Assembly (NCBI GenBank): GCA_050124295.1
Contig: JASFFM010000002.1
Location: forward strand, 1 to 39,709
DNA length: 39,709 nucleotides
Direction: 5' to 3'
From: Desulfobacterales bacterium
GTDB lineage: Bacteria; Desulfobacterota; Desulfobacteria; Desulfobacterales; UBA5852
How positions within the stretch are numbered: the first letter of the stretch is position 1; each line of letters starts with the position of its first letter. Of the stretch, positions 1 through 39,709 are shown one piece after another. Under the pieces are notes generated by a model that was given only the letters and a program-made list of their open reading frames with translations, was not told the DNA's origin and made no database searches. Both the position numbers and the translations under genes were made by a program.

Positions 1-266
1 CCCGCAACCAGGGGGTTGTCGATTATGAAGCGATGATGCCCCGTCTTCCCGACAACTTGCATGCCCACTTCTCCGGGATCGAATTCACCGCCAAAGGTGA
101 AAAAAAGCATATTCGTATGAAACCATCTTACTATGAGCCCTTGCTGGCGGCCCTCCTCCAGCACCGTAAACAGGCCACCATCATCAGCGAATCACCCCAG
201 CCCTTTGAAGATGCGGTCATGATGAAGGCCATGTTGGAACAGCAGAAGAAGGGCGTGCGCAGCTGA
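1..266 (+). CDS. 3' end of a TIM-barrel (xylose-isomerase-like / endonuclease-IV-like) protein gene, cut by the window edge
   Basis: Frame 3 is open from nt 3 (RNQGVVDYEAMMPRL...) to TGA at 264-266. The HAHFSGIEF..KGEKKH...IISESP pattern resembles the C-terminal metal-binding strands of this fold. Confidence 0.45.
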   Translation, partial: RNQGVVDYEAMMPRLPDNLHAHFSGIEFTAKGEKKHIRMKPSYYEPLLAALLQHRKQATIISESPQPFEDAVMMKAMLEQQKKGVRS

Positions 267-276
267 TTTGAGGCGC

Positions 277-1122
277 TTAGGGCGTTGCAAATATTCCCCC
301 TGCCCTCGTGAAATTTGGACCGACGGCCAATAAATTGTTTGGAAGCACGGATTGAATTTTTTCCATCATGCTGGAAATATTTCTATACTTTGGAGAGCGA
401 AAACCGCCTAAAATGATCAAAGCCTCATGTGAAACATTGAAGATATTGCTGATAAAATCGCCATTGTTAAATAGGTGCCAGGCAGTAATGACGTTATCAA
501 TTTCCTTTTTTAGCGCTTCATTATTGATTGCGTTCTGTATGTCTGTATTCTGACCGCGTTCGAGCTGGGTGAAAATGTCCATTGGTAAACCGGAAACCTT
601 GCTGATCTGCAATCCCAGCTGCAATGCATTTAAGGCACTGGAAGAGCCTCCATAAAATACGGCGATCCTTTCCCAAGGTCTAAATACTAAGCTGGGTATC
701 AGCACAGGAAATTGAGCGTAATAAATTATTCTTCGGACTAAAGCGTCGATATAACCAACACCCAGTTTAGACGAAGGTTCTTTAATACAGCGCGGACAGC
801 ACATGAACTCAAAGCAGCCCTGAATCTTTGGACAATTTTTTTCGCTGTCGTTTTCCGGAATCACCCAATGAGGATTTGTCCCTTCATTTATCGTGAGCTC
901 TTTTGCATTGGGCCTTGCACTTTCCGGTGAGACTAAATAAGACTCGTCCAGATCTATTGGGATCGCACGCTTATCACTTCCACAACACATTAAAAATCGC
1001 TTTGAAGCAGGCACATAAATGCTTAAAGCAAGGTTTAATGTTTTACAAAAGTGAATCGACTGAAACAGAGTCTCCTTCCCCAGGGGAGTATTACAATAGA
1101 TATGGAACAAACGACAGCTCAT
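277..1122 (-). CDS. Tandem universal-stress-protein-like protein, paralogue A
   Basis: ORF 277..1137. It is clearly paralogous to 2468..3301, sharing NTPLG[KR]ETL, F.FMCCPR....SK[IL]G[LV]GYI, FPVL, GGS..ALNAL and D[IL]FTQLER. It has two USP-like halves. Start moved to Met6 (MSCRLFH) to match the paralogue N-terminus; a GGGGG Shine-Dalgarno lies 8 nt upstream. Confidence 0.6.
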   Translation of the reverse strand: MSCRLFHIYCNTPLGKETLFQSIHFCKTLNLALSIYVPASKRFLMCCGSDKRAIPIDLDESYLVSPESARPNAKELTINEGTNPHWVIPENDSEKNCPKIQGCFEFMCCPRCIKEPSSKLGVGYIDALVRRIIYYAQFPVLIPSLVFRPWERIAVFYGGSSSALNALQLGLQISKVSGLPMDIFTQLERGQNTDIQNAINNEALKKEIDNVITAWHLFNNGDFISNIFNVSHEALIILGGFRSPKYRNISSMMEKIQSVLPNNLLAVGPNFTRAGGIFATP

Positions 1123-1148
1123 AAGTGAAGCCCCCATTCTTTGCGATC

Positions 1149-1177
1149 AAAACCAAACTTCGTATGTGTTTGGTTTT
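1149..1177 (-). terminator. Hairpin between the exported-protein gene and USP-like paralogue A
   Basis: AAAACCAAAC (1149-1158) pairs perfectly with GTTTGGTTTT (1168-1177) around a 9-nt loop. It starts about 10 nt downstream of the stop of the 1188..1898 gene. The U-run is part of the stem. Confidence 0.4.
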
Positions 1178-1187
1178 TCAAGATGCC

Positions 1188-1898
1188 CTAAAAGGAAAGA
1201 CTTTGCAGCTCTCGACAGGCTTCCTGATTGTCATAACGGCAGGCCTTTTTAAGGGCCTTTAACATTTGATCTGAGGCATTCATACCAAAACAGGCAATGG
1301 CCTTGACCAGATAGAGATCGCCCCAGCAAGGGTATTTTTGTTCCAGGTGCCCGAGATAGATCATAGCAATTCGCCATTGTTTTTTCCGAATATACCGGCA
1401 AGCCCGCGACAGCTCGCGACCGGGGTCGATGTCCGGTATGACAGGCTGTTCCATTTCCTCACTATATGAAAAAGCGGCTTCCTCTTCCTCGAGCGCTAAA
1501 TTCTTGATCTGCGCCTGGACGAAGTCCACGTTCGTGACTTCTGCCTTGATCCTGACATAGTATGCGCCTGAGGTGCGATCAAATTTCTCTTCTGTCACGG
1601 CCGCTTTGATTTCATTGGCCGCTAAGCAGAATATTTCTCCCTGCTTGGCCTGAAAATGTTCCAAGAGCCCCATATGGGTCAAATATTTTGCGGCTAAATT
1701 CACCGCCTTGAATTTGGCACTGAAAAGCGCTACGGCCTTGGATTTCTGAACCAGGCTCTCATTTGCGCATGAATACCGGGCATCGGTATCTACACTAAAA
1801 ATACCGTCTTTGGAGAGGGGGGTGGCGGCCATGCTCACTGATGCCGATCCTATTATCAGCGCTACCAAAAGGCCGATTGATTTAAAAATCATTTGCAT
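1188..1898 (-). CDS. Exported hypothetical protein (signal peptide, Cys-rich helical C-terminus)
   Basis: ORF 1188..1970. The internal start MQMIFKSIGLLVALIIGSASVSMA has a signal-peptide shape, with GAAAGGA 8 nt upstream of the ATG at 1898. No family recognised. Confidence 0.6.
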   Translation of the reverse strand: MQMIFKSIGLLVALIIGSASVSMAATPLSKDGIFSVDTDARYSCANESLVQKSKAVALFSAKFKAVNLAAKYLTHMGLLEHFQAKQGEIFCLAANEIKAAVTEEKFDRTSGAYYVRIKAEVTNVDFVQAQIKNLALEEEEAAFSYSEEMEQPVIPDIDPGRELSRACRYIRKKQWRIAMIYLGHLEQKYPCWGDLYLVKAIACFGMNASDQMLKALKKACRYDNQEACRELQSLSF

Positions 1899-2467
1899 TG
1901 TCCGGATCCTTTCCCAGAAGCCCTTTAGCCCAATGTCCACGTGCGCTTCGGCCCAAAGCGTGTTTCTCACTCGAAAAACGCCTCAAAGAGGCAGCGCTTC
2001 CTTTTGATATGTTGAATGAGCCTGCCATGGTGATGTAGACGAATAGGGAACTTGATTACCAGGTGAGTTCCGCAGGCTGTAGATCCCGGAAAGAAGACCA
2101 ACATCGCAACCAGAAACACAAGACCTGAAGAACGTTGCTATATTATGAGGTCAAAATTGGGAGCTCTTGCTCCATGGCCCCCCAGCCAACATGGCGATGC
2201 CCAAGCGCATTGTGGCCAGCGAGAACCGCTTTTCGGATTTAGGGCGTTGGACCCTGCCCATCTACAATGGCCTCATTTTACGTGTCATCATCCACTATCC
2301 TTTTCTTCGGGTGCGGTTGAAAGCTGACGACCACGCTTTGAATGCCTGACCGCTGTTTAGGTCTGACGTGTCGCGCGAGCCAGGGTAGCGTGGCCAACCA
2401 GATGTTGAATGGCCAGCAGGCGACCACTTGAATCCAGGGGTGGGGTCCCAGGATTACCGCTTGCGCC

Positions 2468-3301
2468 TTAGTGGGTCGCCATGCTGACCATAGCCCGAGG
2501 GCCGCTCAACAGCATATTGTTGGTCATCGTGGATTGCACGATTTCTAATTTACTCCCGAACAGCATCTGTTTGATCAGCCCGTGACCATAGGCGCCTGAG
2601 AGGACCAAAGCATCATGGGGCACACCGTAAAGGTTATGGGTGAATTCGCCTTCATCGAAATAGTATCGATGGCGACAATGACGATCGATCATATCATCAA
2701 GCCTCGCCGCTCGAATCTGCTGTTCGTAATAATGTTCATCCCGCTCAAGCTGGGTAAACAAATCAAGTGGATACCCAGATCTTTTGGCAAGCTGAATCCC
2801 GTATCGCAGGGCGTTCAAAGCACAATCCGAACCACCGAAGAGAACGACGATGCTCTTCCAGGGCTTGAATACCGCTGAAGTCATCAATACGGGAAAACTG
2901 GCCGCACGGATAATCCGTCTGACTTTGGGACCGATATAACCCAGACCGATTTTGGAAGACAGATCGCTGATGCTCCTAGGGCAGCACATAAATGCAAATT
3001 GAGTCGGAATATCAGGCAAATCATTTGTCGTCCGGTTCTTGGGATGCAAGAACCGCGGTTCCAGGCCGGCTTCGGCAGCAATGGCCTGAGCGTTTTGGAC
3101 CGCCGTATCCAGGGCATTGAGATAGGATTGATCCAAATCGACCTGGACCGCATCGTTATCGAAGTACATCATGAATTGGACGGCATCGGGGATGTAAATC
3201 GTCAATTCCAGATCAAGCATCTTGCAGAAGTATAACGATTGCATCAGCGTCTCACGTCCCAGGGGGGTATTCCGAAATACATGGAGTAAATTGGCGTTCA
3301 T
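2468..3301 (-). CDS. Tandem universal-stress-protein-like protein, paralogue B
   Basis: 277-aa ORF. Its C-terminus HDALVLSGAYGHGLIKQMLFGSKLEIVQSTMTNNMLLSGP fits the USP G-x2-G-x9-G(S/T) plus PVL-type tail. A first half ends ...IGLGYIGPKVRRIIRAASFPVLM. Confidence 0.65.
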   Translation of the reverse strand: MNANLLHVFRNTPLGRETLMQSLYFCKMLDLELTIYIPDAVQFMMYFDNDAVQVDLDQSYLNALDTAVQNAQAIAAEAGLEPRFLHPKNRTTNDLPDIPTQFAFMCCPRSISDLSSKIGLGYIGPKVRRIIRAASFPVLMTSAVFKPWKSIVVLFGGSDCALNALRYGIQLAKRSGYPLDLFTQLERDEHYYEQQIRAARLDDMIDRHCRHRYYFDEGEFTHNLYGVPHDALVLSGAYGHGLIKQMLFGSKLEIVQSTMTNNMLLSGPRAMVSMATH

Positions 3302-3371
3302 ATACAGGATCCAATTGAGCCGCGGTTGAATTTTCTGTTTATATCCCCAACTATCGCCAGGTGAGACGATT

Positions 3372-3758
3372 TCAGGAGTTGCCGACCGGAATCAGCGTTT
3401 CCGTTGTCCCATTGCGCCGCAGATTCAGATTGAATGCGGAGCCGTTATCATTCCACACCTCGTGGATCGACCATACTTCGGTTTTTCCGTCATCGGTTTC
3501 CACCTTCACATGGACAGTATTGGTTCCCCTGTCGATGAATTCAACGATACCTTTGAAGGTTTGGCCGTTGATGGTCAGCGATGCAACTTCTTTGGTAAGC
3601 TGGATGTCCATCACATCACTTCCTTGCTCACTCTTATACTTTCCGCTAACCTCCAGCGGCAGATCACTGCTGTTGCCGCATCCGAAGATGGCCAAGATAA
3701 GAATCAGTGAGATGGCCAAAGATTTAATAGGGTCTATTTTAACCGTCTTTCGCGTCAT
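3372..3758 (-). CDS. Small lipoprotein, unknown function
   Basis: N-terminus KSLAISLILILAIFGCGNSS (hydrophobic segment plus lipobox-like IFGC) followed by a beta-rich body. Confidence 0.6.
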   Translation of the reverse strand: MTRKTVKIDPIKSLAISLILILAIFGCGNSSDLPLEVSGKYKSEQGSDVMDIQLTKEVASLTINGQTFKGIVEFIDRGTNTVHVKVETDDGKTEVWSIHEVWNDNGSAFNLNLRRNGTTETLIPVGNS

Positions 3759-3916
3759 AGCGATTCTCCTTTCCGGTAGCCAATATGTCCACTTTATTCA
3801 TCACCTGGAACGTCCATGATCTGTCGCGCAAGAGGACACCAGGCGCTCTTCCCGAATGAATTCAGCCAGAAGGCCATCGCCTATCATCGTACGGTTTTGT
3901 GGATACGGGTGTAGCT

Positions 3917-4384
3917 TTAATACAGAAGCACTTGGTATATGAGATAGAGGGGAACGGAAACACCATTGACAAGATGAAACGAACTGGGCTTCGATGCAAG
4001 GCGGAAAGCCATTTCGGCGGAGAATTTTGAATCCTCCTTTAACATCGGCTCTACCTCTGGCGTTTCGGTCTCGGCCAGTGAGGGGAAAATTTTCCGGGCA
4101 AAGGTTTCCCTGGCGGCTGTGCAGGTGGTTAAAAAGGCGGTGGTGGTGGAAGTGATCGTGACGTCAATGTGGCCTTCATGAGCCGGCAAGCCGGAAAGGG
4201 CCACCCATCTTCGGTGGTGGCAGCCTGCCACCGTTTCGCTGTGAAGAATCAATAGGCCAACCGACAACACCAGCCATACAATGACCCGCTGAAAGGTAAA
4301 CAACGCTTTGGTTTTCAGTGTTGACCCGCAATGCATATTAACTCTCGCGGTGGTTGCCGGCGCAAGGACTTGTTTGGCGGTCAT
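3917..4384 (-). CDS. Hypothetical membrane-anchored protein (weak call)
   Basis: 155-aa ORF with one hydrophobic segment (VIVWLVLSVGLLIL) and a His/Cys patch (GCHHRR...HEGH). No family recognised; it lies 111 nt downstream of the RR gene on the same strand. Confidence 0.3.
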   Translation of the reverse strand: MTAKQVLAPATTARVNMHCGSTLKTKALFTFQRVIVWLVLSVGLLILHSETVAGCHHRRWVALSGLPAHEGHIDVTITSTTTAFLTTCTAARETFARKIFPSLAETETPEVEPMLKEDSKFSAEMAFRLASKPSSFHLVNGVSVPLYLIYQVLLY

Positions 4385-4495
4385 TGCCCGAGCGCCTGCA
4401 GATCTCTGCGAGGCTACGGCGATGCCTCTTGGATAAAAGCATTGACCGGTGGCGCACAGGAGATCATTGTCGGCTACGATGTCAGTGGCGTCCGT

Positions 4496-4990
4496 TTATT
4501 TTTCATCATCATCCAGCTTGGCCAGCGCTTTGAGCAACCCCAGCGGCGACTGCTGCATGGACAGTTTCTGAATGGCATCCATGCGCTTGCGGTTGCTTTC
4601 GAATTTCTTCTGAAGCCTGGCATGATAGGCCTCCTTGAGCGCATCCACCAGCTTATCGAAATCGTACGGCTTCTCCAAAAATTTGAATGCGCCTAACTTG
4701 GTACACTCGACCGCCGAATCAACGGTTGCGTGACCGGTCAGCATGATGATTTCAATAAATTTGTGGTTCTCTTTAAGAATTTTCAGAACCTGAGTGCCGT
4801 TCATACCCGGCATTTGGAGGTCAAGAACCGCCACATCGAAACCGCCCTGCATTGCCGCCTGAATGGCCCCCTCACCACTATCCGCCGTTGCGACTTTAAA
4901 TCCTTTGATGGCCAAGCGGTCCGCAACAGCCTTTAAAAATTTGATTTCGTCATCCACCAATAGGATTTTTATCGTATTTTCCTTTTCCAT
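4496..4990 (-). CDS. Response regulator, REC domain plus a helical C-terminal tail of about 45 aa
   Basis: ILLVDDE..., DVAVLDLQMPGMNG, IMLTGH, KFLEKP: all REC landmarks are present. No DNA-binding domain. Confidence 0.9.
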   Translation of the reverse strand: MEKENTIKILLVDDEIKFLKAVADRLAIKGFKVATADSGEGAIQAAMQGGFDVAVLDLQMPGMNGTQVLKILKENHKFIEIIMLTGHATVDSAVECTKLGAFKFLEKPYDFDKLVDALKEAYHARLQKKFESNRKRMDAIQKLSMQQSPLGLLKALAKLDDDEK

Positions 4991-5020
4991 GGGTCCTCCG
5001 CATATTGGCGTTAGTGAAAT

Positions 5021-5749
5021 TTAGGTTGACTCTCTCTGGACCGGCCGCATACCGCCGTCATCTGTTCGTTCCGCTGAATCATCAACCACGGCGCCTGAAA
5101 AAATGTTTGCCGGTACGTATAGTTTCAAATGACGATTGGATCGATCCCAATCGATAGAGACCGCTATCGACGCGGCAGCCCTTTTGAGCGATGGGTCTGG
5201 AAATACCTGGAATTCTTTGATTCTTAAGCTCGAAAATTCGATCATCCAACCCTTAGAAGAATTCGAACCGACGGCGATGTCCAGCACGGAGTTCGGTCCC
5301 GCATTCTTAAAATGTTGATAGACAAGCTCGTAAACAATTGCCTGAAGCACAAACGGAGACGTCTCGGCCACAGGGGATGGGCCATTCCATGGCGCCAGTC
5401 GGGTTTTTCCAGCAAAGGAGAGATAATTGGATAAATGGCAAACCAGATCCAAGAGTTTCATGAGATCGATGGAGACGATCGGTGTATCGACGCTGTGGGA
5501 AAAGCGATTCATCTGTCGAATCGTGGTGAATCCACGCTGAATCTCCTCCATGATACTGTCGGTGCTGCTTTTTAACATTTCGGGATCGACAGGCGTCCCC
5601 TTGGAGGCCATCTCCGACAGGTCGCCCAGCAGTCCTGCCGTTTCAGAGATGATCGCCAAGATGTTTTTCAGTTCATGGGAAATCGATGCATTGACCCGCC
5701 CGAAAAATGCCAGGCTGTCATAATCAAACAGCTCTTTTGCTTTTAGCAT
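5021..5749 (-). CDS. Soluble HisKA-containing protein with a degenerate HATPase_c domain (pseudo-kinase, phosphotransfer or phosphatase candidate)
   Basis: H-box ISHELKNIL is present and a possible N-box remnant is YQHFKNAG. I can find no DxGxG (G1) or GxGLGL (G2) ATP-lid motifs. No TM or sensor domain. Confidence 0.7.
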   Translation of the reverse strand: MLKAKELFDYDSLAFFGRVNASISHELKNILAIISETAGLLGDLSEMASKGTPVDPEMLKSSTDSIMEEIQRGFTTIRQMNRFSHSVDTPIVSIDLMKLLDLVCHLSNYLSFAGKTRLAPWNGPSPVAETSPFVLQAIVYELVYQHFKNAGPNSVLDIAVGSNSSKGWMIEFSSLRIKEFQVFPDPSLKRAAASIAVSIDWDRSNRHLKLYVPANIFSGAVVDDSAERTDDGGMRPVQREST

Positions 5750-5810
5750 ATCCCGTCCTCACAATGGAGTTCCTTCCTCTCATCAGCCGCGATGAAGCCC
5801 CTGTCGCCTA

Positions 5811-6185
5811 TTAAGGCTCATCGACACGGTCCGCTTCGCCAAGATGATCGAGGGCTTCAATAAGTGCTTCGATTTTCAACGGCTTGGGAAGATAACCGTC
5901 CGCCTCTTGGGCACCCACCTGGTAATCTGCATCCGATCCATGTCCGGTCAGGAAAATGAAATTCATGCGGGAATCCACGGCATTCAGTTTACGCCGCAAC
6001 TCAATGCCGCCAATTCCCGGCATCTTGACGTCGAGAAGGGCCACGTCGAAGCGGTTGCCCTCCTCGACCGCTTTTAAAGCCTCGACTCCGGAAAAGAACA
6101 CTGAGGCTTCGATATTCCTGAGCCTAAGGCGTTTGGCCAACATCGTGGCAAATTTCTGTTCATCGTCCACCAGCATTATCTTCAT
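5811..6185 (-). CDS. Stand-alone response regulator (REC only)
   Basis: IMLVDDE, DVALLDVKMPGIGG, FLTGH, GYLPKP. Its start overlaps the HK stop by 4 nt (6182-6185). Confidence 0.9.
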   Translation of the reverse strand: MKIMLVDDEQKFATMLAKRLRLRNIEASVFFSGVEALKAVEEGNRFDVALLDVKMPGIGGIELRRKLNAVDSRMNFIFLTGHGSDADYQVGAQEADGYLPKPLKIEALIEALDHLGEADRVDEP

Positions 6186-7942
6186 GACAAAGAATCCTTC
6201 CGAACATTCACGGGTAGCGTGACCACAAACATCGTCCCTTCTCCCGGGTGGCTCTCAACGGAAATATTTCCATGCAGTTTTTTGACCAGACCATATGTGA
6301 TGGACAGACCAAGCCCGGAACCCTGCCCTTCTTTCTTCGTCGTGAAAAACGGGTCGAATAGCTTTTTGAGGTGGGCCTCTGAGATGCCACACCCATTATC
6401 CCTGATGGCAAGGCGCACGGAGGATTGCCCCTTCATTTCGGCACGGATATCCAGAAAGCATCCGTTTTCGACAGCCTGAAAAGCGTTGTTGACCAAATTG
6501 AGAATGATTTGCTGCAGTTTCCCCCGATCGGTTTCGATCAGGGGAATTGTTTCAGGAATATCGACATGGATCGTGATGTTGCGGTAGAGGGCCTCTTTCT
6601 TATGGAAATTGAGCACATCATCGACCAAGCATTTCAAATCAACGCACTCGGTTTGAACGTCGAAACGCCGGGCAAAACCAAGTAATTGCCGGGTAATGGT
6701 GCCGCAACGCTCCACGGCCTCGATAATGGAGTCGATGTGCTCCACGAGCTCCGGATCCCCCCGGTACTGCTTTTTGATCGTAAACAGGTCCCTGACATAA
6801 CCGGCGGTTTCATTGATCAGAGCCAATGGATTGTTGATTTCATGGGCCACGCCGGCAGCGAGTTGGCCAATGGAGGCCAGTTGGGCATTGCGTTCCGCAA
6901 CCATCATGGTGCGGGCTTTTTCCCGATCAGATTGAATAAGCTTGTTGACCATGGATGTTGAGATCATGATGATTACCGCGGCAATGATGACGGCACTGGC
7001 CGCAAGAAACCAGTTGATCTGGCGGCGAAGATCCAGCCAAACTTTCATCATACCGGCCTTCTGTTTGACGACCATCAAAACGAAAGATGTGGGGGCGAAT
7101 TTTGTGCTGATATAGGCATACCCGACCACAATGGGTTGTCCTTCGGGGCTCGTGGCCATCAAGGAACGGGTACGCTCAACATAGGGCGGCACGCTGATGG
7201 TGCAGTAATTGGAAGCGGCATCCTTATAAACGGACGGGGTCTGAAGCACGCCGCTAGGATTGGTCAGAAAAATATCCGCATGTTCACCCGGTTTGAAGGC
7301 CGTTAGGGTCTGAATCAGTCGCGCAGTCTCCAAAGTGGCGCGCAGCACGAAAAAGCGCCCGTTGGGTCGCAACGATTTGACGGCCACGACGATATGGGGC
7401 ACGTCGCGATAACCGGAAAAAATTTCGCTTACACAGGCATTGTGTTGCTGGCACTCCATAAACCAGGGCTGTGCACTGTAATCCTTACCCTCCAAATGGT
7501 AGGGGCCCGCATAAGCCACCTGGGTGCCGGTGTCCGCAATCACGCTCAGATCCGTCAAACCGCCGAATCCCAGCTTGAGGTTTCCCAGAACCTCGGCAAG
7601 AAATTCGGGATTCGATAGTTTGGCATAGCTCAATTCGTTGACCGTGAACGTAAGGGCGGCCAGTCGTTCTTCCAGAAAATAGGTCACCGCCCGCCGGGCG
7701 TTGGATGTCACGCGCTCCGTTCGCAAAAGAGATTCAGAGTCGATGGAGCGGTCAATCAGCTGATAATAGGTGAGCGTCATAAAAACCAGCGGCAGCAGAG
7801 CCGTGGCTAAAAGGATGAATATGCCCATTCCCCACATTTGACGGTAATCCCGAAACGCGGAATAGGGCATCAGATGCTCATCATCCTGACTTTGGAATTT
7901 GGGCAGCAGCAATCGCAACCCACGTCTTAGCCCGCTTGTCAT
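6182..7942 (-). CDS. Membrane sensor histidine kinase (two TM segments, Cache-like periplasmic region, HisKA, HATPase_c)
   Basis: TM1 WGMGIFILLATALLPLVFMTL and TM2 INWFLAASAVIIAAVIIMISTSMV. H-box AHEINNPL, N-box NLVNNAFQA, G1 DNGCGI, G2 GSGLGLS. Confidence 0.92.
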   Translation of the reverse strand: MTSGLRRGLRLLLPKFQSQDDEHLMPYSAFRDYRQMWGMGIFILLATALLPLVFMTLTYYQLIDRSIDSESLLRTERVTSNARRAVTYFLEERLAALTFTVNELSYAKLSNPEFLAEVLGNLKLGFGGLTDLSVIADTGTQVAYAGPYHLEGKDYSAQPWFMECQQHNACVSEIFSGYRDVPHIVVAVKSLRPNGRFFVLRATLETARLIQTLTAFKPGEHADIFLTNPSGVLQTPSVYKDAASNYCTISVPPYVERTRSLMATSPEGQPIVVGYAYISTKFAPTSFVLMVVKQKAGMMKVWLDLRRQINWFLAASAVIIAAVIIMISTSMVNKLIQSDREKARTMMVAERNAQLASIGQLAAGVAHEINNPLALINETAGYVRDLFTIKKQYRGDPELVEHIDSIIEAVERCGTITRQLLGFARRFDVQTECVDLKCLVDDVLNFHKKEALYRNITIHVDIPETIPLIETDRGKLQQIILNLVNNAFQAVENGCFLDIRAEMKGQSSVRLAIRDNGCGISEAHLKKLFDPFFTTKKEGQGSGLGLSITYGLVKKLHGNISVESHPGEGTMFVVTLPVNVRKDSLS

Positions 7943-8310
7943 GTGTGTTTCTCTCTAATTCCAGCCATGATGGCCAGCAAACGATCAATATCCAGCGGTT
8001 TATTCATAAACGCATGCGCTCCATGGGACATACACTGCTGCCGATCGTGTTCCGTCCCGTGACCCGTCAGAATGATCACCGTGGTTTCGGGTCGGCAGGT
8101 TTTGATTCCTTTCAGCACCTCCAGACCATACAAGTCCGGCAGGCGAAGATCCAGAACCACCGCGAGAATATGCGCCCCGGCCACTGTGTCAAGGGCTGTT
8201 TTCCCATCATAGCAAACCTGGCAAGTCAGCCCCCGCAATTCAAGGCGTCTGCCGAGCATATTGGCATAGCGCTGTTCATCATCGACAATGAGTATATCAA
8301 AGTGTTTCAT
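7939..8310 (-). CDS. Stand-alone response regulator (REC only), first gene of the minus-strand signalling operon
   Basis: ILIVDDE, LAVVLDLRLPDLYG, ILTGHG, FMNKP. Its stop overlaps the HK start by 4 nt. Confidence 0.9.
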   Translation of the reverse strand: MKHFDILIVDDEQRYANMLGRRLELRGLTCQVCYDGKTALDTVAGAHILAVVLDLRLPDLYGLEVLKGIKTCRPETTVIILTGHGTEHDRQQCMSHGAHAFMNKPLDIDRLLAIMAGIREKHT

Positions 8311-8414
8311 TTTGATACATTTATTAGGGTTGACTCACGGTCAAACATAATTTATATGAAACATATATAAGATTTAGTTTAATTTGTAAACACTTTTATG
8401 GAGGAAATGGCTAA

Positions 8415-9392
8415 ATGTCGAACATCCGAATAAAACCACTTAGTCGCTGGCTCTGGATCCCCGTGTTCTCATGCATGCGTTGCCCTGCCATTGCCTATGC
8501 AACGGCGTCTGCCGTCAACAGTCCTCCAACACATCCCTGGTGGTTCTGGCCGGTGATCCTTTTCTTTTTTTGCCTGGTGCTGGGCGTTTTGGCGGTAATG
8601 GCTGGCGTCGGCGGTGGCGTCCTGTATGTTCCCCTGGTAAGCGGTTTTTTCCCTTTCCATATCGATATCGTCAGGGGGATCGGATTGATGGTCGCCCTGG
8701 CAGGTGCGCTGGCCGCAGGCCCCGGTTTGCTGCGCCGCAATCTGGCCAATCTCCGGCTGGCGCTCCCGGTAGCCCTTATCGCGTCGGCCTGCTCCATCGT
8801 CGGAGCGCTGCTCGGCTTGTATCTGTCCCGGCTCAATCCCAACATCATTCAGGCCTGCCTGGGGGCGACCATCGTTGGCATCGCCCTTCTGCTGCTGTTT
8901 TCAAAAAATACCGAGAAGCCGGTGGTAAGCAAACAGGATGCCATCGGTCTGGCCTTGGGTCTTCAGGGCGCCTACTGGGATGACGGCGCGCGCGAAATCG
9001 TATCCTGGAAAACCCATCGGACCCTGCCGGGATTATTCATGTTCATTCTGATCGGTCTTCTGGCCGGCATGTTCGGCCTGGGTGCCGGTTGGGCCAATGT
9101 GCCGGTACTGAACCTGCTCATGGGTGTTCCCCTCAAGGTCTCCGTGGCCACCAGCAAATTCCTGCTTTCCATTACCGACACGTCGGCGGCATGGATCTAT
9201 CTCAATCGCGGCTGTGTCATTCCGCTCATCGCCGTGCCGTCCATCGTGGGCCTGATGCTCGGATCGATTTTAGGGGTGCGCATTCTGGCTGTGGCCAAGC
9301 CCAAATTTATCCGCTACATGGTCATCGCCGTGTTGCTATTTGCCGGCTTGAAGGCCTTGGACAAGGGCTTGGGCCTTGGGTTTTTGGGATAG
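8415..9392 (+). CDS. TauE/SafE (TSUP, DUF81) family anion-export-type membrane protein
   Basis: Polytopic protein with MAGVGGGVLYVPL in the first half and an internal repeat GLGAGWANVPVLN in the second. GGAGGA lies 9 nt upstream of the ATG. Confidence 0.8.
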   Translation: MSNIRIKPLSRWLWIPVFSCMRCPAIAYATASAVNSPPTHPWWFWPVILFFFCLVLGVLAVMAGVGGGVLYVPLVSGFFPFHIDIVRGIGLMVALAGALAAGPGLLRRNLANLRLALPVALIASACSIVGALLGLYLSRLNPNIIQACLGATIVGIALLLLFSKNTEKPVVSKQDAIGLALGLQGAYWDDGAREIVSWKTHRTLPGLFMFILIGLLAGMFGLGAGWANVPVLNLLMGVPLKVSVATSKFLLSITDTSAAWIYLNRGCVIPLIAVPSIVGLMLGSILGVRILAVAKPKFIRYMVIAVLLFAGLKALDKGLGLGFLG

Positions 9393-9438
9393 GCAACCCA
9401 TTTGCTGCAACGATCAACACCAAAGGGAGATAACCGCA

Positions 9439-9867
9439 ATGCCACCTATGGATAAACAATCGCTTAAGCCTTCCCGGGAGCAGATCATCTACGCCAATTT
9501 GTTGCTAATGGGCATGGTCGCTGGTATTATCATCATGATCATCACCTACCTGATATATTCAACCGGGATTCTGCCGCCCCATGTAGACATGCAACTGGTT
9601 ACCGCCAACTGGGGCAAAGGTATTCATGAATATTTGGAAATTACCCATTCGCCCCACGGATGGGGTTGGACTGCCCTTTTACTGAAAGGCGATTTCCTGA
9701 ACTACATTGGTTTCACCCTGCTGGGCCTCATGACCATTTTCTGTTATCTCGTTTTGGTCAGAGGCTTTATCCGCAAGAAAGACTGGATTTTTTCCGTCAT
9801 CAGCATTCTGGAAATCGTTGTTCTGTCTCTGGCGGCATCGGGTATTTTCGGAAGCGGCGGGCATTAA
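9439..9867 (+). CDS. Small integral membrane protein (DUF1634-like partner of TSUP transporters; family assignment tentative)
   Basis: ORF 9376..9867. The start is placed at ATG 9439, which has GGGAGA 8 nt upstream. Three to four hydrophobic segments. Confidence 0.55.
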   Translation: MPPMDKQSLKPSREQIIYANLLLMGMVAGIIIMIITYLIYSTGILPPHVDMQLVTANWGKGIHEYLEITHSPHGWGWTALLLKGDFLNYIGFTLLGLMTIFCYLVLVRGFIRKKDWIFSVISILEIVVLSLAASGIFGSGGH

Positions 9868-9920
9868 ACCAAACCCGAAACCCAACCACTCTCCCTTTGG
9901 GCATAAAGGAGTAGGTTAAC

Positions 9921-10727
9921 ATGAGTAAAGAAAAAGTGAATATACTGCTGGTCGATGACAACCCCAAGTTTCTTGCCTCCGCAGCCGAGCGTGCCAAGAT
10001 CAAAGGATTCAACGTATTCGCGGCCGAAAACGGCAAGGCCGCTTTGGCCATCGCCAAAGATACCCCCATCCATGTAGCGGTGGTCGATCAGCAGATGCCG
10101 GACATGGAAGGTCTGGTCGTTATCACCAAACTCAAGGCGATGGTGCCGGACATCCGTACGATTCTGTTGACCGGACACGGCGACGAAAAACTCAAGGAGG
10201 CCACTGAGGCGCTCAATTCGACCTATTTCGACAAGGAAGAGATGGGCCGCTTCTGGGAATTTTTGTCGAATCTGCCGCTGGGCGGCATCAATATCCTGCT
10301 GGTTGACGACAACGAAAAGTTTGTCACTGCCTTGGCTGAGCGCATCCGACTTAAAGGATACGAGCCATTGATCGCGCTGAACGGTCGTGAGGCCCTGGAA
10401 ATTGCCTCCAGCAACAAAATCCAGATGGCCGTAGTCGATCAGAACATGCCGGACATGGACGGTCTCGTGGTCATTACCAAACTAAAGGAACTCGACCCCA
10501 CAACCCAGACGCTGCTCCTCACAGGTCACGGTGATGACAAACTCAGGGAGGCGACCCAGGCACTCAACTCCAAGTACTTCGAAAAAGAAGAGATGAATAA
10601 ATTCTGGAGTTTTATCCGCAGGAATCTCCAACGACTGGAAAAACATATGGCTGCGGCGGGAATGGCTACAGGCGGTGACATCGAGGAAGCGATAGACATT
10701 GAGTCGGGTGGCGAACGCAAACGATAA
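9921..10727 (+). CDS. Double-REC response regulator (two tandem receiver domains, no output domain)
   Basis: Two copies of the pattern ILLVDDN.KF...VVDQ.MPDM[ED]GLVVITKLK...LLTGHGD[ED]KL[KR]EAT.ALNS.YF.KEEM..FW.F. Confidence 0.9.
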   Translation: MSKEKVNILLVDDNPKFLASAAERAKIKGFNVFAAENGKAALAIAKDTPIHVAVVDQQMPDMEGLVVITKLKAMVPDIRTILLTGHGDEKLKEATEALNSTYFDKEEMGRFWEFLSNLPLGGINILLVDDNEKFVTALAERIRLKGYEPLIALNGREALEIASSNKIQMAVVDQNMPDMDGLVVITKLKELDPTTQTLLLTGHGDDKLREATQALNSKYFEKEEMNKFWSFIRRNLQRLEKHMAAAGMATGGDIEEAIDIESGGERKR

Positions 10728-10937
10728 ACGGCGGAACATATACCGCGGCCGTAACCAATATGAATAGAATGTTGTTCGCCGTTTGCCTTATGGTATCGGT
10801 TGCCCAGACCATAGAGAAAGGTGCCCTGTTTTGCACAAGCGCACCAGAATTAGTCATTCCACTACCGGGACAGCTGATGATGGCCGGCAAGGTATCTTTA
10901 ACCATTGCATTGATAAAAAACAGGAAACAAACCGGAA

Positions 10938-12419
10938 ATGACGACCCAACCAAAACAGGTGCTTCTTGTCGATGACGAGGAAAAATTGCTCAGGTCCATC
11001 GCCCAGCGAATGAAAATCCTGGGGTTTGCGCCCCACACGGCAACGAACGGGATGGCGGCGCTTGAAATTGCCAAAAAACGTCCTATCGATCTGGCAATCG
11101 TCGATCTTCAGATGCCCGACATGGACGGCTTGGTGGTCATCACCAAACTCAAGGAAATTGATCCCCAATTGCGAACCGTTTTGTTGACCGGACATGGCAA
11201 TGAAAAGGTTAAACAGGCCACCGAATCACTCAATTCGCTGTATTTCCAAAAGGAGGAGATGGGTGATTTCTGGCATTTCATCAAACAACTCAATGCCGAT
11301 GGCCAAGTAGTGGTCATCCATCCCGCATCTACGCCGCCATCGGGCAAGAGCATACCGGTCAGCATCTCAGCATCGAACCGAACCGTTGGTTCCCGGCGCA
11401 AAGGGGAACACACCAGTATGAATGAACCCGCCATCGGTTCCCAAAAGGCCGCGCGTCACCCGGACAATATGGACCGTTTGCGGATTGTCGGCGAGACGGT
11501 TGCCATGCAGGAGTTGCGCAAAGCAATCGCTCGGGCAGCGTCCCTGGATTGTATCATTACCCTAAAGGGAGAACCGGGCAGTGGCAAGGAACTGGTGGCC
11601 CGGGCCATACATAATAGCAGTCGGCGTGCTCACAAGCGCTTTTTGGCAATCGACTGTGCTAATTTCAGCAACGCCAAATTGTCCGAACAGCTTCTCGGGT
11701 TTACGGGCGGCAAGCTTTATGAGGCCATCCGAACACGTTCGGGAATATTCGGGTCAGATCCTGTAGGAACGCTTCTCATCGATAATGTAGACACCATGCC
11801 CATCCATATGCAGGACCAACTCCTGAACGCGCTGACCATGACCGAAAGACGGGATGACAATAGGCCGAGCGATTACGGACTGAATATCCGTCTTATTGCC
11901 GCCTCGGAAACCGATCTGGCCAATAAAGTCAAGGCGGATCAGTTCAAGCAGGAGCTTTACGACCGCCTGAGCGTATTCGAACTGACCATTCCCCCGTTAA
12001 GGGAACGCAGGGATGACATCCCCCCGCTCTGCCGGTACTTTTTTGACAAGTACCGAAAGGAACTGAGCAAATCGGTTGATTCGATTGCACCGGAAGTCGT
12101 CGAGATGCTGGTCGACTATAACTTTCCGGGAAATGTACGGGAGCTCGAACATATCATTGAACGCGCTGTGATCATTGCCGATGGTAAAACGGTGATGCGC
12201 CAGCACCTGCCAGCGCGCTTTCTCGAAGAAAAAAAGCCGACGCGATTGTTGAAAGGCGACCTATTCACAACCTTGGCTGAGGTTGAAAAACGTCACATCT
12301 TCGAAATCCTCGATGCCACGCATGGCAACAAGTCCAAAACAGCAGAAATCTTGGGAATCAGCCGTGCGGCATTGTGGCGCAAATTAAAAAAATTTAAAGG
12401 CGAGGCGTTCGGACGATGA
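10938..12419 (+). CDS. NtrC-family (REC / AAA+ sigma-54-interaction-like / Fis-type HTH) regulator with degenerate GAFTGA, Walker B and R-finger motifs
   Basis: The REC domain is of the same subtype as the upstream gene. Walker A GEPGSGKE is present. LLGFTGGKLYEA occupies the place of LFGHEKGAFTGA, LLIDNV the place of LFLDEI, and FKQELYDRLSV the place of FREDLYYRLNV. The C-terminal HTH is SKTAEILGISRAALWRKLKK. Confidence 0.9.
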   Translation: MTTQPKQVLLVDDEEKLLRSIAQRMKILGFAPHTATNGMAALEIAKKRPIDLAIVDLQMPDMDGLVVITKLKEIDPQLRTVLLTGHGNEKVKQATESLNSLYFQKEEMGDFWHFIKQLNADGQVVVIHPASTPPSGKSIPVSISASNRTVGSRRKGEHTSMNEPAIGSQKAARHPDNMDRLRIVGETVAMQELRKAIARAASLDCIITLKGEPGSGKELVARAIHNSSRRAHKRFLAIDCANFSNAKLSEQLLGFTGGKLYEAIRTRSGIFGSDPVGTLLIDNVDTMPIHMQDQLLNALTMTERRDDNRPSDYGLNIRLIAASETDLANKVKADQFKQELYDRLSVFELTIPPLRERRDDIPPLCRYFFDKYRKELSKSVDSIAPEVVEMLVDYNFPGNVRELEHIIERAVIIADGKTVMRQHLPARFLEEKKPTRLLKGDLFTTLAEVEKRHIFEILDATHGNKSKTAEILGISRAALWRKLKKFKGEAFGR

Positions 12420-12606
12420 ACCCGTTGTTTAAATTTTTTTTTCTGAAAAGCTGGCGGTCAAGGCAATCACGATGGTGTTCCTCGCCCCTCCTTGTACGTA
12501 AACAATGTTGAGGGATGATTCTTTTCTCTATTGGCCAACAATCAGGGAACGGCTGTCAGTCCTTATCATTGGGCCAGTCTCTGAATTAATTCAGCGGCCA
12601 AACCCA

Positions 12607-12857
12607 GATATGTCACGCGTTGGAGGCCTCCCGAGCAGGTCCTGCCGAAGCCCCGCGGTAGGCATGCGACCGCAAGCGCCTGATAACGCATGAAATGGAT
12701 GCCGCGGGCTTGCCCGCCGGGTGAAAAGGGTGTGCGCTGCGTTCTGCAATTCGCGGGTCACCAAGGGTTACCAGACAAATTCGATGCAACCTTCCGTTAA
12801 GACACGGAGCAACTTCGCCCAAACAAGTGGGCATCAATATTTAGATGAAAAGTTCGG
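12607..12857. repeat. Copy A of an unassigned, hairpin-rich non-coding element of about 250 nt (candidate structured RNA)
   Basis: Collinear with 18922-19173 in the same orientation. Exact shared blocks are CCGCGGTA, CGACCGCAAGCG, GGCTTGCCCGC, GGGTGAA, AACCTTCCGT, CCCAAACAA and GTTCGG. Stops occur in all frames, and indels between blocks are not multiples of 3. Confidence 0.6.
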
Positions 12858-13152
12858 ACTAAATTCTTTCAATAAGAGATACGCAAACAAATATGGTTTT
12901 GGGTTTAAAAAAATTTTGCCTTAGATGGGGTGCCAGAAAAGCAATTAAAGCTGTCCTTGTGATACGTTGAGACGATCCCAAAATGTTCGCGTTAGGCAAA
13001 ATTCCAGCTTGACAGTATAAGACCTTTAATAGTTCAATTTAAGCCTGAGAGCATTGGCAGCAAGCATAAGCAAGACGGGTTTACCAATATCTTGGCGTTA
13101 TGTGACGACTTTATCCAAGATTTGGATACCCGTCATCGTGATTTGAGAAGAT

Positions 13153-13395
13153 TCAAAATTGCTGTTCTATCTTTTCCAATGCATCAAGGTCCCACTGTAA
13201 ATCCATCGCCAGAAACAATTCTTTCGCCTTTTCAAGATATTCTTCAACGCCTATGCCATTTAACGCTTTATACTTGCTCTTATCTTCAAGAAAACGTTTA
13301 CCGATTTCCATATAGGTTCGCGCAAGATCGGGACGGGCCGCCACGCGCTTACTTTCGGTGATGGCCTTTAGCCAGAATTTCACGGCTTTTTTTTT
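13153..13395 (-). CDS. Displaced C-terminal segment (about 76 codons, TPR-like helices) of the cyclase-STAND gene, in a different frame after an A9 run
   Basis: After the A9 run (T9 on the plus strand, 13387-13395) the alternative frame reads KAVKFWLKAITESKRVAARPDLARTYMEIGKRFLE...EEYLEKAKELFLAMDLQWDLDALEKIEQQF*, a natural continuation of the helical repeats. A hairpin at 13103-13135 follows its stop. Confidence 0.6.
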   Translation of the reverse strand, partial: KKKAVKFWLKAITESKRVAARPDLARTYMEIGKRFLEDKSKYKALNGIGVEEYLEKAKELFLAMDLQWDLDALEKIEQQF

Positions 13396-16300
13396 GCTTG
13401 TTGTTTAGCCAATAGAACGTACCCGTTAATCTGAAAATGGCTGAACGCAAGGCCGCATATTTTTTAGAATTATTGAGTATGCTCTTGCAGCTTTTGAATG
13501 CCTGTTGCCTGTATTGGGCAAAATGTGAGTTGTTGTTGGTAAGATATGATGCTTCTAACAGGGCAATATCATATGAAAACCTTGCGAAAAGATACGGCAA
13601 GGCATAAATGGGGGGAACGATCCCTTGTCGTTTATAGTATTCCTCTAATCGTTGCAGGGATTCTTCAGCTCCCGTTAAATCTTGGAGTAAAATTTGAATT
13701 TGCGCTTTATAACCAAGGGAAGCGAGTCTGAGCGGATCCGAGTCGATTTTATTGGCGACCGAAATATATTCCTCGGCCGATTTTAGCGCTTGGTAGAGCC
13801 TTCTGCATTGAATAAGGTACTGCGTTTCGCGGGCTAGTTTGTGAGCTCTGGCTGGTTCATATTCATAGCTATCGGCTATGTTGGCGAGTTTTTCAATTAA
13901 CGGGTATGCCGTCTTGAATTCGCCCTGTTCCAGTTTTACGATACAGTGAAATATATTATAGGTTATGACTTCCCAGAGATTGCCGAGTTTTAAATTCTCT
14001 TCTAACAAAATGTCGTCATACTCTTGAAAATAGTCCCAATTCCCGGATGAGCAGTTATGTATCGATTTACATACATTCAGGAACAAAAGCTCTTTCAAAT
14101 CCTTTTTATTGATACCGTTTTCAGCATGCGCCAGAAACCGATCGCTGATCCCAAATGATATGCCGGAGTATGAAAAAAAAGCACTACCCGTTAGAAGTAA
14201 AATGAACCCATGTTCAACCAGGCGCAAATCGAACCCCAAACTTTCTTTGATTAACCCAATGACATCGGCAAATTGTCGCTTGGGATCTATAATACTCAAA
14301 AGCTTGACCTTTCTAAAGCTTAGGTCAAAAATTTCATTGTCGCGACTGGTGGGTGTCTTCTTTATTTTTTTGGACGGGATATATAATTGCGGAATAACTT
14401 TAAGTAAATTGAATACAAGCTTTATTTGCACAAGCAGTTTGTTTTGTGGAGAATTTATTCCCCAACGGCTCAATACAATATCGAAATATATAAGAGCATC
14501 TTCATCACCTTTATTGTAAAGCGCGATAGCAATGTTTTTTTCGATTAGAGCAATTTTTTCAGGATCAGCCTTTTTGCCATATATATTTTGATATAAAGCC
14601 AGAGCCTCTTTATAGTAATTTAAGGCCTCACGTGATGCCGAAGATCGTAAAGCTTCTTCACCAGCCTTGATCATGTACTCTTCGGCTTTAGCGAAATCTT
14701 CCCCTTTACTATAGTGATAAGCGAGCATGCCATAGAACTCATGCAATTTATCTTTGAATACCTTCTCGATGGAATTGGCGACTTGAAGATGTATTTCTTT
14801 GCGGCTTTGCACCAGAATCGATTCATAGGCAACTTCTTGGGCAAGGGCATGCTTAAACAGATATTCTAATTCCTCCATTCTCCGACGGTCTCTAATGAGT
14901 TGAATATTTTTTAAATAGGACAGTCGGCTGTCGATATCTTCGATCGTCCCCCCAACCTCTGTTAGAACCTTATAAAAAAAACTCCGTCCGATGACAGAAG
15001 CAAACTTGACCAGGTTGCGGGTTATCTCATCTAATCGGTCGATCCTGGCCATGAGCACGTCATTAATGGTGTGGGGAATATCCATGGCGTTGATTTTGGC
15101 GGCCACTTCAAATGTGCCCTCTTTGGCAACAACCGCCCCCTCGTCGATCAATGAGCGCACTACCTCTTCAATAAAGAAGGGGTTGCCGCCTGACCGTTCA
15201 ACGATTCGATTGACGACCGACAACTGAAGGCCCCTAATATTGAGCATGTTGCTGACCAGGATTTCACTCATGCGCACATCCAACGGCTTTAGTGCAATCT
15301 CGACATAATAAACAGCAAGATTTTCCTTGATGGTCTTAATAATCCGGTCGCCGGTTTTTTGGTGCCCCGGTCGAAAGACATTTACAAAAAGAACGCGATG
15401 CCCCTCGGCCAGGCGCATCAACGACTCCAAAAGTTCAATCGAGCTCATATCCGCCCAGTGAAGATCTTCCGTTACAATCACCAGCGGGTTTAGCTCGGTC
15501 GCCATGATTAATAGATCACGCACATTTTTAAGGATAAGCCTCTCCAGCGCTTCGCCTTCAATGCCTTCCACTCTTTGTGCATATCGGCCAGGTAGCTTCA
15601 TTCTCATAAGGGTGGCTACAAAGGGCAATACCTCATGCAGATCCTCCGCGCATACGCGCCTTACAGCTGTCTCCAGCTTGATAAGCGCCGTCGCCTCGCT
15701 GTCATCCTCTCTGATTTTGGCCCACTGCTTTAAAAGATCAATAACGGGATGGAAGCTTAAATTCCGGCCCATTGACATGGCCCTTCCCTCAAGGAGGGTG
15801 ATGCGATCCATTATCTCCCTGTTTTTTAATTCGGCCACCAGGCGCGACTTTCCGATACCGGCCTCACCAATGATGTTAACAACGGAACCTTCACCGTTAA
15901 TGGTCTTTAAAACTTGAATTTCTAATAGGTTGAGTTCTTTTTCCCGACCCACCATCTCGGAAAAGATCTGCCTGTCTAAACCCGATTTGAGTCGCTCGAT
16001 AGCATCGCCGAGCTCATAAACTTCTAAGGGTTCTTCCTTACCTTTAACCTTCACCTTGCCTAACGACCTGTATTTAAAATACACGCTGGTCTGTTTGTAG
16101 GTGTTTTTGGAGACCAGAACCGTTCCCGGATGAGCATTGCTTTCCATTCTGGCGGCGATGTTCACCGTGAACCCCGTGGCCGTATAATCGGCCCTCAGGT
16201 CATCTCCAATGGAGCCGATCACCACAGGGCCGGTATTGAGACCAGCTCGCAACCGAAAGTCTACTCCATACAAACGCTTGACCTCTTGACTATACGTATT

Positions 16301-16732
16301 CATGCTGTTGCGAATAGCGATTGCTGCGTGGCAGGCCCGTAGTGCATGATCTTCATGGGCCACCGGCGCACCAAACAGCGCCATCACCCCGTCGCCGGTG
16401 AATTGGTTAATCGTACCCCCATAGGCATGGATTTCATCCATCAAGATCCTGAAGGCGCCGTCCATAATCCGGTGGACTTGCTCGGGATCCAACTTGTCGG
16501 ACATTGAGGTAAACCCCGCCACATCCGCAAAAAACACGGTCACCTGCTTACGCTCGCCTTCGATGGCGCTTTTATGGATCAGGATTTTTTCAGTTAAGAA
16601 CTTAGGCGTATAGGGGTGCAGATGAGTCAGCTTTTGGGAAGTCGTGCCAGTTTCTTTTTTCAGATCACGACCGCATTCATGGCAGTATCTGGCCACATCC
16701 GGATTATCCGTTTGACACTTTAAACATTTCAT
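13349..16732 (-). CDS. Zinc-ribbon / class III adenylate-guanylate cyclase / STAND (AAA_16-type) NTPase / TPR multidomain protein; reading frame broken near the 3' end
   Basis: N-terminus CLKCQ...CHECG. Cyclase motifs are VTVFFADVAGFT, FTGDGVMALFG and TVNIAARME. The P-loop is IIGEAGIGKSRL. A long helical-repeat C-terminus follows. The ORF stops 10 codons after the A9 run. Confidence 0.9.
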   Translation of the reverse strand: MKCLKCQTDNPDVARYCHECGRDLKKETGTTSQKLTHLHPYTPKFLTEKILIHKSAIEGERKQVTVFFADVAGFTSMSDKLDPEQVHRIMDGAFRILMDEIHAYGGTINQFTGDGVMALFGAPVAHEDHALRACHAAIAIRNSMNTYSQEVKRLYGVDFRLRAGLNTGPVVIGSIGDDLRADYTATGFTVNIAARMESNAHPGTVLVSKNTYKQTSVYFKYRSLGKVKVKGKEEPLEVYELGDAIERLKSGLDRQIFSEMVGREKELNLLEIQVLKTINGEGSVVNIIGEAGIGKSRLVAELKNREIMDRITLLEGRAMSMGRNLSFHPVIDLLKQWAKIREDDSEATALIKLETAVRRVCAEDLHEVLPFVATLMRMKLPGRYAQRVEGIEGEALERLILKNVRDLLIMATELNPLVIVTEDLHWADMSSIELLESLMRLAEGHRVLFVNVFRPGHQKTGDRIIKTIKENLAVYYVEIALKPLDVRMSEILVSNMLNIRGLQLSVVNRIVERSGGNPFFIEEVVRSLIDEGAVVAKEGTFEVAAKINAMDIPHTINDVLMARIDRLDEITRNLVKFASVIGRSFFYKVLTEVGGTIEDIDSRLSYLKNIQLIRDRRRMEELEYLFKHALAQEVAYESILVQSRKEIHLQVANSIEKVFKDKLHEFYGMLAYHYSKGEDFAKAEEYMIKAGEEALRSSASREALNYYKEALALYQNIYGKKADPEKIALIEKNIAIALYNKGDEDALIYFDIVLSRWGINSPQNKLLVQIKLVFNLLKVIPQLYIPSKKIKKTPTSRDNEIFDLSFRKVKLLSIIDPKRQFADVIGLIKESLGFDLRLVEHGFILLLTGSAFFSYSGISFGISDRFLAHAENGINKKDLKELLFLNVCKSIHNCSSGNWDYFQEYDDILLEENLKLGNLWEVITYNIFHCIVKLEQGEFKTAYPLIEKLANIADSYEYEPARAHKLARETQYLIQCRRLYQALKSAEEYISVANKIDSDPLRLASLGYKAQIQILLQDLTGAEESLQRLEEYYKRQGIVPPIYALPYLFARFSYDIALLEASYLTNNNSHFAQYRQQAFKSCKSILNNSKKYAALRSAIFRLTGTFYWLNNKQKKSREILAKGHHRK

Positions 16733-16859
16733 TTTGGGAGCCTATGAAAAGTAAGTGATCAGGCCTTAAAAAAAGACGATATAGTCGGTCGATCAGTCTA
16801 TCATCAAGCAGCCAGCACGGAAAGGCATCTCAAATATGAGCTCAGAGACAAAAATGATA

Positions 16860-18413
16860 TCATTGATGGCCTGGTTGATTTCCAATCGGCCCTTTTGTTC
16901 CCGAGCCAATCATGTGTTCGGGAAGGTCTGGTTCGCTAAAATTCGTTTGCTTGCTGAAAGGACTGCTTAACAATCGGTAAATATCTGACATTTCCATGTT
17001 GCCGCTAAAAGAGCGAATGAGCTTATAGGACTGAATCGGGCGGCCAAATATACGTCGAAAAAAAAGAAGTGCATATCCTTTCATGCGGATGCGGTTTAAT
17101 GCCTCACCGGGAAGTACGGATGCGTCGATGTCCGAGCATTTGAAATATTTGTACCAATCACGCTCATCGTCTATTATTCCGCCCTCCACGTATTCATTCC
17201 ATAAAGGGGTTCCCCGGTGGACGCGCAAACGGTCAAAATTAAAGGTATCGATTTTCAATCGGGCTGCAAAGCGAAAACTCTCCATGATATCTTTTTCGGT
17301 TTCGCCGGGCGTGCCGATGATGAAAAATCCGTGGATCCGCTCAATTCCATTGTTTTTGGCTTCATCAACGGCGCGTTCGATTTGTTTCAAGGTCTGCTTC
17401 TTACCGAGTCGATCGAGGATTTTTTGCGTACCGGCCTCAATTCCAAAGGCCATGACTTTACAATTTGCTTTTTTCATTAAAGCAAATTGATCAATTGCGC
17501 TGGAATCGACCCTCCCTTCGCAACCCCAGTTGAAATTGAATTTGCGGTCGATGATCCCCTCGCAGATTTCTCTGATTCGATCGCTTCTAAGTAAAAAGTG
17601 ATCGTCAACCAAATAAACGGACCGATAGCCCATATCATTCAGTTCTTGCATTTCACCTAAAACACTCTCCGCCGAGCGCAAACGCCAGCGACAATTTGAG
17701 TAAGCCGGGATGGTACAGTAAATACAATTGAACGGACAGCCTCTGGATGTTTGTACGGTGCAAAATTTATCGAGCGAGAAGACGGCAGGCACGTCAAGGG
17801 GTAGCGCTTCGATATACTCAACCGGCAAGGTGGTTCGGTCTGGATACGGAAAAAGGTCCAAGTCTTTTATCATCGGACGTCGTTCGTTAGAGATGATTTT
17901 ATCACCATTTCGCCAGACCAGACCAGCCACAGTACTGGGATCTTCGATATTTTCGAGGTAATCCGGCAGAAGTTCTTCACCTTCCCCGATACCCACACTA
18001 TCGACATATTTACAGTCTTTCAGGATTTCAACTGCATTCATCGAAGCAAACACCCCGCCCAAAATGATGGGCGTGGACGGTGCCACAATCTTCATTTGTT
18101 TGGTCATGCTTTGCGTTAGGGGGTATGTTGTTGAAGAGAGCAAAGACAACGCAATGACATCCGGCTGCTGTTGCTCAAGGTCCTTTAAAATGTGTTGGGT
18201 TGTCATCTGCGGGTGGCAGGTGTCGAACATGCGCACCCGATGACCGTGCTGGCGCAAAATGGGTGCGAGCGTTTGAATACCCAGGGGGGGGTATGCCATC
18301 ACCCTGACATTCGGGCTGTCTGCCATTTTGGCGTTTAATTTTTCCGGCAGTAAATTGTAAAATTGTTCATCGCGAACACAAATTAGAAACACGTTCATGG
18401 CGTCTTTTCCCAT
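16860..18413 (-). CDS. B12-binding-domain radical SAM protein
   Basis: N-terminal cobalamin-binding-like Rossmann region (DVIALSLLSS...PIILGGVFAS) followed by SRGCPFNCIYCTIP (CxxxCxxC). An alternative start is at 18398 (MNVFLIC). Confidence 0.9.
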   Translation of the reverse strand: MGKDAMNVFLICVRDEQFYNLLPEKLNAKMADSPNVRVMAYPPLGIQTLAPILRQHGHRVRMFDTCHPQMTTQHILKDLEQQQPDVIALSLLSSTTYPLTQSMTKQMKIVAPSTPIILGGVFASMNAVEILKDCKYVDSVGIGEGEELLPDYLENIEDPSTVAGLVWRNGDKIISNERRPMIKDLDLFPYPDRTTLPVEYIEALPLDVPAVFSLDKFCTVQTSRGCPFNCIYCTIPAYSNCRWRLRSAESVLGEMQELNDMGYRSVYLVDDHFLLRSDRIREICEGIIDRKFNFNWGCEGRVDSSAIDQFALMKKANCKVMAFGIEAGTQKILDRLGKKQTLKQIERAVDEAKNNGIERIHGFFIIGTPGETEKDIMESFRFAARLKIDTFNFDRLRVHRGTPLWNEYVEGGIIDDERDWYKYFKCSDIDASVLPGEALNRIRMKGYALLFFRRIFGRPIQSYKLIRSFSGNMEMSDIYRLLSSPFSKQTNFSEPDLPEHMIGSGTKGPIGNQPGHQ

Positions 18414-18921
18414 TGATTGAGATTCGAACCCTCTATATTACAGCGGGACGTTCTCCTTTGAGATGCCGAAGTGTTTGCAAAGCTGCGCTTTGGCGGTATC
18501 GGCAGCTTAAAAGCGAGATTGAGGATTATCACCGCGTTGATTACCGAATTTCGCGCTGTCTGGATTATCAAAACGGCATTCAGGAGTTTGCATAGGCAGT
18601 CCTCGTACGGCAGATTAAATAACCAAAGACGGAAACGAGGAAAGACCATGCCGAATCTGGATTCAGTGTGGCGCCGGCGGACGGTTTGCTTCAGAGCTAA
18701 TGAGCACTTGGTATGATGCGACCCTGTAAATCAAGGTGGGCCTTATTTAGCAGGGTCCATCACGAATTGTCAATATTATTTATAGGTTAAAGATATTCAA
18801 AATGACTTTAGGCTCGGAATTGATGGATTTGCGATGACCCTATTATTATTTACAGTTGAATGTCCATTGTCGATCTGGTGGCGGGATGCAAACAGACCAG
18901 AAAAACATATCTTTTCATCCT

Positions 18922-19173
18922 GATATTGAACGCGTTTGATGCCTCCATTGACAAGGCCCTAAGGAGCGCCGCGGTACGCATACGACCGCAAGCGTCTTAT
19001 AATCCCAGAAAGAGATGCCTCAGGCTTGCCCGCAGGGTGAATTTGGCATGCGCCTCCGTCTGAAATTCACCACCCCCAGAAGGTTGCCGGACAGATGGAC
19101 CACAACCTTCCGTCAAGGCCGAAAGCCAACTCACCCAAACAAATGGGCCTAATGATGTTCATGGTATGTTCGG
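18922..19173. repeat. Copy B of the unassigned ~250-nt non-coding element
   Basis: See copy A. Hairpins are GGTGAATTT (19036-19044) with AAATTCACC (19063-19071), and GAAGGTTG (19079-19086) with CAACCTTC (19103-19110). These are mirrored at the homologous positions of copy A with different loop sequences. Confidence 0.6.
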
Positions 19174-19402
19174 GTGCCGATTGCCAACATACCAACCGGC
19201 CAACAACCATCTTTTACTGCCGGCAGTCATCCTGAAGGCTTATTGGAACGCGGGGAGTAGGCCCGGACTCCCCTTGATCAACGTTTTTTGAAAACAAACG
19301 CGATAGAAACGCCTGGCGGTATTCAACGTTTTACACCGTTGATAACAACCCTTGGGGCCGTGACAATGGAATCGTTACACGCATATCCAGAATTGTTTGT
19401 GG

Positions 19403-19609
19403 TTATTCCAATTTGAAGGAAACCTTTAATTTGGTGCGGTATCCGACGATTCTGTTATCTTCTAATCGCATATCCATTTGAACGACTTCGGCCACGCGCA
19501 TATCGCGAATGCTGCGGTCAACGGTGGCGACAGCAGCTTTCGCTGCATCTTCCCAGGATTTTTCCGAAAACCCTACGACCTCGACGATTTTGTAAACACT
19601 ATTATCCAT
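19403..19609 (-). CDS. Dodecin-family small flavin-binding protein
   Basis: MDNSVYKIVEVVGFSEKSWEDAAKAAV...YRTKLKVSFKLE, 68 aa. Start moved to the ATG at 19609 (AAGGAG 6 nt upstream) from ORF 19403..19687. Confidence 0.8.
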   Translation of the reverse strand: MDNSVYKIVEVVGFSEKSWEDAAKAAVATVDRSIRDMRVAEVVQMDMRLEDNRIVGYRTKLKVSFKLE

Positions 19610-20056
19610 GACCATCTCCTTTCCAAGTTGGGTTAATGAAATGACAACAAGGGCCTGGCGACGGGGTGCCAAGGCCGCCTTGACCAAAGAAATTCAGTCC
19701 ATCTTTTTCTCAGAGTGGCCGCATGCGCTATTCATCGGGCAGGCCCTCGCGCTACGCATCAGGGTTGGTTGAAATCCTTGGGACTTATTCAAACAGCATT
19801 CCGCGCAAGCAAGCCTTGACAGGGTTGCACGATAAAATTTGGCAATCAGAACATAATTCGATATTTGGATTGCCGCTGGGATTTGTCAAGTTTTGCCCAA
19901 ACGCATTATGACCATTGGTGGTAAGCGACCGCATATAAGCACCGCGGGAAAGAAGGCTGGCAAGCTCACCGAATATCTTGTACGGGAATCAATATTCACA
20001 AAATGATCGTTGGTTCCGTGATACCCTGTGAGGATCTTGCGCGTGAAATCCTGGAA

Positions 20057-20305
20057 TTACCACTCTTTTTGCGCGTAAACCGTACGCGATAATGACAACC
20101 AAGATGCCCTTGGGTAAGGAATGACTGAAATGTCCTGCAGCAGCGGAAACCGATTGCCCCTTCCAATATTCATATGATCCCTAAAATCGTCGAAAGTTTT
20201 AATTGTGATTTCCTTATCGCTTTGCCCATCAGATTCCAGGATCAAACGATAAGCAATTGATAGCCGATCAATTTGAATCGCCGAGATTCCGTCTTCTCTC
20301 ATCAA
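20057..20305 (-). CDS. Hypothetical 82-aa protein, translationally coupled to the upstream ABM-like gene
   Basis: Its start overlaps the stop of 20302..20601 by 4 nt. No family recognised. Confidence 0.4.
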   Translation of the reverse strand: MMREDGISAIQIDRLSIAYRLILESDGQSDKEITIKTFDDFRDHMNIGRGNRFPLLQDISVIPYPRASWLSLSRTVYAQKEW

Positions 20306-20601
20306 ATATCGAGTATTTCATAAATCTGTTCTGTGACAGGCTTCGAATTATCGCACCAGGTCTCTCGGACACTCCGAACCAGTGTTTGATATGTCCCGGA
20401 TTGTTCCTCTTTGTAATTGTCCAATGCGACCCTGTTTCTGAACAGTATGATCGCTCCATATTGAGATGGATCATTTTGATTGCGGAAAAATTCTACGCGA
20501 CGAACACCGCTTACGCCACGCAGTTCCGATGCTGAAGTTTCCATCCATTTTTCAACATTTTTTCCTTCCAGGGCGTGGTACGTAACGACACGGATAATCA
20601 T
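20302..20601 (-). CDS. ABM (antibiotic-biosynthesis-monooxygenase / Dabb-like) small protein
   Basis: MIIRVVTYHALEG...VRRVEFFRNQNDPSQYGAIILFRNRVALDNY fits the ferredoxin-like ABM pattern. Start set at Met23 of ORF 20302..20667, which has GGGAG upstream. Confidence 0.5.
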   Translation of the reverse strand: MIIRVVTYHALEGKNVEKWMETSASELRGVSGVRRVEFFRNQNDPSQYGAIILFRNRVALDNYKEEQSGTYQTLVRSVRETWCDNSKPVTEQIYEILDI

Positions 20602-21198
20602 ATCAAAGCTCCCTTTTTTTGTTCCGGGGTAAATGATGTGAAACTCGCCGTTTACAAACCTCAACAATGCGTTTTTAGCTTCGATTGAGCCTATCTTTAG
20701 AGCGGAAATGTCGTTGGAAGGTGCGCGTCAACAGCCTGCAAGGATTAGAGCGTTTATGTGTCGCTTTCTACTCCGAGGATAACTTAGGATGAGACCTTGA
20801 GTCGAAGCCTAGAATTAATGGAAAATATTACCGCGAGAACACATTGCAAGCGTATCATTTAGAGCTCGTCTTTGGGAAATCGACTCCGGAAGCCAAAAAA
20901 TGGGCTCTCCCGCAGATATTTTTATGATGCAAAGCAGGTTATATTCGATCTTCGATTGGAGAGGGCGCCCGTATACAACCCCTTATCGGCTTGAAAGGCA
21001 ATCGGCAGATCGATTGAGATGGTCCCAAATCAATCGAAGCCCGCCAACAGTTGTGATGGCGTGCCCCTGTGGGTAACAAAAAGATGATTGACGAAGGGCA
21101 TCCCCATCTATGCTGATCAGGCAACAATGTTGCGATGATTCATTCCGATAAAAGAATATCCCTGAAACAATCGCCGATTCTTGCGTCAACCCCCGTAA

Positions 21199-21951
21199 TC
21201 ATTCCTGTTTGCCGCCCAGACCCCGGATAAAGGCCCGCACATTGCGGCCCAGCACATCATGATTGTAGCCGCCTTCCAGGATGCCGAAACACCCCCCCTG
21301 GTTGCGGGCCGCGGCCTGGCGAACCATGCGACCCAGCTCACGGTAATCATCGGTGGACAGCAAGCCGCCCCAGTCGTCCAGGTGGTTGTCGAAGCCGGCC
21401 GAAACCCCGATGATATCGATCCCTTCTTCCTGCAAAGCCAACGCACTCAGCTCCAGATAACGGTCGGCGGACGATGTCTCGGGATTGACGATCGTCACCC
21501 AGGACATGTCTCCCAATATATTGACGTTGCCGTCTCCGTAATGCAGGTCGAAATCCAGAATCAGGGCCCGGTCGATGCGCCGCTCCTGTTTCAAACGGGC
21601 TAGTGCCACAGCCATGTTGTTGAAGTAGCAAAACCCCCAACAGCTGTCCGCCGAAGCATGGTGGCCGGGGGGGCGAATCAGCGCGAAGGCGGGCGCTTGC
21701 AACCCGCTCTCGGCCGCCTGAAGGGCCCCGCCGGCGGCCAGGGCCGCAATTTCAAAAACGCCCTCCCGGCGAACGTCTTCGAGGTGACGCCCGCTGTGAA
21801 CACGCAGAAGATCGGTCTCGGAGGCCGGCTGAATGGTCTGAAAGTCGACCTCGCCTTCGAGGGCCGCCACGACGGCCTCCATGCGACCGGCCGCCGCAGC
21901 GGGGTCGGCCGCATACACCTGATAGAACGCCTCATGGAAATATACTTTCAT
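21199..21951 (-). CDS. Compact histone-deacetylase / acetoin-utilisation (arginase-fold deacetylase) family protein
   Basis: RPPGHHA, CYFNN, DFDLHYGDGN, SAGFD and EGGY motifs in canonical order; 250 aa. Confidence 0.85.
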   Translation of the reverse strand: MKVYFHEAFYQVYAADPAAAAGRMEAVVAALEGEVDFQTIQPASETDLLRVHSGRHLEDVRREGVFEIAALAAGGALQAAESGLQAPAFALIRPPGHHASADSCWGFCYFNNMAVALARLKQERRIDRALILDFDLHYGDGNVNILGDMSWVTIVNPETSSADRYLELSALALQEEGIDIIGVSAGFDNHLDDWGGLLSTDDYRELGRMVRQAAARNQGGCFGILEGGYNHDVLGRNVRAFIRGLGGKQE

Positions 21952-22260
21952 AAACGCCTCCTAAAACCTTCCTTCATCGACCATCGGGATATGCTACGGC
22001 CTGGTTCCAACGCCCCATTCCATAGCCCTAGCGGCGCTCAGGGGCCGATAACTTCCCGTCCGTATCGATGGGTTTTTAAAACAACCATCGTGCCAGACCC
22101 GAATGGCCGCCGTCCCCAGACCATGGCATGCGCTTTGAAAACCGTCAATGCCACTCTGCCGGAATATCGAAACCCATACCACACCCCCAACAACACCTGA
22201 TCGCTAGATTCCGAGATCATCGACCGTCGGCCCTTATTTGGAGGTTCCCGGCGTTTTCAT

Positions 22261-22276
22261 TGGCATGTGCCTTGCT
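22261..22276 (+). promoter_or_regulatory. Sigma-54 (-24/-12) promoter candidate
   Basis: TGGCAT-GTGCC-TTGCT matches TGGCAY-N5-TTGCW exactly. It lies 26 nt upstream of the GTG start at 22302, with GAGGGT at 22291-22296 in between. Confidence 0.55.
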
Positions 22277-22301
22277 CTCGAAGGCGATCTGAGGGTATGA
22301 A

Positions 22302-23147
22302 GTGGCATTGAATATGAAAGTGCACCGAATCACATCAGGGGGCGGGCGCCTGCGCGCCTACGAGACGGGAAACGGATTAGCGCTCTTTTTCGTCCACGGC
22401 ATGTGGTGCGATCATCATATGTACGATGCCCTCTGGCAAGCCTTGCCCCCCATCTACCGGCTCATCGCTTTGGATATCAGGGGGCATGGCCAAAGTGAAG
22501 CGCCGCGGCATTCATGGTCGGTGTCGGATATCGCCAAAGACATCGCGGCCACCATGAAAGCGCTTGCACGGCCTCCGTCGGTGTTGATCGGTCACAGCCT
22601 GGGTGGCATGGCAGCTTTGCATGCGGCCCTCGCGAACCCGGGTGGCATGAGCGCACTGGTGCTGATCGGCATGTCCGCTGAAAGGGAGGCGCCGGAGCGC
22701 AAATCGCAACTGGAAGCTTTGGCCCTTGCCATCCGTGTGACCGGTATTCGGAAATGGATGATGCGCCATGCGGCGGAGCTTTTTTTCAGCCCGGAATTTT
22801 GCCGGGAGCACCCCAACACGGTTGCGGCATGGTGTGCCGGGGTGCGCGCCATGCGCAAAAGAGCCCTCCTGCAAGCGCTCCACGCGGTCAAGGAACGCCC
22901 GTCGATCATGGATCGCCTGGGTGAGATCGCCATCCCGGTGCTGGTGGTCTGCGGCGCCAACGACACCATCTCCCAACCGGGGCATGCCCGGGCCATGGCC
23001 AAGCGCCTACCCGGCGGCAATCTGGCCATTGTTCCCGCCGCCGGCCATGCCCTGCCCTTTGAGCAGCCCCGGGAGCTTGCCGTGCTCATCCGCCGGTTTG
23101 TTTCCAATCACCACCCAAGCAAACCGTTCCTAGAGGGATCGCCATGA
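22302..23147 (+). CDS. Alpha/beta-hydrolase fold protein
   Basis: FVHGMW (oxyanion region), GHSLGG nucleophile elbow, and C-terminal AAGHALPFEQP. An alternative ATG start is at 22314. Confidence 0.85.
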   Translation: MALNMKVHRITSGGGRLRAYETGNGLALFFVHGMWCDHHMYDALWQALPPIYRLIALDIRGHGQSEAPRHSWSVSDIAKDIAATMKALARPPSVLIGHSLGGMAALHAALANPGGMSALVLIGMSAEREAPERKSQLEALALAIRVTGIRKWMMRHAAELFFSPEFCREHPNTVAAWCAGVRAMRKRALLQALHAVKERPSIMDRLGEIAIPVLVVCGANDTISQPGHARAMAKRLPGGNLAIVPAAGHALPFEQPRELAVLIRRFVSNHHPSKPFLEGSP

Positions 23148-24802
23148 CGGCCTGGACCCAGTTTCGCCTGAAAAACAGCATGCTTCTGGCCGCAGTGGCC
23201 GCCAACATGCTCGGCGGCCTTTCCATGGATATACTCATTTTAATAGGAGATGCACCGCCGCCCCCGGATATCCTGCGCGTGGCCACTTACCTGGACCTGA
23301 CCTTCATGCCCGTCGCTTTTCTGATTATGATCGGATTCACCCTCTGGTACGAGATGCCCATGCGTCGGTTCATCCGCTGGCGCGCGGGGGGGCGGACCAT
23401 TCCAGGTCATTTGCGACGTCTGGCGCAAAAACGGCTGCTGAATGAACCATTCATGCTCATCATTGCTTCCGGATCGCTGTGGTTTTACGGAACCATCCTT
23501 TATCCGGGGTTGTTCTGGATCAGCGGCGCCGACTCCCTCGAGCTCCAACGGGCCTTCTTCCGCAGCCTGGGTAACGGGTTGATCACGGTCGTGGCGGCCT
23601 TCTTCCTGCTGGAGAGTATCCTGCAAAAATGGCTGGCACCGGTTTTATTTCCCAATGGCGATCTTTCCAAGACGCCCCGGGTATTCCGTATGCGGCTCGG
23701 CATGCGTCTGGGTGCCCTGCTGCTGGCCTGCAATGTCGTGCCCCTGTTGACCATTGTCGGCGCCACGCTGCGCATTACCGAGGTGGCCGCCAACCAGGAC
23801 ATGCTGGTAACGATGATTCGCCGGGCCATCATTGTCGATGCCAGCGTGTTTATCATCGTCGGCGCCTTTTTGACCGGTATGGTCTCCCGCAACATCTCTC
23901 AGTCCATGGATGCCATCATTGGCGTGCTAAAGCGCATCCGCAACCGCGACCTGGACAGGAAGGTGCGGGTCACCAGCAACGACGAAATCGGCTACGCCGG
24001 CGATGTCATCAACGAAATGGCCGAGGGCCTCAAAGAGCGCAATGCCATGCGCCGGTCGCTGGCCCTGGCCCGGGAGGTGCAGCAGCTGCTGGTACCCCCG
24101 ACCGACATCGAAACGCCCGAAGGCTTCCAAATTGCCGGGCGCAGCGTCTATTGCGACGAGACCGGTGGCGACTACCTGGACGTCTTCCCCTTGGATATCG
24201 GCGGCCGGCCATGCATGGCGCTGGCTGTGGGGGATGTTGCCGGCCACGGCGTCTCTTCGGCCCTGCTGATGGTTACGGTGCGTGCCGCGCTGCATCAGCG
24301 GGCCATCCTGGCAGGGTCGCCGGCCCAGATCGTCACCGATGTCAATCGCCAACTGGCCCGGGATGTGGAGGCAAGCGGACAGTTCATGACCCTTTTCTTC
24401 GTGGTGCTCGATCCGAACAACCGCTCGCTGGGATGGGTGCGGGCAGGACACGACCCGGCCCTGCTCTACGATCCCCGGCGTGACATGTTTAACATCCTCA
24501 AGGGTGAGGGTATGGCACTGGGTATCGACGCCGGCTGGCCCTTTGTCTCCTATACCCGCACTGCATTCGAGGAGGGCCAAATCCTTCTGATCGGCACCGA
24601 CGGGATATGGGAAGCCCGCAACCGCTATCGCGAAATGTTTGGCAAGCGGGCCCTACGCGGCCTGATCCGCCAATATGCGCAACTCGATGCCCGGCATATA
24701 CGGGACGAGATCTTCAAGGCGCTAAGCCAATTTCAAAAGAATACCCGGCCGGAAGACGATATCACCCTGATGGTCGTTAAAGCCGGCCCCAAGCGCCCAT
24801 GA
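23144..24802 (+). CDS. Membrane HAMP-domain PP2C (SpoIIE/RsbU-type) serine phosphatase
   Basis: Several N-terminal TM segments; HAMP region (LKRIRNRDLDRKVRVTSNDEIGYAGDVINEMAEGL); PP2C motifs GGDYLDVF, VGDVAGHGVSSALLM, LIGTDGIWE and DDITLMVV. Its start overlaps the upstream stop (ATGA). Confidence 0.9.
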   Translation: MTAWTQFRLKNSMLLAAVAANMLGGLSMDILILIGDAPPPPDILRVATYLDLTFMPVAFLIMIGFTLWYEMPMRRFIRWRAGGRTIPGHLRRLAQKRLLNEPFMLIIASGSLWFYGTILYPGLFWISGADSLELQRAFFRSLGNGLITVVAAFFLLESILQKWLAPVLFPNGDLSKTPRVFRMRLGMRLGALLLACNVVPLLTIVGATLRITEVAANQDMLVTMIRRAIIVDASVFIIVGAFLTGMVSRNISQSMDAIIGVLKRIRNRDLDRKVRVTSNDEIGYAGDVINEMAEGLKERNAMRRSLALAREVQQLLVPPTDIETPEGFQIAGRSVYCDETGGDYLDVFPLDIGGRPCMALAVGDVAGHGVSSALLMVTVRAALHQRAILAGSPAQIVTDVNRQLARDVEASGQFMTLFFVVLDPNNRSLGWVRAGHDPALLYDPRRDMFNILKGEGMALGIDAGWPFVSYTRTAFEEGQILLIGTDGIWEARNRYREMFGKRALRGLIRQYAQLDARHIRDEIFKALSQFQKNTRPEDDITLMVVKAGPKRP

Positions 24803-25035
24803 TATAGCCTTGCAGAGGGCGGTGACGGTCATCGCGGACAGGCCCCTTCACCAAAGGGAAACGCCGCTCGTCGCTCGGCACCATTCGGGGAATGGTCCAC
24901 AGGGCCTCTTCGGGGGCGCCACCCGCGGCCCAAAACCTGCCCGAGACAGGGCGATTGATTTCTCCCCCAAGGAGCTGTAGGTATGTCCTACCTTTCCTGA
25001 TCACGATGCCCTCGACACCCCATTGGGAGTGCGCC

Positions 25036-26235
25036 ATGTCGGAACGCTATCGGTTCAATCGCCTGGAGTTGGCCGGATCACTGGGTGATCTGGGAACCCT
25101 TCTGCCCATGTCGATTGGCATGATCGTAATCAACGGCATGGACCCCATGGGCATGCTGCTGGCCATCGGTTTGTTTTATATCTTATCGGGGATCTATTTC
25201 GGGGTAACCACCCCGGTCCAGCCCATGAAGGTCATCGGGGCGTATGCCATTGCCATGGGTCTGGCCCCAGAGCAGATTTTTACAGCCGGTGTTTGGATGG
25301 CCGGATTGCTGCTGGTTATCGGGGCCACCGGCTTGATCGACGCTATCGGGCGCTATGTTCCTAAAGCGGTCGTACGAGGGGTGCAGCTTTCCACGGGCAC
25401 CCTGCTCATGGCCCAGGGCACGCGCTTCATTATCGGGCAATCCCCTTTTCAGCTCATGCGGGGCGCATCCGAACCCTATCTGAAACTGCAGACGATCGGC
25501 ATGGTTCCCATCGGCATCGTGCTGGGGATTGTGGCCGGCGGCATCGTCCTGCGATTTATCAACGACCGCCGCTTCCCGGCCGGTTTGCTGATCGTTGTCG
25601 GTGGGGCCCTCGTCGGTTTGATCTTCGGCACCCACGAGGGCCTGGACAAGCTGGCCTTCGGGGTCAGCCTACCGCATTGGCTGCCTTTTGGGTGGCCGGG
25701 GCATGCCGACTGGATGATGGCGCTTTTTGTACTGGTCCTGCCCCAACTCCCCATGACCTTGGGCAATGCGGTCGTGGCCAATGCCGATTTGTCAAAGGAT
25801 TATTTTGGGCGGCGCGCGGATCGGGTGACCTATCGGGCCTTGACCATCAGCATGGCCCTGGCCACGATGGGCAGCGCCGCAATGGGCGGCATGCCCTTGT
25901 GTCACGGTGCCGGGGGGCTGGCGGCCCACTATCGCTTCGGGGCCCGCACGGCGGGCTCCAACCTGATCATCGGCGTCATCTTCATTGCCCTGGGCGTTCT
26001 GTTGGGTGCCCATGCCCTGGCCGTCATTTATCTGATTCCCATGGCTGTCCTGGGCGTGATGCTGCTATTTGCGGGAAGTCAACTGGCCTTGACCCTTATC
26101 GATGTGCGGGCACGTAAAGATCTATTCGTCATTCTCACGATGCTCGGACTAACCCTGGCCACCAATCTGGCGGTAAGCTTTGTGATCGGGATCGCTCTGG
26201 CCTATGCCCTCCGATCGCAGCGTTTCGATATCTGA
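25036..26235 (+). CDS. MOT1-family (MFS_MOT1-like) putative molybdate/sulfate transporter
   Basis: ELAGSLGDLGTLLPM...TPVQPMKVIGAYAI closely matches the signature N-terminus of MOT1-type transporters. Polytopic. Start moved to ATG 25036, which has GGGAG 6 nt upstream. Confidence 0.7.
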   Translation: MSERYRFNRLELAGSLGDLGTLLPMSIGMIVINGMDPMGMLLAIGLFYILSGIYFGVTTPVQPMKVIGAYAIAMGLAPEQIFTAGVWMAGLLLVIGATGLIDAIGRYVPKAVVRGVQLSTGTLLMAQGTRFIIGQSPFQLMRGASEPYLKLQTIGMVPIGIVLGIVAGGIVLRFINDRRFPAGLLIVVGGALVGLIFGTHEGLDKLAFGVSLPHWLPFGWPGHADWMMALFVLVLPQLPMTLGNAVVANADLSKDYFGRRADRVTYRALTISMALATMGSAAMGGMPLCHGAGGLAAHYRFGARTAGSNLIIGVIFIALGVLLGAHALAVIYLIPMAVLGVMLLFAGSQLALTLIDVRARKDLFVILTMLGLTLATNLAVSFVIGIALAYALRSQRFDI

Positions 26236-26309
26236 GCCGTGGAATGGTGGTCCGGCGCAATGGCGATCGCCTTGGGGACGTGTGCCAGCCCCTTAAGCCG
26301 CAGGCGAAG

Positions 26310-27179
26310 TCATGACATGGTCAACAAATAGCTTCGCAGGTTGACCCGGCGGTTCTGCAACCCGAATTTGACCCGCAGATTCTTGCGGTGAAAATTCACC
26401 GTAGCCTCGGAAATGTTGAGAACCTGGGCGATTTCTTTGCTGCTCTGGCCATCTTTGATCAGGGTCGCGATCTGCATCTCCTGGGGGGTCAGGATAATGT
26501 CGGCATTGGCAATATTCTGCAGCAGCGGTGAAATGATGTCTTGCAGGTGCGTATCGACAATTTGCACGAGCGTCTGGTCGCGCGGCCGCAAGCGGGCCTG
26601 CTTCAGTTTCTCGAGATAGGGCAGCACCAGGCCCTTGACGTTGGAGAGGACTTTGCGCTCCAGTGCCTGTCGGTCCCGATCCCGCTGTTCGAGCAGCACC
26701 TTGAGGGCAATATTGGATTCTTCTAAACTCTGGGCCTGATCGTTGAGGGCCTTGCGACTTTGCCGCAAAGCCTCCTCGGTGAGCTTTAGGGCCGTAATGT
26801 CTTCATGGCTGACAACGATCCGAAAGGGGGTTTCCCCCGACGTGCGAACCGCTCGCATGTAGTACCAGTGTTTGCCGGAAGGCGCATGACAAGGATAATC
26901 ATAAAGAAATTCATCCACCTCGCCTTCGATCACCTGACGAATGCCTTTGGCCACATTGTGGGCATCGCGCGCCCCGGGCCCTTCGGCCGCATCGCAAAGC
27001 AACAGATAGTTGGTGCCGATGGAATGATCGGCGTCGCTGGCGTCATTCTCGGCGGCATAACGCCGCCAGGCCTTGTTTGTCTCCAGGATAACACCGTCCG
27101 TATCCAAAATGGCGATATGGGCCGACAGTGCATTGAGGATGGTGGTCGCCAGTGGCTCCATGGCTTTGCGTTTGGGCAT
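26310..27179 (-). CDS. PAS-domain LuxR-type (HTH) transcriptional regulator
   Basis: PAS-like N-terminus (ILDTDGVILETNKAW...WYYMRAV...SHEDIT), a coiled coil, and a C-terminal LTPQEMQIATLIKDGQSSKEIAQVLNISEATVNFHRKNLRVK. The start at 27179 has AAGGAGGA 7 nt upstream. Confidence 0.85.
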   Translation of the reverse strand: MPKRKAMEPLATTILNALSAHIAILDTDGVILETNKAWRRYAAENDASDADHSIGTNYLLLCDAAEGPGARDAHNVAKGIRQVIEGEVDEFLYDYPCHAPSGKHWYYMRAVRTSGETPFRIVVSHEDITALKLTEEALRQSRKALNDQAQSLEESNIALKVLLEQRDRDRQALERKVLSNVKGLVLPYLEKLKQARLRPRDQTLVQIVDTHLQDIISPLLQNIANADIILTPQEMQIATLIKDGQSSKEIAQVLNISEATVNFHRKNLRVKFGLQNRRVNLRSYLLTMS

Positions 27180-27394
27180 CGCGAAGTCCTCCTTGGGGCG
27201 TAAACTACCCCCGAAAGCCCATAAGTCAATACCGATTGTCCCTGCCCCAGGGACATCACGAGAGAGCGGCGCTGACGATCGGCCTGGTGACAAAGAAGAA
27301 TTGCGCCTTATGCTTTATTGGTAATAGGATTCGGTATCGATAGTATGGTGCCCTGTTTCCCATCTTTTACCCCCTCTGACAATGAAAGGACCAA

Positions 27395-27841
27395 ATGATG
27401 AAAAAAGTACTGGTGGGCTATGTCAGTCGAACGGGTAATACCGCCCATATGGCAGAATTTATCGCCGAAGGCATCCGCTTCAGCGGCCACGAAGTGTCCG
27501 TCCAAAAAATCGCCGACCTTCAATCTGAAGCCGATTTGGCGGGATTCGACGGTTATGTGTTCGGATGCCCGACGTACCACCGGGACCTGGTTGGAAGCAT
27601 GAAAACATTTCTCTTTGTGGCGCAGAAGCAAAACCTGGTCGGAAAAATCGGCGGCGCCTTCGGGTCTTACACCCACAGCGGCGAATCGGCCCAAATGATC
27701 TTTGAAACCATGCAGCATGTCTACAAAATGGACATGGTGGATCTGGGTGCCTTGAATATGAAAGAGCACACGGTGAAAACCGATGATGGCGCCCGGGCCT
27801 GCCAGGAGTACGGCAAAAACATCGGCCAGAAACTCAGCTAG
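27395..27841 (+). CDS. Short-chain flavodoxin
   Basis: VLVGYVSRTGNT FMN-phosphate loop and GCPTY; 148 aa. Confidence 0.85.
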   Translation: MMKKVLVGYVSRTGNTAHMAEFIAEGIRFSGHEVSVQKIADLQSEADLAGFDGYVFGCPTYHRDLVGSMKTFLFVAQKQNLVGKIGGAFGSYTHSGESAQMIFETMQHVYKMDMVDLGALNMKEHTVKTDDGARACQEYGKNIGQKLS

Positions 27842-28574
27842 TCGTCCATGTTGGCGGGCACGGCGTGTCAGTCGTCGTGCCCCGTGACCACCTTCCCCGA
27901 TCTTCGGTGACCCCTTAGCGGCGCTCCAAGCTAGCCTGGATAGGGTGACCTTTACGGGCCAATCGCGCCCTGAGGCCATATAAGGCCCGCCGCGGCAGGT
28001 GGTTGAGGCCCAATCAAGTCCCTCCACCGACCCCAGCGCCTTAAAACGCATCAAGCATCCGCACCTGGATACCGATCGACTTTAGCCCGGACATGTCCTG
28101 AAAATAGGGATGCCAATTGGTATGATTTGTCGAAACGAAAGCGCACGGGGCCTGGACGTGGTTTGCCCACACCGACAGTCCCGCCCGGCAGGCAGTTTTT
28201 TACCGTTGGTGTGCCCATTCGAAATGGCCATCATCGCTTTTTCGGCGTCGGGGCGATCGATTTGCGACCCGACGAATTTATGAGGATGGATCAGTTGGGC
28301 GCCAATTGGTCGCTGGAGACCCGGGCTTTTCTGGTTATTCCCGAATCCCATAATGCGAATGAGGCCCCGCGCCTGAAGATCATGGCCGCGGGAAACCGGG
28401 CCAGCCACGCTAAAGGCGGCCTTTTAAAAAAGGGCCGGATCCTACCTCGCTATCCCCGATGCCCATCAACGTCGGGCCTTGGCCCTTGCCATGCAAACCG
28501 CCGCGAGCGGCCACATGGCCCTGCGATAGGCGGGATCGCCTTCGCGCCTGGCCTTCGCGAGATTCAAGCCACCG

Positions 28575-29348
28575 GTGGATGAAGCCCTGCGCTCGTGTCA
28601 ATTGTCCCCCCAAACCGCAGTAGTGTCCCTCTCCGAGCGGGTTGGCGAAAACGTTCGCGAGCAAACCCATCCTATTGACCGCGTGACCGGCCGCATCGCC
28701 GCTCTGCTTCTGACCCTGGTGTTTCGCGTGGGATGGATCGGCGCGCAGACCCCACCCCGCCCCCTATGCCTCATGGTCCAAGCCTGGGAGAGACTATCGA
28801 CCGGCGATTTCAGCGTTCGTCTAAACCACCCCAACGGGGAGGAGCAGGACACCCTGATCGAAGCGTTTAATCATATCGTGCCGCGGCTCGAGGCCCACCG
28901 GCATCTGAGCCTGTCCATGGCATTGGCGCAGCAAATCCAACGCAATCTGCTGCCCTCCAGGTCACCTGCATGACCAGGGCCGGAGCTGGCCGGGGACAGC
29001 CACTGCTGCGATGCGACCGGCGGAGATTTTGATGATCTGTTTAAAACTGGCGCTCCCGGGGGGCAATGTTTTGCCGTGCTTGTGGGGGATGTTTCCGGGC
29101 ACGGGGCGGGCTCGGCGCTTCTGATGACCACCGCTCGGGCCATGGTCTACGATCCGCCAAAGGATCGCTTTAGGGCGCTGTCGGGCGAGGGCATGGCGCT
29201 GGGCATCGAAGAGGGGGATGCCTTGCGCGCCCCGCATCGCCGCCATGGGAGAACCGGGGCAAAGGATGCCGTCTTTAATGCCGCTTCCGGTTTTACCGGG
29301 CCGGGCCAGGACGACGCCATTACCCTGGCCGTAATCGAGCTGCTCTGA
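28575..29348 (+). pseudogene. Decayed paralogue of the HAMP-PP2C phosphatase gene
   Basis: One frame reads TM-HAMP-like (LSTGDFSVRL...IEAFNHIVPRL), then an in-frame TGA (28971-28973), then ELAGDSHCCDATGGDFDDLF...VLVGDVSGHGAGSALLM...GEGMALGIEEG...DDAITLAVIEL. This is collinear with 23144..24802 but lacks about 55 aa after the GHG motif and the GTDG metal site. Confidence 0.6.
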
Positions 29349-29355
29349 TCGTGTC

Positions 29356-29916
29356 TCAAGCCCAGCCAAACCATTTTTTTAGCAGCGACGCGTATCTCGC
29401 CCCGACCGTATCCGGATGCTTCCCAAGCGCAGGGTCTGCCTGGGGCCACCATTCCAGGCCTTGAAACCGGCAGGGCAGATGCTTTTCGAGGAAAGGAACA
29501 AGATCCTGTTCCAGAATGGTTTTTTTCTGGCCCATGGGGGATCGGAAAGCGATCTGAAACTCTATCACCAACCAGTGCTCGATGCCGTCAACACATGCCA
29601 GACAGGCCGGCGTAAAACGCTCCAGGCGGTTTCCGAACAGCGCACTCAGCTTCGGCTCCTGGACTGAAGCGAAGCGCTCCTGCAAGAGATCTTTGACGGA
29701 TGGATCCGCTTCCGCATCGATAATGAAGGTGAGCACCAATTCTTCCCCCCGATAGGCACGGGGCTTTTCAGAGACCTTCATGAGACCCGCGATCGGGGGG
29801 CCATTGTCCACGGGCAGTGAAAAACCTGCAAAAGCAATCATACCCTCACGCGATTTTACGGCTTTAATGGCTGCGGTGGCATCGAAGATCGCGGACGCCG
29901 CTCGTTTGTCCCGCAT
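29356..29916 (-). CDS. Hypothetical protein (186 aa)
   Basis: ORF 29356..30048. Start placed at MRDKRAASAIF (ATG 29916), which has GGGAGA upstream. No family recognised. Confidence 0.5.
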   Translation of the reverse strand: MRDKRAASAIFDATAAIKAVKSREGMIAFAGFSLPVDNGPPIAGLMKVSEKPRAYRGEELVLTFIIDAEADPSVKDLLQERFASVQEPKLSALFGNRLERFTPACLACVDGIEHWLVIEFQIAFRSPMGQKKTILEQDLVPFLEKHLPCRFQGLEWWPQADPALGKHPDTVGARYASLLKKWFGWA

Positions 29917-30394
29917 GGCGGTCTCCCTATTTAGTTGAAAAGCACTCTGTGCCCGTGCGGGCCCCATCGATGGCAATGATGCGCCCGCCTTTCGTGCAGG
30001 TTGGTGGCGGAGCGTTTTGCCAATTAGCATTAACAGTAGAACATCCAAACCGTCCTGACAATCCGCCGGGATCGATCAGGATCCATCGATCGCGCCACTT
30101 TCCCCGGCATTATCCGGTTTTGATCGTGGTCATCGCGTCCTTGGCATGACTTCGCCCGAATACCGCGGGGGTGTAAGGGTGATCGAAGAAATGCGGTATC
30201 CTCGTCCACCGCTGCGGTTGGCAGGGGGGCAAGATCGTTTCCCGCGCGGGGCTTTAGCGCCTTGCCGGCGGCGGCAGGCCACCCGTTTGCCATGCCCACC
30301 ATGCGATCACGACCGGCGCGCATCCAATGGCCCGGCTCTGGGTCATGTTCGGCCTTTTGGCGCCCAGTCCCAATAAAAAAGCTCGCCGGATCAC

Positions 30395-30420
30395 AAAAAA
30401 AAGCAGGGCTAATGCCCTGC
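30395..30420 (-). terminator. Rho-independent terminator
   Basis: On the minus strand, GCAGGGC-ATTA-GCCCTGC is followed directly by T8. It lies 38 nt downstream of the PEP-CTERM ORF stop. Confidence 0.8.
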
Positions 30421-30457
30421 CTTAACTGACAACCTGCGGTGACGGTGGAGAGAATTT

Positions 30458-30712
30458 TTAGGGTTTCAATTTCCTGCGGCCCAAGCGCGCCAAACCGGCC
30501 ATGCCGATACCCAGCAACAGGATCGTCGACGGTTCGGGGACCGGTGTGCTGTACCCGGCCACAGCATCATCATTTCGGGAACTCAAAGCACCGATAAAGC
30601 CAATGCCTTGGACCCTATCATTGATACCAAGTGAATAAGCGCCGGCAAGGGGGCCTTCGCCGCCGATCGCCGCGAGCAGGGAGGCTTCGAATGATCCAAA
30701 GCCACCGTCCAA
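30458..30712 (-). CDS. PEP-CTERM sorting-signal-bearing fragment with no signal peptide; probably a gene remnant
   Basis: C-terminus VPEPSTILLLGIGMAGLARLGRRKLKP is a textbook PEP-CTERM (PEP, TM helix, basic tail). The frame is open only back to 30799 and contains no ATG or GTG; the track start is TTG. Confidence 0.55.
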   Translation of the reverse strand: MDGGFGSFEASLLAAIGGEGPLAGAYSLGINDRVQGIGFIGALSSRNDDAVAGYSTPVPEPSTILLLGIGMAGLARLGRRKLKP

Positions 30713-30895
30713 CAGCCCATCGCTGAAGTCACTATCGTAGGCATCGTAGCCTTTTTCTCGGTATTTGGCATTGGCCGGCCCTTCATACCGGAGGTCGACT
30801 TGTCAATGGTCACAAACGTCCTATTATTTAGAGCGTCGGCAAAACAAACGCCCAATCTGACCATCCATTACAAAATCAAGGCTTTGGGAGGAACC

Positions 30896-31384
30896 ATGAG
30901 ATCATTATTGGATCGACCCCCGACGTGGGTTGTGCTGGCTCTGCTGTTGATGCTCATCCAACCGGTTGTCGCGCCGGCGGAGGGTCCTCAGGACATGGGC
31001 GGATGGGAGCTGGACGCCCCTTACAACCAGCTCTATGACGCCCGCGAACTGGATTCTTTCAAGGGGTATGTAAAACAGGTTTTTACTGTCATCCCCATGC
31101 CGGGCATGGCACCGGCAACCGCCATTCTGGTGGAAGAAGCCAAAGATAGTGTCAACCTGGTCCATATCTGTCCGGAATGGTTTGCCGGGCCGCAGGATAT
31201 TGGTGTCCGACGCGGTGACCGCGTAAATGTAAAGGGAGTATGGGCCGAAATCGACGGCGAATTCGTGTTTATGGCCTCCAAGGTCAAAAAAGGGGATTTT
31301 TTTGAATTCAAAGTGAGGGTCACCAGCGATGGAACGCCCTTCTGGACCCTGTCCGCCGAGGAACGCGAAAAACACCGCAACTGA
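30896..31384 (+). CDS. Secreted hypothetical protein
   Basis: ORF 30800..31384. The internal start MRSLLDRPPTWVVLALLLMLIQPVVAPAEG has a signal-peptide shape, with GGGAGGA upstream of ATG 30896. The beta-rich body contains GPxWF...GDRVNVKG. Confidence 0.65.
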   Translation: MRSLLDRPPTWVVLALLLMLIQPVVAPAEGPQDMGGWELDAPYNQLYDARELDSFKGYVKQVFTVIPMPGMAPATAILVEEAKDSVNLVHICPEWFAGPQDIGVRRGDRVNVKGVWAEIDGEFVFMASKVKKGDFFEFKVRVTSDGTPFWTLSAEEREKHRN

Positions 31385-31648
31385 CGCCCAACCAAACGTC
31401 AATCGGCAGCTGATCAGCAACCGATCTTGGGCCAGACCAGAGACGCATCTGCCAAAATAGACCGTTCCAAAATGGCATATCGCTAATAACCTATTGCGAT
31501 CTATGTTAATTTGGTTCGTACTGTTCCAATTTGGGACATCCCCTTTTCCCCGCCAACCCGCTCAACACGCTGGACACCCTGCCGTTAAAGCTACACAACT
31601 ATTTGTAATTAAATATGATTTGGCCATGACCCCGCATGCCGTGCGAAC

Positions 31649-31664
31649 TGGCATAATGGTTGCT
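31649..31664 (+). promoter_or_regulatory. Sigma-54 (-24/-12) promoter candidate upstream of hdrC
   Basis: TGGCAT-AATGG-TTGCT matches TGGCAY-N5-TTGCW exactly and lies 183 nt upstream of the hdrC ATG. It shares the extended TTGCTCTC with the 22261 site. Confidence 0.5.
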
Positions 31665-31846
31665 CTCTGGGCCTGGCAGGTCGTCTTTGCGCTGCGTCGT
31701 CAGCCATTGTCAACGGCCGTCGGCATTTGTCGGCATCACTGAACATGATTACCGGCATACTCCTTGATTGTTCAGTGTTCGTTTTCACATGAGGGCATCG
31801 ACCGCGCAGATCGTCCTCGTATCCCGAACCGGGGGAGGAACAATTC

Positions 31847-32467
31847 ATGGCCGCACCCGCTATCGACGTCAATCCCGTTCAAACGCAACCCTTTCTCCAA
31901 CAGGTAATGGAACGTTCCGGTCAAAACCTGAGCGCATGCTATCAATGCCGCCGCTGTGCGGCAGGGTGCAGTGTGGGCGACGAGACCAACTACTTTACCC
32001 CCAACCTGCTCATCCGGATGGTGGTCCTGGGCGACCGCGAACGAGCTTTGAACAACGAACTGGTTTGGAAATGCGTCTCCTGCTTCACCTGCGGTACCCG
32101 CTGTCCGAACGACATCCAGAGCGCCCGCATTACGGAAACATTGAAAAAAATGGCCAAGGAGGCGCACCAGCAGCCCTTGTATCCGAAGGTGGCCGATTTT
32201 CACGATGCCTTTGTTCGATCCGGCATCCGCTGGGGCCGTGTGAACGAAATGGAATTCATGGGGGCTTACGAAATGAAGTACGCCCTGCGCAAGATCTCGG
32301 CCGGCGAATTCGGCGCCGTTGTGAACGAATTCAAAACCCAGGGCCGTCTGGCCATGAAGATGGCCCGCCTGCGGCGCATGCATTTCGGTTTTTTGATGGC
32401 CAGGGGCCGCAGGGAAATCAAAGCCCTGGAGCGCAAAGGGAAAAAACGTGCCGCCCATAACGCATAG
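31847..32467 (+). CDS. hdrC: Heterodisulfide-reductase subunit C-like 2x[4Fe-4S] protein
   Basis: CYQCRRCAAGCSV and CVSCFTCGTRCPNDI cluster motifs. GGAGGA lies 7 nt upstream. Confidence 0.85.
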   Translation: MAAPAIDVNPVQTQPFLQQVMERSGQNLSACYQCRRCAAGCSVGDETNYFTPNLLIRMVVLGDRERALNNELVWKCVSCFTCGTRCPNDIQSARITETLKKMAKEAHQQPLYPKVADFHDAFVRSGIRWGRVNEMEFMGAYEMKYALRKISAGEFGAVVNEFKTQGRLAMKMARLRRMHFGFLMARGRREIKALERKGKKRAAHNA

Positions 32468-32482
32468 AGGAGAAGAGGTATC

Positions 32483-33373
32483 ATGCAACTAGCCTACTAT
32501 CCCGGATGTTCTCTGCAGCAGTCGTCAGCCCTCTACGACATCCAGAGCCGGCGCATTTTTTCCGAGCTGGGCGCGGAACTCGTCGAAATCGATGACTGGA
32601 ACTGCTGCGGTGCCACGTCGGCGGGCAAGGTGGACGATTTCATGGCCATCGCCATGCCGGCACGCAACATCGGCATCGCCCAAAAAGCCGGCTTTACCGA
32701 AATGGTCATCCCGTGCTCAGCCTGCTATTCGCGAACGCTGGTGGCCCAAAAGCGTCTGGAAGACGACGCCGGCCTGAAAGCGGAGATCAACGCCGAGCTT
32801 GGCGCCAAGGTCGGCGGCGCGCTCAAGGTCTCCTCCATTCTGGAAGCCCTGGAAGATCGTATCAGCGCCGGGGCGCTCAAGGAGCGCGTGGTTCACAAGA
32901 TGACAGGGCTGCGGCCGGTATGTTACTACGGGTGCATGCAAACCCGCTTTCCGTATGCCGTTCCGGTGCCCGACGATGTGGAGAATCCCCAGGGGATGGA
33001 ACGGGTTTTGAAAGCCTTGAAAATCAAGGCCGTGGACTGGAACTACAAAACGGCCTGTTGCGGCGCCTCAGCCACGGTGAACGACCCGGAAACGGCCCAC
33101 AACCTGATGGCCCGCATAATGAAGGATGCCGTATCCCGCGGCGCCAACTGTTTCGTGACGATCTGTCCCATGTGCCAAATGAACCTCGATGCCCAGCAGG
33201 ATGCCTTCTGCCAGAAAAACGACATCGCAGCGCGCCTGCCGGTATATTTTATCACCGAAGTCATCGGGGCCGCCATGGACATACCGCCGGAGGAACTGCA
33301 GACCGACCGGCACTTCGTTGACGGCACAACACTCTTGAAGGAGTTGGAACAACATGAAGAAAAAGGGAAATAG
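32483..33373 (+). CDS. hdrB: Heterodisulfide-reductase subunit B-like (two CCG domains)
   Basis: YYPGCSL...NCCGA and YYGCMQ...ACCGAS...CPMCQ, which is the duplicated CCG-domain pattern. Confidence 0.85.
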   Translation: MQLAYYPGCSLQQSSALYDIQSRRIFSELGAELVEIDDWNCCGATSAGKVDDFMAIAMPARNIGIAQKAGFTEMVIPCSACYSRTLVAQKRLEDDAGLKAEINAELGAKVGGALKVSSILEALEDRISAGALKERVVHKMTGLRPVCYYGCMQTRFPYAVPVPDDVENPQGMERVLKALKIKAVDWNYKTACCGASATVNDPETAHNLMARIMKDAVSRGANCFVTICPMCQMNLDAQQDAFCQKNDIAARLPVYFITEVIGAAMDIPPEELQTDRHFVDGTTLLKELEQHEEKGK

Positions 33374-36300
33374 CACCAAACGCGGATCGGTTTTGATTGC
33401 CGGAGGCGGTATTGGCGGGATGCAGGCCGCGCTCGATCTGGCGGACAGCGGCTTTAAGGTCCACATGGTTCAAAAGGATCCGTCCATTGGCGGAACCATG
33501 TCCATGCTGGACAAAACATTTCCCACCGGCGATTGTTCCATGTGCATGATTTCTCCTAAAATGGTGGAAGTCGGACGCCACCCCAACATCGTGCTGCACA
33601 CCCTGGCCGAGGTTACCGGCGTGGATGGCGAACCGGGGGACTTCACCGTTACCGTGCACGAGCAGCCCCGCTACGTGGATGCCGAAAAATGCACCGGCTG
33701 CGGCGCTTGCGAGAAAAAATGCCCGAAACTGGTGGTCAGCGAGTTTGAGCAGGGCCTGAGCAAGCGCAAGGCCATCTATTCCCTGTTACCCCAGGCCGTG
33801 CCCAACACGCGGGTCATCGATCCGGTCAACTGCCTTTATCTGCAACGTGGCCGCTGCAAGGCCTGTGTGAAATTTTGTGATGCCGAGGCCATCAATTTCG
33901 ACGACACGGCCAAAGATTATCAACTCCAGGTGGGGGCCATTATTCTGAGCCCGGGGGCGGATCGCTACAATCCGCAGATACGACCCGAGCTGGGCTTCGG
34001 TCGCTGGCCCAATGTGGTCACATCGTTGCAGTTCGAGCGCATCCTGTCGGCATCCGGTCCCTTCGCCGGCGAGATCAAGCGTCCTTCCGACGAAAGACAT
34101 CCCCGCAAAGTGGCCTGGATCCAGTGCGTCGGCTCGCGGGACCCACACAACGCCAACCCCTGGTGCTCGTCGGTGTGTTGCATGTACGCCACCAAACAGG
34201 CCGTGATCGCCAAGGAACACGACAGCAGCATCCAGCCGACTGTATTCTACATGGAAATGCGCGCCTTCGGCAAAGACTTCGACAAATACGTCGATCGGGC
34301 CCAAACCCAATACGGTGTGGTTTATCGCCGCACGATGATCTCCGACGTCAAGGAAGACCCCGACACCGGCAGCCTGATTCTGCGATACGCCGCCGAAGAC
34401 GGCACCCTGATCGACGAAGTTTTCGATATGGTGGTGCTCTCCATCGGGTTTCAACCCCATGCCGATGCCGCCCAGTTCGCGCAGACTTTCGGGATCGAAC
34501 CCAACACCCACGGCTTCGCCCAGACCAGCGCCTTCGGCCCGGTGGAAACCACGCGTCCGGGGGTCTACGTCACCGGCATCTATCAAGGTCCCAAAGACAT
34601 TCCCGAAACGGTAGCCCAGGGCAGTGCCGTCGCCGGTCGCAGCATGGCCCTGCTGGGGGAGGCGCGTGGAACGGAAATCACCGTTCAGGAACTGCCGGAA
34701 GAAAAAGCCGTGGCGGGTGAAGACCCGCGCATCGGTGTCTTCGTCTGCCATTGCGGGATCAACATCAGCCAAACGGTGGACGTCAAAGGCCTGGCCGAAG
34801 AAATGCGCACCGTCCCGAACGTCACCTATTCCGACGATCTGATGTATGCCTGTGCGCCCGACGGCCAGGAGAAAATCAAAGAACTGATCGACGAACACAA
34901 ACTCAACCGGGTCATCGTGGCCTCCTGCACGCCCCGCACCCATGCCCCCCTGTTTCAGGACACCATTCGAGAAGTCGGGCTGAACAAATACTTGTTCGAG
35001 TTGGCCGATATTCGTGAGCAGTGTAGCTGGTGTCATATGGGGCAGAAGGAGATTGCCACCCGAAAAGCCACCGAAATCGTTAAAATGAACGTCGCCAAGG
35101 CCCGCCACCTGCAACCCGTGGAAACCGATTCGGTGCCGGTTACACCGGCGGCCATGATCATCGGCGGCGGTGTGGCGGGGATGACCTCCGCCATCGCTCT
35201 AGCCGACCAGGGCTTCGATATCCACCTGGTGGAAAAGAACGACCGTTTGGGCGGCCTGGCGGAGAACGTCTACCGCACCCTGGACGGCAGTGATGTCCAG
35301 GCCTTTGTCAAGGAAAAAATCGCCGTCGTGGAAAAGCATCCCAGGATCAATGTCCATCTGGGAACGGAGGTGGCAACCACCGGTGGATTTGTGGGGGGCT
35401 TCAAAACCACGCTGGCCGACGGTGAGAAATTTGACCATGGCGCCATTGTGGTCGCCTCCGGCGGTACCGAGTATGAACCGCAGGAGTATGGCTACCAGGA
35501 CAGCGACCGCGTCATCACCCAGCGCGAACTTGAGAAACAGATCGCCGAAGGGCTCGATCCGGGCCGGAAACACTACCTCATGATCCAATGTGTCGGATCC
35601 CGTGAGGAGCCCCTGAACTACTGTTCGCGGGTCTGCTGCCAGGACGCGATTAAAAACGCCATCGCCATCAAAGAGAAATCGCCTGCGGCCCAGGTCACGA
35701 TTCTCTACCGTGATATCCGCACCTACGGCCTGCGGGAGGACTACTACCAGAAAGCCCGGGAGATGGGCGTCCTCTTCGTCCGCTTTGAACCGGAAAACAA
35801 ACCCCAGGTGGATGCCAGCAGTGAACGGATAACGGTATCGGCCTTCGACTATGTCATGAATCAGGACATCCGCCTCTTCCCGGATGTGGTCGTCCTTTCG
35901 ACCGGGCTGCGCCCCCATCCTTCGACCGAGAAGATCGGCAAGCAATACAAGCTCACCCGCAACCCGGATGGGTTTTTTCTGGAAGCCCACGTCAAACTGC
36001 GGCCGGTGGATTTCCCCAGTGAAGGGTTCTATGTGGCCGGTCTGGCGCATGCGCCTAAAAATCTGGATGAAACCATCAGCCAGGCCCTGGCCGCCGCCGG
36101 GCGAGCGGGTGTGCTGCTATCCCACGACCGGCTGAGCGTCTCGGGCATCATCTCCAAACACAACCGGGATATCTGCATGTCGTGTCTGGCCTGCGTCCGG
36201 GTCTGTCCCTTCGGTTCACCCTTCATCGACGAGGATGGCAAGGTGAGCCACAACGAAGTCATTTGCACCGGCTGCGGCATCTGCGCGGGCATCTGCCCGG

Positions 36301-36404
36301 CCAAGGCGTTTCAGGTGAACAATTTTACGGATGAACAAATTCATGCCATGGTCGATGCGGCCACGGAAGATGTGTTCGAAAAGGCGGAAATAAACAACCA
36401 ATAA
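33354..36404 (+). CDS. hdrA: Large HdrA-like FAD/FeS oxidoreductase (1016 aa, two dinucleotide-binding sites, several 4Fe-4S motifs)
   Basis: VLIAGGGIGGMQAALDLA...FPTGDCSMCMISPK, CTGCGACEKKCP, VFVCHCGINIS, a second IIGGGVAGMTSAIALA, and a C-terminal CMSCLACVRVCP...CTGCGICAGICP. It overlaps the hdrB stop by 20 nt. Confidence 0.9.
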   Translation: MKKKGNSTKRGSVLIAGGGIGGMQAALDLADSGFKVHMVQKDPSIGGTMSMLDKTFPTGDCSMCMISPKMVEVGRHPNIVLHTLAEVTGVDGEPGDFTVTVHEQPRYVDAEKCTGCGACEKKCPKLVVSEFEQGLSKRKAIYSLLPQAVPNTRVIDPVNCLYLQRGRCKACVKFCDAEAINFDDTAKDYQLQVGAIILSPGADRYNPQIRPELGFGRWPNVVTSLQFERILSASGPFAGEIKRPSDERHPRKVAWIQCVGSRDPHNANPWCSSVCCMYATKQAVIAKEHDSSIQPTVFYMEMRAFGKDFDKYVDRAQTQYGVVYRRTMISDVKEDPDTGSLILRYAAEDGTLIDEVFDMVVLSIGFQPHADAAQFAQTFGIEPNTHGFAQTSAFGPVETTRPGVYVTGIYQGPKDIPETVAQGSAVAGRSMALLGEARGTEITVQELPEEKAVAGEDPRIGVFVCHCGINISQTVDVKGLAEEMRTVPNVTYSDDLMYACAPDGQEKIKELIDEHKLNRVIVASCTPRTHAPLFQDTIREVGLNKYLFELADIREQCSWCHMGQKEIATRKATEIVKMNVAKARHLQPVETDSVPVTPAAMIIGGGVAGMTSAIALADQGFDIHLVEKNDRLGGLAENVYRTLDGSDVQAFVKEKIAVVEKHPRINVHLGTEVATTGGFVGGFKTTLADGEKFDHGAIVVASGGTEYEPQEYGYQDSDRVITQRELEKQIAEGLDPGRKHYLMIQCVGSREEPLNYCSRVCCQDAIKNAIAIKEKSPAAQVTILYRDIRTYGLREDYYQKAREMGVLFVRFEPENKPQVDASSERITVSAFDYVMNQDIRLFPDVVVLSTGLRPHPSTEKIGKQYKLTRNPDGFFLEAHVKLRPVDFPSEGFYVAGLAHAPKNLDETISQALAAAGRAGVLLSHDRLSVSGIISKHNRDICMSCLACVRVCPFGSPFIDEDGKVSHNEVICTGCGICAGICPAKAFQVNNFTDEQIHAMVDAATEDVFEKAEINNQ

Positions 36405-36430
36405 TCACACCCACAGGGAGAACGATCACC

Positions 36431-36931
36431 ATGACCGTACAAGCGCAAGCGGCCGCTACGGAGGAAACCTCCGCCATTGAGCCCCTGAGGGAGATCCCGA
36501 CGGATTGGGACCCCAGCATTCTCGCGTTTGCCTGCCATTACTGTGCCTTTGCCGCAGCCGATCTGGCCGGCGTCATGCGGTTGTCCTATGCCCACAATGT
36601 CAAAATCATCCGCATGCCCTGTACGGGGAAGCTGGACCACAGCTATGTGCTGCGTGCATTTGAAAGGGGGGTGGACGGCTTGTTCGTCGCCGGGTGACTG
36701 GAGGGCCAATGCCATTTCCTGGAAGGAAATATAAACGCCGCCAAGCGTGTCAACTATCTAAAAACCGTTCTCCCCAAAGTCGGCATCGATCCCGAACGAC
36801 TGGCCATGTATAATCTATCGGCCGCCATGGGACCGAGATGGGCGGAGATCTGCAACGAATTCACGGAAAGGATCCGACAACTCGGTCCTTCTCCCATACG
36901 ACTTGCTATTCAGGCGCAGGAAAGGAGATAA
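36431..36931 (+). CDS. mvhD: MvhD-like (methyl-viologen-reducing hydrogenase delta subunit family) protein with in-frame UGA read as selenocysteine
   Basis: The track ORF stops at TGA 36695-36697, but the frame continues VAG-U-LEGQCHFLEGN...PERLAMYNLSAAMGPRW...LGP to TAA 36929-36931. The UGA sits exactly where MvhD has the first Cys of GC.xGDCHY..GN. The next gene starts 6 nt after this TAA. Confidence 0.8.
36714..36730 (+). promoter_or_regulatory. Candidate SECIS hairpin
   Basis: AUUUCC-UGGAA-GGAAAU: a 6-bp stem and 5-nt loop with G in the loop. The loop starts 22 nt after the UGA, inside the usual bacterial window. Short and AU-rich, so tentative. Confidence 0.35.
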
Positions 36932-36936
36932 CAGCT

Positions 36937-37608
36937 ATGATCGTGGGCGAACAGAAACCCCTTGAAGAGCTTTGGGAGACCATCAAAGATCATAAAAAGG
37001 TCCTGGTGTTCGGCTGCAACACCTGCGTCGCCGTTTGTCAGCAGGGGGGCAACAAGGAAGCCGAAATACTGGCCTCTCTGTTGCGAATGAAGGCCACCCA
37101 GGAGGGCGTCGAGATGGAAATTCAGGATTCCGGCATCGAGCGCCAGTGTGAAGGCGAATTCTTCGAAAGCGCTGAAGAGCGCGTTAAGTGGGCGGATGCC
37201 GTGTTGAGCACGGCCTGTGGCATCGGCGTGCAGTTCATGGCCGAAAAATACGCCAAACCGGTCTACCCGGGCCTGAACACCACCTTTCTGGGAGCCGTCG
37301 AAGAATTGGGCGTCTACGTGGAGCGTTGCCAGGCCTGCGGCCAGTGTGTTTTGGCCCAGACCGGCGGCATCTGCCCCATTGCCCGCTGTGCCAAACGGGT
37401 CATGAACGGGCCCTGCGGCGGCTCCACCAATGGCAAATGCGAAATCAGCAAAGATGTCGACTGCGCCTGGCAGCTCATCGTGGACCGGCTGAAGCTGCTG
37501 GGAAAAATGGACGACTACGAAAAACTTACCCCCATCAAGGACTGGTCTTCCGATCGCGCCGGAGGCCCCCGCAAACTGGTCAGGGAGGATGTGCAGCATG
37601 ACAGCTAA
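36937..37608 (+). CDS. metV: MetV (methylene-THF reductase C-terminal-domain, zinc-ribbon-like FeS protein)
   Basis: CQACGQCVLAQTGGICPIARCAKRVMNGPCGGSTNGKCEISKDVDCAW matches the MTHFR_C signature. Start moved to ATG 36937 (AAAGGAGA 8 nt upstream) from track ORF 36838. Confidence 0.8.
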   Translation: MIVGEQKPLEELWETIKDHKKVLVFGCNTCVAVCQQGGNKEAEILASLLRMKATQEGVEMEIQDSGIERQCEGEFFESAEERVKWADAVLSTACGIGVQFMAEKYAKPVYPGLNTTFLGAVEELGVYVERCQACGQCVLAQTGGICPIARCAKRVMNGPCGGSTNGKCEISKDVDCAWQLIVDRLKLLGKMDDYEKLTPIKDWSSDRAGGPRKLVREDVQHDS

Positions 37609-38527
37609 GACATCGAGCAAACTGGAAAAGATCCTGGCTGCGGGTCATCTTGCCGTTACTTCCGAGTGCGGCCCTCCCCGCGGCAGCGATCCCACGGAAA
37701 TTGTTGAAAAAGCTGAGATCATCAAGGACCACGTGGACGCTATCAATATCACCGACAACCAGACCTCGGTCTGCCGCACCTGTTCCCTGGCGGTTTGCAT
37801 CCGCCTCAAGACCATGGGGCTGGAGCCGGTGCTGCAGATGGTGACCCGCGACCGCAACCGCATTGCCCTGCAGAGTGACATCCTGGGGGCGGCCCACTGG
37901 GACATCAACAATATCCTCTGCCTTTCGGGCGACCACCAGAGTTTCGGTGACAGCAGCAAGGGGCAGAACGTACACGACCTGGACTCCATGCAGTTGCTGC
38001 AGACCGTGCGCCGCATGTGCGACGAAGGCAAATTCCTGGGCGGTGACGACATCAAGCGCCCGCCCCAGATGTTTGCCGGGGCGGCGGCCAATCCCTTCGC
38101 CGATCCCTTTGAAATCCGGGTGCCCCGCCTGGCCAAAAAAATCGAAGCCGGGGCGCAATTCATCCAGACCCAGTGTATTTACAACCTCGACAAGTTCGAG
38201 GAGTGGATGAAGGGGGTCCGCGACCGGGGTCTGCACGAAAAGACCGCCATTATGGCGGGGCTGACCCCGATGAAATCCGCCGGTATGGCACGCTATATGA
38301 AAAACCGCGTGCCCGGAATGGATGTGCCCGACGAGGTCGTCAAACGCCTGGCCGACACGCCCAAGGAGAAACAGGCCGAAGAAGGCATCAAGATGTGCAT
38401 CGAATCGATACAGCGCCTGAAGGAAGTGGAGGGCGTGAAGGGTTTTCACATCATGGCCATCGAATGGGAAGAAAAAGTTCCGGGCATCGTTGAAGCAGCC
38501 GGACTTTACCCCAGGCCTGAAGTGTAG
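37598..38527 (+). CDS. metF: Methylenetetrahydrofolate reductase
   Basis: LAVTSECGPPRG, INITDNQ, GAQFIQTQ and HIMAI are typical MetF landmarks. The start at 37598 has AGGGAGGA 8 nt upstream and overlaps metV by 11 nt. Confidence 0.9.
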   Translation: MTAKTSSKLEKILAAGHLAVTSECGPPRGSDPTEIVEKAEIIKDHVDAINITDNQTSVCRTCSLAVCIRLKTMGLEPVLQMVTRDRNRIALQSDILGAAHWDINNILCLSGDHQSFGDSSKGQNVHDLDSMQLLQTVRRMCDEGKFLGGDDIKRPPQMFAGAAANPFADPFEIRVPRLAKKIEAGAQFIQTQCIYNLDKFEEWMKGVRDRGLHEKTAIMAGLTPMKSAGMARYMKNRVPGMDVPDEVVKRLADTPKEKQAEEGIKMCIESIQRLKEVEGVKGFHIMAIEWEEKVPGIVEAAGLYPRPEV

Positions 38528-38535
38528 GAGGCAAC

Positions 38536-39642
38536 ATGAAGACCTTTGAAAACCTGATTGAAGAAGTCCAAAAGTCTGGACTTTGTCATCATTGCGGTGG
38601 CTGCGTGACCTTTTGCACCTCGATCAACTACGGAGCGCTGGAACTCAGTGAAGAAGGGGTTCCGCGCTTCGCCGACCGGGAGAAATGTATCGAGTGCGGT
38701 CTGTGCTACAGCATTTGTCCGGAAATCGACGAACTCCAGGAGGAGACCCGTAATGTCGCCGGCTGGGAGCCGCCCATGGGGCATGTCCTGGATACCACCG
38801 TGGCCCGGGCTATCAGCCCCGATATCCGCTCAAAGGCCACGGATGGCGGTGTCGTCACGGCGCTGCTGGTGCACCTGTTCGACCGGGGGCATATTGACGG
38901 GGCCATCGTCACCCGCCAGAGCGGACCCTTCGAGCGGGATCCCTGGCTGGCCACATCGCGCCAGGAAATCATCGAGGCGGCGGGTTTTTACCTGGACAGC
39001 TCCCACGGCATGAAGCATTTCGGACACGACTACTCCACTTACGCGCCCTCGGTGCAAGAGTTCCGGCCCATGGTGCAAAAGGGGCTGCGCCGGGTGGCTA
39101 TGGTGGGAACCCCATGCCAGATCAAGGCCCTGCGTAAAATGGAAGCCTTGGGGGTGGTCCCCTCGGATTCAATCCGCTATTGCCTGGGGCTGTTTTGCTC
39201 GGGCAATTTTCTCTTCGATGCCAAAGAAAAAAATGAGCTGGAAAAAATTGGCGGGTTCAAGTGGGACGACGTGAGCAAAATCAATCTGCGCAGCCACTTG
39301 ATGGTCAAGCTCAACACCGGCGAAAAGAAGATGATTCCGTTGGAGAAACTGGAATTCATGAAACGCTACGCCTGTCACTATTGCCCCGATTACTCCTCGG
39401 AATATGCCGACATTTCTTTTGGCGGCCTGGGAGCGGAAGAGGGCTGGACGACGGTCATCACCCGCTCGCCCGTCGGTCGTGCCATCATGGCGGACGCCAA
39501 GGACAAGACCATCGAAATCCACGACTTTGAAACCGCCGACAAACCGGCCAAAATATTCAGCACCATCAAGGCGGCCTCGGATCGCAAAAAGGCCTATTCC
39601 AAGCAGATGCACGACAAGCTGGTGAAAGGCCAGTCGGCCTAA
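38536..39642 (+). CDS. FrhB/FdhB-family (coenzyme F420 hydrogenase/dehydrogenase beta-like) flavo-FeS protein with N-terminal 2x[4Fe-4S]
   Basis: CHHCGGCVTFC and CIECGLCYSICPE, followed by DGGVVTALL...MVGTPCQIKALRK...CHYCPDYSSEYADISFGG. Confidence 0.8.
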   Translation: MKTFENLIEEVQKSGLCHHCGGCVTFCTSINYGALELSEEGVPRFADREKCIECGLCYSICPEIDELQEETRNVAGWEPPMGHVLDTTVARAISPDIRSKATDGGVVTALLVHLFDRGHIDGAIVTRQSGPFERDPWLATSRQEIIEAAGFYLDSSHGMKHFGHDYSTYAPSVQEFRPMVQKGLRRVAMVGTPCQIKALRKMEALGVVPSDSIRYCLGLFCSGNFLFDAKEKNELEKIGGFKWDDVSKINLRSHLMVKLNTGEKKMIPLEKLEFMKRYACHYCPDYSSEYADISFGGLGAEEGWTTVITRSPVGRAIMADAKDKTIEIHDFETADKPAKIFSTIKAASDRKKAYSKQMHDKLVKGQSA

Positions 39643-39664
39643 GCCGTACCACAAAGCCCCCCAA

Positions 39665-39708
39665 CCAAAGCAGGCCCAGAGGGAAGTTTTTCCATGGGCC
39701 CGCTTTGG
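39665..39708 (+). terminator. GC-rich hairpin after the frhB-like gene (possible terminator; downstream tract is outside the window)
   Basis: CCAAAGCAGGCCCA (39665-39678) pairs with TGGGCCCGCTTTGG (39695-39708) at 13 of 14 positions around a 16-nt loop. Confidence 0.4.
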
Positions 39709-39709
39709 A

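Follow-up and report, generated by a model that had tools for sequence, protein, structure and literature searches.

Two decayed copies of a probable MITE-type non-coding element beside a radical-SAM/cyclase gene pair in a Desulfobacterales genome

The window analysed here is a stretch of 39.7 kb (39,709 nucleotides) from a Desulfobacterales genome. It contains a cassette of a B12-radical-SAM gene and a cyclase-STAND gene on the minus strand, recognised by Pfam domains and delimited at 13153–18797 by blastn homology to three other contigs (L010–L012). On either side of this gene pair, read on the plus strand, lies a decayed copy of a unit of about 256 bp: copy A at 12603–12858 and copy B at 18918–19174, both defined by full-length alignment and by nhmmer and covariance-model matches. 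The two copies are collinear and in the same orientation, start 6315 nt apart, and agree at 68.5% of the 254 aligned positions, with a single 1-nt indel, as the original prediction had estimated in describing two co-oriented segments, identical at roughly two-thirds of their positions, with this same offset. The seven exact common blocks it named all occur in A and in B. The unequal spacing it reported between blocks (37 versus 30 and 35 versus 42 nt) does not exist, as the spacing is 6, 28, 1, 62, 20 and 25 nt in both copies, and its ends required correction, each copy in fact beginning 4 nt earlier and ending 1 nt later. The local alignment of A and B scores 94 against 9.5 ± 1.3 for shuffles (about 67 sd higher), and an independent blastn comparison gives E = 2e-23. 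The sequences flanking the two copies are unrelated, with identity down to 20–38%. Each frame is interrupted by a stop codon in A, in B or in both, and the two copies share no open ORF, which agrees with the earlier view of the segments as non-coding; mismatches by codon position number 27/34/19, with no significant 3-nt periodicity, and a search with copy A translated in six frames gave no match among 5.8 billion predicted proteins. The two segments are paralogues of a single non-coding element.

Strict pattern scans of genome and metagenome collections gave two better-preserved relatives, L001 and L002, both from Desulfobacterales MAGs and the only independent homologues from these scans. 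The four independent full-length copies (A, B, L001 and L002) align end to end, with a unit length of 255–259 bp and imperfect terminal inverted repeats of 13 bp (consensus CCCGGATATTTCA ... TGAAATGTTCGGG). The ends of L001, CCCGCATATTTCA and TGAAATATACGGG, pair at 12 of 13 positions and are bordered on both sides by TCAG, an exact 4-bp duplication; those of L002, CCCGGATATTTCA and TGAAATGTTCAGG, also pair at 12 of 13, wobbles included, with an exact duplication of TTAG on both sides. Empty-site alleles exist at the L001 site. Two contigs of run X23, with flanks at least 90% similar, are each exactly 263 bp shorter, skipping 5343–5626 (+21 nt) and 5349–5634 (+23 nt), and the second has one TCAG. 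The difference of 263 bp is that of the 259-bp element plus 4 bp. The inverted ends, the 4-bp duplications and the empty sites therefore indicate a MITE-type, non-autonomous transposable element.

In copy A, the left repeat CCCAGATATGTCA (12603–12615) has at most two mismatches to the consensus, and the right repeat TGAAAAGTTCGGA (12846–12858) was placed by end alignment; in copy B, alignment places the repeats at 18918–18930 (TCCTGATATTGAA) and 19162–19174 (TGGTATGTTCGGG). By hand count only 9 of 13 positions pair between the two ends of either copy, hence we regard the ends of both as decayed. The bases adjoining copy A, CAAA (12599–12602) and CTAA (12859–12862), match at three of four positions and are possibly a decayed target duplication. 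Copy B, between TTCA (18914–18917) and TGCC (19175–19178), has no recognisable duplication. No empty-site allele of A or B was seen in the metagenome comparisons.

The element belongs to an abundant family. Each wetland or salt-marsh metagenome holds 81–279 contigs matching it, and metagenome depth over the element rises up to about 2300, versus 9–18 in the flanks. Two copies lie in this one window, and some metagenome contigs carry two or more; within this single genome, A and B share only 68% identity. Metagenome similarity covers about 12600–12810 in copy A. In copy B the family similarity covers 18922–19051 and 19135–19177, ending abruptly at 18922 and at 19173/19174, so that the GC hairpin described earlier at 19252–19273 falls outside the conserved unit. 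Independent Logan contigs contain the sequence of copy B as well, 99.9% identical; exact-protein look-ups returned the same strain only. In metatranscriptome data, family members match 4 and 8 contigs, at low depth and unstranded, and copy B matches none of the contigs.

Comparison of the four sequences supports a terminal helix, a long helix P1, a bulged hairpin P2/P3 and a short hairpin P4, all on the plus strand. P1 has 13 bp, all of which form in L001 and L002, and across the four sequences 6 of the 13 pairs are changed on both sides. In copy A, its strands GTTGGAGGCCTCC (12619–12631) and GGATGCCGCGGGC (12697–12709) pair at 10 of 13 positions, with mismatches at 12622/12706 (G-G), 12624/12704 (A-G) and 12628/12700 (C-T); in copy B, where GTTTGATGCCTCC (18934–18946) pairs with AGATGCCTCAGGC (19013–19025), position 4 is a T-A pair in place of the G-G mismatch. 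The P2/P3 hairpin of copy A spans 12644–12683, P2 joining 12644–12651 to 12676–12683 and P3 joining 12655–12659 to 12669–12673. P3 (GCGGT/ACCGC) is intact there, whereas P2 pairs at 4 of 8 positions versus 6–7 of 8 in B, L001 and L002, and the metagenome majority letters depart from copy A at 12644, 12648 and 12652. The comparative fold places the same hairpin at 18960–18999 in copy B, with P2 formed by TAAGGAGC and GCGTCTTA; here the majority metagenome letters 18961 A>C and 18998 T>G turn one P2 pair from A-U into C-G. P4 (TTGCCC-GCC-GGGTGA; 12710–12724 in copy A, 19026–19040 in copy B by the comparative fold) is invariant at all six pairs, including a U.G and a G.U. Metagenome depth peaks at P4, and in L001 and L002 it is followed by a T-rich tail which a scan flagged as terminator-like. 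Two wobble pairs are kept in the terminal helix in three of the four copies.

By RNAalifold and pair counts, 87.5% of cells are paired, versus 36–47% with slid partners, and eight pairs are changed on both sides (six in P1, two of eight in P2), a number reached by none of 500 shuffles; these figures come from four independent sequences, on which the structure itself was predicted. Single-sequence folding energy is unremarkable against shuffles on both strands (z −0.8 to +0.5). On the minus strand, the invariant U.G and G.U pairs would become A-C mismatches. Among the metagenome matches conservation is higher in the interior core than at the termini, and the most conserved part lies in the 5' half. 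The compensatory changes in P1 and the G.U pairs that are workable on the plus strand only suggest, at the level of sequence, a functional transcript. Conserved pairing with compensatory changes had been proposed in the original prediction, and the comparison of relatives agrees on this point with its four sequences. The particular helices fared differently: the hairpins GGTGA/TCACC (12720–12724 with 12758–12762) and AAGGGTT/AACCTT (12763–12769 with 12788–12793) and their counterparts in B are present, while the comparison supports other helices, and a proposed 3-bp stem around ACCGCAAG clashes with P3 and fails in L002.

The element found no home among described families. Rfam 15, whose families include 6S, RNase P, riboswitches and HEARO, returned noise only for the whole window at gathering score, for A and B at E ≤ 10 and for L001 and L002 at E ≤ 1, in keeping with the earlier remark that no known RNA family could be assigned; the scan of L002 picked up an unrelated tmRNA gene. 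Protein, plasmid (BLAST) and viral searches with the element gave no match, and the literature, searched by taxon and sequence string, yielded nothing. No transposase or autonomous IS with these ends was found in the window or in about 440 kb of fetched loci, and the window has no integrase or tyrosine recombinase. Neither copy has a convincing sigma-70 promoter or terminator, the terminator-like site being confined to the L001/L002 subtype. A sigma-54-dependent sRNA downstream of the activator gene was considered and dropped, since there is no TGGCAC-N5-TTGC site near either copy.

The genomic contexts of the element are unrelated to one another: a sulfatase and a K-transporter at L001, a tmRNA gene at L002, and a sigma-54 activator, a cyclase and dodecin in the window. 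The radical-SAM/cyclase pair recurs on L010–L012 at 78–84% nucleotide identity, the shared part being only 13153–18797 of the window, and the element is absent beside the cassette homologues (L010–L014) as well as at loci orthologous to that of the upstream sigma-54 activator (L015–L025). Synteny with the cyclase, radical-SAM or activator genes was rejected with 20 fetched loci. The element adjoins the gene pair and is no part of it, and the shared orientation of A and B around the pair would be incidental. The suggestion that A and B are structured ends of a cassette holding the pair is not supported. Each element is self-contained, with its own inverted ends and, in the intact relatives, its own 4-bp duplication and empty site.

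We consider it probable that A and B go back to two old insertions, now diverged, of a small (255–259 bp), non-coding, non-autonomous MITE-type family, carried by Desulfobacterales (Desulfosarcina-like) of wetlands and salt marshes. The DDE-type transposase of a putative autonomous IS elsewhere would bind the element ends, and insertion would take place at TYAG-like sites, cut with a 4-bp stagger. Because their ends are degenerate, A and B are probably immobile relics. On the plus strand, the 5' half is predicted to fold with P1 closing two conserved single strands of about 13 nt and the P2/P3 hairpin, and with P4 next; once the element is transcribed, this core may act as an RNA, for example as a terminator, a stabiliser or a regulatory module, or in the propagation of the element itself. 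Counted against a MITE were the lack of a transposase or autonomous IS, the poor ends of A and B (9 of 13) and a near-duplication in A only, together with an interior conserved above the termini and 68% identity within one genome, an atypical pattern for a MITE.

A more ambitious reading, to which we give a low probability, takes the unit for a mobile element that carries a functional structured RNA, the active core being about 125 nt long (P1, junction strands, P2/P3 and P4). If true, a functional core RNA would be the reason that the interior is conserved above the transposase-binding ends. Such an RNA might serve its own mobilisation, comparable to the guide or bridge RNAs of other transposons, or it might be a module for regulation, for termination or for binding a ligand or protein, spread by the element through sulfate-reducer genomes.

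Somewhat less probable still is a pair of paralogous genes in the chromosome that encode a novel structured sRNA, trans-acting or protein-binding, and were never mobile DNA; the inverted ends would then be its terminal helix. The covarying P1 and P2, the invariant junction strands, the plus-strand-specific G.U pairs, the conservation of the core above the ends, the wobbles of the terminal helix, the metatranscriptome contigs with family members and the blank result in Rfam would all suit such a gene. However, both intact copies have exact 4-bp direct repeats immediately outside their inverted ends, and two alleles lack precisely the 263 bp expected of an empty site; furthermore, synteny is absent, orthologous loci lack the element, no promoter is conserved, and the terminator-like site is found in one subtype only. 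The MITE-type and sRNA-gene readings are compatible, as a mobile unit can bear an RNA gene.

It is very improbable that A and B bound a single composite of about 6.6 kb (A-cyclase-rSAM-B), either a MITE-flanked transposon or an integron-like cassette with folded recombination sites. The enclosed gene pair does occur in different contexts elsewhere, GC content is lower across 13–21 kb, and, with the copies co-oriented, their outer ends are inverted relative to each other. Against this, the homologous cassettes carry the element on neither side, the outer flanks (CAAA and TGCC) show no duplication, A has a near-duplication of its own, and the window has no integrase or transposase. An attC identity was rejected as well, the ends being CCCGGAT.../...GTTCGGG, without RYYYAAC/GTTRRRY core sites, and the unit of about 256 bp being roughly twice the attC size (57–141 bp). 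It is extremely improbable that the segments descend from a duplicated coding sequence or resemble each other by chance. In favour, the alignment is nearly gapless and one frame per copy is broken by a single stop; against are stops in every frame, the missing 3-nt periodicity, the missing protein homologue (on these three the coding remnant was rejected), similarity so far above shuffles and hundreds of related non-coding copies in metagenomes.

The preferred MITE-type reading accounts for a striking repeat and does away with a link to the radical-SAM/cyclase-STAND pair that is tempting but mistaken. The family, apparently undescribed, is abundant among the Desulfobacterales of wetlands and salt marshes, where one metagenome holds tens of variants. 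MITE-like elements shape intergenic regions and can provide terminators or promoters, and they mislead screens for novel structured RNAs and for cassette boundaries. The interior is unusually conserved and covaries, and a transposable element with a selected RNA fold would, if true, be more than a routine MITE.

Among known systems, 6S RNA and other Rfam families share with the element a core of helix, large internal loop and helix, and a few short motifs match E. coli 6S (GCCGATATTTCA, ACCAAGGGTT). The similarity to ssrS is at chance level, for which 6S RNA was rejected; unlike these families, the element is mobile, its 3' half is not rod-like, and it has no Rfam match at E ≤ 10. MITE-flanked composites (such as integron mobilization units) and attC cassettes also present two co-oriented structured repeats around a gene cassette that shifts context, whereas the other copies of this cassette lack the repeats and there is no outer duplication, integrase or attC core site. 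Elements of the IS1380 family have ends that start with CC and duplications of 4–5 bp, an example being the left end of ISEcp1, CCTAGATTCTACGT. The present ends begin CC(C/T)(G/A)GAT and are bordered by a 4-bp duplication, a likeness that serves as a lead only, and unlike in that family no transposase gene or full-length IS was found with the ends of the element. Further parallels are bacterial MITEs with effects at the RNA level, namely Correia/NEMIS of Neisseria, ERIC/IRU of enterobacteria and bcr1 of Bacillus cereus. Like them, the element is small, non-coding and intergenic, occurs more than once (twice in this window), has inverted repeats at its ends and a short duplication of the target, is polymorphic for presence and absence, and can fold if co-transcribed. 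It differs from them in its unrelated sequence, in its size of about 256 bp, in its 4-bp TYAG-like duplication (that of Correia is TA), in the strong divergence of copies within one genome, and in a core that is its most conserved part and bears compensatory changes.

Copies A and B, the non-coding repeats on either side of the radical-SAM and cyclase-STAND gene pair, align end to end over 255-259 nt with two better-preserved relatives, L001 and L002. In L001 the element occupies 5347-5605 (259 bp), starts with CCCGCATATTTCA and ends with TGAAATATACGGG (these form an inverted repeat in which 12 of 13 positions match), and has TCAG on either side. Two contigs of the metagenome run X23, with flanks at least 90% similar to L001, skip L001 5343-5626 and 5349-5634 and carry 21 and 23 other letters instead; both are exactly 263 bp shorter, a deficit explained by the 259-bp element plus a 4-bp duplication. 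The second reads ...CCT TCAG CCTGTAC..., a single TCAG, and represents an empty site. L002 has the same anatomy, with ends CCCGGATATTTCA and TGAAATGTTCAGG and TTAG on both sides, and in the metagenome consensus the flank reads ...TCAG and then CCCG. The family has inverted ends with a 4-bp direct duplication abutting them, an empty-site allele and unrelated insertion contexts, and it lacks coding capacity; together these features mark it as a MITE-type non-autonomous transposable element. Copy A (12603-12858) has ends CCCAGATATGTCA / TGAAAAGTTCGGA and flanks CAAA and CTAA (3/4 alike), and copy B (18918-19174) has ends TCCTGATATTGAA / TGGTATGTTCGGG and flanks TTCA and TGCC. Since the ends pair at 9 of 13 positions in each and flank duplication is weak or absent, both insertions are old and decayed; in eight runs, neither showed an empty-site allele. 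It is probable that both copies are relics of one MITE family, and that their position around the cassette is incidental.

The L001 copy is itself nested in another repeat, with a perfect 15-bp inverted repeat at 5180-5194 and 5806-5820 (CCGGGTCGGACCACG / CGTGGTCCGACCCGG); because its flanks reach 10-40 times the X23 depth of the surrounding DNA, the enclosing repeat is probably a second MITE family. At L002 3335-3360 (-), a 26-bp sequence appears to join left end directly to right end (CCTGAATATTTCA TGAAGTTTTCGGG) with ATAA on both sides; it could be a footprint, a minimal derivative or a palindrome that arose by chance.

The family was counted in public wetland and salt-marsh metagenomes holding the window locus, where 81-279 contigs per run match the element at 80% likeness or more, and summed depth is about 2300 at 12700-12719 versus 9-18 in the flanks. 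Similarity to A covers about 12600-12810. For B it extends over 18922-19051 and resumes over 19135-19177, and it breaks off sharply at 18922 and 19173/19174; some contigs carry two same-orientation copies (contig joints). The majority letter is not that of A at 12634-12652, 12690, 12691, 12696 and 12732, among others, and A and B are each divergent members. Strict pattern scans of genome and metagenome collections returned two independent homologues: L001 (identical to L008), from an uncultured deltaproteobacterial MAG, and L002, from a Desulfobacterales MAG. Judged by homologues of the window's proteins, its host belongs among Desulfosarcina-like bacteria. The contexts of the two relatives are unrelated, with a sulfatase and a K+ transporter fragment around the L001 element, and a tmRNA gene in the same orientation 150 nt downstream of the L002 element. 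This tmRNA gene (L002 28-384, -) has the tag peptide ADDYNYAVAA and its own TTGACA-17-TATTTT promoter.

A fold was predicted with RNAalifold on the four copies, and pair support was counted on those same sequences. On the + strand, a terminal helix joins the element ends, and the 5' core comprises P1, a 13-bp helix (12619-31 with 12697-709 in A), P2/P3, a bulged hairpin (12644-83), and P4, an invariant hairpin (12710-24). P1 is perfect in both L001 (GTCGCATGCGTTT / GAACGCATGCGGC) and L002 (GTTCGAGACATTC / GGATGTTTCGGGC), though 7 of its 13 positions differ between them. Within the four sequences that gave the structure, 87.5% of cells are paired, versus 36-47% with slid partners, and none of 500 shuffles reaches the observed pairing values. 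Majority metagenome letters around B hold a double change in one P2 pair, from A-U to C-G. Invariant U.G/G.U pairs in P1, P4 and the terminal helix become A-C mismatches on the other strand, which therefore folds more poorly. Two conserved strands of about 13 nt between P1 and P2 hold (T)TGACAAGG and GATAAC (TATAAT in B), and GCAAGC and GCTTGC could form an invariant alternative helix. P2 is mostly lost in A (4 of 8 positions pair), a T-rich run after P4 is flagged as terminator-like in L001 and L002 and not in A or B, and the 3' half is weakly conserved between subtypes. The original prediction of a structured RNA with compensatory change stands in part: the predicted core pairing includes eight both-side changes in the four sequences, six of them in P1, but the single-sequence folding energy of A and B does not exceed that of shuffles for either strand. 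The hairpins it placed in the 3' half are present in these two sequences, A and B, as candidate pairings.

The interior is conserved more than the termini and keeps its base-pairing, which is atypical for a MITE and hints at selection on an RNA fold, or possibly on a fold of single-strand DNA. That the core fold is functional is a tentative reading, not far from evenly balanced, and the stronger reading, of the element as a vehicle for an active RNA, is rather unlikely. In metatranscriptomes, family members are matched by only a few unstranded low-depth contigs, and B by none. Rfam 15 gave no family for the element at gathering score over the whole window, only noise at E<=10 over A and B each, and no family for it in L001 or L002, so that the earlier failure to assign it to a known RNA family holds for the copies and their relatives. 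Short resemblances to E. coli 6S RNA were noticed, and comparison with E. coli ssrS gave chance-level similarity. A purely chromosomal sRNA gene family is improbable, being contradicted by the target duplications and empty sites.

Copy A begins 184 nt downstream of a sigma-54 activator gene, and despite this position no sigma-54 promoter was found near A or B. Good sigma-54 promoter matches elsewhere in the window lie at 22261-22276 (+, TGGCATGTGCCTTGCT, 1 mismatch), 26 nt upstream of a gene run (alpha/beta-hydrolase, HAMP-SpoIIE phosphatase, MOT1-type transporter), and at 31649-31664 (+, TGGCATAATGGTTGCT, 2 mismatches). Three 233-nt direct repeats of 67-71% identity (10029-10261, 10380-10612 and 11046-11278) correspond to receiver domains in two proteins, a double-receiver response regulator (9921-10727) and the sigma-54 activator (10938-12419).

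The original prediction also allowed that A and B are structured ends of a mobile cassette, which was not borne out. The enclosed pair encodes a 1127-aa adenylate/guanylate cyclase fused to an AAA/STAND module and, beside it, a B12-binding radical-SAM enzyme. The pair has close homologues (78-84% nucleotide identity) on other contigs, in contexts that differ, and their blastn homology to the window covers 13153-18797 only, leaving about 300 nt to A and 120 nt to B; at these loci, nhmmer and a covariance model found no element. It is also missing where orthologues of the upstream two-component cluster and sigma-54 activator lie (63-77% protein identity), the gene after the activator there being trkH/trkA or another activator. 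The outer flanks, CAAA at A and TGCC at B, are unlike and give no sign of joint movement, and no integrase or transposase was found in the window. A composite or integron-like cassette is highly improbable, and the element is linked neither to the gene pair nor to another gene.

The pair itself, with about 380 nt of upstream leader, recurs on L010, L011 and L012 among entirely different neighbours, and by these comparisons behaves as a movable or frequently exchanged cassette. Its cyclase-STAND ORF ends early by a frameshift in an A-run at about 13386-13395 (13153-13420, -), and the next frame, which extends to about 13153, matches 1192-aa homologues such as P0002 at their C-terminus. The frameshift is either genuine or an assembly error in the homopolymer. 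Cyclase-AAA/STAND-TPR homologues of about 1100-1200 aa number more than 7600 at E<=1e-30, and form head-to-tail arrays of 4-6 paralogues on Desulfobacteraceae contigs (L031 1-13429; L032 1-21185, the latter including a cNMP-binding HD protein). In the relatives L016 and L017, trkH/trkA follows within about 290 nt of the activator; the window has in its place about 10 kb of lower-GC DNA (12420-22260, GC 0.39-0.49) with A, the cassette, B, dodecin, two small unknown ORFs and a deacetylase-like gene. Possibly A, B and the cassette accumulated in this variable stretch.

As originally described, A and B are co-oriented, collinear and about two-thirds identical: 174 of 254 aligned positions agree (68.5%), with one 1-nt indel, and identity falls to 20% and 38% in the 40-nt flanks. 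Both copies contain all seven of the exact blocks listed there, whereas the claimed length differences between blocks (37 versus 30 and 35 versus 42 nt) are absent, the spacing being 6, 28, 1, 62, 20 and 25 nt in each. The copies are non-coding, as had been stated, and a coding remnant or chance similarity is scarcely credible given a stop in each frame in at least one copy, an aperiodic mismatch phase (27/34/19), no match for the six-frame translation of A among 5.8 billion predicted proteins, and a local alignment score of 94 versus 9.5 ± 1.3 in shuffles.

No match to the element was found in Rfam, the literature, plasmid records or viral contigs. If its core is a functional RNA, the element would be of greater interest than a routine MITE. 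Most likely, this is an undescribed MITE family of a well-known kind of element, whose 4-bp duplication and CC-initial ends may point to IS1380-type elements.
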